Part shown: positions 1-32,000 of the stretch, one piece after another
How the letters are laid out: each line of letters opens with the position of its first letter
How positions within the stretch are numbered: the first letter of the stretch is position 1
From: Bifidobacterium longum subsp. longum JCM 1217
GTDB lineage: Bacteria; Actinomycetota; Actinomycetes; Actinomycetales; Bifidobacteriaceae
Assembly: GCF_000196555.1 (NCBI RefSeq)
Contig: NC_015067.1
Coordinates: forward strand, 390,001 to 422,000
Reading direction: 5' to 3'
Length of the DNA stretch: 32,000 nucleotides
Program-made: the position numbers and the translations under genes
The notes under the pieces: model-generated
What the model saw: only the letters and a program-made list of their open reading frames with translations
What the model was told of the DNA's origin: nothing
The model's database searches: none

Positions 1-2
1 AG

Positions 3-34
3 CGACCCTCAGCAACTCGAGCTGCTGAGGGTCG
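3..34 (-). terminator. GC-rich hairpin downstream of the rpsP / KH-gene pair
   Basis: Perfect 12-bp stem CGACCCTCAGCA / TGCTGAGGGTCG with an 8-nt loop, 45 nt past the KH-gene stop on the minus strand. The downstream flank is cut by the window edge, so a U-tract cannot be judged. Confidence 0.35.
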
Positions 35-79
35 TCGTGCATGTCTTGCTGTGCCATGCTGTGAATCGTTCCTTATCAG

Positions 80-313
80 TTATCGACGGACGTCCATGAT
101 GTCAACGCGGACCTTGTGGTCAGACAGTGCCTGAATCACGGTGCGAATCGCGTTGGCGGTGCGGCCGCCACGGCCGATCACACGGCCGATGTCTTCCGGG
201 TTCACGCGTACGCGAAGCAGTTCGCCGCGCGCGTTCTCATGAGACTTGACGGAAACATCGTCGGGAAAATCAACGATGTTCTTGATGAGGTGTTCCACAG
301 CTTGTGCAAGCAT
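80..313 (-). CDS. KH-domain RNA-binding protein (YlqC/KhpA-like)
   Basis: 77-aa ORF immediately downstream of rpsP. GxxG-type motif VIGRGGRTANAIR. The rpsP-KH gene order is conserved. Confidence 0.85.
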   Translation of the reverse strand: MLAQAVEHLIKNIVDFPDDVSVKSHENARGELLRVRVNPEDIGRVIGRGGRTANAIRTVIQALSDHKVRVDIMDVRR

Positions 314-333
314 AGCTAGCCTTTCGTTTCCGC

Positions 334-795
334 TCAGGCCTCAGCCGGAGCTTCTTCGGCGGCCTCTTCAGCCGGGGCTTCCTCAGCGGCGGCAGCGGCT
401 TCGGCTTCAGCCTTGGCCTTGGCAGCAGCTTCGGACTTGGCGGCCTTCAGCTTCTGAGCCTGGTCCTCAACGGCCGCGATGCGGGCCTCGGCGTCCGGGC
501 CAGCCTCAACGGTCTTCAGGGTGCCTTCGGCACCTTCAAGGCCCTTGTACTTCTGCCAGTCGCCGGTGATGTTCAGCAGCTTGAAGACGGGCTCGGACGG
601 CTGAGCGCCGACGCCGAGCCAGTACTGAGCGCGATCAGACTTGATCTGGATGGTCGAGGGCTGGGTGTTGGGGTTGTAGGTACCGATCTCCTCGATGACC
701 TTGCCGTCACGCTTCTTGCGGGAATCGACGACCACCACACGGTAGAAGGCGTAGAACTTCTTGCCCTGTCGCTTCAGACGAATCTTGGTTGCCAA
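334..795 (-). CDS. rpsP: 30S ribosomal protein S16
   Basis: The N-terminus [32 protein letters not shown] is typical S16. It carries an Ala/Glu-rich C-terminal tail as in Actinobacteria. Confidence 0.95.
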
Positions 796-923
796 AATGG
801 CTCTCCTTGTAATGCTAGGTGTGCGGGTTCTCGGTTTGCCATGTGGGGCATGGCCGTCCGGAATCCACGTGTCCTCGCGGCTCGGGGTGTAGAGGGCGCC
901 ACGCGCGCGCGAATAACTGGCCT

Positions 924-929
924 ATTATA
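924..929 (-). promoter_or_regulatory. Candidate -10 hexamer for rpsP
   Basis: Exact TATAAT on the minus strand (plus strand ATTATA), ~129 nt upstream of the rpsP ATG. No convincing -35 was found. Confidence 0.3.
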
Positions 930-1027
930 GCGCACAGGGCCGGACTGGGCGTGGCGCACTGTGGTTGTGGTGTGGTGCGCGTTCCCCGTTGCGCAACATT
1001 CCGGGGAATGTATCGCGAAAATGCCGG

Positions 1028-2137
1028 CTATCGCAGTGCAAGCGTTGCGGTCAGGGCCAGATGATCAGTGCCCTCGACCTCAAACGACTTCACGCCGGAC
1101 GGTTTGAGCCCGGGAGTGAACAGCACGTGATCCAGCTCGATGCGCGGCCACTTGAGCCAGCTCGGGAAGGTGAGATTCGGGCCGGCGGCTTGAATCAGAC
1201 TTGCGTCCTTGAATCCGGACTTGAGCAACGCGCGGAAGCTCGGATGGTCGGTGCTCGAGTTGAGATCGCCCATAACGACGACGATATTGCGATTGCTGAC
1301 GGATTTTGCACGGGCGAGTTCTCGCAGACCCAGAATGCCGGCCGACCAATCCGCGCAGCCGCGCATCGGCGATTTCGGGTGAGCCGAACAAAGCGTCACC
1401 GTGCGATTACCGGAGGTTTTGAGGGTGATGGCGGGAACGTCGGCGGCGGGGATGGAGACCACGTTGGGCACCGCTGCGCTCGGCTCGTAGCGGGAATAGA
1501 TCACGTTGAATCCGCCATTATCGGTCTCTTTGGCGTCTCCGAACTGATGGTAGGGGAGAAGTTCGTTGATGTCGGCTTCGGTAAGACGTGTGATGAGGTC
1601 GTCGGTGACTTCCTGCAAGGCCAATACGCTGATATTGCGTTCGCGAATATTGCGAATGATTTCAGCGGCGTCGGCGCGTCCGTATCGACAATTCATCGTC
1701 ATAACCGAGAACTGGGGCGAGAGTGTTTCACGCGTTGTTTCACAGTGTCCATCGGAGATGGTTTCGGGCCCTTCCTTCGGAGTGTTTGAGGTACCCGATG
1801 TATTGCTGTTATGGCTTTTTGACAGCGTCGGCGAAGTTGTTTCACGGGCTGTTTCACGGTGGGATTCTTTGCGTTTCCCGGCCGGGTCGATTGACGTACC
1901 CCAGTAGTTGATGCGCTGTGAGCTGGCAATCAGCGCGACCACAATAAGCAACGACATCGCAGTCCATTCATGTTGCCATGCGGCGACCGCGGCCAGAATC
2001 ATCAAAGGAACCCACAACAGCGGCGTCAGAGCAATCATGTACGGAAGCGGCATACGGGCCTCGAGACCGGCGGGCAGCGCGCTTAAGGTCGTCCATAACA
2101 GTGCGATGATTGCCACCGCGCTGAGGATTGTCGTCAT
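1028..2137 (-). CDS. Membrane-anchored endonuclease/exonuclease/phosphatase (EEP) family protein
   Basis: ORF 1028..2272 trimmed to the ATG at 2137 (MTTILSAV..), which has an AAAGGAA RBS; the longer form would overlap ffh. N-terminal TM helices, a Ser/Thr-rich linker, then EEP-like motifs VLALQEV, GDLNS and LDHV. Confidence 0.75.
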   Translation of the reverse strand: MTTILSAVAIIALLWTTLSALPAGLEARMPLPYMIALTPLLWVPLMILAAVAAWQHEWTAMSLLIVVALIASSQRINYWGTSIDPAGKRKESHRETARETTSPTLSKSHNSNTSGTSNTPKEGPETISDGHCETTRETLSPQFSVMTMNCRYGRADAAEIIRNIRERNISVLALQEVTDDLITRLTEADINELLPYHQFGDAKETDNGGFNVIYSRYEPSAAVPNVVSIPAADVPAITLKTSGNRTVTLCSAHPKSPMRGCADWSAGILGLRELARAKSVSNRNIVVVMGDLNSSTDHPSFRALLKSGFKDASLIQAAGPNLTFPSWLKWPRIELDHVLFTPGLKPSGVKSFEVEGTDHLALTATLALR

Positions 2138-2177
2138 GGAAGTTCCTTTCGAAATATAAATTGAACCGAGATATAAT

Positions 2178-2204
2178 TTGGCTCCCCTCTGCGAGGGGAG
2201 CCAA
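2178..2204 (-). terminator. Palindromic hairpin element (copy 1), likely ffh terminator
   Basis: TTGGCTCCCCTC-TGC-GAGGGGAGCCAA, a perfect 12-bp stem 10 nt after the ffh stop. An AT-rich stretch follows on the minus strand. Confidence 0.6.
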
Positions 2205-2213
2205 GTTGTGAGA

Positions 2214-3866
2214 TCAGCGACCGAACAGTCCGCCAAGGCCTCCGCCGAGGTTCGGCGGCAGTTCAGTGCCACCGTCGACGTTGCCCATCATCTGCTCAAG
2301 GCCAGCGGGCAGGGCCGGGTTCTGTGGCTTCTTGGCGAAGGCGGAACCGCCGGTCGAACCGGAGGACTTGCCGGCCAGCTTATCGCGCAATGCCTTCTCC
2401 TCGGCCTCGCGCTTCATCGGATTGCCGGACTTGCCGCCCTTCTTCTTGTTCTTGCCCTTCTTCTTGCCGCCGCCCATAGCCGGGCCGCCGAAGCCGGGGA
2501 TGCCGCCGCCCATGCCGCCACGATTGGACATGCGCTTCATCATCTTTGCGGCCTGCTCGAAACGCTGCAGCAAAGCGTTCACCTGAGAAACCGTCACGCC
2601 GGAACCATAGGCGATACGGGCGCGGCGGGAACCATTGATAATCGACGGATCGCGGCGCTCGGCCGGGGTCATCGAGCGAATAATCGCCTCGGTGCGGTCG
2701 ATTTCCCTCTCATCGAACTGCTCGAGTTCCTTGCGGTGCTGGGCCATGCCCGGAATCATGCCGAGCAGCGACTTCATTGAGCCCAGCTTGCGCACCTGCT
2801 GCAGCTGATCGAGGAAGTCGTCCAGGCCGAAGGAACCTTCGGAGATTTTCTCGGCGGCCTTGCGGGCCTCTTCCTCATCGAACTGCTTCTGCGCCTGCTC
2901 GATGAGCGTCATGATGTCGCCCATGTCGAGGATACGCGAGGCCATGCGGTCCGGGTGGAAGACCTCGAAGTCCTTCAGGCCCTCACCGTTGGAGGCGAAC
3001 AGGATCGGCTTGCCGGTCACGGACGCCACGGACAGCGCGGCACCACCGCGGGCGTCGCCATCGAGCTTGGAGAGCACCACGCCGGTGAAGTCCACGCCTT
3101 CGTCAAAGGCCTTGGCGGTCTTGACGGCGTCCTGGCCGATCATCGCGTCGATGACGAACAGGATTTCGTTGGGACGCACGGCATCGCGAATGTCGCGAGC
3201 CTGCTTCATCAGCTCCTCGTCCACGCCCAGACGACCGGCGGTATCGATGATCACCGTGTCGTAGAGCTTCTGCTTGGCGAGTTCGATGGAATCGCGGGCC
3301 ACCTTCACCGGGTCGCCGGAGGTCTGGCCCGGAGCTGCGACGGCCTCGCCGCCATCGGATTGGACGCCCTTTTCGGGAGCATAGACGGGCACGCCGGCGC
3401 GTTCGCCGACCACCTGCAGCTGCGTCACCGCGTTCGGACGCTGCAAATCGGCCGCCACCAGCAGCGGCGTGTGGCCGGAATCCTTGAGCCAGTAGCCGAG
3501 CTTGCCGGCCAGCGTGGTTTTACCGGCACCCTGAAGGCCGGCGAGCATGATGATCGTCGGCGGGTTCTTCGCGAAGTTCAGCGGACGGTCGACGCCTTGG
3601 CCGAGCACGTCGGTGAGCTCCTCGTTGACGATTTTCACCACCTGCTGGGCGGGGTTGAGTGCGTCGGACACCTCGGTGCCCAGTGCACGCTCACGCACCT
3701 TGCCGGTGAAGGAACGCACCACGTCGAGCGCCACGTCGGCGTCGAGCAGCGCGCGGCGGATTTCACGGATCGTGCCGTCGATATCCGCCTCGGAAAGCTT
3801 GCCCTTGCTCTTCAGATGCTTGAACGCATTCGAGAGTCTGTCTGTCAAAGATGAAAAAGCTGCCAT
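2214..3866 (-). CDS. ffh: Signal recognition particle protein Ffh
   Basis: Start set at MAAFSSLTDRLSNAFKHLK (ATG at 3866). GTPase motifs GLQGAGKTT and DTAGR, a Met-rich M domain, and a Gly/Lys-rich tail. Confidence 0.95.
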   Translation of the reverse strand: MAAFSSLTDRLSNAFKHLKSKGKLSEADIDGTIREIRRALLDADVALDVVRSFTGKVRERALGTEVSDALNPAQQVVKIVNEELTDVLGQGVDRPLNFAKNPPTIIMLAGLQGAGKTTLAGKLGYWLKDSGHTPLLVAADLQRPNAVTQLQVVGERAGVPVYAPEKGVQSDGGEAVAAPGQTSGDPVKVARDSIELAKQKLYDTVIIDTAGRLGVDEELMKQARDIRDAVRPNEILFVIDAMIGQDAVKTAKAFDEGVDFTGVVLSKLDGDARGGAALSVASVTGKPILFASNGEGLKDFEVFHPDRMASRILDMGDIMTLIEQAQKQFDEEEARKAAEKISEGSFGLDDFLDQLQQVRKLGSMKSLLGMIPGMAQHRKELEQFDEREIDRTEAIIRSMTPAERRDPSIINGSRRARIAYGSGVTVSQVNALLQRFEQAAKMMKRMSNRGGMGGGIPGFGGPAMGGGKKKGKNKKKGGKSGNPMKREAEEKALRDKLAGKSSGSTGGSAFAKKPQNPALPAGLEQMMGNVDGGTELPPNLGGGLGGLFGR

Positions 3867-4170
3867 AATGGGCAACAGTCTAGCCGCCACGCGGGAAATT
3901 GCGGTGTTGGGGACGACGCTTTTCGGGGAATGTGCCGCGTAGTAGTCAGGGATGTTGGGCATTCAGACGGCAAATGCCGTGCCGTCCGCTCGTGGCGAAG
4001 CCAATCGAGTGCTTCCGATACCATGGAAACCGTAAAGAATCCTGTGTTTTTTGGAATACTTACGCTGTTTTGAAAATCGCTGGACACCGCTTATACGCAG
4101 ACTGCCGTGCGCTCCGAACCATGACGTTCGGGCCAACGCAGACATGCCGTGCAATAAGGAAGGCCCACTG

Positions 4171-5079
4171 ATGCCCACCCAAAAACTACTCGAACGCAAA
4201 GCCCTGATCGTTGGTATCGTCATCAACGTGCTGCAGGTCTTAGCCGGCATGGCCGTGTTCTTCATGACCGGTCTCAAGGCCATGTTCCTCGACTTCTCCT
4301 TCACCGCGATTTCCGTCCTGTCCGGAATGGTGGCGGTGTACCTCTCGTCGCGCACGGTGCGAACCACCGAGCGCTTCCCCAATGGCATGTTCGCACTGGA
4401 ACCTATCTACGCGATCTGCAAGGCCATTTTCACCATGTCGTTGTTGGTGTATTCGCTGATTGACGTGTGCCGAGTAGCGTACGACTACTTCGTGTTCGGG
4501 TCCGGCGAACGCATTGAAACCGGCCCGGTGGTCATCTACGAGATCCTGACCGTAATCGTGTGCTTCAGCCTATACACGTATTACCGGCGCTCCAACCGAT
4601 CCATCGGCGATTCCAGCACCATGCTCACCGCCGAGTGCAAGAGCACGTTGGTCGACGGATCGATGTCGTTCGGCATCGGCGTAGTTGCCATCTTCCTGAT
4701 GCTGCTACCGGCCGGCGGTCCGCTTGACTTCCTGCACTACACCGGCGATTTCTTCATCACCGTGGCTTTGGTGGCATTGACCATCAAGGAGCCGTTCAGC
4801 GTGCTCAAAGAGGCGTTCGTGGAATTGGTCGGCGGCGTGCATGACGACGATGAAACCAACGCCTACGTGGAGGCCGAGGCACAGCGCCATCTGCCTGCCA
4901 ACACCGACTACGAGCAGACGCTGATCTTCAAGACCGGTATGAACTACACCGTTGACGTGTATCTGAGCGGCATCGGCGAAACCATTGATGTAGCTGACCT
5001 CATCGAATGCAAGCGCTCGCTGGAAAAGGAGCTCAGCAAGCGCCTGCACATCGTGGACGTGGACTTCGTGTTTGACTGA
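4171..5079 (+). CDS. Cation diffusion facilitator-like membrane transporter
   Basis: Start at ATG 4171 with an AAGGAAGG RBS. Six predicted TM helices plus a C-terminal cytoplasmic domain. The TM2-3 region (FLDFSFTAISVL..RFPNGMFALEP) resembles the cation_efflux family, but the usual His residues are not obvious. Confidence 0.55.
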   Translation: MPTQKLLERKALIVGIVINVLQVLAGMAVFFMTGLKAMFLDFSFTAISVLSGMVAVYLSSRTVRTTERFPNGMFALEPIYAICKAIFTMSLLVYSLIDVCRVAYDYFVFGSGERIETGPVVIYEILTVIVCFSLYTYYRRSNRSIGDSSTMLTAECKSTLVDGSMSFGIGVVAIFLMLLPAGGPLDFLHYTGDFFITVALVALTIKEPFSVLKEAFVELVGGVHDDDETNAYVEAEAQRHLPANTDYEQTLIFKTGMNYTVDVYLSGIGETIDVADLIECKRSLEKELSKRLHIVDVDFVFD

Positions 5080-5097
5080 TTGATGGGTTTGAAGCGA

Positions 5098-6747
5098 CTA
5101 CTTCAGACTCCAAGTGGAACCCTGCGGGCCGTCTTCGATGGCGATGCCGGCCTCGGTCAGGGCGTCGCGAATCTGATCGGCCTTGGCGAAATCCTTGGCC
5201 TTGCGAGCTTCGGCACGGGCGTTGAGCTGTTCGGCGATCAGTGCCTCCAGCGCTGCATGCTCGGGCGACTCGGCCGTGCCATCAGCGGCACCGCCGGCAG
5301 CGCCGGCGGACACCCACGGTTCGGCCAGCGGGTCCAGGCCCAAGGTGTCGAGCATGGCACGCACGGCGAGCAGCGCCTCACGCACCTCGGCCTTGGCGGT
5401 TTCGGAATCGGCGCGGTCAGCCAGCTGTGAAAGCAACGTATTGCCGGAACGGATGGCGGTGAAGATCGCGGCGGTTGCACCAGACACATTGACATCGTCA
5501 TTCATGGCGGCCACGAAATCGGCGGGCAAATCGTCGGCGGAGACGGCAGTGACTTCCTCGCGAGAAGGCTGTCCACCCAGCGCCACACCGGCACGCTCGA
5601 TGAAGTTCGAGACGCGGTCGTATGCGGCCTGCGCCTCGACCAGCGCCTGATCGGACCATTCGAGCATCGACCGGTACTGCACGGAGCCCAGGGCGTAACG
5701 CACCACCCAAGCGGAATGCTCAGCCAACACGCTCGGCACGGACAGGCCGGTGCCCAGCGACTTCGACATCTTCTCGCCCTTGGCGGTCACCCATGCCGAA
5801 TGCATCCAGCGCGCAGCGGAGGGGTAGCCGGCCGCACGGGTCTGAGCCATTTCGTTTTCGTGGTGGGGGAAGCGCAGATCCAAGCCGCCGCCGTGAATGT
5901 CGAAGCCATCGCCCAGGTAACGGTGGGACATGGCGGAGCATTCGATGTGCCAGCCAGGGCGGCCCACGCCAAACGGCGTCGACCAACGGGCGTCCTCGGG
6001 ATCGGTGTCCTTCGGAGCCTTCCACAGGGCGAAATCACGCGGATCATGCTTGTCGGGGGAGGCATCGGCCGGGTCGACCGGATTGTACTTGTCGGCACCG
6101 GTGGCGTCCACGGACGGGCCCATGCGGTCGGCCACGGCGGCGGCCTCATCGACTTCGGAGGTCTGCTTCTGGTGAGTGAGTTCGCCGTAATGCGGCCAGG
6201 ATGCCACATCGAAGTACACGTTGCCGGTGGGCTTGCCGTCCGCATCCGTGACCACATAGCCGTGACCGTTGTCGAGAATGCGCTGAATCAGGTCGATCAT
6301 GTCCGACATGTGGCCGGTGGCGCGAGGTTCCACAGTGGGCGGCAGTACGCCGAGCGTGTTGTATGCCTCGGTGAATTCGCGCTCGTAGTAATAGGCGCGG
6401 GCCCACCAACGCTGGCCTGCGGCCGCGGCCTTAACGAGAATCTTGTCGTCGATATCGGTCACATTACGCACAAAAGTGACTTTGTAGCCGAGCTTCAAAA
6501 ACCAGCGGCGCACGATGTCGAACGCCACGGCGGCACGGATATGGCCAATATGCGGTGACGATTGCACAGTCGCGCCACACACATAAATGCCGACTTCGCC
6601 CGGCTTGAGCGGCACGAAATGGCTGACCTGGTGCGAGGCGGTGTCATACAGATTCAGGCCTTCTGCGGCCTTGGCAACATGCACCGGCGTCAGGCTTGAA
6701 GGCATGACGGAAATGTTGAAATCCTGCGGTTCTTGGCTGTTTCCCAT
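5098..6747 (-). CDS. cysS: Cysteine--tRNA ligase
   Basis: HIGH motif (SPHIGHIRAAV) and KMSKS motif (KMSKSLG). The start is uncertain: ATG at 6747 (MGNSQEP) or 6705 (MPSSLTPV). The track start at 6861 is unlikely. Confidence 0.9.
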   Translation of the reverse strand: MGNSQEPQDFNISVMPSSLTPVHVAKAAEGLNLYDTASHQVSHFVPLKPGEVGIYVCGATVQSSPHIGHIRAAVAFDIVRRWFLKLGYKVTFVRNVTDIDDKILVKAAAAGQRWWARAYYYEREFTEAYNTLGVLPPTVEPRATGHMSDMIDLIQRILDNGHGYVVTDADGKPTGNVYFDVASWPHYGELTHQKQTSEVDEAAAVADRMGPSVDATGADKYNPVDPADASPDKHDPRDFALWKAPKDTDPEDARWSTPFGVGRPGWHIECSAMSHRYLGDGFDIHGGGLDLRFPHHENEMAQTRAAGYPSAARWMHSAWVTAKGEKMSKSLGTGLSVPSVLAEHSAWVVRYALGSVQYRSMLEWSDQALVEAQAAYDRVSNFIERAGVALGGQPSREEVTAVSADDLPADFVAAMNDDVNVSGATAAIFTAIRSGNTLLSQLADRADSETAKAEVREALLAVRAMLDTLGLDPLAEPWVSAGAAGGAADGTAESPEHAALEALIAEQLNARAEARKAKDFAKADQIRDALTEAGIAIEDGPQGSTWSLK

Positions 6748-6965
6748 AACACTCAAGCGTAGGGTCCGAACCAGACATGCTGAATCGTTACTCGAAGAGT
6801 TTGATGAACGCTTCACAGGTGGGGCCCGAACGAGGTGACAGACGGATGAGAAGCGGGACAACAGTCTCGCGAGAACACGTCTTTGACCGCTGCGGAAACT
6901 GCGAGATTCATGGATTTGCCCTGCTCGTTACGCAAACGGGGAACGCTCGTGCCACAATAGAAGTC

Positions 6966-7694
6966 ATGGCCACACCACAAGTGCTCATTTTGCAACATGT
7001 CCCATGGGAACGCCCGGGACGCATATTGTCGAACCTCGAGGACATCGGTCTTGAGACGGTGACGATGAATATCGTCGACAAAAAGAAACCGGACTTGCCT
7101 GATTTCGGCGAACTGGCTGGCGTGGTAATCATGGGTGGGCCTATGGGCGCGCTTGATTACGACAAGTATCCGGGGCTGAAGGCAGAAGCCAAGTTGGCGC
7201 GTGCCGCCGTGGCTTCAGGCAAGCCGATTCTCGGTGTATGCCTGGGGCATCAGATTATCGCCACTGCGCTTGGTGCGCAGCTGCGCAAGGGCGATGCGCC
7301 GGAGATTGGGTTCGCGCCGATCAAGCGTGTGGACAAGCATGACTTCTTCTCCATGTGGGATAAGCAGCTGACAGTGCTGCACTGGCATAACGACGTGGTG
7401 GGCCTGCCCGCGGAAGGCCAGCTGCTGTCGCGTTCGTCTTCCACCAAGGTGCAGGCATTCCGACTGGGATCCGCGCTGGGCATGCAGTTCCACCTGGAAG
7501 TGTGCGGCTCGCTGCTGGACGAATGGCTGGATGAGCCGAGCATGGTCAAGGATCTCAAGGCCGCGGGTGGTTCCAAGTCCCAATTGCGCGAGCAGTTCGC
7601 CCAATACGACCAGCTACTGCAACCGCTCGCCGAGCAAGTGTTCTCCGGTTTTGCGGCCCGCTGCAACTCCTACGCTCAGACGCTGAACAAATAA
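6966..7694 (+). CDS. Class I glutamine amidotransferase-like protein
   Basis: Start at MATPQVLILQHVPWE (ATG 6966). Nucleophile elbow GVCLGHQ and a downstream FHLE His/Glu motif. Confidence 0.8.
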   Translation: MATPQVLILQHVPWERPGRILSNLEDIGLETVTMNIVDKKKPDLPDFGELAGVVIMGGPMGALDYDKYPGLKAEAKLARAAVASGKPILGVCLGHQIIATALGAQLRKGDAPEIGFAPIKRVDKHDFFSMWDKQLTVLHWHNDVVGLPAEGQLLSRSSSTKVQAFRLGSALGMQFHLEVCGSLLDEWLDEPSMVKDLKAAGGSKSQLREQFAQYDQLLQPLAEQVFSGFAARCNSYAQTLNK

Positions 7695-7741
7695 CGTTTG
7701 CGGGCCGCCGCTGGGCAAGCGTGGCGCTACATTGGTGAGTC

Positions 7742-10018
7742 ATGCCGACTTATGACATTGGACTGGAACACGTTTCGCTCGCTTTCGCTACCAAAACCAT
7801 CTTCACTGATGTAACGCAGGGTGTTTTTGAAGGCGACCGCATCGGCATCGTCGGCAAGAACGGCGACGGCAAATCCACGTTGCTGCACCTGTTCCGCGGT
7901 GCTCAGGAGCCGGATTCCGGCCGCGTGACAAAGCGTGGCGGACTCACGTTCGGCATGCTTGACCAGCGTGATCCCCTTGATGACAACGCCACCATTCGCG
8001 AAGCCGCACTTGAGGGGCGCGCCGACTACGAATGGGCGTCCGATAACACTTCCCGTGAAATCGTCGAGGCATTGCTCGGCGGCATGAGCCTGGATGCCAA
8101 GGTCGGCTCCTTGTCCGGCGGCCAGCGTCGCCGCGCCGATTTGGCCCGACTGCTGCTCAAGGATTGGGATATTCTTGCACTTGACGAGCCCACCAACCAT
8201 CTCGACGTGGTCACTATCCACTGGCTTGCCGAACATTTGAAGAACCGCTGGTCCAAAGGCCAGGGCGCTCTGTTGCTCGTGACCCACGATCGCTGGTTCT
8301 TGGACGAGGTCTGCGAATCGATGTGGGAAGTCCACGATGGCGTGATCGAGCCGTTCGAGGGCGGCTATTCCGCATATATGCTGCAGCGCGTGGAACGCGA
8401 TCGCCAAGCCGATGTGCGCGAAACCAAGCGCCGCAATCTGGCTCGCAAGGAGCTCGCATGGCTTTCCCGCGGTGCTCGTGCCCGCTCCACCAAGCAGAAG
8501 TTCCACGTCAAGGCCGCACGCGAATTGATTGCCGATGTGCCGCCGATGCGTAACACACTTGAACTGAAGCAAATGGCCACCTCCCGTCTCGGCAAACAGG
8601 TGGTCGATTTGGTCGACGTGACGCAGATTTTCGAAAAACCGCAGGGCATGGCCGATATCGACCCGGATGTGGCGGCGCTCTCCGCGTCCGCTTCCCGCGT
8701 GGATGTGGTCAACGCCATGTACGCCGAGCCGCAGCTGCATGGTTCCGTTGAGGTGGCGGTCACCGACATGACTGACCCGCGCCTGGTGGACGCCGGCGTG
8801 CCGGAAGCCGTCGAGTCCGCTGAGGAAGCGCGTAAGAAGGCCGAGGCTGAGAGCGGCAATCCGCAGCTTGCTGACGATCGCGAGGTTCGTCGCATGAACA
8901 CGGGTGGTGAAACCATCGGCGGTGGCACTGCTGCAACGGATTCGGATGATGACACTGCTGCAGCCGGTGTCACCTCGGCTGCACGCAAGGTGACGGTTTC
9001 CGGCCGCGAGATTCTTGACGATGTGACTTGGCTGATTGGCCCGGGTGACCGCTTCGGCATCGTCGGTGCGAATGGTGCCGGCAAGTCCACGCTGCTTAAG
9101 TTGATTGATGGCACACTCACCCCGACCGCAGGCCATGTGAACATTGGCAAGACGGTGAAGTTCGCGGTGCTCTCGCAGCGCCTCGATGAGCTGGAGAAGC
9201 TCGGCAAGTACAAGATCAAGGAAGTGCTTTCCCGCTATAAGCCGAGCTACATTGTGGATGGCAAGGAAGTGACGCCGGGACAGTTGATGGAGCGTCTCGG
9301 CTTCGAATCCGCCCAGCTGATGACGCCGATCCGCGATCTCTCCGGTGGTCAGAAGCGCCGCATGCAACTGCTGCTGATTCTGCTTGACGAGCCGAACGTG
9401 CTCATCATGGACGAGCCCGGCAACGATCTGGACACCGATATGCTCGCCGTGATGGAAGACCTGCTCGATACTTGGCCGGGCACGTTGATTGTGGTCTCCC
9501 ACGACCGGTACCTGCTGGAGCGCGTCACCGATCAGCAGTTCGCGCTGATTGGCGGCAAAGTACGTCACTTGCCCGGCGGCGTGCAGGACTACCTCGATAT
9601 GGTTGAGGCTATTAAGAACGGCAAGGGATTGCCGGCTGACACGCCTGGCTTCGCGGGCACCGGTAGCAGCTCGGCGAAGTCTGGTAAGGGTAAGGCGGCC
9701 GCCGTCAACGCTGCCGCATCTCTCCCTCAGTCCGCTTCGCGGATAGCTCCCTCGTCAGAGGGAGCCAATAACGGTGAGGACTCCACCTCGAAGCTCACCG
9801 GCAAGGCCTTCCACGAGGCATCCAAGCGCGTGAATGCCATCGAACGTAAGCTCGCTAAGCTTGAAGAGCAGAAGGCCGATCTCGAGGCGCAGATGGCCGC
9901 CCATGACCCGAGCGACTACGAGGGTCTCAACAAGCTCAATGAACAACTCACCGCCGTCAATACTGAAAGCGATGATCTCGAAGCCGAATGGCTCGAACTC
10001 TCCGAACAATTGGAGTAG
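7742..10018 (+). CDS. ABC-F family ATPase (Uup-like, no TM domain) with a long internal insertion
   Basis: Two ABC cassettes (Walker A GKNGDGKST and GANGAGKST; signatures LSGGQRRR and LSGGQKRR), an Arg/Lys-rich inter-domain linker, and a C-terminal coiled coil. Confidence 0.9.
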   Translation: MPTYDIGLEHVSLAFATKTIFTDVTQGVFEGDRIGIVGKNGDGKSTLLHLFRGAQEPDSGRVTKRGGLTFGMLDQRDPLDDNATIREAALEGRADYEWASDNTSREIVEALLGGMSLDAKVGSLSGGQRRRADLARLLLKDWDILALDEPTNHLDVVTIHWLAEHLKNRWSKGQGALLLVTHDRWFLDEVCESMWEVHDGVIEPFEGGYSAYMLQRVERDRQADVRETKRRNLARKELAWLSRGARARSTKQKFHVKAARELIADVPPMRNTLELKQMATSRLGKQVVDLVDVTQIFEKPQGMADIDPDVAALSASASRVDVVNAMYAEPQLHGSVEVAVTDMTDPRLVDAGVPEAVESAEEARKKAEAESGNPQLADDREVRRMNTGGETIGGGTAATDSDDDTAAAGVTSAARKVTVSGREILDDVTWLIGPGDRFGIVGANGAGKSTLLKLIDGTLTPTAGHVNIGKTVKFAVLSQRLDELEKLGKYKIKEVLSRYKPSYIVDGKEVTPGQLMERLGFESAQLMTPIRDLSGGQKRRMQLLLILLDEPNVLIMDEPGNDLDTDMLAVMEDLLDTWPGTLIVVSHDRYLLERVTDQQFALIGGKVRHLPGGVQDYLDMVEAIKNGKGLPADTPGFAGTGSSSAKSGKGKAAAVNAAASLPQSASRIAPSSEGANNGEDSTSKLTGKAFHEASKRVNAIERKLAKLEEQKADLEAQMAAHDPSDYEGLNKLNEQLTAVNTESDDLEAEWLELSEQLE

Positions 10019-10041
10019 CGGGAGAAACCGTAACGTTCACA

Positions 10042-10066
10042 AGGCCTCGGCAGTTTGCCGGGGCCT
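10042..10066. terminator. Hairpin between the convergent ABC-F and vapC genes
   Basis: AGGCCTCGG-CAGTTTG-CCGGGGCCT, a 9-bp stem including one G.T pair. Confidence 0.35.
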
Positions 10067-10070
10067 CCCG

Positions 10071-10490
10071 CTATGCAAACTCCCACGGATTAATCAATTC
10101 CACGTCGGTACCTTCGAAGTCCTTGATATTGCGCGTGGCTATGGCCGCATCCCAGGAACAGGCAATTGCCGCAATCATGGCGTCTTGAATACTGGTAGGT
10201 GTGCCCCTGTGTTCGCGTTCGACAAGGATATGGGCATAATCCGCAGCTGCCTGAGTGTCAAATGCGAACGTTCTGTCCTCTAATGTCATAAGCGCCAGCT
10301 TGACGGTCGTATCTGTGTACTTTCGTCGTTTGCCTTCAGGCATGCGACATATTCCGGCCAACAACTCGGCGACGGTGATGGCGGTGGTTGCCAAATTGCT
10401 TGTATCTTGGTTCCTCAGCCAATTGGCAACGTGTTCGTCTGGCTGTTTCTTGATGATTTCGCTGATGACGTTGGTGTCCAGAATAATCAT
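10071..10490 (-). CDS. vapC: PIN-domain toxin VapC
   Basis: 139 aa. N-terminus MIILDTNVISE with the conserved acidic residue. Sits 9 nt downstream of the antitoxin gene. Visibly lower GC than its neighbours. Confidence 0.85.
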   Translation of the reverse strand: MIILDTNVISEIIKKQPDEHVANWLRNQDTSNLATTAITVAELLAGICRMPEGKRRKYTDTTVKLALMTLEDRTFAFDTQAAADYAHILVEREHRGTPTSIQDAMIAAIACSWDAAIATRNIKDFEGTDVELINPWEFA

Positions 10491-10499
10491 GGCCGATTC

Positions 10500-10778
10500 C
10501 TATTCAAAAGATACTGGCGGTCGGGAATCGGCGGAATTTCGCTCGGATAGTGGGAGTTCCCCCTTGTCGAGTCCCTCAAAATCCATGTTCTTCATGAATT
10601 CGCGGATCTCGTCATAGAAATTGGTCTTTCGCGTGATTTCATGCGCCACCGTGCCAGCCAGCCATTCTTCAAGAATGGATCGCACCTGAGATTCCATGGA
10701 GCGGTTGTTTTTCTCAGCCACTTCTTTGAGCTGCTGAATCTGCTCATCGGGTATTTTTCGGATGGTCAATGTTGCCAT
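10500..10778 (-). CDS. vapB: Ribbon-helix-helix antitoxin (VapB/FitA/Arc-like)
   Basis: Start at MATLTIRKIPDEQIQQLKEVAEKNNRSMESQVRSIL (ATG 10778) with an AAGGAGG RBS. Typical RHH N-terminus and an acidic C-terminal tail. Confidence 0.8.
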   Translation of the reverse strand: MATLTIRKIPDEQIQQLKEVAEKNNRSMESQVRSILEEWLAGTVAHEITRKTNFYDEIREFMKNMDFEGLDKGELPLSERNSADSRPPVSFE

Positions 10779-10803
10779 GATGCACCTCCTTGTTGCTGTC
10801 ATA

Positions 10804-10813
10804 ATGCTAGCAT
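10804..10813. promoter_or_regulatory. Perfect 10-bp palindrome upstream of vapB (candidate autoregulatory operator)
   Basis: ATGCTAGCAT lies 26 nt upstream of the vapB ATG and overlaps a weak candidate promoter (ACGACA-17-TATGAC on the minus strand). Confidence 0.35.
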
Positions 10814-10863
10814 GAGGTGCTGTCGTTTTGCTTGCAGTACGGGTGATGAGGTATGCACGCATG

Positions 10864-10900
10864 AAAAAAGGCGGATATGCATCATGCGCATCCGCCTTTT
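10864..10900 (-). terminator. Intrinsic terminator of ilvBN (bidirectional shape)
   Basis: 9-bp stem AAGGCGGAT / ATCCGCCTT flanked by an A-run and a T-run. On the minus strand the stem is followed by TTTTTT, 34 nt after the ilvN stop. Confidence 0.7.
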
Positions 10901-10933
10901 GAGCTTGGACTGGGTCTTCCCGCAGTCGCCGAA

Positions 10934-11488
10934 TCAGCGCCCGGTAACCTCGGAACCGACGACCTTTTCGCTCAGGGCGCGCGGGCCGCGGGTCACGGCT
11001 ACGGCACCGGAGCGCACCAGCTCAATCACACCGTAATGCTCCAAAAGCCCCAGCAGGGCGTCGATCTTGCCTTCGGCACCGGTGGCCTCAATGGTCAGCG
11101 ATTCCGGATTCACGTCCACCACGCGCACGCGGAACAGACGCACGATCTCCAGCACGTCGGAACGGTTGGATTCGTTGGCGGCCACCTTGATGAGCACCAG
11201 TTCGCGTTCCACGGTGGAGTTCGGGTCGAGTTCCACGATTTTGAGCACATGCAGCAGCTTGTTGAGCTGCTTGATGATCTGCTCCAGCGGCACGGCCTCC
11301 ACGTCGGCGGTCACCGTGACGCGAGAGATGTCCGGACGCTCGGTGGGGGAGACGGACAGCGAGTTGATGTTGAACGCACGGCGGGCGAACAGGCCGGCGA
11401 TACGCGCCAGCACGCCTGGGCGGTTCTCCACCAGCACGGACAGCGTATGACGCTGGGAACCAGGCTGGGATGCAGGATAGTTAGCCAT
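10934..11488 (-). CDS. ilvN: Acetolactate synthase small (regulatory) subunit
   Basis: Start at MANYPASQ (ATG 11488) with a GGAGAGGAGA RBS. ACT domain HTLSVLVENRPGVLARIAGLFARRAFNINSL. Lies 16 nt after the ilvB stop. Confidence 0.9.
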   Translation of the reverse strand: MANYPASQPGSQRHTLSVLVENRPGVLARIAGLFARRAFNINSLSVSPTERPDISRVTVTADVEAVPLEQIIKQLNKLLHVLKIVELDPNSTVERELVLIKVAANESNRSDVLEIVRLFRVRVVDVNPESLTIEATGAEGKIDALLGLLEHYGVIELVRSGAVAVTRGPRALSEKVVGSEVTGR

Positions 11489-11504
11489 GAGTGTTCTCCT
11501 CTCC

Positions 11505-13472
<1,968 letters not shown>

Positions 13473-13632
13473 GATTCCTCTCACCTCATAGGTTTTGTCG
13501 CGAACCTGCCCGACCTTGGGATGGGGCCGGGTGCCCGCGTGTCTGATTCCAGTCGCTTCCCCGAGACTTGTGGCCCCGGCGCGACTCGTCGCTCATGTTG
13601 GTATTAGTCTATTCGCAAATCCGACAGCGGGC

Positions 13633-14361
13633 TTACTTAGTCCGCGTCTTGAACGAGTCCAGTGACTTCCAGCCCGCTTCGGCTGCCGCCAGCTGCGCCT
13701 TACGCTTGCTGGAGCCCTTACCGATGCCGATGATGTCGCCGTTCTCGCCCAATGAGACGCGCGCGGTGAAGATCTGCGCGTATTCCGGGCCGGAGACCTC
13801 CATATGGTAGACAGGCTCCTCCTTGCCGAGGCCGTGCGCCTTGACGGTCAGCGAGGTCTTCCAGTCAAGTGCCGGGCCCTCGGTGGCCACTTCGGCGAGC
13901 GTGTCGTCAATAAGCCGGTGAATCACCTTGCGTGCCTCGTCGATGCCGTGTTCCAGGAAGGTCGCGCCGATGAGCGATTCCACGATGTCGCATAGGATGG
14001 AGTTCTTCTCCGCGCCGCCCTGCTCGGCTTCTCCGTGACCCAGCAGAATGTAGGGGCCCACCTTGAGCTTGGTTTTGGCGATGGCGCTCAGCGCGTCTTC
14101 GGAGACGGCCTTGGCGCGCATCTTGGCCAGTTGCCCCTCGGTCATATCCGGGTGAATGGTGAACAGCGTTTCAGTGGAGACCAGTTCGAGCACCGCGTCT
14201 CCCAGGAATTCGAGGCGTTCGTAATTGGCCACGCCGGGGTGCTCATGCGAGAAGGAACGGTGGGTGAGTGCCTGCACGAGCAGATCCGGGCTGAGAGTGG
14301 TGCCCAACGCTTCAAGAAGCTCGTTGGCCGGCGTCGGCTGCTGTGGGGTTTCATTACTCAT
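13633..14361 (-). CDS. rnc: Ribonuclease III
   Basis: Start at MSNETPQQ (ATG 14361). Signature ERLEFLGDAVL and a C-terminal dsRBD. Confidence 0.9.
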   Translation of the reverse strand: MSNETPQQPTPANELLEALGTTLSPDLLVQALTHRSFSHEHPGVANYERLEFLGDAVLELVSTETLFTIHPDMTEGQLAKMRAKAVSEDALSAIAKTKLKVGPYILLGHGEAEQGGAEKNSILCDIVESLIGATFLEHGIDEARKVIHRLIDDTLAEVATEGPALDWKTSLTVKAHGLGKEEPVYHMEVSGPEYAQIFTARVSLGENGDIIGIGKGSSKRKAQLAAAEAGWKSLDSFKTRTK

Positions 14362-14394
14362 GATTGTTGTATGGTCCTTCACGCGATGGTGATG

Positions 14395-14414
14395 TGTTGT
14401 GTTGTGTTGTGTTG
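14395..14414. repeat. (TGTTG)x4 pentanucleotide microsatellite
   Basis: Four perfect units plus partial units in the rpmF-rnc spacer; reads (CAACA)n on the coding (minus) strand. CACCATCGC occurs as a direct repeat on both sides (minus-strand reading). Confidence 0.8.
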
Positions 14415-14508
14415 TTTGCGATGCGATGGTGTACGCAATGGTGCACTTATGCGAAGACCCCGCCACCCGTCGATGGCAGGGCCTTCATTCAAGCCGTTAT
14501 CGCAGGAC

Positions 14509-14703
14509 TCACTTGGTGTGAGCCGGCTGGATGGCGGAGCGGTAGGTGCGGCCGCGGTAGTTACCGCAGCTCGGGCAAGCCATGTGCGGCAGGGCCGGAG
14601 CGCCACAGTTCGGGCAGTTCACGGTCGCAGCAGCGGTGGCCTTCCAGTTCGCGCGACGCGAATGCGTGTTGGCGCGCGAGGTCTTGTACTTAGGCAGTGC
14701 CAT
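14509..14703 (-). CDS. rpmF: 50S ribosomal protein L32
   Basis: [21 protein letters not shown], with two zinc-ribbon-type cysteine pairs (CPNC, CPSC). Confidence 0.95.
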
Positions 14704-14791
14704 TTGAGTATCCTCTATTTCGTTCGAACAATTGAGCTTAAGCGTCCGTTATCTTAACGCACGGCTCGTACAAACTTCGTTCAGGCGCGCG

Positions 14792-15421
14792 TCACTCGGC
14801 CTGCTCGCCGTTCTGCTCGGCCTCGAGCTGGGCTTTGAGCCCCGCCAATCCGGCAAAACGGATATCCGTCACATCGTGATGATGGTCGGGATCCTCGTTC
14901 AGATCGGCACCGCACTGCGAGCACAGACCCCTGCAATCCGGTCGGCACAGTGGTTGCAACGGCAGCGATTCGACCAGCGTGTCGCGGATCATCGCCTCGA
15001 TGTCCGCGAATGCGCCGTTCTCCAGCAGCGGATACGTGTCTTCCGACTCGTCCTCGCCGGCGATGATGTCGATTTCGTCGTCCTTCTTGCTCTTGCCGCC
15101 CTTGCCGTTGGCCTTGTCCTGGCCCGACTCGTACGGGAAGAACACCGTCACATCAACCGGCCAGTCCTCGTCAATCGGCTTCAGGCAGCGCGTGCACTCG
15201 CTGACGAATGGCGCGACCAGGCGGCCGGTGAAGATCAGGCCGTCCACAATCGAATCGAACTGCCCGCTCACGTGTACGGGCTCACCTTCCTTGATGCCGA
15301 CAATGCTGTCGCCAATGCCGGAAGGTGCCGGGAAATCGGCGTCAATCGGCTTGGATTGACCGGCGCGCGAAGCAATCTGCGCTACCGGAATGGCCCACGG
15401 GGAATCTTCAACTCGTGCCAT
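14792..15421 (-). CDS. YceD/DUF177 family protein
   Basis: 209 aa directly upstream of rpmF (conserved synteny). Cys motifs CTRC and CRPDCRGLCSQCG. Confidence 0.85.
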   Translation of the reverse strand: MARVEDSPWAIPVAQIASRAGQSKPIDADFPAPSGIGDSIVGIKEGEPVHVSGQFDSIVDGLIFTGRLVAPFVSECTRCLKPIDEDWPVDVTVFFPYESGQDKANGKGGKSKKDDEIDIIAGEDESEDTYPLLENGAFADIEAMIRDTLVESLPLQPLCRPDCRGLCSQCGADLNEDPDHHHDVTDIRFAGLAGLKAQLEAEQNGEQAE

Positions 15422-15456
15422 GGTATGTTCTTGGTGCCTTTCGTATGTTGGCTGGA

Positions 15457-15517
15457 GTTATTCGTTACTGGCGTTATTCGCGTTACTGATGTTGCCGGCG
15501 TTGCTGGCGTTACTGGG
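15457..15517. repeat. Degenerate 9-nt tandem repeat (GTTACTGGC-like, about 6.8 units) spanning a stop codon
   Basis: Units are gttattc, gttactggc, gttattcgc, gttactgat, gttgccggc, gttgctggc, gttactggg. The TAA stop of the 15510..16400 gene lies in the last unit. Confidence 0.75.
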
Positions 15518-16400
15518 CTTCGGGATAGTCGTTCAGCGTCAGGTGCGGCATCTGTTCGCGGGCCGCGCGCTGGCGCTCTTCCAGCACGTTAAGACCGGCC
15601 TGCACATCCTGACTGAGTTTGCCGAGCTGCTGGGACAGCCCTTCCATCACCGTAGTGCAGTACTGGTCCGCGCCTTGGGTCAGATGGTCGGCTTTGGTCT
15701 GTGCCTGGTCAAGAATCGCGCGCGCTTTCTGCCGTGCAAGCTCGGTGACGTTCTCTTGGCCGGCCAGGAACTGTGCCTGTTCGTTGGCGTCCCTGATCAT
15801 GTTGGCTGCGCGGCTTTGTGCGGAGGCGACGATGGCGTTGGACTGGGTCTGTGCCGATTCCAGACGGCGCTCGGCCTCGCGCATGAGGGCGGAGGCGCGC
15901 TCCAACTGCACCGGCAGCATTTTCTTCAACTCGGAAAGCTGGTCGGTGAATTCGTCGCGGTCAACCTTCACCATGCCGGGGGCGAATATGCTGGACTTCG
16001 CTTCGCCCAGTGCCGCCTCGAGCTGGTCGATGATGTCATACACCGTGGTGAATTCCTCGTGGCTCTTGACCGTGGCCGGGTCGTCGTCCGTGGTTTCTCG
16101 CAGGTCGGGCATTTCGTTCATGAACGAGGGGCGAATGCCGGCGGCCTGAGCGGTCTGAGCCTGTGCCCGGGTCTGCTGAGCTGCTTGGGCCTGCGCTTTG
16201 GCCTGCATTTGTGCCGGAGTAGGGGTAGGCGCGGCGGGCGGCGATCCGGCGAGAACATCGGCCTCTTCGGTGGGTGCCGGCGCGGCTTGCGTAGACGCGG
16301 GCGGTTCCGGGGCGGACGGCTCCGGAGTGGACGATGCGGCGTCCGCATTCGGTTTGGTCAGATCGACGTATCCAGTAGGGTGGTCATCGCTCATAGTCAT
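15510..16400 (-). CDS. Coiled-coil protein, DivIVA/SepIVA-like (function uncertain)
   Basis: Start at ATG 16400 (or 16394), 8 nt after the coaD stop. Pro/Ala-rich N-terminal region followed by a long coiled coil. Its position between coaD and DUF177-rpmF-rnc matches where a DivIVA-domain gene sits in other Actinobacteria (recollection of mycobacterial synteny). Confidence 0.5.
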   Translation of the reverse strand: MTMSDDHPTGYVDLTKPNADAASSTPEPSAPEPPASTQAAPAPTEEADVLAGSPPAAPTPTPAQMQAKAQAQAAQQTRAQAQTAQAAGIRPSFMNEMPDLRETTDDDPATVKSHEEFTTVYDIIDQLEAALGEAKSSIFAPGMVKVDRDEFTDQLSELKKMLPVQLERASALMREAERRLESAQTQSNAIVASAQSRAANMIRDANEQAQFLAGQENVTELARQKARAILDQAQTKADHLTQGADQYCTTVMEGLSQQLGKLSQDVQAGLNVLEERQRAAREQMPHLTLNDYPEAQ

Positions 16401-16407
16401 TAGTGCA

Positions 16408-16908
16408 TCAGTCCTTCCGCTGACGTTCCTCGGCCAGGGCATCGGCCAGCATCGGCACGACGCAATCGGGCACCATGCCGGTCACGTCGCCTCCATGGCG
16501 GGCCACGTCCTTGACGATGGAACTGGAGATGTGTTCAAGAATCGGATCGGCCGGCAAAAACAGGGTTTCGATGCCAGCGAGCTTGCGATTGACCAGCGCC
16601 ATGCCGAGCTCGGCTTCATAGTCGCCGTTCTGGCGCAGACCCTTGATGATAACGGTGGCGCCGACCTTCTTGCAGTAGTCGGTGATCAGGCCGTCGGTGG
16701 AAGAAACGGTGACGTTCTTGCAACCGGCTTTGTCAAGGGCGCGGCGGATCACGTCGACTCTGGTGGCTTCGGAAAACATCGGTGTTTTCGCGGCGTTGAC
16801 GGCCACCACCACATGCACCTCGTCGAAAAACCGCGCCGAGCGCTCGATTACATCCAAGTGTCCGGCGGTAACGGGGTCATACGAGCCGGGGCATACTGCG
16901 ATAGTCAT
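16408..16908 (-). CDS. coaD: Phosphopantetheine adenylyltransferase
   Basis: N-terminus [24 protein letters not shown], containing the nucleotidyltransferase T/HxGH motif. Confidence 0.93.
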
Positions 16909-17028
16909 GCTTTATAGCCTACCGCTAGTGGTGTGCTTCGTGCTGCCGAGCGTGCATTGTTGTCGCGTCGGCGTATGAGGCAGTGTGTGCGGTGCCGTAT
17001 GTGGCGTCGGTGTGGCGTCGTGTGCGGC

Positions 17029-17052
17029 ATTGTATGTGGCATTGTATGTGGC
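17029..17052. repeat. 12-bp tandem duplication ATTGTATGTGGC x2 inside a G+T-rich tract
   Basis: Perfect duplication. Nearby, GTGGCGTCG occurs twice (16999..17020). The whole 16921..17100 tract is G/T-rich on the plus strand. Confidence 0.8.
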
Positions 17053-17181
17053 GGGGTGGCGTGATGCGCGACATGGGTGTGTGGAGGTGTGCGGATTACG
17101 CGCCAATGGGTTTCGCGGGTAACGACGGGAATCTATGATGGAGTGCAGTCGAATCGTTGAATACGAGGAAAGAAGTGCACC

Positions 17182-17475
17182 ATGACTTTTGCCGAGATGT
17201 TCGTTGATGATGCCGAACCGCTGCGCAACCCGGACCAAGGTGCCGGCACGTCGGTGCTGGAGCGTCCGGAGACCAAGGAGTCGCCGGTTCGTGACGATGG
17301 TGGCGACGCCGATCGTTTTGCGCACTACGTATCCAAGGACCGTATCGCTGAATCGCGTGCGACCGGCCGCCCGGTGGTGGCCCTGTGCGGTAAGGTTTGG
17401 GTGCCCAAGCACGATCCGTCCAAGTACCCGGTTTGCCCCGACTGCAAGCGGATTTACGAGGAAATGACGCGCTAA
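17182..17475 (+). CDS. DUF3039-family small protein (actinobacterial conserved)
   Basis: 97 aa with a GAGGAAAGAAG RBS. C-terminal motif CGKVWVPKHDPSKYPVCPDCKRIYEEM. Confidence 0.75.
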   Translation: MTFAEMFVDDAEPLRNPDQGAGTSVLERPETKESPVRDDGGDADRFAHYVSKDRIAESRATGRPVVALCGKVWVPKHDPSKYPVCPDCKRIYEEMTR

Positions 17476-17484
17476 AGGTGGTAC

Positions 17485-17511
17485 TTGGCTCCCCTCAGCG
17501 AGGGGAGCCAA
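17485..17511. terminator. Palindromic hairpin element (copy 2), bidirectional terminator position
   Basis: TTGGCTCCCCTC-AGC-GAGGGGAGCCAA lies between the convergent DUF3039 and AKR stops. It matches copy 1 except for one loop base. Confidence 0.6.
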
Positions 17512-17516
17512 AATGG

Positions 17517-18527
17517 TCACCGAGCCGAAATCTCGTCGATCAGCTTGAGCTCCTCGTCGCTGAAGTGGGTGTTCTTCAGTGCGCCGATGTTGTCGAGAAT
17601 CTGCTGCGGCTTGGAGGCTCCGGTCAGCACGGAGGTCACCTTGCCGTCGTGCAGCAGCCATGCCAGGCTCATCTCGGCCAGCGTCTGGCCGCGTTCGGCG
17701 GCCAGATTGTTCAGGTCCACAACCTGCTTGTGCAGTTTCTCGGTCAGGGCGGAATCGTTGAGGAATCGCGGATCGTGAGCCATGCGGCTGTCGGCCGGAA
17801 TGCCGTTGAGATAGCGGTTGGTCAGCAGGCCCTGAGCCAGCGGGCAGAAGGTGATAAGGCCTTTGCCCAGCTTGAAGGCGGTCTCTTTCAGGCCGTTCTT
17901 TTCAACGGTGCGGTCGAGGATGTTGTACTTGTTCTGGTTGATGATGAACGGCACGTGCAGTTCTGCCAGAATTGCGGCGGCCTTTTCCATCGTCGGACCA
18001 TCGTAGTTGGACAGACCCACGTACAGGGCCTTGCCGGAGTTCACGGCCTGAGCCAGCGCGCCCATCGTCTCCTCAAGCGGGGTTTCCGGATCCGGGTGGT
18101 GGTGGTAGAAGATGTCCACATAATCCAAGCCCAAGCGTTCCAGCGACTGGTCGAGGCTGGCGAGCAGGTACTTGCGGCTGCCGAGGTCGCCATAGGGGCC
18201 TGTCCACATTTCGTAGCCGGCCTTGGTGGAGATGACGAGTTCGTCGCGGTGATGCTTGAAGTACTTGGCGAGCAGCAGTCCGCAGTTCTTCTCTGCCTGG
18301 CCGGGCTCGGGGCCGTAGTTGTTGGCTAGGTCGAAGTGGGTGATGCCGTTGTCGAAGGCGGTGAAGACCAGGGACTTCATCTGGTCGAATGGCGTGATGT
18401 CGCCGAAGTTGTGCCAGAAGCCAAGTGAGACGGCCGGCAACTTGAGGCCGGAGGTGCCGGCACGGTTGTAGGTCATCGTGTCGTAACGGTGCGGGTTGGG
18501 GGCATAGATGGCGGTTGGCTCGAACAT
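17517..18527 (-). CDS. Aldo-keto reductase, YghZ/Gpr-like (L-glyceraldehyde-3-phosphate / carbonyl reductase type)
   Basis: 336 aa. Colinear by recollection with E. coli YghZ: PERY..Y..G.SGLKLPA.SLG.WHNFG, ITHFDLANNYGP, STKAGY.MW.GPYG..GSRKYL.ASLDQSL.R. Confidence 0.85.
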   Translation of the reverse strand: MFEPTAIYAPNPHRYDTMTYNRAGTSGLKLPAVSLGFWHNFGDITPFDQMKSLVFTAFDNGITHFDLANNYGPEPGQAEKNCGLLLAKYFKHHRDELVISTKAGYEMWTGPYGDLGSRKYLLASLDQSLERLGLDYVDIFYHHHPDPETPLEETMGALAQAVNSGKALYVGLSNYDGPTMEKAAAILAELHVPFIINQNKYNILDRTVEKNGLKETAFKLGKGLITFCPLAQGLLTNRYLNGIPADSRMAHDPRFLNDSALTEKLHKQVVDLNNLAAERGQTLAEMSLAWLLHDGKVTSVLTGASKPQQILDNIGALKNTHFSDEELKLIDEISAR

Positions 18528-18626
18528 TGAGTCTCCTTACAATGTCATTCTTGTTCTTACGAATGCTTACCTGCGATGGGCAAACCGACGCCGATTGAGC
18601 GGTATTCGTAAGTGTTCTTGGATACT

Positions 18627-18657
18627 ATGGTTCCAGTTCAAGTGAACTTGAATGCAA
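18627..18657 (-). promoter_or_regulatory. MerR-type promoter with a 19-bp spacer and dyad operator, reading toward the AKR gene
   Basis: Minus strand reads TTGCAT - 19 nt - AACCAT. The spacer holds the dyad TTCAAGT-N2-ACTTGAA (18637..18652), which resembles SoxR/NmlR-type boxes. Confidence 0.5.
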
Positions 18658-18697
18658 ACGGCTGCGACGCTTCGGCGTGTTGCCGCAGTAAGGAGTC

Positions 18698-19129
18698 ATG
18701 ATGTCCTACACCATTCGTCAGGTGGCCACGCAGTTCCATATGCAGCCCTCTACGCTGCGCTATTACGAGGATCAGGGATTGCTGACCAACGTGGAGCGCA
18801 CCGAAACCGGCCAGCGCATATACGAAGACTGCCATATCGACCGTCTGCGCGCGATTTGCTGCTTCAAGAACGCCGGCATGACCATTGACGATCTTAAAAA
18901 GTTCTTCGTGTATGAGTCCAATGAGCCCGAGCATATCGATGAAATCCTTGATCTGCTGGAATCTCGCCGCGAATCCTTGGACGAGCAGCGCCGAGCCCTC
19001 AACGAGGCGGCCATGCACGTGCAGCGCAAGCTCCATTACTATGGCGACATCAAGCGTGCCATCGACGCCGGTGAAGACTGGCCGGATTGGCGCGAGTACA
19101 AAAACCGCGCCTATTCCATTGAATGTTGA
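18698..19129 (+). CDS. MerR-family transcriptional regulator (NmlR/AdhR-like)
   Basis: HTH YTIRQVATQFHMQPSTLRYYEDQGLL. The segment RLRAICCFKNAGMTIDDL resembles the Cys-containing sensor segment of the AdhR/NmlR subfamily. TAAGGAG RBS. Confidence 0.85.
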   Translation: MMSYTIRQVATQFHMQPSTLRYYEDQGLLTNVERTETGQRIYEDCHIDRLRAICCFKNAGMTIDDLKKFFVYESNEPEHIDEILDLLESRRESLDEQRRALNEAAMHVQRKLHYYGDIKRAIDAGEDWPDWREYKNRAYSIEC

Positions 19130-19178
19130 GACCATCGAATGTTGAGACCATCGAATGTTGAGGCCATCGAGTGCTGAG
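19115..19178. repeat. 16-bp tandem repeat x4 overlapping the MerR stop codon
   Basis: Units are TCCATTGAATGTTGAG, ACCATCGAATGTTGAG, ACCATCGAATGTTGAG, GCCATCGAGTGCTGAG. The MerR TGA (19127..19129) lies in unit 1. Confidence 0.85.
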
Positions 19179-19228
19179 CTGGATGCCGGCTGGGCACTAA
19201 GACCAATGCGCGTCGATCGTGGGCGCGT

Positions 19229-19855
19229 CTATCCGAGTAAGGCCTTGCTCGGCAGTGCGCGGTCGAGCAGCCAGACAACGAGCGATATCACGAAGAACGC
19301 TATGGCCAGCTTGCCGCAGCTAATGCCGAACCCTTGCCAGTCGAGTGCGTCGAGGTTGATGAAGTCGTACGGATACGGACTGCCGCCGGCCGCCGGTCCG
19401 GACCCCGGCCAAATCGCCGCACGGGCCAGCACGAAGACCAAGTATGCAGGGAAGTACGCCAGCCACGAGAACATGTAATGCCAGCGGAAACGCCGGTGCG
19501 GGTCGAATAGCACGAAATCGATAACCGCCATAATCGGGGCGATTTTGTGCAGCATCGTATTGGTCATGATGCCAATAACCTGTGGCACGTATGCCGGGTC
19601 GTCCGGAGGCGTCAGGAAGAACGCCACCAGTGCGGTGACTATGGCGTACACAGTCAGGCACCCCTTAAGCCATGCAGGCGGCTGAATACCTTTGAGCAGT
19701 GTGGCCGCGCCGGACCACAGCATCACGATGCCCAGCACGAAACCGGTCTGGAACGTGAAATACACCCAGAACTGCGGTTTGGACCATGCCTCATATGTGC
19801 CCACGAAGCAGAAACCGGCGATCGCAAAGCGCCACAACGCCACGATGAATCTCAT
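19229..19855 (-). CDS. Integral membrane protein (Pr6Pr/FAR-17a-like, function unknown)
   Basis: 208 aa with about six hydrophobic helices. No catalytic motif recognised. Confidence 0.6.
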   Translation of the reverse strand: MRFIVALWRFAIAGFCFVGTYEAWSKPQFWVYFTFQTGFVLGIVMLWSGAATLLKGIQPPAWLKGCLTVYAIVTALVAFFLTPPDDPAYVPQVIGIMTNTMLHKIAPIMAVIDFVLFDPHRRFRWHYMFSWLAYFPAYLVFVLARAAIWPGSGPAAGGSPYPYDFINLDALDWQGFGISCGKLAIAFFVISLVVWLLDRALPSKALLG

Positions 19856-20085
19856 GCATCGAGTCTACCGCTTCGCCAGTGGGCCGTATGGTGCGGCTGG
19901 CGTATTGGCTGGTCGTGATGATTATGGTCGGTGTGACCGACCGCCATAGTGCCGATGAATATGACGATACTGAACCCGGCAATATCGAATCTGGCGATAC
20001 GAGAATAAGACGAGCCCTTCCCGCACGGCTTTGCCCGGACTACACTTAGGTGCAACTTCACCACTTATGTAGGAAAGGCCTTGCA

Positions 20086-21408
20086 ATGGTCGATTATTCG
20101 CCGGCTCTGATGACCGACATGTATGAATACACGATGCTCGACGCCGCTCTGAAAGACGGTACCGCCGACCGCAAGTGCGTGTTCGAGGTGTTCACGCGTC
20201 ACTTGCCCGAAGGCCGTCGCTATGGCGTGGTGGCCGGCACCGGCCGCATTCTGGATGCGCTGGAACATTTCCACTTGGATGAAGCGGATCTGAAGTTCCT
20301 GGCCGACCGTCACGTGGTAAGCCCCGAGACCATTAAGTGGCTGGAGAACTTCCACTTTTCCGGTACGATTCGCGGTTACCGCGAAGGTGAGATGTTCTTC
20401 CCGAACTCCCCGATTTTGCAGGTCGAAGGCACGTTCGGCGAATGCACGCTACTGGAGACGTTGATTCTATCCGTGCTGAACTACGATTCCGCAGTGGCCT
20501 CCGCCGCCTCACGTATGGCGTCGGCAGCCAAGGATCGTCCTTGCATGGATATGGGCGGACGCCGCACTAACGAGTGGGCCGCCGTGGCCGCCGCTCGAGC
20601 TGCCGTAGTGGGCGGATTCAAGGGTACCGCCAATCTGCTGGCCGCCCAGCTGTATGGTCTGAAGGCCATTGGCACCGCCGCGCATTGCTTCACGTTGGTG
20701 CATGATTCCGAGCGTGACGCCTTTGAATCACAGATCGAGGCATTGGGCAAGAACACCACGCTGCTGGTGGACACCTACAACATCGAGGAAGCCGTGAAAA
20801 CCGCCGTCGAAGTGGCCGGTCCCGAACTGGGTGGCGTGCGCATCGACTCCGGCGACTTGGCCGCCATGGCCCAGCGTGTGCGCAACCAGCTGGACGCCCT
20901 GGGTGCCACGAACACCACCATTACCGTGACCAACGATTTGGATGAGTACGCGCTCGCCGCATTGCAGACCGCGCCGGTCGACTCCTATGGCGTGGGCACC
21001 ATGCTGGTCACCGGCTCCGGCGCTCCCACTTGTGCGATGGTGTACAAGCTCACCGAGCGTGAAGGCGCTGACGGCACGATGGTTCCGGTCATGAAGAAGT
21101 CCAAGGATAAGGCCACAGTGCCCGGTCGCAAGTTGGCATTCCGCTCCTACGAATACGCGCTAGCCGAAGCCGAACACGTGATTTCCGGCTCGGAAGAGAA
21201 GCTGGCCGGTTTCACGCCCGAACCGACGTGGAAGAACCTGCTGGTCGATTTCGTGGACCACGGCCATATCGATGCGCAGTGGCAGGGCCATGACGCCATC
21301 ATGGCCGCCCACGACTACCACGCCAAGGCGTTGTCCGAACTGCCCATCACCGCGCAGAGCCTCATGAAGGGCGAGCCAGTGATTCCTACGGAGACTCAGG
21401 TTCTCTGA
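20086..21408 (+). CDS. pncB: Nicotinate phosphoribosyltransferase
   Basis: Start at MVDYSPALMTDMYEYTM (ATG 20086) with an AGGAAAGG RBS; the track start at 20050 is a GTG. NAPRTase-like throughout. Confidence 0.88.
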   Translation: MVDYSPALMTDMYEYTMLDAALKDGTADRKCVFEVFTRHLPEGRRYGVVAGTGRILDALEHFHLDEADLKFLADRHVVSPETIKWLENFHFSGTIRGYREGEMFFPNSPILQVEGTFGECTLLETLILSVLNYDSAVASAASRMASAAKDRPCMDMGGRRTNEWAAVAAARAAVVGGFKGTANLLAAQLYGLKAIGTAAHCFTLVHDSERDAFESQIEALGKNTTLLVDTYNIEEAVKTAVEVAGPELGGVRIDSGDLAAMAQRVRNQLDALGATNTTITVTNDLDEYALAALQTAPVDSYGVGTMLVTGSGAPTCAMVYKLTEREGADGTMVPVMKKSKDKATVPGRKLAFRSYEYALAEAEHVISGSEEKLAGFTPEPTWKNLLVDFVDHGHIDAQWQGHDAIMAAHDYHAKALSELPITAQSLMKGEPVIPTETQVL

Positions 21409-21464
21409 CGAGAACTTTCGTCTCCATAGGAATCCGTCGCAGCATAGCTGCTCCCCTTACCTAC

Positions 21465-21485
21465 GGACAGCCCACTGGGCTGTCC
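21465..21485 (+). terminator. Hairpin downstream of pncB
   Basis: GGACAGCCC-ACT-GGGCTGTCC, a 9-bp stem 57 nt after the stop. No U-tract. Confidence 0.35.
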
Positions 21486-21690
21486 GCTTAACGGTTCGAC
21501 CACAGAGACCAAAGTCCTCTGACCGTATCTCACTGGCCGCATCCCTCTGGTTACATTGGCTACTCTTCCCTCTGGATGAGTGAAACTCTCAATGGTGATA
21601 ACGCGGCGGGCAACGATGACGTATCAGAGCGGCGCGATGTAGTTCGATGATGGTTGACGAGTTGCTATCCAGGCATAGAGCGGATGGCGT

Positions 21691-22467
21691 ATGCTGGGGC
21701 GCATGGTTGAAATCAAAGACATGCTTGGCAATCACCAAATAATTCGTGCCGACGGCCGCAAGGTCGACGAACTGCGCCCTGTGCGCATCACCCGCCACTT
21801 CACCGACGCCCCCGAAGGCTCCGTGCTCATCGAATGCGGTAACACGCGCGTGATGTGCACCGCCACTTTTACTCCCGGTGTGCCGCGTTGGCGCAAGGAC
21901 TCCGGCCTCGGCTGGGTCACCGCCGAATACTCGATGCTGCCGCGTGCCACCGCCGAACGCACCGACCGTGAATCCGTACGTGGCAAAATCGGTGGCCGTA
22001 CCCACGAAATCAGCCGACTGATTGGCCGCTGCCTGCGTGGCGTCATCGATATGAAGGCGCTCGGCGAGAATCAGATTCAGCTTGACTGCGATGTGCTTCA
22101 GGCCGATGGTGGTACTCGCACGGCTTCCGTAACCGGTGCGTACGTGGCTTTGGTCGACGCAGTCAATTGGGCGGAGAAGCACCGCCATATCAAGTCCGCC
22201 AGCCGCGTGCTTAAGGACTATGTGTCCGCCGTATCGGTGGGCGTGATCAACGGCACTCCGATGCTTGACCTGCCATACATTGAAGACAGTCAGGCCATGA
22301 CCGACATGAACGTGGCCATGACCGGTTCCGGCACCTTCATCGAGATTCAGGGCACCGCAGAACACCGTCCGTTCAACCGTGCCGAACTCGGCACCCTGCT
22401 TGACTTGGCCGAAAAGGGCAACAAGGAACTGCAAGCCGCCCAGCGTGCCGCTCTGTCCCTAGACTAA
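21691..22467 (+). CDS. rph: Ribonuclease PH
   Basis: [40 protein letters not shown] aligns with the RNase PH N-terminus. Start ambiguous: 21691, 21703 or 21721. Confidence 0.9.
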
Positions 22468-22471
22468 GCCA

Positions 22472-22491
22472 GCTCCCCTGACAAGGGGAGC
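22472..22491. repeat. Palindromic hairpin element (copy 3, variant) between rph and rdgB
   Basis: GCTCCCCT-GACA-AGGGGAGC begins 5 nt after the rph stop and ends 20 nt before the rdgB ATG. Confidence 0.55.
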
Positions 22492-22510
22492 CTTCTTAAA
22501 GGAGAACCTC

Positions 22511-23269
22511 ATGCAAATCGTCGTCGCAACCCATAACGAAGGCAAGCTTGTGGAAATCCGCCGCATTCTCGAAGAGGATCTTGGCGCGGATGCCGAAAAC
22601 ATCGAACTGGTGTCCGCTGGCAGCCTTCACCTGCCGGATCCGGTGGAAACTGGCGTCACCTTCCAGGAGAACGCGCTACTCAAGGCCCGCGCTGTGGCCA
22701 TCCGTACCGGTCTGCCCGCTGTCGCGGATGATTCAGGTCTCATCGTCGATGTGATGGGTAACGCTCCGGGCATTCTGTCTGCTCGCTGGGCGGGTGCTCA
22801 CGGCCACGACAAGGCCAATAATGCGCTGCTGCTCGCCCAAATCGAAGATATTCCGGATGACAAGCGTACCGCGCGCTTCCGTTGCGCCGCCGCGCTGGTG
22901 GTCCCGGACACCGAGACCGGTGCCGACGTGACCGGTGGAGTGGCTGCCGACGGCATCACCGTTCACACCACGGCTGCCGATGGGAGCCCTGCCCCGGTGC
23001 ATGCTCGATACGCCATCAAGTCGGAGACAGTGGAGCTCGGCGACATGCCGGGTCGCATCATCCGCGAGGCTCGTGGCGTACACGGTTTCGGTTACGATCC
23101 GCTGTTTGTCCCGGACGATCAGCCTGCCGGTCGCGTCAGCACTGAGCCTGACCATGAAGGCGAGCCGCTGACCAGCGCCGAGATGACTCCGGCCGAGAAG
23201 AATGCGATTTCCCACCGAGGCAAGGCGCTGAAAGCCTTGGTCCCCGCCATCGAGGCCCTGCTGCACTAA
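22511..23269 (+). CDS. rdgB: dITP/XTP pyrophosphatase (RdgB/HAM1 family)
   Basis: MQIVVATHNEGKLVEIRRIL, FGYDPLF and EKNAISHRGKAL motifs. rph-rdgB synteny. AAAGGAG RBS. Confidence 0.88.
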   Translation: MQIVVATHNEGKLVEIRRILEEDLGADAENIELVSAGSLHLPDPVETGVTFQENALLKARAVAIRTGLPAVADDSGLIVDVMGNAPGILSARWAGAHGHDKANNALLLAQIEDIPDDKRTARFRCAAALVVPDTETGADVTGGVAADGITVHTTAADGSPAPVHARYAIKSETVELGDMPGRIIREARGVHGFGYDPLFVPDDQPAGRVSTEPDHEGEPLTSAEMTPAEKNAISHRGKALKALVPAIEALLH

Positions 23270-23292
23270 GTCGTCTAGGCTGTCTAGCTGCA

Positions 23293-23330
23293 CTGAGCCG
23301 CGACTAAGCCACAGTTGAGTCGCGGCTCAG
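23293..23330 (+). terminator. Hairpin downstream of rdgB
   Basis: 13-bp stem CTGAGCCGCGACT / AGTCGCGGCTCAG with a 12-nt loop. Confidence 0.5.
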
Positions 23331-23393
23331 CACTCAGCCCCCGAATCGGGCGAGTGTCTAGCAAGCGCCTATGACCTAGCAAGGGCGATACGA

Positions 23394-23426
23394 AAGAAGG
23401 CCGGCGCTTAGTGCGTCGGCCTTCTT
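23394..23426. terminator. Hairpin terminator 3' of the non-canonical tRNA (also faces rdgB)
   Basis: 10-bp stem AAGAAGGCCG / CGGCCTTCTT. On the minus strand it starts 11 nt after the tRNA 3' end and is followed by TCTTTCG. Confidence 0.5.
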
Positions 23427-23436
23427 GATGAACAAG

Positions 23437-23509
23437 AGCCACCCGATAGAATCGAACTACCGACCTTCCCACGAACGAGGGGGATGCTCTACCACTGAGC
23501 TAAGGTGGC
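23437..23509 (-). tRNA. tRNA-Thr(CGU)-like gene with an 8-nt anticodon loop (non-canonical)
   Basis: Minus strand reads GCCACCT TA GCTC AGTGGTA GAGC A TCCCC CTCGTTCG TGGGA AGGTC GGTAG TTCGATT CTATC GGGTGGC T. The acceptor, D and T arms are good and CGT sits at positions 34-36. The loop has one extra nucleotide, position 37 is not a purine, and 31-39 is a C.U mismatch. No encoded CCA. Confidence 0.65.
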
Positions 23510-23532
23510 GTGGCTTCAAGAGCCAAGTAGAG

Positions 23533-23561
23533 AATATAGCACTGCGTTTGATTCACTGCAA
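23533..23561 (-). promoter_or_regulatory. Sigma-70-like promoter for the non-canonical tRNA
   Basis: Minus strand reads TTGCAG - 17 nt - TATATT. The -10 ends 23 nt upstream of the mature tRNA 5' end. A small leader hairpin, TGGCT-TCAAG-AGCCA, lies at 23511..23525. Confidence 0.55.
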
Positions 23562-23715
23562 GCCGGACATTCATCATCTTTGGGCCATTGTTCTTTGGAC
23601 CATCGTGGCGGCAATAGTGCGAACGATGTGCACACCTCATCTGCTCGGCCGCCATTCGTCGTGTGCGCGCTATGCTAGCATGGTGAGCCTGATTGACTCG
23701 GAGGCAAAGGGAAGC

Positions 23716-24984
23716 ATGCGTGATTTTGTGCTGGTGAAGTTGACAGACGAGGAGTTCGATGATTTCTCCGCCAGGCATCCACAAGGCAATTTCCAACAAA
23801 CCTCGGCGATGGGACGCCTTCGCGCCGCGCAGGGGATCGACGTCGAATATTTGGCCCTCAAGGAGGGCGAGAAGATCGTCGCGGCGGCACTGTTCGAAAC
23901 TCACCGCTCTCGATTCTCTACATTTGCGGTCATCCATGATGGCCCGATGTGCGACTATCACGACACCGAAGCATTGACCTTCTTCATGGATGCGCTGAAA
24001 CGCCATGCCAAGGCAAAGGGTGCTTCACAGCTGGAAATCACCCCTGAATCCCCGTATCGGCTTCGCGACACCAATGGAGCTTCTTTGCCGGATGACCAGA
24101 ATGGCGCTCCCGACAATAAGCTGATAGAACAGCTCGAGGCGATCGGCTTCACTCATGGCGGTTTCACCGTGGGCTACACGGCGGTTCCGCGTTGGCGCTA
24201 CCTCAAGGATCTGACCGGCATTACCGATGAGAAAAGTCTGCTGAAGTCCTATGACAAGCGCACCCAGTGGAGCGTGAAGCGTGCCCAATCGATGGGTGTG
24301 CACGTGCGTGAGCTGTCGGACGACGAGCTGGGGGTATTCGCACGAATCGAGCAGCAAACCGCTGAACGCCGTAGCTTCGAATACCGTGGCGAAGCATATT
24401 TCCACCGTTTCAAGGAAGCGTTCGGCAGCAAAGCGCATTTTATGGTTGCCGAGATCCACATCGACGAATACGTAGCGGACATGACGTCCAAGCGTGAAGC
24501 GCTTTCGGCCAAGGTGGCGGCATTGACCGCCAAAAACGCCGAACACCCCACCACCAAAACCGAACGTCAGCTGGGGGAGGAGACCCGCAATCTGGCGGCA
24601 GCCGAAAAGCGCCTGAACGAGGCGGCCGAGTTCGCCAAAGACGGGGATGTACTGCCGGCTGCGGCATCACTATTCGTGGAGCATCCGCGCGAGGTCATCT
24701 ACCTGTTCTCCGGTAGCGTCGAGCAGTACAAGCCCTTCTACGCCTCCGCGCTGATTCAGCATGACGCGATGCTGCATTTCTGCGTGGAACACGGGCTGTC
24801 TCGCTACAACTTCTACGGCATCGACGGCGTCTTTGATGATCCCGATGACGAGGGGCGTGGTGTACTGGAGTTCAAGCAGGGCTTCAACGGATATGTCGAG
24901 GAACTTCCGGGCGAGTTCGTGCTGCCGGTCAAACCGGTCGCCTATGCCATGAAGCAATTTGCGCACAAGCTGCTGTCGCGGTAA
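23716..24984 (+). CDS. FemXAB-family aminoacyl-tRNA-dependent peptidoglycan cross-bridge transferase, paralog 1
   Basis: Start at MRDFVLVKLTDEEF (ATG 23716) with an AAGGGAAG RBS; the track ORF start at 23425 runs through the tRNA. Two GNAT-like halves are separated by a helical coiled-coil arm (EYVADMTSKREALSAKVAALTAK..). C-terminal RYNFYGI.G and LEFKQGFNG. Confidence 0.85.
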   Translation: MRDFVLVKLTDEEFDDFSARHPQGNFQQTSAMGRLRAAQGIDVEYLALKEGEKIVAAALFETHRSRFSTFAVIHDGPMCDYHDTEALTFFMDALKRHAKAKGASQLEITPESPYRLRDTNGASLPDDQNGAPDNKLIEQLEAIGFTHGGFTVGYTAVPRWRYLKDLTGITDEKSLLKSYDKRTQWSVKRAQSMGVHVRELSDDELGVFARIEQQTAERRSFEYRGEAYFHRFKEAFGSKAHFMVAEIHIDEYVADMTSKREALSAKVAALTAKNAEHPTTKTERQLGEETRNLAAAEKRLNEAAEFAKDGDVLPAAASLFVEHPREVIYLFSGSVEQYKPFYASALIQHDAMLHFCVEHGLSRYNFYGIDGVFDDPDDEGRGVLEFKQGFNGYVEELPGEFVLPVKPVAYAMKQFAHKLLSR

Positions 24985-25015
24985 ACGGACGCAGCACACA
25001 GGCCATTCCAGAGCC

Positions 25016-25039
25016 CAGAGTAACGATCAGAGTAACGAC
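25016..25039. repeat. 12-bp tandem duplication CAGAGTAACGAT / CAGAGTAACGAC in the fem1-fem2 spacer
   Basis: Two adjacent units just upstream of the fem2 RBS (AGAAGG). They share a GTAACG core with the 9-nt repeat at 15457..15517 when each is read on its coding strand. Confidence 0.7.
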
Positions 25040-25057
25040 AAGTAAGAAGGTTCGATT

Positions 25058-26368
25058 ATGACGCAATCCGATGCAGGCGTCGCCTCGCTCACCCCTACCA
25101 AGATCACTCCTGCCGAGCTGGATGCGTTCTCCGCAGCTCAAGTGCAAGGTAGTTTCCAGCAGACCTCGCAGATGGCCGCCATGGGTGCGTTCAACGGTCC
25201 GGTGGACTATGTGGGTGTCAAGCGCGGTGACAAGCTGATTGCCGCCTGCTACGTGGTGTACACGCGGTCCCGTTTCGGTTTGGAAGGCTCGGTCTGGTGC
25301 GGACCGCTGTGCGATTATGACAATCCACAGGTGGTTGAGGCGATGACCGAAGCCCTGCGTCGTTCGGCCAAGGCCCATCACGCCATCAGCGTATCCTGCT
25401 GGCCGGCCGCAGTCTACCGTCTGCATGATCTGGACGGCAAGCCGACCAGCGACCCGGACACCACGATGATGGACAACATGGCCCGCTTCGGTTGGAAACA
25501 TGGCGGTTTCACCGTGGGCTACGAATCCGTGGTGAACCGCTGGAACTTCGTCAAGGGGCTTGACGGCATTCATAATGAGAAGGAACTGCTGGCCTCGTTC
25601 TCCAAGTACCGCCGTAAGAACATCCGCATTGCCCAGGATTCCGGTCTGCGCGTGCGCCGACTGGAACGCGGCGAACTGAGCACTTTCGTCAAGCTGTGCG
25701 ATATGAGCGCCGCACGTCAAGGCTTCAAGAGCCGCGATCTGGCCTACTATGAGCGTCTGTTCGATACCTTCGGCGACCTGATCGAGTTCAAGGTGGTCGA
25801 AACCCATTTCGACGAATATCTGGACACCCTGCAATCCAAGCTGAATGCGGCCTCCAAAGACAAGCGCAACCTCGAACGCCTGCTCCAGCGCACGCAACAG
25901 CAGCCGGAAGGCACGGCCAAGAAGGGTGCTTCCGACCCGGCAACGCTGGAAAAGCGCATCGCCACCGCAGACAAGAAGATTGCGGCGCTGGAAAAGACCA
26001 TCGGCGAAGTCAATGGCATCATCGCTTCGGACGGCCCGGTCATTCCGGTGGAAGCCGGCGTCTACTTCTGGCATCCGAACGAGGTCGTCTGCCTGTCCAG
26101 CGGCGAGGACGATCGTTTCATGGATTACTACCCGTCTTCCCTAATCCACTTCGAGGCGATGCTTGACTGCATCGCCCGTGGCGTGGAGCGCTTCAACTTC
26201 TACGGCATTTCCGGTATTTTCGACGCCAACGATCCTTCCTACGGCGTCTGGCAGTTCAAGACTCGCTTCGGCGGATTCGTGGAAGAGCTTCCGGGCAAGT
26301 TCACGCTGCCGGTGGACGGACTGCGCTTCGGTGTATCCGAAGCAGCGCACAAGCTGCTGCATCGCTGA
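25058..26368 (+). CDS. FemXAB-family peptidoglycan cross-bridge transferase, paralog 2
   Basis: 436 aa, same architecture as paralog 1, with a divergent coiled-coil arm (LDTLQSKLNAASKDKRNLERLLQ..) and C-terminal RFNFYGISG and WQFKTRFGG. Confidence 0.85.
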   Translation: MTQSDAGVASLTPTKITPAELDAFSAAQVQGSFQQTSQMAAMGAFNGPVDYVGVKRGDKLIAACYVVYTRSRFGLEGSVWCGPLCDYDNPQVVEAMTEALRRSAKAHHAISVSCWPAAVYRLHDLDGKPTSDPDTTMMDNMARFGWKHGGFTVGYESVVNRWNFVKGLDGIHNEKELLASFSKYRRKNIRIAQDSGLRVRRLERGELSTFVKLCDMSAARQGFKSRDLAYYERLFDTFGDLIEFKVVETHFDEYLDTLQSKLNAASKDKRNLERLLQRTQQQPEGTAKKGASDPATLEKRIATADKKIAALEKTIGEVNGIIASDGPVIPVEAGVYFWHPNEVVCLSSGEDDRFMDYYPSSLIHFEAMLDCIARGVERFNFYGISGIFDANDPSYGVWQFKTRFGGFVEELPGKFTLPVDGLRFGVSEAAHKLLHR

Positions 26369-26417
26369 CAAACAGTGGCGAGCACGGACACAGAAATAAG
26401 GCACAGGTGACGACGAG

Positions 26418-27698
26418 ATGAGCGCGACTGCGAATCGAACAGATACGACGTATACGTTTGGCGTGATTACGCCCGAAGAGCTCGACCGGCTTTCCGAAGC
26501 CACAAGCCAGGGCAGCTTCCAGCAATGGTCCGGGCAGGTCCGTCTTGCCAAGATTCGTGGGCATGAAGCCGAATGCGTTGGCGTGTGCGACGCATCCGGC
26601 AATCTGGTAACCGGCTGCGTAATTCTGTACCTCAATGGTCGTTTCGGTGCAGATGGCTCCGTATATTTCGGCCCCATCGGCATTAGCGATGATCCGGCTC
26701 TGCTGCGGGCCATAACCGAGGCGATTTGCGAATCAGCCCGTCGCCACCATGCTGTTTCCGTAGCATGCTGGCCTAACGTCGCCTACCGTCTGTATTCCTC
26801 GGACGGGCAGCCCGACGGCGAGCCGAACGATGCACTACTGGCCGGATTCGCCGATGCCGGCTGGACGCATGGCGGATTCCATACCGGTTATGACGTGGTC
26901 TGTCAGTGGATGTACGTCAAGGATCTCACCGGCATCACCAACGGCAAGGAACTGCTGGCGTCATTCGGCAAACGTGCTCAGTGGAGTGTCAAGCGGGCGC
27001 AGTCGATGGGTGTGCACGTTCGTGAGATCGGCCCCGACGAGTTCGACGTGTTCGCCGATATCGAACGGCGGACCGGTGAACGCCGTGGGTTCGCGACGCG
27101 TGGCGCGGACTATTTCCGCCAGTTCAAGCAGGCGTATGGCGCAGATGCGCATTTCATGCTCGCGGAAATCCACATCGCCGAATATGTGGCGGATATGACC
27201 GCCAAGCGCGAGGCGTTGCAGGCCAAGGTAGCTCGATTGCAGGCGAAATACGATGAACGTCCGACCACGCGTATCGAACGTCAGCTGGGGGAGGAATCAC
27301 GCAATCTCGCGGCCGCCGACAAGCGTCTGGCTGAGGTGGAGGGATATGCCAGGAAGGGCGATGTGCTGCCGGCAGCGGCTTCAATGTTCGTCAGTCACCC
27401 CAATGAGGTGGTCTATCAGTATTCCGGTTCGTTGGAGGAGTACAAGCCGTTCTACGCCTCGGCGCTGATTCAGTACGAAGCAATGCTGCATCTATGTGTG
27501 GAGAAGGGCGTGAGCCGCTACAACTTCTACGGCATTTCCGGCGTGTTCGACGATCCGAACGACGAGGGCCGCGGCGTGCTGGAATTCAAGCAGGGCTTTA
27601 ACGGCTACGTCGAGCAGATGGTAGGAAAATTCACGTTGCCGGTGGATAAGTTCCGCTTCGGCGTGAGCAATCTGGCGCACAAGCTGCTGCGCCGGTAG
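26418..27698 (+). CDS. FemXAB-family peptidoglycan cross-bridge transferase, paralog 3
   Basis: 426 aa. The C-terminal half is very close to paralog 1 (QWSVKRAQSMGVHVRE, DVLPAAAS, YKPFYASALIQ, DEGRGVLEFKQGFNGYVE). The N-terminal half is closer to paralog 2. Confidence 0.85.
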   Translation: MSATANRTDTTYTFGVITPEELDRLSEATSQGSFQQWSGQVRLAKIRGHEAECVGVCDASGNLVTGCVILYLNGRFGADGSVYFGPIGISDDPALLRAITEAICESARRHHAVSVACWPNVAYRLYSSDGQPDGEPNDALLAGFADAGWTHGGFHTGYDVVCQWMYVKDLTGITNGKELLASFGKRAQWSVKRAQSMGVHVREIGPDEFDVFADIERRTGERRGFATRGADYFRQFKQAYGADAHFMLAEIHIAEYVADMTAKREALQAKVARLQAKYDERPTTRIERQLGEESRNLAAADKRLAEVEGYARKGDVLPAAASMFVSHPNEVVYQYSGSLEEYKPFYASALIQYEAMLHLCVEKGVSRYNFYGISGVFDDPNDEGRGVLEFKQGFNGYVEQMVGKFTLPVDKFRFGVSNLAHKLLRR

Positions 27699-27780
27699 CA
27701 ACTGGCGGTCGGGGGACGAGCCTATGTGGGCTGCGTCTCGTCTGACCGTGCACCCGCCGTGTGCCTACTTGCGCATTTGC

Positions 27781-28782
27781 TCACACGCCCATCAGCGCGT
27801 GAGCCACAGCCATCATCACCAGTGAAATCATCGCGGTGATTGCCAGCGAGAAGCCGGCCAGTTTGGCGTTGCCGAGTACTTTGTCGGTGAACAGCGTGGA
27901 GAAAATGGCGATCGGAGCCAACGCGCAGATCACCATCACGGCGCGAATCGAAGCCGAGAACGGCAGCAGGAGCCACGCGATCAACGCGAAGGCGACGCTG
28001 AACGGTATACGCCAAGCGATGACGGCCATGACTTCCTTCACGTCATGCTTGGATTGGGGCAGGTCCATGAGCATGCCCACCATCAGCATCGACACCAGCG
28101 CGTTGGCGCCGCTCAATGGCTGGGTTATAGAGGCGATCCAATCGGGAATCTTCACGTTGGCGACGGTCAACACGATCATGAGCAGATACGTGTCGAACGG
28201 CACCGAGCCGAAGAAGCTCTTGCCGATGGTGCGCAGCAATGCGCGGCGGGCAAGCCGTTTGGCGTCGCGATCCTTGGGCTTTTCGTACGGTAGGGTGGGA
28301 GCCGAACCGGCGTGTTGTTCGGCAAGTGTTTTGCCGGGCTGAATATGCAGCAGTTGCTGGGTGAGCACATTGGTGCCGGCGGCCACCATCACGCAGTTGC
28401 CGATATCGAACATCGCAGCCGGCACCACCGCGCCCGCACCCCAGAATGACTGGACGACCGGGAAAGAAAAACAGCCGAGATTGAAGCCGGCACCGTTGAG
28501 CATCAGGAAGGCGCGGTCGGTCACATTGCGCTTGCGGGTGGCCAGAAAGATGAACACGACCGGGATAAAAGCAAACAGGAATGCGAATACCGAAATAAGC
28601 AGCAGCGAGATGTCATGCGGATTGGTGGCGAACGAGTATACGATGGCACCGGGCAGCACGATGTTGAATTCCGCGGTTTGCAACACGCGATAATCCTTCT
28701 GCCCGAACAGGCCGAACCGCTTGAACAGATAGCCGGCGAGAATGATCAGCAACAGACCAACCGGCGTAAGAATGGCGGACAT
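27781..28782 (-). CDS. AEC (auxin efflux carrier / malate permease-like) family transporter
   Basis: Start at MSAILTPVG (ATG 28782) with an AAGGAGAG RBS; the track start at 28803 is a GTG. About 10 TM helices in a two-halves architecture. Confidence 0.8.
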   Translation of the reverse strand: MSAILTPVGLLLIILAGYLFKRFGLFGQKDYRVLQTAEFNIVLPGAIVYSFATNPHDISLLLISVFAFLFAFIPVVFIFLATRKRNVTDRAFLMLNGAGFNLGCFSFPVVQSFWGAGAVVPAAMFDIGNCVMVAAGTNVLTQQLLHIQPGKTLAEQHAGSAPTLPYEKPKDRDAKRLARRALLRTIGKSFFGSVPFDTYLLMIVLTVANVKIPDWIASITQPLSGANALVSMLMVGMLMDLPQSKHDVKEVMAVIAWRIPFSVAFALIAWLLLPFSASIRAVMVICALAPIAIFSTLFTDKVLGNAKLAGFSLAITAMISLVMMAVAHALMGV

Positions 28783-28846
28783 ACACTTCTCTCCTTGACT
28801 CACACAGGCTCATGGCGCACAGGCTCAGACCCACAATGCTGTGACC

Positions 28847-28852
28847 ATTATA
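28847..28852 (-). promoter_or_regulatory. Candidate -10 hexamer for the AEC transporter gene
   Basis: Exact TATAAT on the minus strand, 65 nt upstream of the ATG. The -35 is weak. Confidence 0.3.
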
Positions 28853-28973
28853 TTTGCCGCCTTGGCATTGCCATATGTAGAGGCGTCCGCAAGGGCTTGC
28901 AATTGCCTCACGCATATACGAAAAGCCTCCCGGAATCGTTGGCAATCCAATGCTTCCAAGAGGCTCAAGCCGG

Positions 28974-29054
28974 TGCGCGAGATGGGACTTGAACCCACAC
29001 GTCAAAGACACAGGAACCTAAATCCTGCGCGTCTACCAATTCCGCCACTCGCGC
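28974..29054 (-). tRNA. tRNA-Leu(UAG)
   Basis: Minus strand reads GCGCGAG..CTCGCGC A. Anticodon arm CAGGA-TTTAGGT-TCCTG, a long variable arm, T-loop TTCAAGT. CCA not encoded. Confidence 0.85.
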
Positions 29055-29090
29055 GTGCATATCCGCGTTTCCACAGGTGTGGAAGATATA

Positions 29091-29135
29091 CAAAACCCTA
29101 GGCCGGACAGCCATTACAGACCAGCCAGCCTAGGG
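29091..29135 (-). terminator. Intrinsic terminator between tRNA-Thr and tRNA-Leu
   Basis: Minus strand has stem CCCTAGGC / GCCTAGGG followed by TTTTG, starting 7 nt after the tRNA-Thr 3' end. Confidence 0.55.
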
Positions 29136-29141
29136 CATCCG

Positions 29142-29214
29142 AGCCACTTGTCAGAATCGAACTGACGACCTGCTCATTACGAGTGAGCCGCTCTACCGAC
29201 TGAGCTAAAGTGGC
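29142..29214 (-). tRNA. tRNA-Thr(CGU), canonical
   Basis: GCCACTT TA GCTC AGTCGGTA GAGC G GCTCA CTCGTAA TGAGC AGGTC GTCAG TTCGATT CTGAC AAGTGGC T. All stems are Watson-Crick, the loop is 7 nt, and position 37 is A. Confidence 0.9.
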
Positions 29215-29502
29215 TTGGTTCGCGGAAGGCATTTCGCCAGCCGCGCACAAGAAATTAAGTATAAGACATCCCCGCGAAAAGTCCAATCGGCGGCTTGGCA
29301 GTTGTGTCGCGACCGCTCAGTCGAAGATGACGGTTGCGCCGCGCCATGAACTGTTCGATAATGCAAACGATGGCAATCCGACATCGCTGACTCATTTTGT
29401 TCTGTTCATGTCCGAATTTGTGAGTATTCTGTTTGGTGATACGGAGCGCATCCGAGCCGTGAGCGAAGGCGCTCCAGTCACTGATGAAAGGAATGGAATC
29501 CT

Positions 29503-31203
29503 ATGGCCATCAATCCGCCCGTTGACGCCACCCAGACCCCTGAGTGGGCTGCCCTGCAGAAGCACTATGACGAGCTCCAGGCCGAAGGCGTGAGCCTCAA
29601 GAAGTGGTTCGCCGAGGACGCCGAGCGTGTCGACAAGCTGTCCTTCGACGCCGGCGACCTGCACTTCGATCTGTCCAAGAACCTGATCAAGCCGGAAACC
29701 CTCCAGCTGTTCGCCAACCTTGCCAAGGCCGTCAAGCTCGATGAGCGCACCAAGGCTATGTACACCGGCGTGCACATCAACAACACCGAAGACCGCGCCG
29801 TGCTGCACACCGCGCTGCGCCGCCCGGTCGAAGACGAGGGCAAGTACATCGTTGACGGCCAGGACACCGTCAAGGACGTGCGCGAGACACTCGACAAGAT
29901 CTACGCTTTCGCTGACGACGTGCGTTCCGGCAAGTGGACCGGTGTGACCGGCCGCAAGATCGAGACCGTGGTCAACATCGGCATCGGCGGCTCCGACCTG
30001 GGCCCCGTCATGGTGTACGAAGCTCTGAAGCCGTACGCTGACGCTGGCATCTCCGCCCGCTACATCTCCAACATCGACCCGAACGACCTGGCCGAGAAGA
30101 CCAAGGGCCTCGACCCGGAGACCACCCTGTTCATCATCGTCTCCAAGACCTTCACCACCCTGGAGACCCTGACCAACGCTCGCGAAGCCCGCACCTGGCT
30201 GCTCGAAGAGCTCACCGCCAACGGCGCCATCGCCGAGGGCGACGAGGCTCAGAAGGCCGAGGCCATCAAGAAGCACTTCGTCGCCGTCTCCACCAACCTA
30301 GAGAAGGTCGAGGAGTTCGGCATCGACCCGAACAACGCGTTCGGCTTCTGGAACTGGGTTGGCGGCCGTTACTCCGTCGATTCCGCCGTCGGCACCTCCC
30401 TGGCCGTGATCTTCGGCCCGGCCCGTTTCGAGGAGTTCCTGCACGGCTTCCACGAGATCGACGAGTACTTCGCCAACACCCCGTTCGAGAAGAACGTCGT
30501 GGTGCTGCTCGGCATGCTGAACGTCTGGTACCGCAACTTCTTCAAGGTTGCTTCCCACGCCGTGCTGCCGTACGACCAGTACCTGCACCGCTTCCCGGCT
30601 TACCTGCAGCAGCTGACCATGGAGTCCAACGGCAAGTCCGTGCGTTGGGACGGCACCCCCGTCACCTCCGAGACCGGCGAGATCTTCTGGGGCGAGCCTG
30701 GCACCAACGGCCAGCACGCCTTCTACCAGCTGATTCACCAGGGCACCCAGCTCATTCCGGCCGACTTCATCGCGTTCGTCAACACCCCGAACCCGACCAA
30801 GGACGGCGACCAGGACGTGCACGAGCTGTTCCTGGGCAACTACTTCGCTCAGACCAAGGCTCTGGCATTCGGCAAGACCGCTGACGAGGTTCGCGCCGAG
30901 GGTACTCCGGAAGAGATCGTTCCGGCCCGCGTGTTCTCCGGCAACCGTCCGACCACCTCCATCTTCGGTGTGGCTCTGACCCCGTTCGCACTCGGCGAGC
31001 TCATCGCCCTGTACGAGCACATCACCTTCGTGGAAGGCACCGTCTGGGGCCTCGACTCCTACGACCAGTGGGGCGTCGAGCTCGGCAAGCAGCTTGCCAA
31101 GCAGATCACCCCGGCCATCTCCCAGGACGACGACGCCCTCGCCGCCCAGGACGCCTCCACCCAGAGCCTGATCAAGTTCTACCGCGCAAATCGCGAATTC
31201 TGA
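29503..31203 (+). CDS. pgi: Glucose-6-phosphate isomerase
   Basis: 566 aa with a GAAAGGAATGG RBS. PGI signatures (GIGGSDLGP and others). Confidence 0.95.
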
Positions 31204-31303
31204 TTCGCTTTGCTCGGTCAGAATTCGTGATTCGCGCGACCGCGGCTGTGCTGTCTGGTGGGCAGTCTGGCGACTGCCCACGTCGCGAATTCTGATTCGC
31301 TTT
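31191..31303. repeat. 21-bp direct repeat TCGCGAATTCTGATTCGCTTT (31191..31211 and 31283..31303) including the pgi stop codon
   Basis: Exact 21-nt match 92 bp apart. The first copy contains the last pgi codons and the TGA. A partial inverted copy (TCAGAATTCG, 31218..31227) can pair with 31194..31203. Confidence 0.85.
31258..31281 (+). terminator. GC-rich hairpin downstream of pgi
   Basis: GTGGGCAGTC-TGGC-GACTGCCCAC, a perfect 10-bp stem. Confidence 0.5.
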
Positions 31304-31306
31304 TCT

Positions 31307-31332
31307 AGCTCCCCTCAATACTGAGGGGAGCT
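31307..31332. repeat. Palindromic hairpin element (copy 4, variant)
   Basis: AGCTCCCCTCA-ATAC-TGAGGGGAGCT, an 11-bp stem, immediately followed by a second small hairpin GTCAGC-GAA-GCTGAC (31333..31347). Confidence 0.55.
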
Positions 31333-31834
31333 GTCAGCGAAGCTGACTGAGAGGGAGTTATGGAACGCTCCGTATGCTCCCCCCTCAACTATGACTGTTG
31401 CCGGCGGCGAAACTACTGGAATAATCACCGTCCATCGGACTCTCACCTTCTTCAAGCCGTGCGCTGAAACGCCAAATCAATACCATCGTCGGTATCCATG
31501 CGACCAGCAGGAGGGACGGAAAGTATTCGAATCCGCCATCCGTGCTGCCTCGGCCAAACTGATGCGTTAATAACGGAGAGAGACGACGACACGCCGATAC
31601 TGTCCGCAATAATCCGTAAAATGGTCGATTGCTGTGTCGAGAAGTGGGCCGCCGCATAAGCCCACGTCTCCATGGGTCCAGCCCGAACGGCCGCAAGGCC
31701 TGACTTTCGGCGGATCGGCAGGCTTCCCAAGGGCAAACTCGAGGGATAACGAGAACAGGCCAACGCGCGCGATGCGTAATCGCGTGGATGGCCCCAGATC
31801 TGTGGCTGATATGCGGCAGCACTGAAGGAAAACA

Positions 31835-32000
31835 ATGGTTAACGCTGTTGAGGCTTTTGACGCCAAGCACATGAAGCCGGCCGAGGAAATCCCGGCCTTC
31901 CGTCCCGGCGACACCGTCGACGTGAACGTGAAGATCCAGGAAGGCAACAACTCCCGTATCCAGACCTTCACCGGCGTGGTGATCGCTCGTAAGGGCGCTG
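31835..32000 (+). CDS. rplS: 50S ribosomal protein L19 (5' part, runs off the window)
   Basis: ATG at 31835 with a GAAGGA RBS. Translation [54 protein letters not shown] matches the L19 N-terminus. Confidence 0.9.

Follow-up and report, generated by a model that had tools for sequence, protein, structure and literature searches.

An aberrant tRNA-Thr gene beside three FemAB-family genes in Bifidobacterium longum and its probable role in cell-wall synthesis

Introduction

Besides a canonical tRNA-Thr(CGU) gene, Bifidobacterium longum subsp. longum JCM 1217 carries an aberrant one at 23437-23509 on the minus strand, referred to here as tRNA*, next to three genes for FemAB-family aminoacyl transferases. 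The locus raises the question of what function this second tRNA serves, and whether the neighbouring transferases are its users. A textbook curiosity, tRNAs dedicated to the cell wall are known from staphylococci only, where they have so far been detected in two species (Rietmeyer et al. 2021). The interpeptide bridge of B. longum has been determined by LC-MS as Ser-Ala-Thr-Ala (preprint 10.1101/2023.04.17.537164), in agreement with the L-Ser, L-Ala and L-Thr given in a first-pass annotation, which had proposed the tRNA as a dedicated threonine donor for the Fem enzymes.

The tRNA gene and its neighbourhood

The window, meaning the whole stretch of 32,000 nucleotides analysed (positions 390,001 to 422,000 of NC_015067.1), holds the following features at this locus:

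23394..23426, minus strand: terminator-type hairpin of tRNA*, -22 kcal/mol (fold)
23437..23509, minus strand: tRNA*, aberrant tRNA-Thr(CGU) (ARAGORN, Rfam tRNA 47.6 bits, sequence, homologue alignment)
23511..23525, minus strand: 5'-leader hairpin of tRNA*, 5 bp, UGGCU-cuuga-AGCCA (fold)
23533..23561, minus strand: promoter-like elements of tRNA* (read from sequence)
23671..23676, plus strand: candidate -10 element of the fem operon, TATGCT (read from sequence)
23716..24984, plus strand: fem1, FemAB-family aminoacyl transferase, clade A (Pfam PF02388, E = 2.7e-140; homologues, tree)
25058..26368, plus strand: fem2, FemAB-family transferase, clade B1 (Pfam PF02388, E = 2e-133; PDB match, tree)
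26418..27698, plus strand: fem3, FemAB-family transferase, clade C (Pfam PF02388, E = 8.2e-108; tree)
27781..28803, minus strand: AEC/Mem_trans family membrane transporter (Pfam PF03547, synteny)
28972..29054, minus strand: canonical tRNA-Leu(UAG) (ARAGORN, Rfam)
29141..29214, minus strand: canonical tRNA-Thr(CGU), the decoding copy (ARAGORN, Rfam 71.2 bits)

Both ARAGORN and Rfam call a tRNA with anticodon CGU at 23436/7-23509 on the minus strand, so the aberrant tRNA-Thr-like gene of the first-pass annotation stands. Its Rfam score is low (47.6 bits vs 71.2 for the canonical copy), a consequence of an anticodon arm of 18 nt where 17 are normal. The arm reads UCCCC-CUCGUUCG-UGGGA, with U at position 37, and its fold is unstable or ambiguous; these features suggest that tRNA* would be poor at ribosomal decoding. 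The acceptor stem starts with G1-C72, C2-G71, C3-G70, A4-U69 and C5-G68 and is followed by discriminator U73, CCA not being encoded in the gene. The T stem contains G49-C65, G50·U64 and U51-A63, the D loop is AGUGGUA and the T loop UUCGAUU. In the canonical tRNA-Thr(CGU), the anticodon arm has 17 nt, position 37 is A and the T-stem pairs are G-C, U-A and C-G, for which normal EF-Tu binding is predicted.

The identity of threonine tRNAs resides in acceptor-stem pairs and anticodon nucleotides. The positions considered here (G1-C72, C2-G71, G35 and U36) belong to the E. coli and T. thermophilus sets, and all of them are invariant in the four distinct tRNA* sequences, position 34 being C or U. 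The extra nucleotide of the anticodon arm might also impair ThrRS.

The distances in the first-pass annotation were likewise confirmed. tRNA* and fem1 are divergently transcribed and separated by a spacer of 206 bp, measured to the ATG at 23716; translation could instead start at an in-frame ATG at 23680. The TATGCT sequence, which precedes the fem1 ATG by about 40 nt, is a candidate -10 of the fem operon, and the motif TATGCTAGCAT/TATGCTATCA is retained 5' of fem1 in the homologous loci L007, L008 and L049. Neither the fem leader nor the spacer contains a T-box or other known RNA element. On the far side of the fem genes lies the AEC/Mem_trans gene, conserved next to the fem cluster in nearly every locus, then tRNA-Leu(UAG) and the canonical tRNA-Thr(CGU), 5.6 kb from tRNA*.

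Conservation and transcription of tRNA*

Copies of tRNA* with 90-100% identity occur in at least seven Bifidobacterium species, the carriers being B. longum, the metagenome-assembled genome Map_4_007, L051, B. miconisargentati, B. callitrichidarum, sp. SO4, B. scaligerum and B. colobi, whereas the 100-nt flanks of these copies align at noise level (55-68%). The same combination of an extra copy and a canonical tRNA-Thr as in the window is found in L007, L016, L019, L049 and L051. At T-stem pairs 51-63 and 52-62 both sides change with pairing kept, giving two compensatory changes, and the 51-63 pair is either U51-A63 or G51·U63. The 18-nt arm, U37 and G50·U64 are kept in four of four distinct sequences. 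Variation in the arm is confined to positions 32, 34, 38 and the extra nucleotide, with U33, G35, U36 and U37 constant, and in one species the anticodon UGU replaces CGU. This pattern fits conservation for ThrRS identity, not for a codon.

Upstream of tRNA* there is an extended -10, TGcTATATT (23541-23533), with a weak -35, TTGCAG (23561-23556), at a spacing of 17 nt; a consensus promoter scanner made no call on this pair. A -10 of the type TGnTAtAtT recurs 5' of tRNA* in the flanks of L007, L011, L016, L019 and L051. The leader hairpin ends one base short of the 5' end of the tRNA; its energy is by itself not significant (z about 0), and its position is taken by a GGCC/GGCC hairpin in L051 and by longer ones in L007 and L016. 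Directly 3' of tRNA*, the terminator hairpin has a fold z of -4.8, with none of 200 shuffles equally stable. A simple terminator scanner missed it owing to the shortness of the U run. Strong 3' hairpins unrelated in sequence are found in L051 (-27.4) and B. scaligerum (-20.7), and U runs then follow. With its extended -10 and the differing strong terminator hairpins of three species, tRNA* looks like its own transcription unit. The conservation against unalignable flanks, the compensatory T-stem changes and the -10 and terminator signals together indicate a real gene under selection.

Binding to EF-Tu

When the T-stem contributions are summed with the values of Table 2 of Schrader & Uhlenbeck, every tRNA* has a ddG of +1.8 to +2.0 kcal/mol and the canonical copies +0.1; in the B. 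longum window the two sums are +2.0 and +0.1. From its T stem, tRNA* would thus bind EF-Tu less tightly than the canonical copy by 1.7-1.9 kcal/mol. The same molecule is listed as 'Thr CGU Bifidobacterium longum' in Table 4 of that study, with a calculated value of -8.1 and measured values of -8.3±0.5 and -8.3±0.3 against a mean of -10.0 kcal/mol (PMC3239215); the distance of the calculated value from that mean is equal to the difference between +2.0 and +0.1 in the window. The measurements were made on chimeras, and the authors noted both the normal second copy of B. longum and a probable non-translational function for the weak binder (Schrader & Uhlenbeck, NAR 2011, PMC3239215).

The weak binding was therefore published in 2011 and is not new, and to that extent the view of the first-pass annotation that the arrangement had not been described has to be corrected. 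The part of it concerning the cell wall holds for the literature that could be searched. The 2011 study is limited to weak EF-Tu binding and an extra-translational role; the anticodon-arm defect, the Fem neighbourhood, the threonine-containing bridge and the homologues in other species are absent from it. In the literature that could be searched, no description was found of the Fem link, the anticodon-arm defect or the conserved Fem neighbourhood.

The Fem enzymes

The three tandem genes are indeed all full-length members of the FemXAB family, each covering positions 1-406 of the 406 in the PF02388 profile (E 1e-108 to 1e-140). Fem2, the one protein used for the PDB comparison, matches 1LRZ with E = 5.7e-35 (residues 14-426 against 4-408 of 1LRZ) and also 6SNR, and its alignment with S. 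aureus FemA spans the full length, helical-arm region included. Judging from Fem2, the Fem proteins of the window would be FemA/FmhB-like and carry a helical arm, which according to one proposal recognises the D and T regions of staphylococcal non-proteinogenic (NP) tRNAs (Rietmeyer et al. 2021).

Fem2 orthologues of at least 78% identity with a readable locus all occur in genomes with tRNA* (79-83% in L007, L011, L019 and L051, plus B. longum itself), and the five species without tRNA* whose loci were read have none at that level. Apart from chimeras, the list of Fem2 homologues shows a gap between 78% and 49% identity. Nevertheless, no single Fem clade in the tree tracks tRNA*. B. scaligerum and B. 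colobi, which carry the tRNA, have only a distant clade-B3 enzyme, and B2, the clade nearest to Fem2, is found in B. pseudocatenulatum and B. lemurum, both without it. Fem1 orthologues are present both in species that have tRNA* and in species that do not; that of B. scardovii, one of the latter, is 82% identical to the B. longum protein. In one lineage of B. longum, tRNA* is retained alongside a Fem2/Fem3 chimera. Clade assignment is only suggestive of which enzyme might add Ser, Ala or Thr.

As to gene order, every genome in which tRNA* was found has Fem genes no more than 2 kb from it, in three layouts. As the locus is syntenic across the genus, these adjacencies are not independent events. 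In B. scaligerum the linkage of tRNA* and fem is kept though downstream synteny is broken, and in B. colobi, whose locus has a single Fem gene, tRNA* occupies the third place in a tRNA-Thr/tRNA-Leu cluster. This cluster adjoins fem in almost all bifidobacteria, and the adjacency may reflect mere origin by local duplication within it.

Proposed function and alternatives

The best explanation of these data is an expressed, non-proteinogenic tRNA-Thr, which probably supplies threonine for the cell wall and not for proteins. In the proposed mechanism, tRNA* would form a transcript by itself, running from a promoter to a terminator of its own, and be charged with threonine by ThrRS; charging is proposed because the identity set is kept. 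The T stem (G49-C65, G50·U64, and U51-A63 or G51·U63) would cut the affinity for EF-Tu roughly 20-fold. Owing to the extra arm nucleotide and to U37 in place of a t6A-bearing A, tRNA* should also decode poorly, and both properties would exclude it from the ribosome. The resulting free pool of Thr-tRNA* could then be used, perhaps preferentially, by a neighbouring FemA-like transferase to add the L-Thr of the Ser-Ala-Thr-Ala bridge, Fem2 being the best guess for this enzyme. To the reading of tRNA* as threonine donor for a Fem transferase, which is the best explanation found, we assign a probability of roughly 0.55. Against it, threonine is only one of four bridge residues, implying a small drain on the Thr-tRNA pool, and no dedicated Ser or Ala tRNA was seen. 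Bridge chemistry found in the literature covers B. longum, with its Thr bridge, among the species bearing tRNA*. The original idea of a dedicated cell-wall tRNA has gained from the published EF-Tu data, from defects conserved in at least seven species and from the retention of G35/U36 and the acceptor identity pairs; Fem adjacency is also explicable by a tRNA-cluster origin.

The most substantial alternative, less probable but to be taken seriously, is a non-translational tRNA meant for something other than Fem, such as a regulatory ligand, a decoy or sensor for ThrRS, or the donor of another aminoacyl-tRNA-dependent transferase, with the fem adjacency a by-product of duplication within the neighbouring tRNA cluster. 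Weak EF-Tu binding and arm defects say just that the molecule is not for translation, and the position of the B. colobi copy inside the tRNA cluster, the lack of a strictly associated Fem clade and the weak EF-Tu binders of H. pylori (Glu) and S. cellulosum (Ala), which have no known function, all agree with such a role. However, the fem leader and the spacer have no T-box or other known RNA element, and no other aminoacyl-tRNA-dependent enzyme occurs among the conserved neighbours: an LPG-synthase-like gene is present in B. scaligerum only, about 10 kb from tRNA*. The Fem genes are the sole conserved neighbours known as users of aminoacyl-tRNA, and the B. longum bridge contains threonine.

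That tRNA* is a specialised decoder, reading a four-base codon, promoting +1 frameshifting at ACG/ACA or serving as a low-efficiency spare Thr tRNA, appears improbable. An 8-nt loop resembling those of classical frameshift-suppressor tRNAs can be drawn if the C31·Y40 mismatch is left unpaired, and U33 and a Thr anticodon are retained; but an EF-Tu affinity about 1.7-1.9 kcal/mol below that of normal Thr tRNAs, both measured and predicted, disfavours delivery to the ribosome, U37 stands where ANN codons need a modified purine, and a canonical tRNA with the same anticodon is present. The neighbouring ORFs are all intact, with no frameshift, and the change from CGU to UGU in one species is a poor fit to one fixed recoding site. 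Strongly disfavoured, finally, is a functionless duplicate of tRNA-Thr decaying into a pseudogene. Its low covariance score, malformed anticodon arm and nearby canonical paralog would suit this origin, yet tRNA* is identical across species that share about 50% identity in their Fem proteins and have unalignable flanks, its T-stem changes are compensatory, its promoter and terminator signals are kept, and species without it contain no relics or intermediate forms of decay.

Returning to the threonine donor, its most explicit form is that some bifidobacteria independently evolved a cell-wall tRNA-Thr: chargeable, bearing two anti-translation lesions (the EF-Tu-weak G50·U64 T stem and an anticodon arm enlarged by one nucleotide and carrying U37), transcribed as its own unit beside the bridge Fem genes, and with a body read by one Fem, probably Fem2, that sets the Thr position. 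We would put this fuller scenario at even odds.

Relation to known systems

The closest parallel is found in the tRNA-Gly NP1-NP3 of S. aureus and S. epidermidis, donors for FmhB, FemA and FemB. Like tRNA*, they are extra isoacceptors beside a normal copy, keep the synthetase identity elements (for tRNA* as judged from sequence) and weaken the T-stem pairs 49-65/50-64/51-63, giving poor EF-Tu binding; in these species as in B. longum a Fem-dependent bridge contains the cognate amino acid and the Fem enzymes carry a helical arm, in B. longum as judged from Fem2. The weakening pairs differ, however, being A-U/U-A/A-U in NP1-NP3 and G50·U64 with U-A or G·U at 51-63 in tRNA*. NP1-NP3 also alter the D loop (G18G19 to UU/CU) and the T loop (UGC/UGU for UUC), whereas tRNA* keeps GG and UUCGAUU, and the absence of these features makes it an independent analogue outside the NP lineage. 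Conversely, the extra anticodon-arm nucleotide, U37 and a gene next to fem distinguish tRNA* from NP1-NP3, as do threonine instead of glycine, its occurrence in Actinobacteria and a Fem use that is here a proposal.

FemX from Weissella viridescens (tRNA-Ala) and MurM from Streptococcus pneumoniae (tRNA-Ala/Ser) belong to the same family and transfer L-amino acids from aminoacyl-tRNA to stem-peptide position 3, but share the ordinary translational tRNA pool, with no dedicated tRNA gene. In the W. viridescens enzyme the helical arm is missing and recognition is confined to the acceptor arm (Rietmeyer et al. 2021). Second copies with an EF-Tu-weak T stem, like tRNA*, are the tRNA-Glu of H. pylori and the tRNA-Ala(CGC) of Sorangium cellulosum (PMC3239215); they have no known link to an enzyme using aminoacyl-tRNA, whereas tRNA* adjoins a candidate set.

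If the proposal is correct, tRNA* would be without precedent in three respects: as a non-proteinogenic cell-wall tRNA outside Staphylococcus, as one for threonine and as one with genetic linkage to its transferases. It would explain the orphan observation of 2011 on the weak EF-Tu binding of a B. longum tRNA-Thr and reveal another way of disabling a tRNA for decoding. The splitting of an aminoacyl-tRNA pool between ribosome and cell wall would then be a recurrent solution, with a second independent case in a major gut commensal. The bridge influences the stiffness of the wall and the muropeptides seen by the host, and tRNA*, the three Fem genes and the natural Fem2/Fem3 chimeric alleles would offer a genetic handle on an ordered four-residue bridge.

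Gene organization of the fem locus

The three FemAB-family (PF02388) genes of the window, fem1, fem2 and fem3, stand in tandem between an aberrant tRNA-Thr(CGU) gene and a pair formed by tRNA-Leu and a canonical tRNA-Thr(CGU). The aberrant tRNA gene and fem1 are divergent and 206 bp apart, and the locus is flanked by RNase PH and Ham1/RdgB upstream and by PGI downstream.

Features of the fem locus (window coordinates)
23437-23509 (-): aberrant tRNA-Thr(CGU); ARAGORN and Rfam, 47.6 bits
23716-24984 (+): fem1, full-length FemAB gene
25058-26368 (+): fem2, full-length FemAB gene
26418-27698 (+): fem3, full-length FemAB gene
27781-28803 (-): AEC/Mem_trans transporter gene, after fem3
28972-29054 (-): tRNA-Leu(UAG); ARAGORN and Rfam
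29141-29214 (-): canonical tRNA-Thr(CGU); ARAGORN and Rfam, 71.2 bits

The FemAB matches of the three genes have E-values within 1e-108 to 1e-140, and Fem1 falls in a common 90% identity cluster with ACD98475.1 from B. longum DJO10A. Both the close, divergent placement of an aberrant tRNA-Thr beside three tandem fem genes and the second, canonical copy on the same strand, as described in the first-pass annotation, are borne out by these ARAGORN, Rfam and FemAB matches.

The AEC/Mem_trans gene sits next to the fem genes in nearly every bifidobacterial locus read (the window, L001, L003, L005, L007, L008, L016, L018, L019 and L049) and is missing in B. scaligerum. The spacer from Ham1 to the aberrant tRNA or fem1 is filled by long, perfect or near-perfect palindromes whose sequence differs by species (window 23288-23335; L007 9600-9720; L001 9640-9790). 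These are probably terminators or intergenic repeat elements, and yield spurious weak miRNA-type Rfam matches. No T-box or other Rfam element was found in the spacer between the aberrant tRNA and fem1.

Structure of the aberrant tRNA

The aberrant tRNA reads GCCACCU-UA-GCUC-AGUGGUA-GAGC-A-UCCCC-CUCGUUCG-UGGGA-AGGUC-GGUAG-UUCGAUU-CUAUC-GGGUGGC-U. Its acceptor stem, D arm, variable loop and T loop are canonical, and U73 and the first five acceptor pairs are those of the canonical copy. The anticodon arm is longer than normal, at 18 nt against 17, and its predicted thermodynamic fold is weak and ambiguous. One model fits all homologues: a 7-nt loop, N32-U33-N34-G35-U36-U37-N38, closed by C31-G39, with a bulged pyrimidine in the 3' strand. 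An alternative with an 8-nt loop and a C·Y mismatch fits equally well. Position 37 is U; tRNAs reading ANN codons carry a modified A there.

In most species the gene is preceded by an extended -10 element (TGnTATATT), and it is followed by strong terminator-type hairpins of unrelated sequence (-22, -27 and -21 kcal/mol, z -4.8 to -6.1). With these signals it has the appearance of a monocistronic unit, set back to back with the promoter region of fem. A 5' leader hairpin stops one base short of the tRNA 5' end in most species (window 23510-23525 (-); L051 8202-8219; L007 9829-9860; L016 12729-12760), and that of L051, a Bifidobacterium of JGI metagenome 3300044569, holds one compensatory change, U-A to C-G. 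The last bases of the leader, GCCAC, directly repeat the first five of the tRNA (GCCAC|GCCAC), and in the precursor they could pair instead with the 3' strand of the acceptor stem.

Affinity for EF-Tu

Using the additive T-stem values of Schrader & Uhlenbeck (Table 2, PMC3239215), the T stem of the aberrant tRNA sums to +2.0 kcal/mol in B. longum and L051 and +1.8 in the other species, against +0.1 for the canonical tRNA-Thr(CGU) copies. The strongest destabilizer, G50·U64 (+1.4), is invariant. Table 4 of the same paper lists a 'Thr CGU Bifidobacterium longum' tRNA, for which another gene copy exists, with a calculated ΔG of -8.1 against a mean isoacceptor ΔG of -10.0. The measured values are -8.3±0.5 for the whole-body chimera and -8.3±0.3 for its T stem moved into tRNA-Phe. 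Because this difference of 1.9 kcal/mol exactly matches that between the two genes of the window, the published tRNA is the aberrant one, and its weak EF-Tu binding is already experimentally established. Schrader & Uhlenbeck proposed it as a candidate for a function outside translation, with no connection to Fem genes, a Thr bridge or the anticodon arm (PMC3239215).

Conservation and distribution

Beyond the B. longum genome studied here, the aberrant tRNA is present in the MAG Map_4_007, a second B. longum lineage (L049), L051, B. miconisargentati, B. callitrichidarum, Bifidobacterium sp. SO4, B. scaligerum and B. colobi, with four distinct sequences among the bearing genomes. It is 90-100% identical across species, while its 100-nt flanks are at noise level (55-68%) and the Fem proteins of the sharing species diverge down to about 50% identity (L051 Fem1 is 80% identical to that of B. 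longum). All 21 of 21 pairs are standard in every sequence. Two pairs of the T stem, 51-63 (U-A or G·U) and 52-62 (A-U or G-C), vary on both sides with pairing kept, although the statistics of the covariation test are weak: the alignment holds just three distinct rows, and 63 of 500 shuffles attain the observed value.

Variation in the arm is confined to positions 32, 34 and 38 and the additional nucleotide; U33, G35, U36 and U37 do not change, and the anticodon of L051 is UGU rather than CGU. This pattern is expected from ThrRS identity, since that identity lies in the acceptor-stem pairs and the anticodon nucleotides; judged from the alignment, it is what recognition by ThrRS, and not a single codon, would preserve. 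By the same comparison, the gene qualifies as a maintained one and not a relic.

When 185,579 species representatives were scanned for tRNAs that have an 18-nt arm and TCGT, there were five Bifidobacterium matches (the B. longum representative not among them) and two false ones, which are canonical Thr tRNAs of actinobacteria whose variable loop has 6 nt. This pattern is too narrow, missing the UGU variant of L051, and absences outside the inspected loci are not firm; B. breve gave no match to this pattern, which is blind to UGU variants. A metagenome scan with relaxed anticodon and non-C at position 32 returned unrelated tRNAs only and no new family members. Some environmental tRNA genes (metagenome matches L020-L048) also have 18 nt between D stem and variable loop, one sequence being identical in L021, L026, L041 and L046; these were set aside as unrelated to the Bifidobacterium tRNA.

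At the locus itself, the aberrant tRNA is absent from B. scardovii, B. pseudocatenulatum, a catenulatum-like genome, B. pseudolongum and B. lemurum, each with two Fem genes, and no relics are detectable there. B. jacchi (L008), with three Fem genes, is uninformative, as an assembly gap falls in its Ham1-fem spacer. This Ham1-fem1 spacer (L008 9100-9720) is expanded to about 1.1 kb by the repeats …gcgcaagaaaatctcgaa…/…ccgagaaaaccttgcgc….

Fem enzymes and the cell wall

According to published LC-MS analysis of muropeptides, the bridge is Ser-Ala-Thr-Ala in B. longum and Gly in B. breve (10.1101/2023.04.17.537164), in agreement with the Ser, Ala and Thr anticipated for B. longum in the first-pass annotation. 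The alignment of Fem2 with S. aureus FemA (1LRZ) and FmhB (6SNR) runs from end to end and takes in the helical-arm region, an element suggested to recognize the D and T regions of staphylococcal non-proteogenic tRNAs (Rietmeyer et al. 2021). Fem genes lie at most 2 kb from the aberrant tRNA in every genome found to bear it, in three layouts.

Layouts of the aberrant tRNA and fem genes
Between Ham1 and fem1, divergent: B. longum, B. miconisargentati, B. callitrichidarum, sp. SO4, B. scaligerum
Same position, alpha-amylase gene inserted: L051
Downstream of the AEC gene, third in a tRNA-Thr/tRNA-Leu cluster: B. colobi

The inserted alpha-amylase-family gene of L051 lies at 8349-9809 (-), between the aberrant tRNA and fem1. 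B. scaligerum keeps the tRNA-fem linkage and has lost downstream synteny. There, an amino-acid permease and other genes replace the usual AEC-tRNA-PGI segment downstream of fem3, an LPG-synthase-like gene lies about 7 kb beyond fem3, and a phage-type integrase with several small ORFs (L017 4529-5794) lies past the NAPRTase gene, about 4 kb from the aberrant tRNA.

Orthologues that share 78% identity or more with Fem2 make up a narrow group, separated, chimeras aside, by a sharp gap from proteins at 49% or less. All those with readable context (B. miconisargentati, B. callitrichidarum, sp. SO4 and L051, at 79-83% identity, plus B. longum) are in genomes bearing the aberrant tRNA.

In the L049 lineage of B. 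longum, from human gut metagenomes, one chimeric Fem gene (10001-11275, protein P0072, on 13 contigs) replaces fem2 and fem3 (cf. window 25058-27698). Its N-terminal ~150-170 residues are identical to Fem2 and its C-terminal ~225-250 residues agree with Fem3 at 98-100%, a mosaic left by a deletion through recombination between the two paralogs. P0070, P0073, P0033 and P0029, of similar mixed identity, may be related alleles. The aberrant tRNA is kept in this lineage, whose bridge chemistry may differ from that of typical B. longum.

Interpretation

Predicted to be chargeable as a tRNA-Thr, the aberrant tRNA would be excluded from translation and would provide Thr to a Fem transferase for the interpeptide bridge, a reading given a probability of about 0.55. 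It would then be a functional analogue of the staphylococcal non-proteogenic tRNA-Gly, dedicated cell-wall tRNAs having been detected so far only in S. aureus and S. epidermidis (Rietmeyer et al. 2021). By sequence, however, it falls outside that lineage: G18G19 and the UUC T loop are retained, and decoding would be disabled in a different way. That it serves instead as a specialized or frameshifting decoder is unlikely, this being disfavoured by its EF-Tu affinity and U37, and that it is a pseudogene is highly improbable in view of its conservation.

The Fem locus is syntenic across the genus, so the co-localizations are not independent, and the B. colobi layout suggests an origin by duplication inside a tRNA cluster that happens to adjoin fem. 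The adjacency may be historical. Also weighing against the Fem link are the single Fem gene of the B. colobi locus and the retention of the aberrant tRNA in the B. longum lineage with the Fem2/Fem3 chimera. A single Fem clade tracking the aberrant tRNA was considered and rejected, as clade B is not monophyletic for its presence: it splits into B1 (with), B2 (without) and B3 (with). B2 is the sister group of Fem2, in species without the tRNA, and B. scaligerum and B. colobi have only the distant B3 enzyme of this clade. B. longum has both the aberrant tRNA and a Thr bridge, and is the only species for which this co-occurrence is known; no murein data were found in the literature searched for B. 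callitrichidarum, B. scaligerum, B. colobi or B. miconisargentati. A non-translational tRNA with some role other than supplying Fem is a tenable, if clearly less probable, reading.

No paper linking a Bifidobacterium tRNA to Fem was found in the literature searched, and such a link in an earlier review is possible. The first-pass suggestion that the arrangement is undescribed holds in part: the weak EF-Tu binding was already published (PMC3239215), whereas what is new in this analysis is the linkage to Fem, the conserved defect of the anticodon arm and the species distribution. The hypothesis that this tRNA would supply a Fem transferase is well founded and directly testable.

Follow-up and report, generated by a model that had tools for sequence, protein, structure and literature searches.

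The closest described counterparts of the gene considered here are the non-proteogenic glycine tRNAs (NP tRNAGly) of staphylococci, in which G18G19 is replaced, and which are reportedly also treated by Giannouli et al. in 2009. They serve enzymes of the FemAB family, which assemble the side-chain peptides of peptidoglycan precursors from aminoacyl-tRNAs (PMC7826273). As described by Rietmeyer et al. 2021 (PMC7826273), NP tRNAGly NP1-NP3 of S. aureus and S. epidermidis receive their glycine from the normal synthetase, carry altered T-stem pairs that weaken EF-Tu binding, and act as donors for the FemAB bridge builders; a T loop without the UUC (T-Psi-C) triplet is their hallmark, and these two species are the only ones in which extra non-proteogenic tRNAs had been detected to date. 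Threonine is the subject of an older biochemical observation in Micrococcus roseus, for which Roberts, Strominger & Soll (1968, J Biol Chem 243:749) are reported to have described threonyl-tRNA-dependent bridge synthesis. From the side of translation, Schrader & Uhlenbeck 2011 (PMC3239215) give the free-energy contributions of the pairs 49-65, 50-64 and 51-63 to EF-Tu binding, with G.U at 50-64 carrying the largest penalty (+1.4 kcal/mol). Their Table 4 includes "Thr CGU, Bifidobacterium longum", with a predicted value of -8.1 kcal/mol and measured values of -8.3 +/- 0.5 and -8.3 +/- 0.3 kcal/mol, obtained on two chimeras (T-stem and whole-body); the authors noted a second normal copy and put this tRNA forward as a candidate for a non-translational function, with no function proposed (PMC3239215).

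The window analyzed here is a 32,000-nucleotide stretch of DNA from Bifidobacterium longum subsp. longum JCM 1217, in which ARAGORN reports three tRNA genes. One of these, at 23437..23509 (-), is an aberrant paralogue of tRNA-Thr(CGU), a call based on ARAGORN, Rfam, a custom covariance model and pair counts; we use the label tRNA* for this paralogue, both in the window and in its orthologs. ARAGORN itself returns tRNA-Thr(cgt) at 23436..23509 (-), with the anticodon placed one position early, and the match to Rfam RF00005 (47.6 bits, E 2e-7) clears the family threshold (gathering score 29), with the anticodon arm as the sole disturbed region. The 73-nt RNA reads GCCACCU UA GCUC AGUGGUA GAGC A UCCCC CUCGUUCG UGGGA and continues as AGGUC GGUAG UUCGAUU CUAUC GGGUGGC U, such that its anticodon arm is UCCCC-CUCGUUCG-UGGGA, A37 is replaced by U, and the pairs 50-64, 51-63 and 7-66 are G.U, U-A and U.G, respectively. 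At 29142..29214 (-), at a distance of 5.6 kb, is the canonical tRNA-Thr(CGU), which has the same anticodon (ARAGORN; Rfam, 71.2 bits); it scores 77.4 bits with the custom covariance model, compared to 102.8 bits for tRNA*. Minimum free energy folding of single sequences gave no information on the anticodon arm of tRNA*, because the C-run can pair in several registers.

A preliminary description of this DNA, made from its letters alone, had drawn a 73-nt minus-strand cloverleaf for a tRNA-Thr(CGU), which is borne out by both ARAGORN and Rfam. It had also set the gene beside the canonical copy, and sequence comparison confirms what it listed: a match at the first five acceptor pairs and U73, the same variable loop (AGGUC) and T loop (UUCGAUU), and differences at G50.U64, U51-A63 and the U.G pair at 7-66. 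The pyrimidine that it placed at position 37 is a U in all variants that we compared. An assembly indel, which it had named as a possible origin of the extra anticodon-arm nucleotide, is ruled out: the tRNA* sequence in locus L001 is identical to that of the window, tRNA* together with 340 nt of flank recurs unchanged in five further independent assemblies, of which three are NCBI genome assemblies, and since tRNA* is identical in six B. longum assemblies, all of which retain the extra nucleotide, this nucleotide is not an assembly error.

The ortholog comparison covered six distinct tRNA* sequences, which fall into four clearly different versions. In the acceptor stem, G1-C72, C2-G71, C3-G70 and U73 are invariant, as are, elsewhere in the molecule, the D arm with G18G19, C34-G35-U36, U37, the variable loop and the T loop, with the motifs AGUGGUA and UUCGAUU kept in all variants. 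Standard pairs fill 96% of the cells of the stem alignment, with compensatory changes at 27-43 (U-A to G-C) and 52-62 (A-U, U-A, G-C). In the T stem, 50-64 is non-Watson-Crick in all six sequences (G.U in four, U.U in two), and 51-63 is U-A, G.U or C.U, with C-G possible in the irregular T stem of the L058 version, which has one extra nucleotide. One version of tRNA* is 100% identical in four species, and yet the flanks of the identical gene in L002 and L024 align at just 55-61%, which is near the level of unrelated sequence under the same scoring; across all five loci compared, the flanks align at 55-65%. Single-base variants were seen in two B. longum contigs (C25U in L034 and U69C in L055). 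Such a pattern is what a functional RNA under its own constraints shows, and not a decaying copy.

The same comparison bears on how the anticodon arm should be drawn. The preliminary description had proposed an 8-nt loop above a stem with a C31.U39 mismatch; the letters that it listed are correct, and this loop is just one reading of them. The fifth stem pair of the 8-nt-loop reading forms in none of five tRNA* sequences, whereas C31-G39 together with one bulged U or C forms in six of six, leaving a 7-nt loop of the form N-U-C-G-U-U-Y throughout. Since C31-G39 never varies, the bulge reading is a better fit rather than proof. The arm is bulged or has an 8-nt loop in five of the six distinct sequences, and the tRNA* of B. 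oedipodis has a perfect 5-bp anticodon stem with a normal 7-nt loop, UUCGUUU. Thus, when conservation is checked across orthologs, as had been suggested, the stems are found to be conserved with compensatory changes and the 8-nt loop turns out not to be shared by all. Species also differ at loop positions 32 and 38, and ARAGORN assigns a four-base anticodon, "cgtt", to the L058 version.

The flanks of tRNA* carry elements that would be expected of an expressed gene. A promoter-like site, TTGCAG-17-TGc-TATATT, can be read at 23533..23561 (-), with TTGCAG at 23556..23561, a spacer of 17 nt, and TATATT at 23533..23538, preceded by TGc; it ends 23 nt upstream of the tRNA 5' end. A consensus promoter scanner did not flag this site, because only 8 of 12 positions match. 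Directly downstream of the gene, RNAfold predicts a hairpin at 23394..23426 (-) that is likely a terminator (-22.1 kcal/mol for the 60-nt downstream segment). TTGnnn-17-TAnAnT sites likewise precede tRNA* in L002, L024 and L058, whose flanks are otherwise unalignable; TTGCAT-17-TATATT, TTGCAA-17-TATAGT and TTGACG-17-TACAGT are found among these unrelated flanks. Strong hairpins follow the gene in L024, L032 and L058 as well, such that elements of the promoter-like or hairpin kind turn up again in four or five unrelated tRNA* flanks. Both the TTGCAG-17-TATATT promoter and the gene's own hairpin, as claimed earlier, are therefore present in the sequence, with the promoter just below the threshold of a generic scanner, and the earlier judgment that tRNA* is no obvious decaying pseudogene agrees with its conservation, its compensatory changes, and the retention of these sites and hairpins.

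For threonyl-tRNA synthetase (ThrRS), the identity elements in E. coli are G1-C72, C2-G71, G35 and U36. In general terms, ThrRS identity resides in the acceptor stem and the anticodon (PMC9976931). All six distinct tRNA* sequences have G1-C72, C2-G71 and C34-G35-U36 without exception, so that what had been observed for the window, namely that CGU and the first two acceptor pairs are retained, is true of every ortholog, and since these identity elements are retained, charging with Thr is expected. Position 37 is a different matter: tRNAs that read ANN codons normally carry t6A, and with A37 replaced by U no t6A is possible in tRNA*.

Binding to EF-Tu can be predicted from the three T-stem pairs. 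With Table 2 of PMC3239215, we obtained -8.1 kcal/mol for the window tRNA* (GC/GU/UA) and -8.3 kcal/mol for the callitrichidarum-type tRNA* (GC/GU/GU), compared to -10.0 kcal/mol, which equals the class mean, for the canonical tRNA-Thr(CGU) (GC/UA/CG). The binding of tRNA* is thus predicted to be about 1.7-1.9 kcal/mol, or about 20-fold, weaker than that of the canonical copy. The "Thr CGU, Bifidobacterium longum" of PMC3239215 is almost certainly the tRNA* of the window, an identification made by species, anticodon, the existence of a second normal copy, and the predicted value, and not by sequence. That study considered the T stem alone, and noted neither the Fem neighborhood, nor the threonine in the peptidoglycan, nor the anticodon-arm anomaly, nor the orthologs. 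Taken together with the retained identity positions, the weak T stem, U37, and the weak EF-Tu binding published in PMC3239215 support the direction of the earlier suggestion, a tRNA charged with Thr and yet a poor substrate for translation.

The preliminary description had called the gene stand-alone, which is not borne out, as tRNA* is embedded in a cluster of three genes for FemAB-family transferases. Fem1, a FemAB-family aminoacyl-tRNA-dependent peptidoglycan transferase, is encoded at 23716..24984 (+) (Pfam PF02388, E 6e-140; start codon set from the sequence), followed by Fem2 at 25058..26368 (+) (PF02388, E 2e-133) and Fem3 at 26418..27698 (+) (PF02388, E 8e-108). All three proteins match PF02388 end to end, and they share 38-40% pairwise identity (40% for Fem3 and Fem2); Fem2 has matches to S. 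aureus FemA (1LRZ, E 6e-35) and FmhB (6SNR, E 4e-23), and is named [quoted passage not shown] in one source. Fem1 is divergent from tRNA*: the tandem Fem genes run on the opposite strand, and the first of them starts 207 nt from the tRNA 5' end. The peptidoglycan bridge of B. longum is Ser-Ala-Thr-Ala (bioRxiv 10.1101/2023.04.17.537164), and with Thr in the bridge the organism needs a tRNA-dependent threonine donor. A Pfam scan of the window proteins found no other aminoacyl-tRNA-using genes in the neighborhood of tRNA*, and Rfam, even at permissive thresholds, gave no hit to a T-box or any further known RNA, either in the tRNA*-Fem1 intergenic region or in the Fem1 leader, so that a regulatory RNA in this intergenic region is rejected as far as Rfam can tell. 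That the gene is the remnant of an integration site is likewise rejected, given the conserved synteny, the ordinary GC content, and the lack of an integrase among the Pfam-scanned window proteins.

To survey relatives, a search anchored on Fem1 gave 32 loci from species-representative genomes, all of them Bifidobacterium or Pseudoscardovia, and further loci were added through relatives of Fem2, for a total of 45 distinct Fem loci, which were scanned with a covariance model built from the aberrant tRNAs. The scores are bimodal, with tRNA* at 93-103 bits, canonical tRNA-Thr(CGU) at 75-78 bits, and none between. The syntenic order is NAPRTase, RNase PH, Ham1/RdgB, one to three Fem genes, a membrane transporter, then tRNA-Leu(UAG) and the canonical tRNA-Thr(CGU), and finally PGI. 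tRNA* is present in 11 of the 45 distinct loci, namely five B. longum-type loci, B. callitrichidarum, B. miconisargentati, B. sp. SO4, B. scaligerum, B. oedipodis and one MAG, and in all 11 it is placed within the Fem array, where it either separates Ham1 from the first Fem gene or directly follows the last one. In the other 34 loci, a search of ~6 kb around the Fem genes gave no tRNA*, which is the case, for instance, in B. olomucense, B. ramosum, B. eulemuris, B. lemurum, B. magnum and B. ruminantium, and the purpose-built covariance model detected no diverged or degenerate copies in these seemingly tRNA*-less loci. A metagenome scan with TAGCTCAGTGGTAGAGCNNNNNNDTCGTT returned 14 contigs and no tRNA* orthologs, the matches being truncated or interrupted tRNA 5' halves. 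We also considered a Thr-specific Fem clade that would track tRNA*, and rejected it on the basis of neighbor-joining trees of all Fem proteins in the loci, where the association is not clean: B. eulemuris, for example, has a close relative of the first Fem gene of B. scaligerum, yet no tRNA* within 6 kb. Our literature search found peptidoglycan chemotypes for none of the other tRNA*-bearing species, and the correlation with Thr is therefore that of B. longum only.

Wherever the canonical tRNA-Thr(CGU) was found in the Bifidobacterium loci, its sequence hardly varies, and it is also present in the nine tRNA* loci that extend past the membrane transporter. tRNA* is, then, an additional paralogue, present alongside a proteinogenic tRNA that can read the same codons, and the canonical gene is the probable source of the duplication that gave rise to it. 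As the canonical gene also borders the Fem cluster, a local duplication explains why tRNA* arose there. Part of the linkage between tRNA* and the Fem genes could for this reason be inherited synteny; the retention of tRNA* inside the Fem array at two different positions is suggestive, not conclusive.

Taking these observations into account, tRNA* is probably a non-proteogenic tRNA-Thr for peptidoglycan cross-bridge synthesis that diverged from a duplicate of the canonical tRNA-Thr(CGU). In the mechanism that we propose from the sequences, ThrRS would charge tRNA* by way of G1-C72, C2-G71 and the CGU anticodon, the weak T-stem pairs 50-64 and 51-63 would lower its affinity for EF-Tu roughly 20-fold, and the lack of A37 and t6A, in combination with a bulged anticodon stem or enlarged loop, would disfavor decoding. 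Thr-tRNA* would in this way escape both EF-Tu and the ribosome, and the free Thr-tRNA* could be used by one of the adjacent Fem transferases (Fem1, Fem2 or Fem3) to add L-Thr as the third residue of the Ser-Ala-Thr-Ala bridge. For exclusion from the ribosome, U37 and the bulged or 8-nt anticodon arm point that way, and for use by a Fem enzyme, the observation is one of genetic linkage, tRNA* being inside the Fem array in all 11 loci that carry it. Full-text searching found no literature linking a Bifidobacterium tRNA-Thr to Fem enzymes or peptidoglycan; the functional context of tRNA* (that is, its linkage to Fem genes) is apparently unreported, with partial prior notice in the form of the 2011 EF-Tu outlier.

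Four other explanations have to be weighed against a role in cross-bridge synthesis. The first, and to our minds an unlikely one, is that tRNA* is a non-translational tRNA with another job, for example as a donor for a different aminoacyl-tRNA-dependent transferase or as a regulatory RNA that signals Thr or tRNA charging to the Fem genes, and adjoins these genes through inherited synteny alone. Such a role would fit a weak EF-Tu binding that was measured and to which no function was assigned (PMC3239215), as well as the fact that no Fem clade tracks tRNA*, and the presence of the canonical tRNA-Thr beside the cluster means that local duplication alone could explain the position of the gene. 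However, tRNA* occupies one of two positions relative to the Fem array depending on species and is nevertheless always inside it, Pfam finds no further aminoacyl-tRNA-using gene in the neighborhood and Rfam no T-box or known RNA element in the Fem1 leader, and B. longum does need a tRNA-dependent Thr donor. It is still less probable that tRNA* is a functionless duplicate of the canonical gene, neutral or in slow decay. An RNA that keeps the same sequence in four species while its L002 and L024 flanks align at just 55-61%, that shows compensatory changes in its stems, and that preserves its identity elements, T loop and G18G19 in all variants along with its promoter-like sites and hairpins, is difficult to reconcile with neutrality, even though its Rfam score is lower than that of the canonical copy (47.6 vs 71.2 bits), its anticodon arm is irregular, and the single-base variants C25U (L034) and U69C (L055) exist. 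In addition, its departures are not scattered, but concentrated in the EF-Tu pairs and at position 37.

The remaining two explanations keep tRNA* on the ribosome, and we regard both as very improbable. One is that it is a specialized tRNA-Thr that decodes ACG under particular conditions, as its intact anticodon, acceptor identity and normal elbow (G18G19 and T loop) would allow; against this stand a canonical copy with the same anticodon 5.6 kb away, an EF-Tu binding that is ~1.7-1.9 kcal/mol weaker both in prediction and by measurement, the lack of A37, and the bulged anticodon stem. The other, which had been raised in the preliminary description and to which we assign next to no probability, is a natural quadruplet-decoding (+1 frameshift) tRNA whose 8-nt loop reads a four-base codon. 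There is a precedent in sufJ, a frameshift suppressor derived from tRNA-Thr with an enlarged (8-nt) anticodon loop, and tRNA* resembles suppressors of this type in joining a tRNA-Thr body to one extra anticodon-arm nucleotide; moreover, an 8-nt loop can be drawn in the B. longum, callitrichidarum-type and L058 variants, and the four-base anticodon "cgtt" called by ARAGORN in L058 would be in line with it. Those suppressors, however, are proteinogenic tRNAs that were mutated in the laboratory and bind EF-Tu normally, whereas the extra base of tRNA* is not conserved, fits a stem bulge, and is accompanied by changes that weaken EF-Tu binding. The 7-nt loop of B. oedipodis, the success of the bulge reading (6/6) where the fifth pair of the 8-nt reading fails (0/5), the variation of positions 32 and 38 between species, and a U37 that cannot be modified to t6A all speak against quadruplet decoding. 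So does the EF-Tu affinity (-8.1 kcal/mol predicted and -8.3 kcal/mol published, vs the class mean of -10.0 kcal/mol), as binding this weak would prevent efficient delivery of a quadruplet decoder to the ribosome, and the Fem context would be left unexplained.

The role in cross-bridge synthesis that we favor would place tRNA* beside NP tRNAGly, with which it shares three features: it is an extra paralogue next to a proteinogenic copy, its T-stem pairs predict weak EF-Tu binding, and the bridge of the organism contains the amino acid that it would carry. The two differ in amino acid (Thr vs Gly) and phylum (Actinomycetota vs Bacillota), in that the tRNA* gene is inside the fem cluster and has U37 with a bulged or expanded anticodon arm, and in that the staphylococcal tRNAs serve as donors for Fem enzymes, a role that is proposed here for tRNA*. 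Furthermore, tRNA* keeps G18G19 and a normal T loop in place of the staphylococcal hallmarks, and would therefore be an independent solution and not a homologue of that lineage. The likeness to Micrococcus roseus lies in the tRNA-dependent incorporation of L-Thr into the interpeptide bridge of an actinobacterium; the observation there is biochemical. To our knowledge, no dedicated tRNA-Thr species has been described in M. roseus. If true, our reading would make tRNA* only the second known case of a cell-wall tRNA after the staphylococcal glycine tRNAs, would mean that ribosome and cell wall have come to draw on separate parts of the aminoacyl-tRNA pool more than once in evolution, through different structural solutions, and would supply a function for a tRNA whose weak EF-Tu binding has stayed unexplained since 2011. 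It would also offer a signature by which other non-translational tRNAs might be sought (a T stem that is weak at 50-64/51-63, a residue other than A at position 37, and a gene located in a fem cluster), as well as a handle on species-specific cross-bridge building in bifidobacteria, which bears on envelope mechanics and on host recognition of muropeptides.

A narrower version of the cross-bridge role is conceivable, though we consider it doubtful: tRNA* and one neighboring Fem transferase may form a private, co-inherited pair, with U37, the bulged pyrimidine and the C-rich stem acting not just as anti-determinants for the ribosome, but also as positive recognition elements for the Fem enzyme. 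The anticodon arm would then let the Thr-adding Fem tell Thr-tRNA from the Ser- and Ala-tRNAs of the bridge, and tRNA* would be the first cell-wall tRNA encoded within its own fem cluster, and its partner the first Fem enzyme to read beyond the acceptor, D and T regions. Among B. longum-like loci, L053 and L054 have two Fem genes, one of which resembles a Fem2/Fem3 hybrid, and L055 has its Fem2 replaced; tRNA* is kept in all three. As a separate observation, the exact Fem2 protein of the window is extremely common in public assemblies.

The Fem array, which occupies window positions 23716..27698 in our sequence and comprises between one and three genes depending on the Bifidobacterium species, is a hot spot of variation. 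Some B. longum-like contigs (for example L053, with the array at 4623..7275) carry only two Fem genes, the second of which is 63% identical to Fem2 and 78% identical to Fem3, and looks like a hybrid of the two. In another B. longum-like contig (L055, array at 3637..7583), the place of Fem2 is taken by a gene with 75% identity to Fem1. Such variation in the array may lead to cross-bridge structures that differ between strains.

In the majority of the Bifidobacterium loci compared, the far border of the Fem cluster is formed by the canonical tRNA-Leu(UAG) and tRNA-Thr(CGU) pair (window 28974..29054 and 29142..29214, both on the minus strand). The duplication behind tRNA*, the aberrant tRNA-Thr(CGU) paralogue, probably started from this pair. 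The CCA end is encoded in neither of the two Thr genes of B. longum, that is, canonical tRNA-Thr(CGU) and tRNA*.

Variants of tRNA* are found in other loci. That of B. oedipodis (L032 7373..7444) has G4.U69 as its pair 4-69; in vertebrate tRNA-Thr a G4.U69 pair permits mischarging by AlaRS, but bacterial AlaRS does not mischarge such a tRNA (PMC9976931). The variant at a further compared locus (L058 7310..7383), which ARAGORN reports as a tRNA of undetermined type with a four-base anticodon, 'cgtt', has one additional nucleotide in the 3' strand of its T stem, and its gene encodes the CCA end.

A second strong inverted repeat (window 23288..23335, arms GCUGAGCCGCGACU...AGUCGCGGCUCAG) lies between the hairpin that follows tRNA* and the stop codon of Ham1, and is probably the terminator of Ham1; comparison of this repeat with Rfam returned microRNA matches at chance level only. 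Two window ORFs gave no Pfam match, one of 244 residues (10877..11611, plus strand) and one of 208 residues (19229..19855, minus strand), the latter conserved in its place beside the NAPRTase gene in B. longum-like contigs.

Finally, six soil metagenome contigs (L039, L043, L045, L048, L050 and L051) share a tRNA 5' half, GGTAGCTCAGTGGTAGAGCAGCAGAATCGTT, that continues in all six into the conserved non-tRNA sequence TCTCAAAA.CCTTGTCGCCGCAGGTTGCATT, and that could be either a truncated tRNA or one interrupted by an intron. L045 also contains a 25-gene tRNA array.
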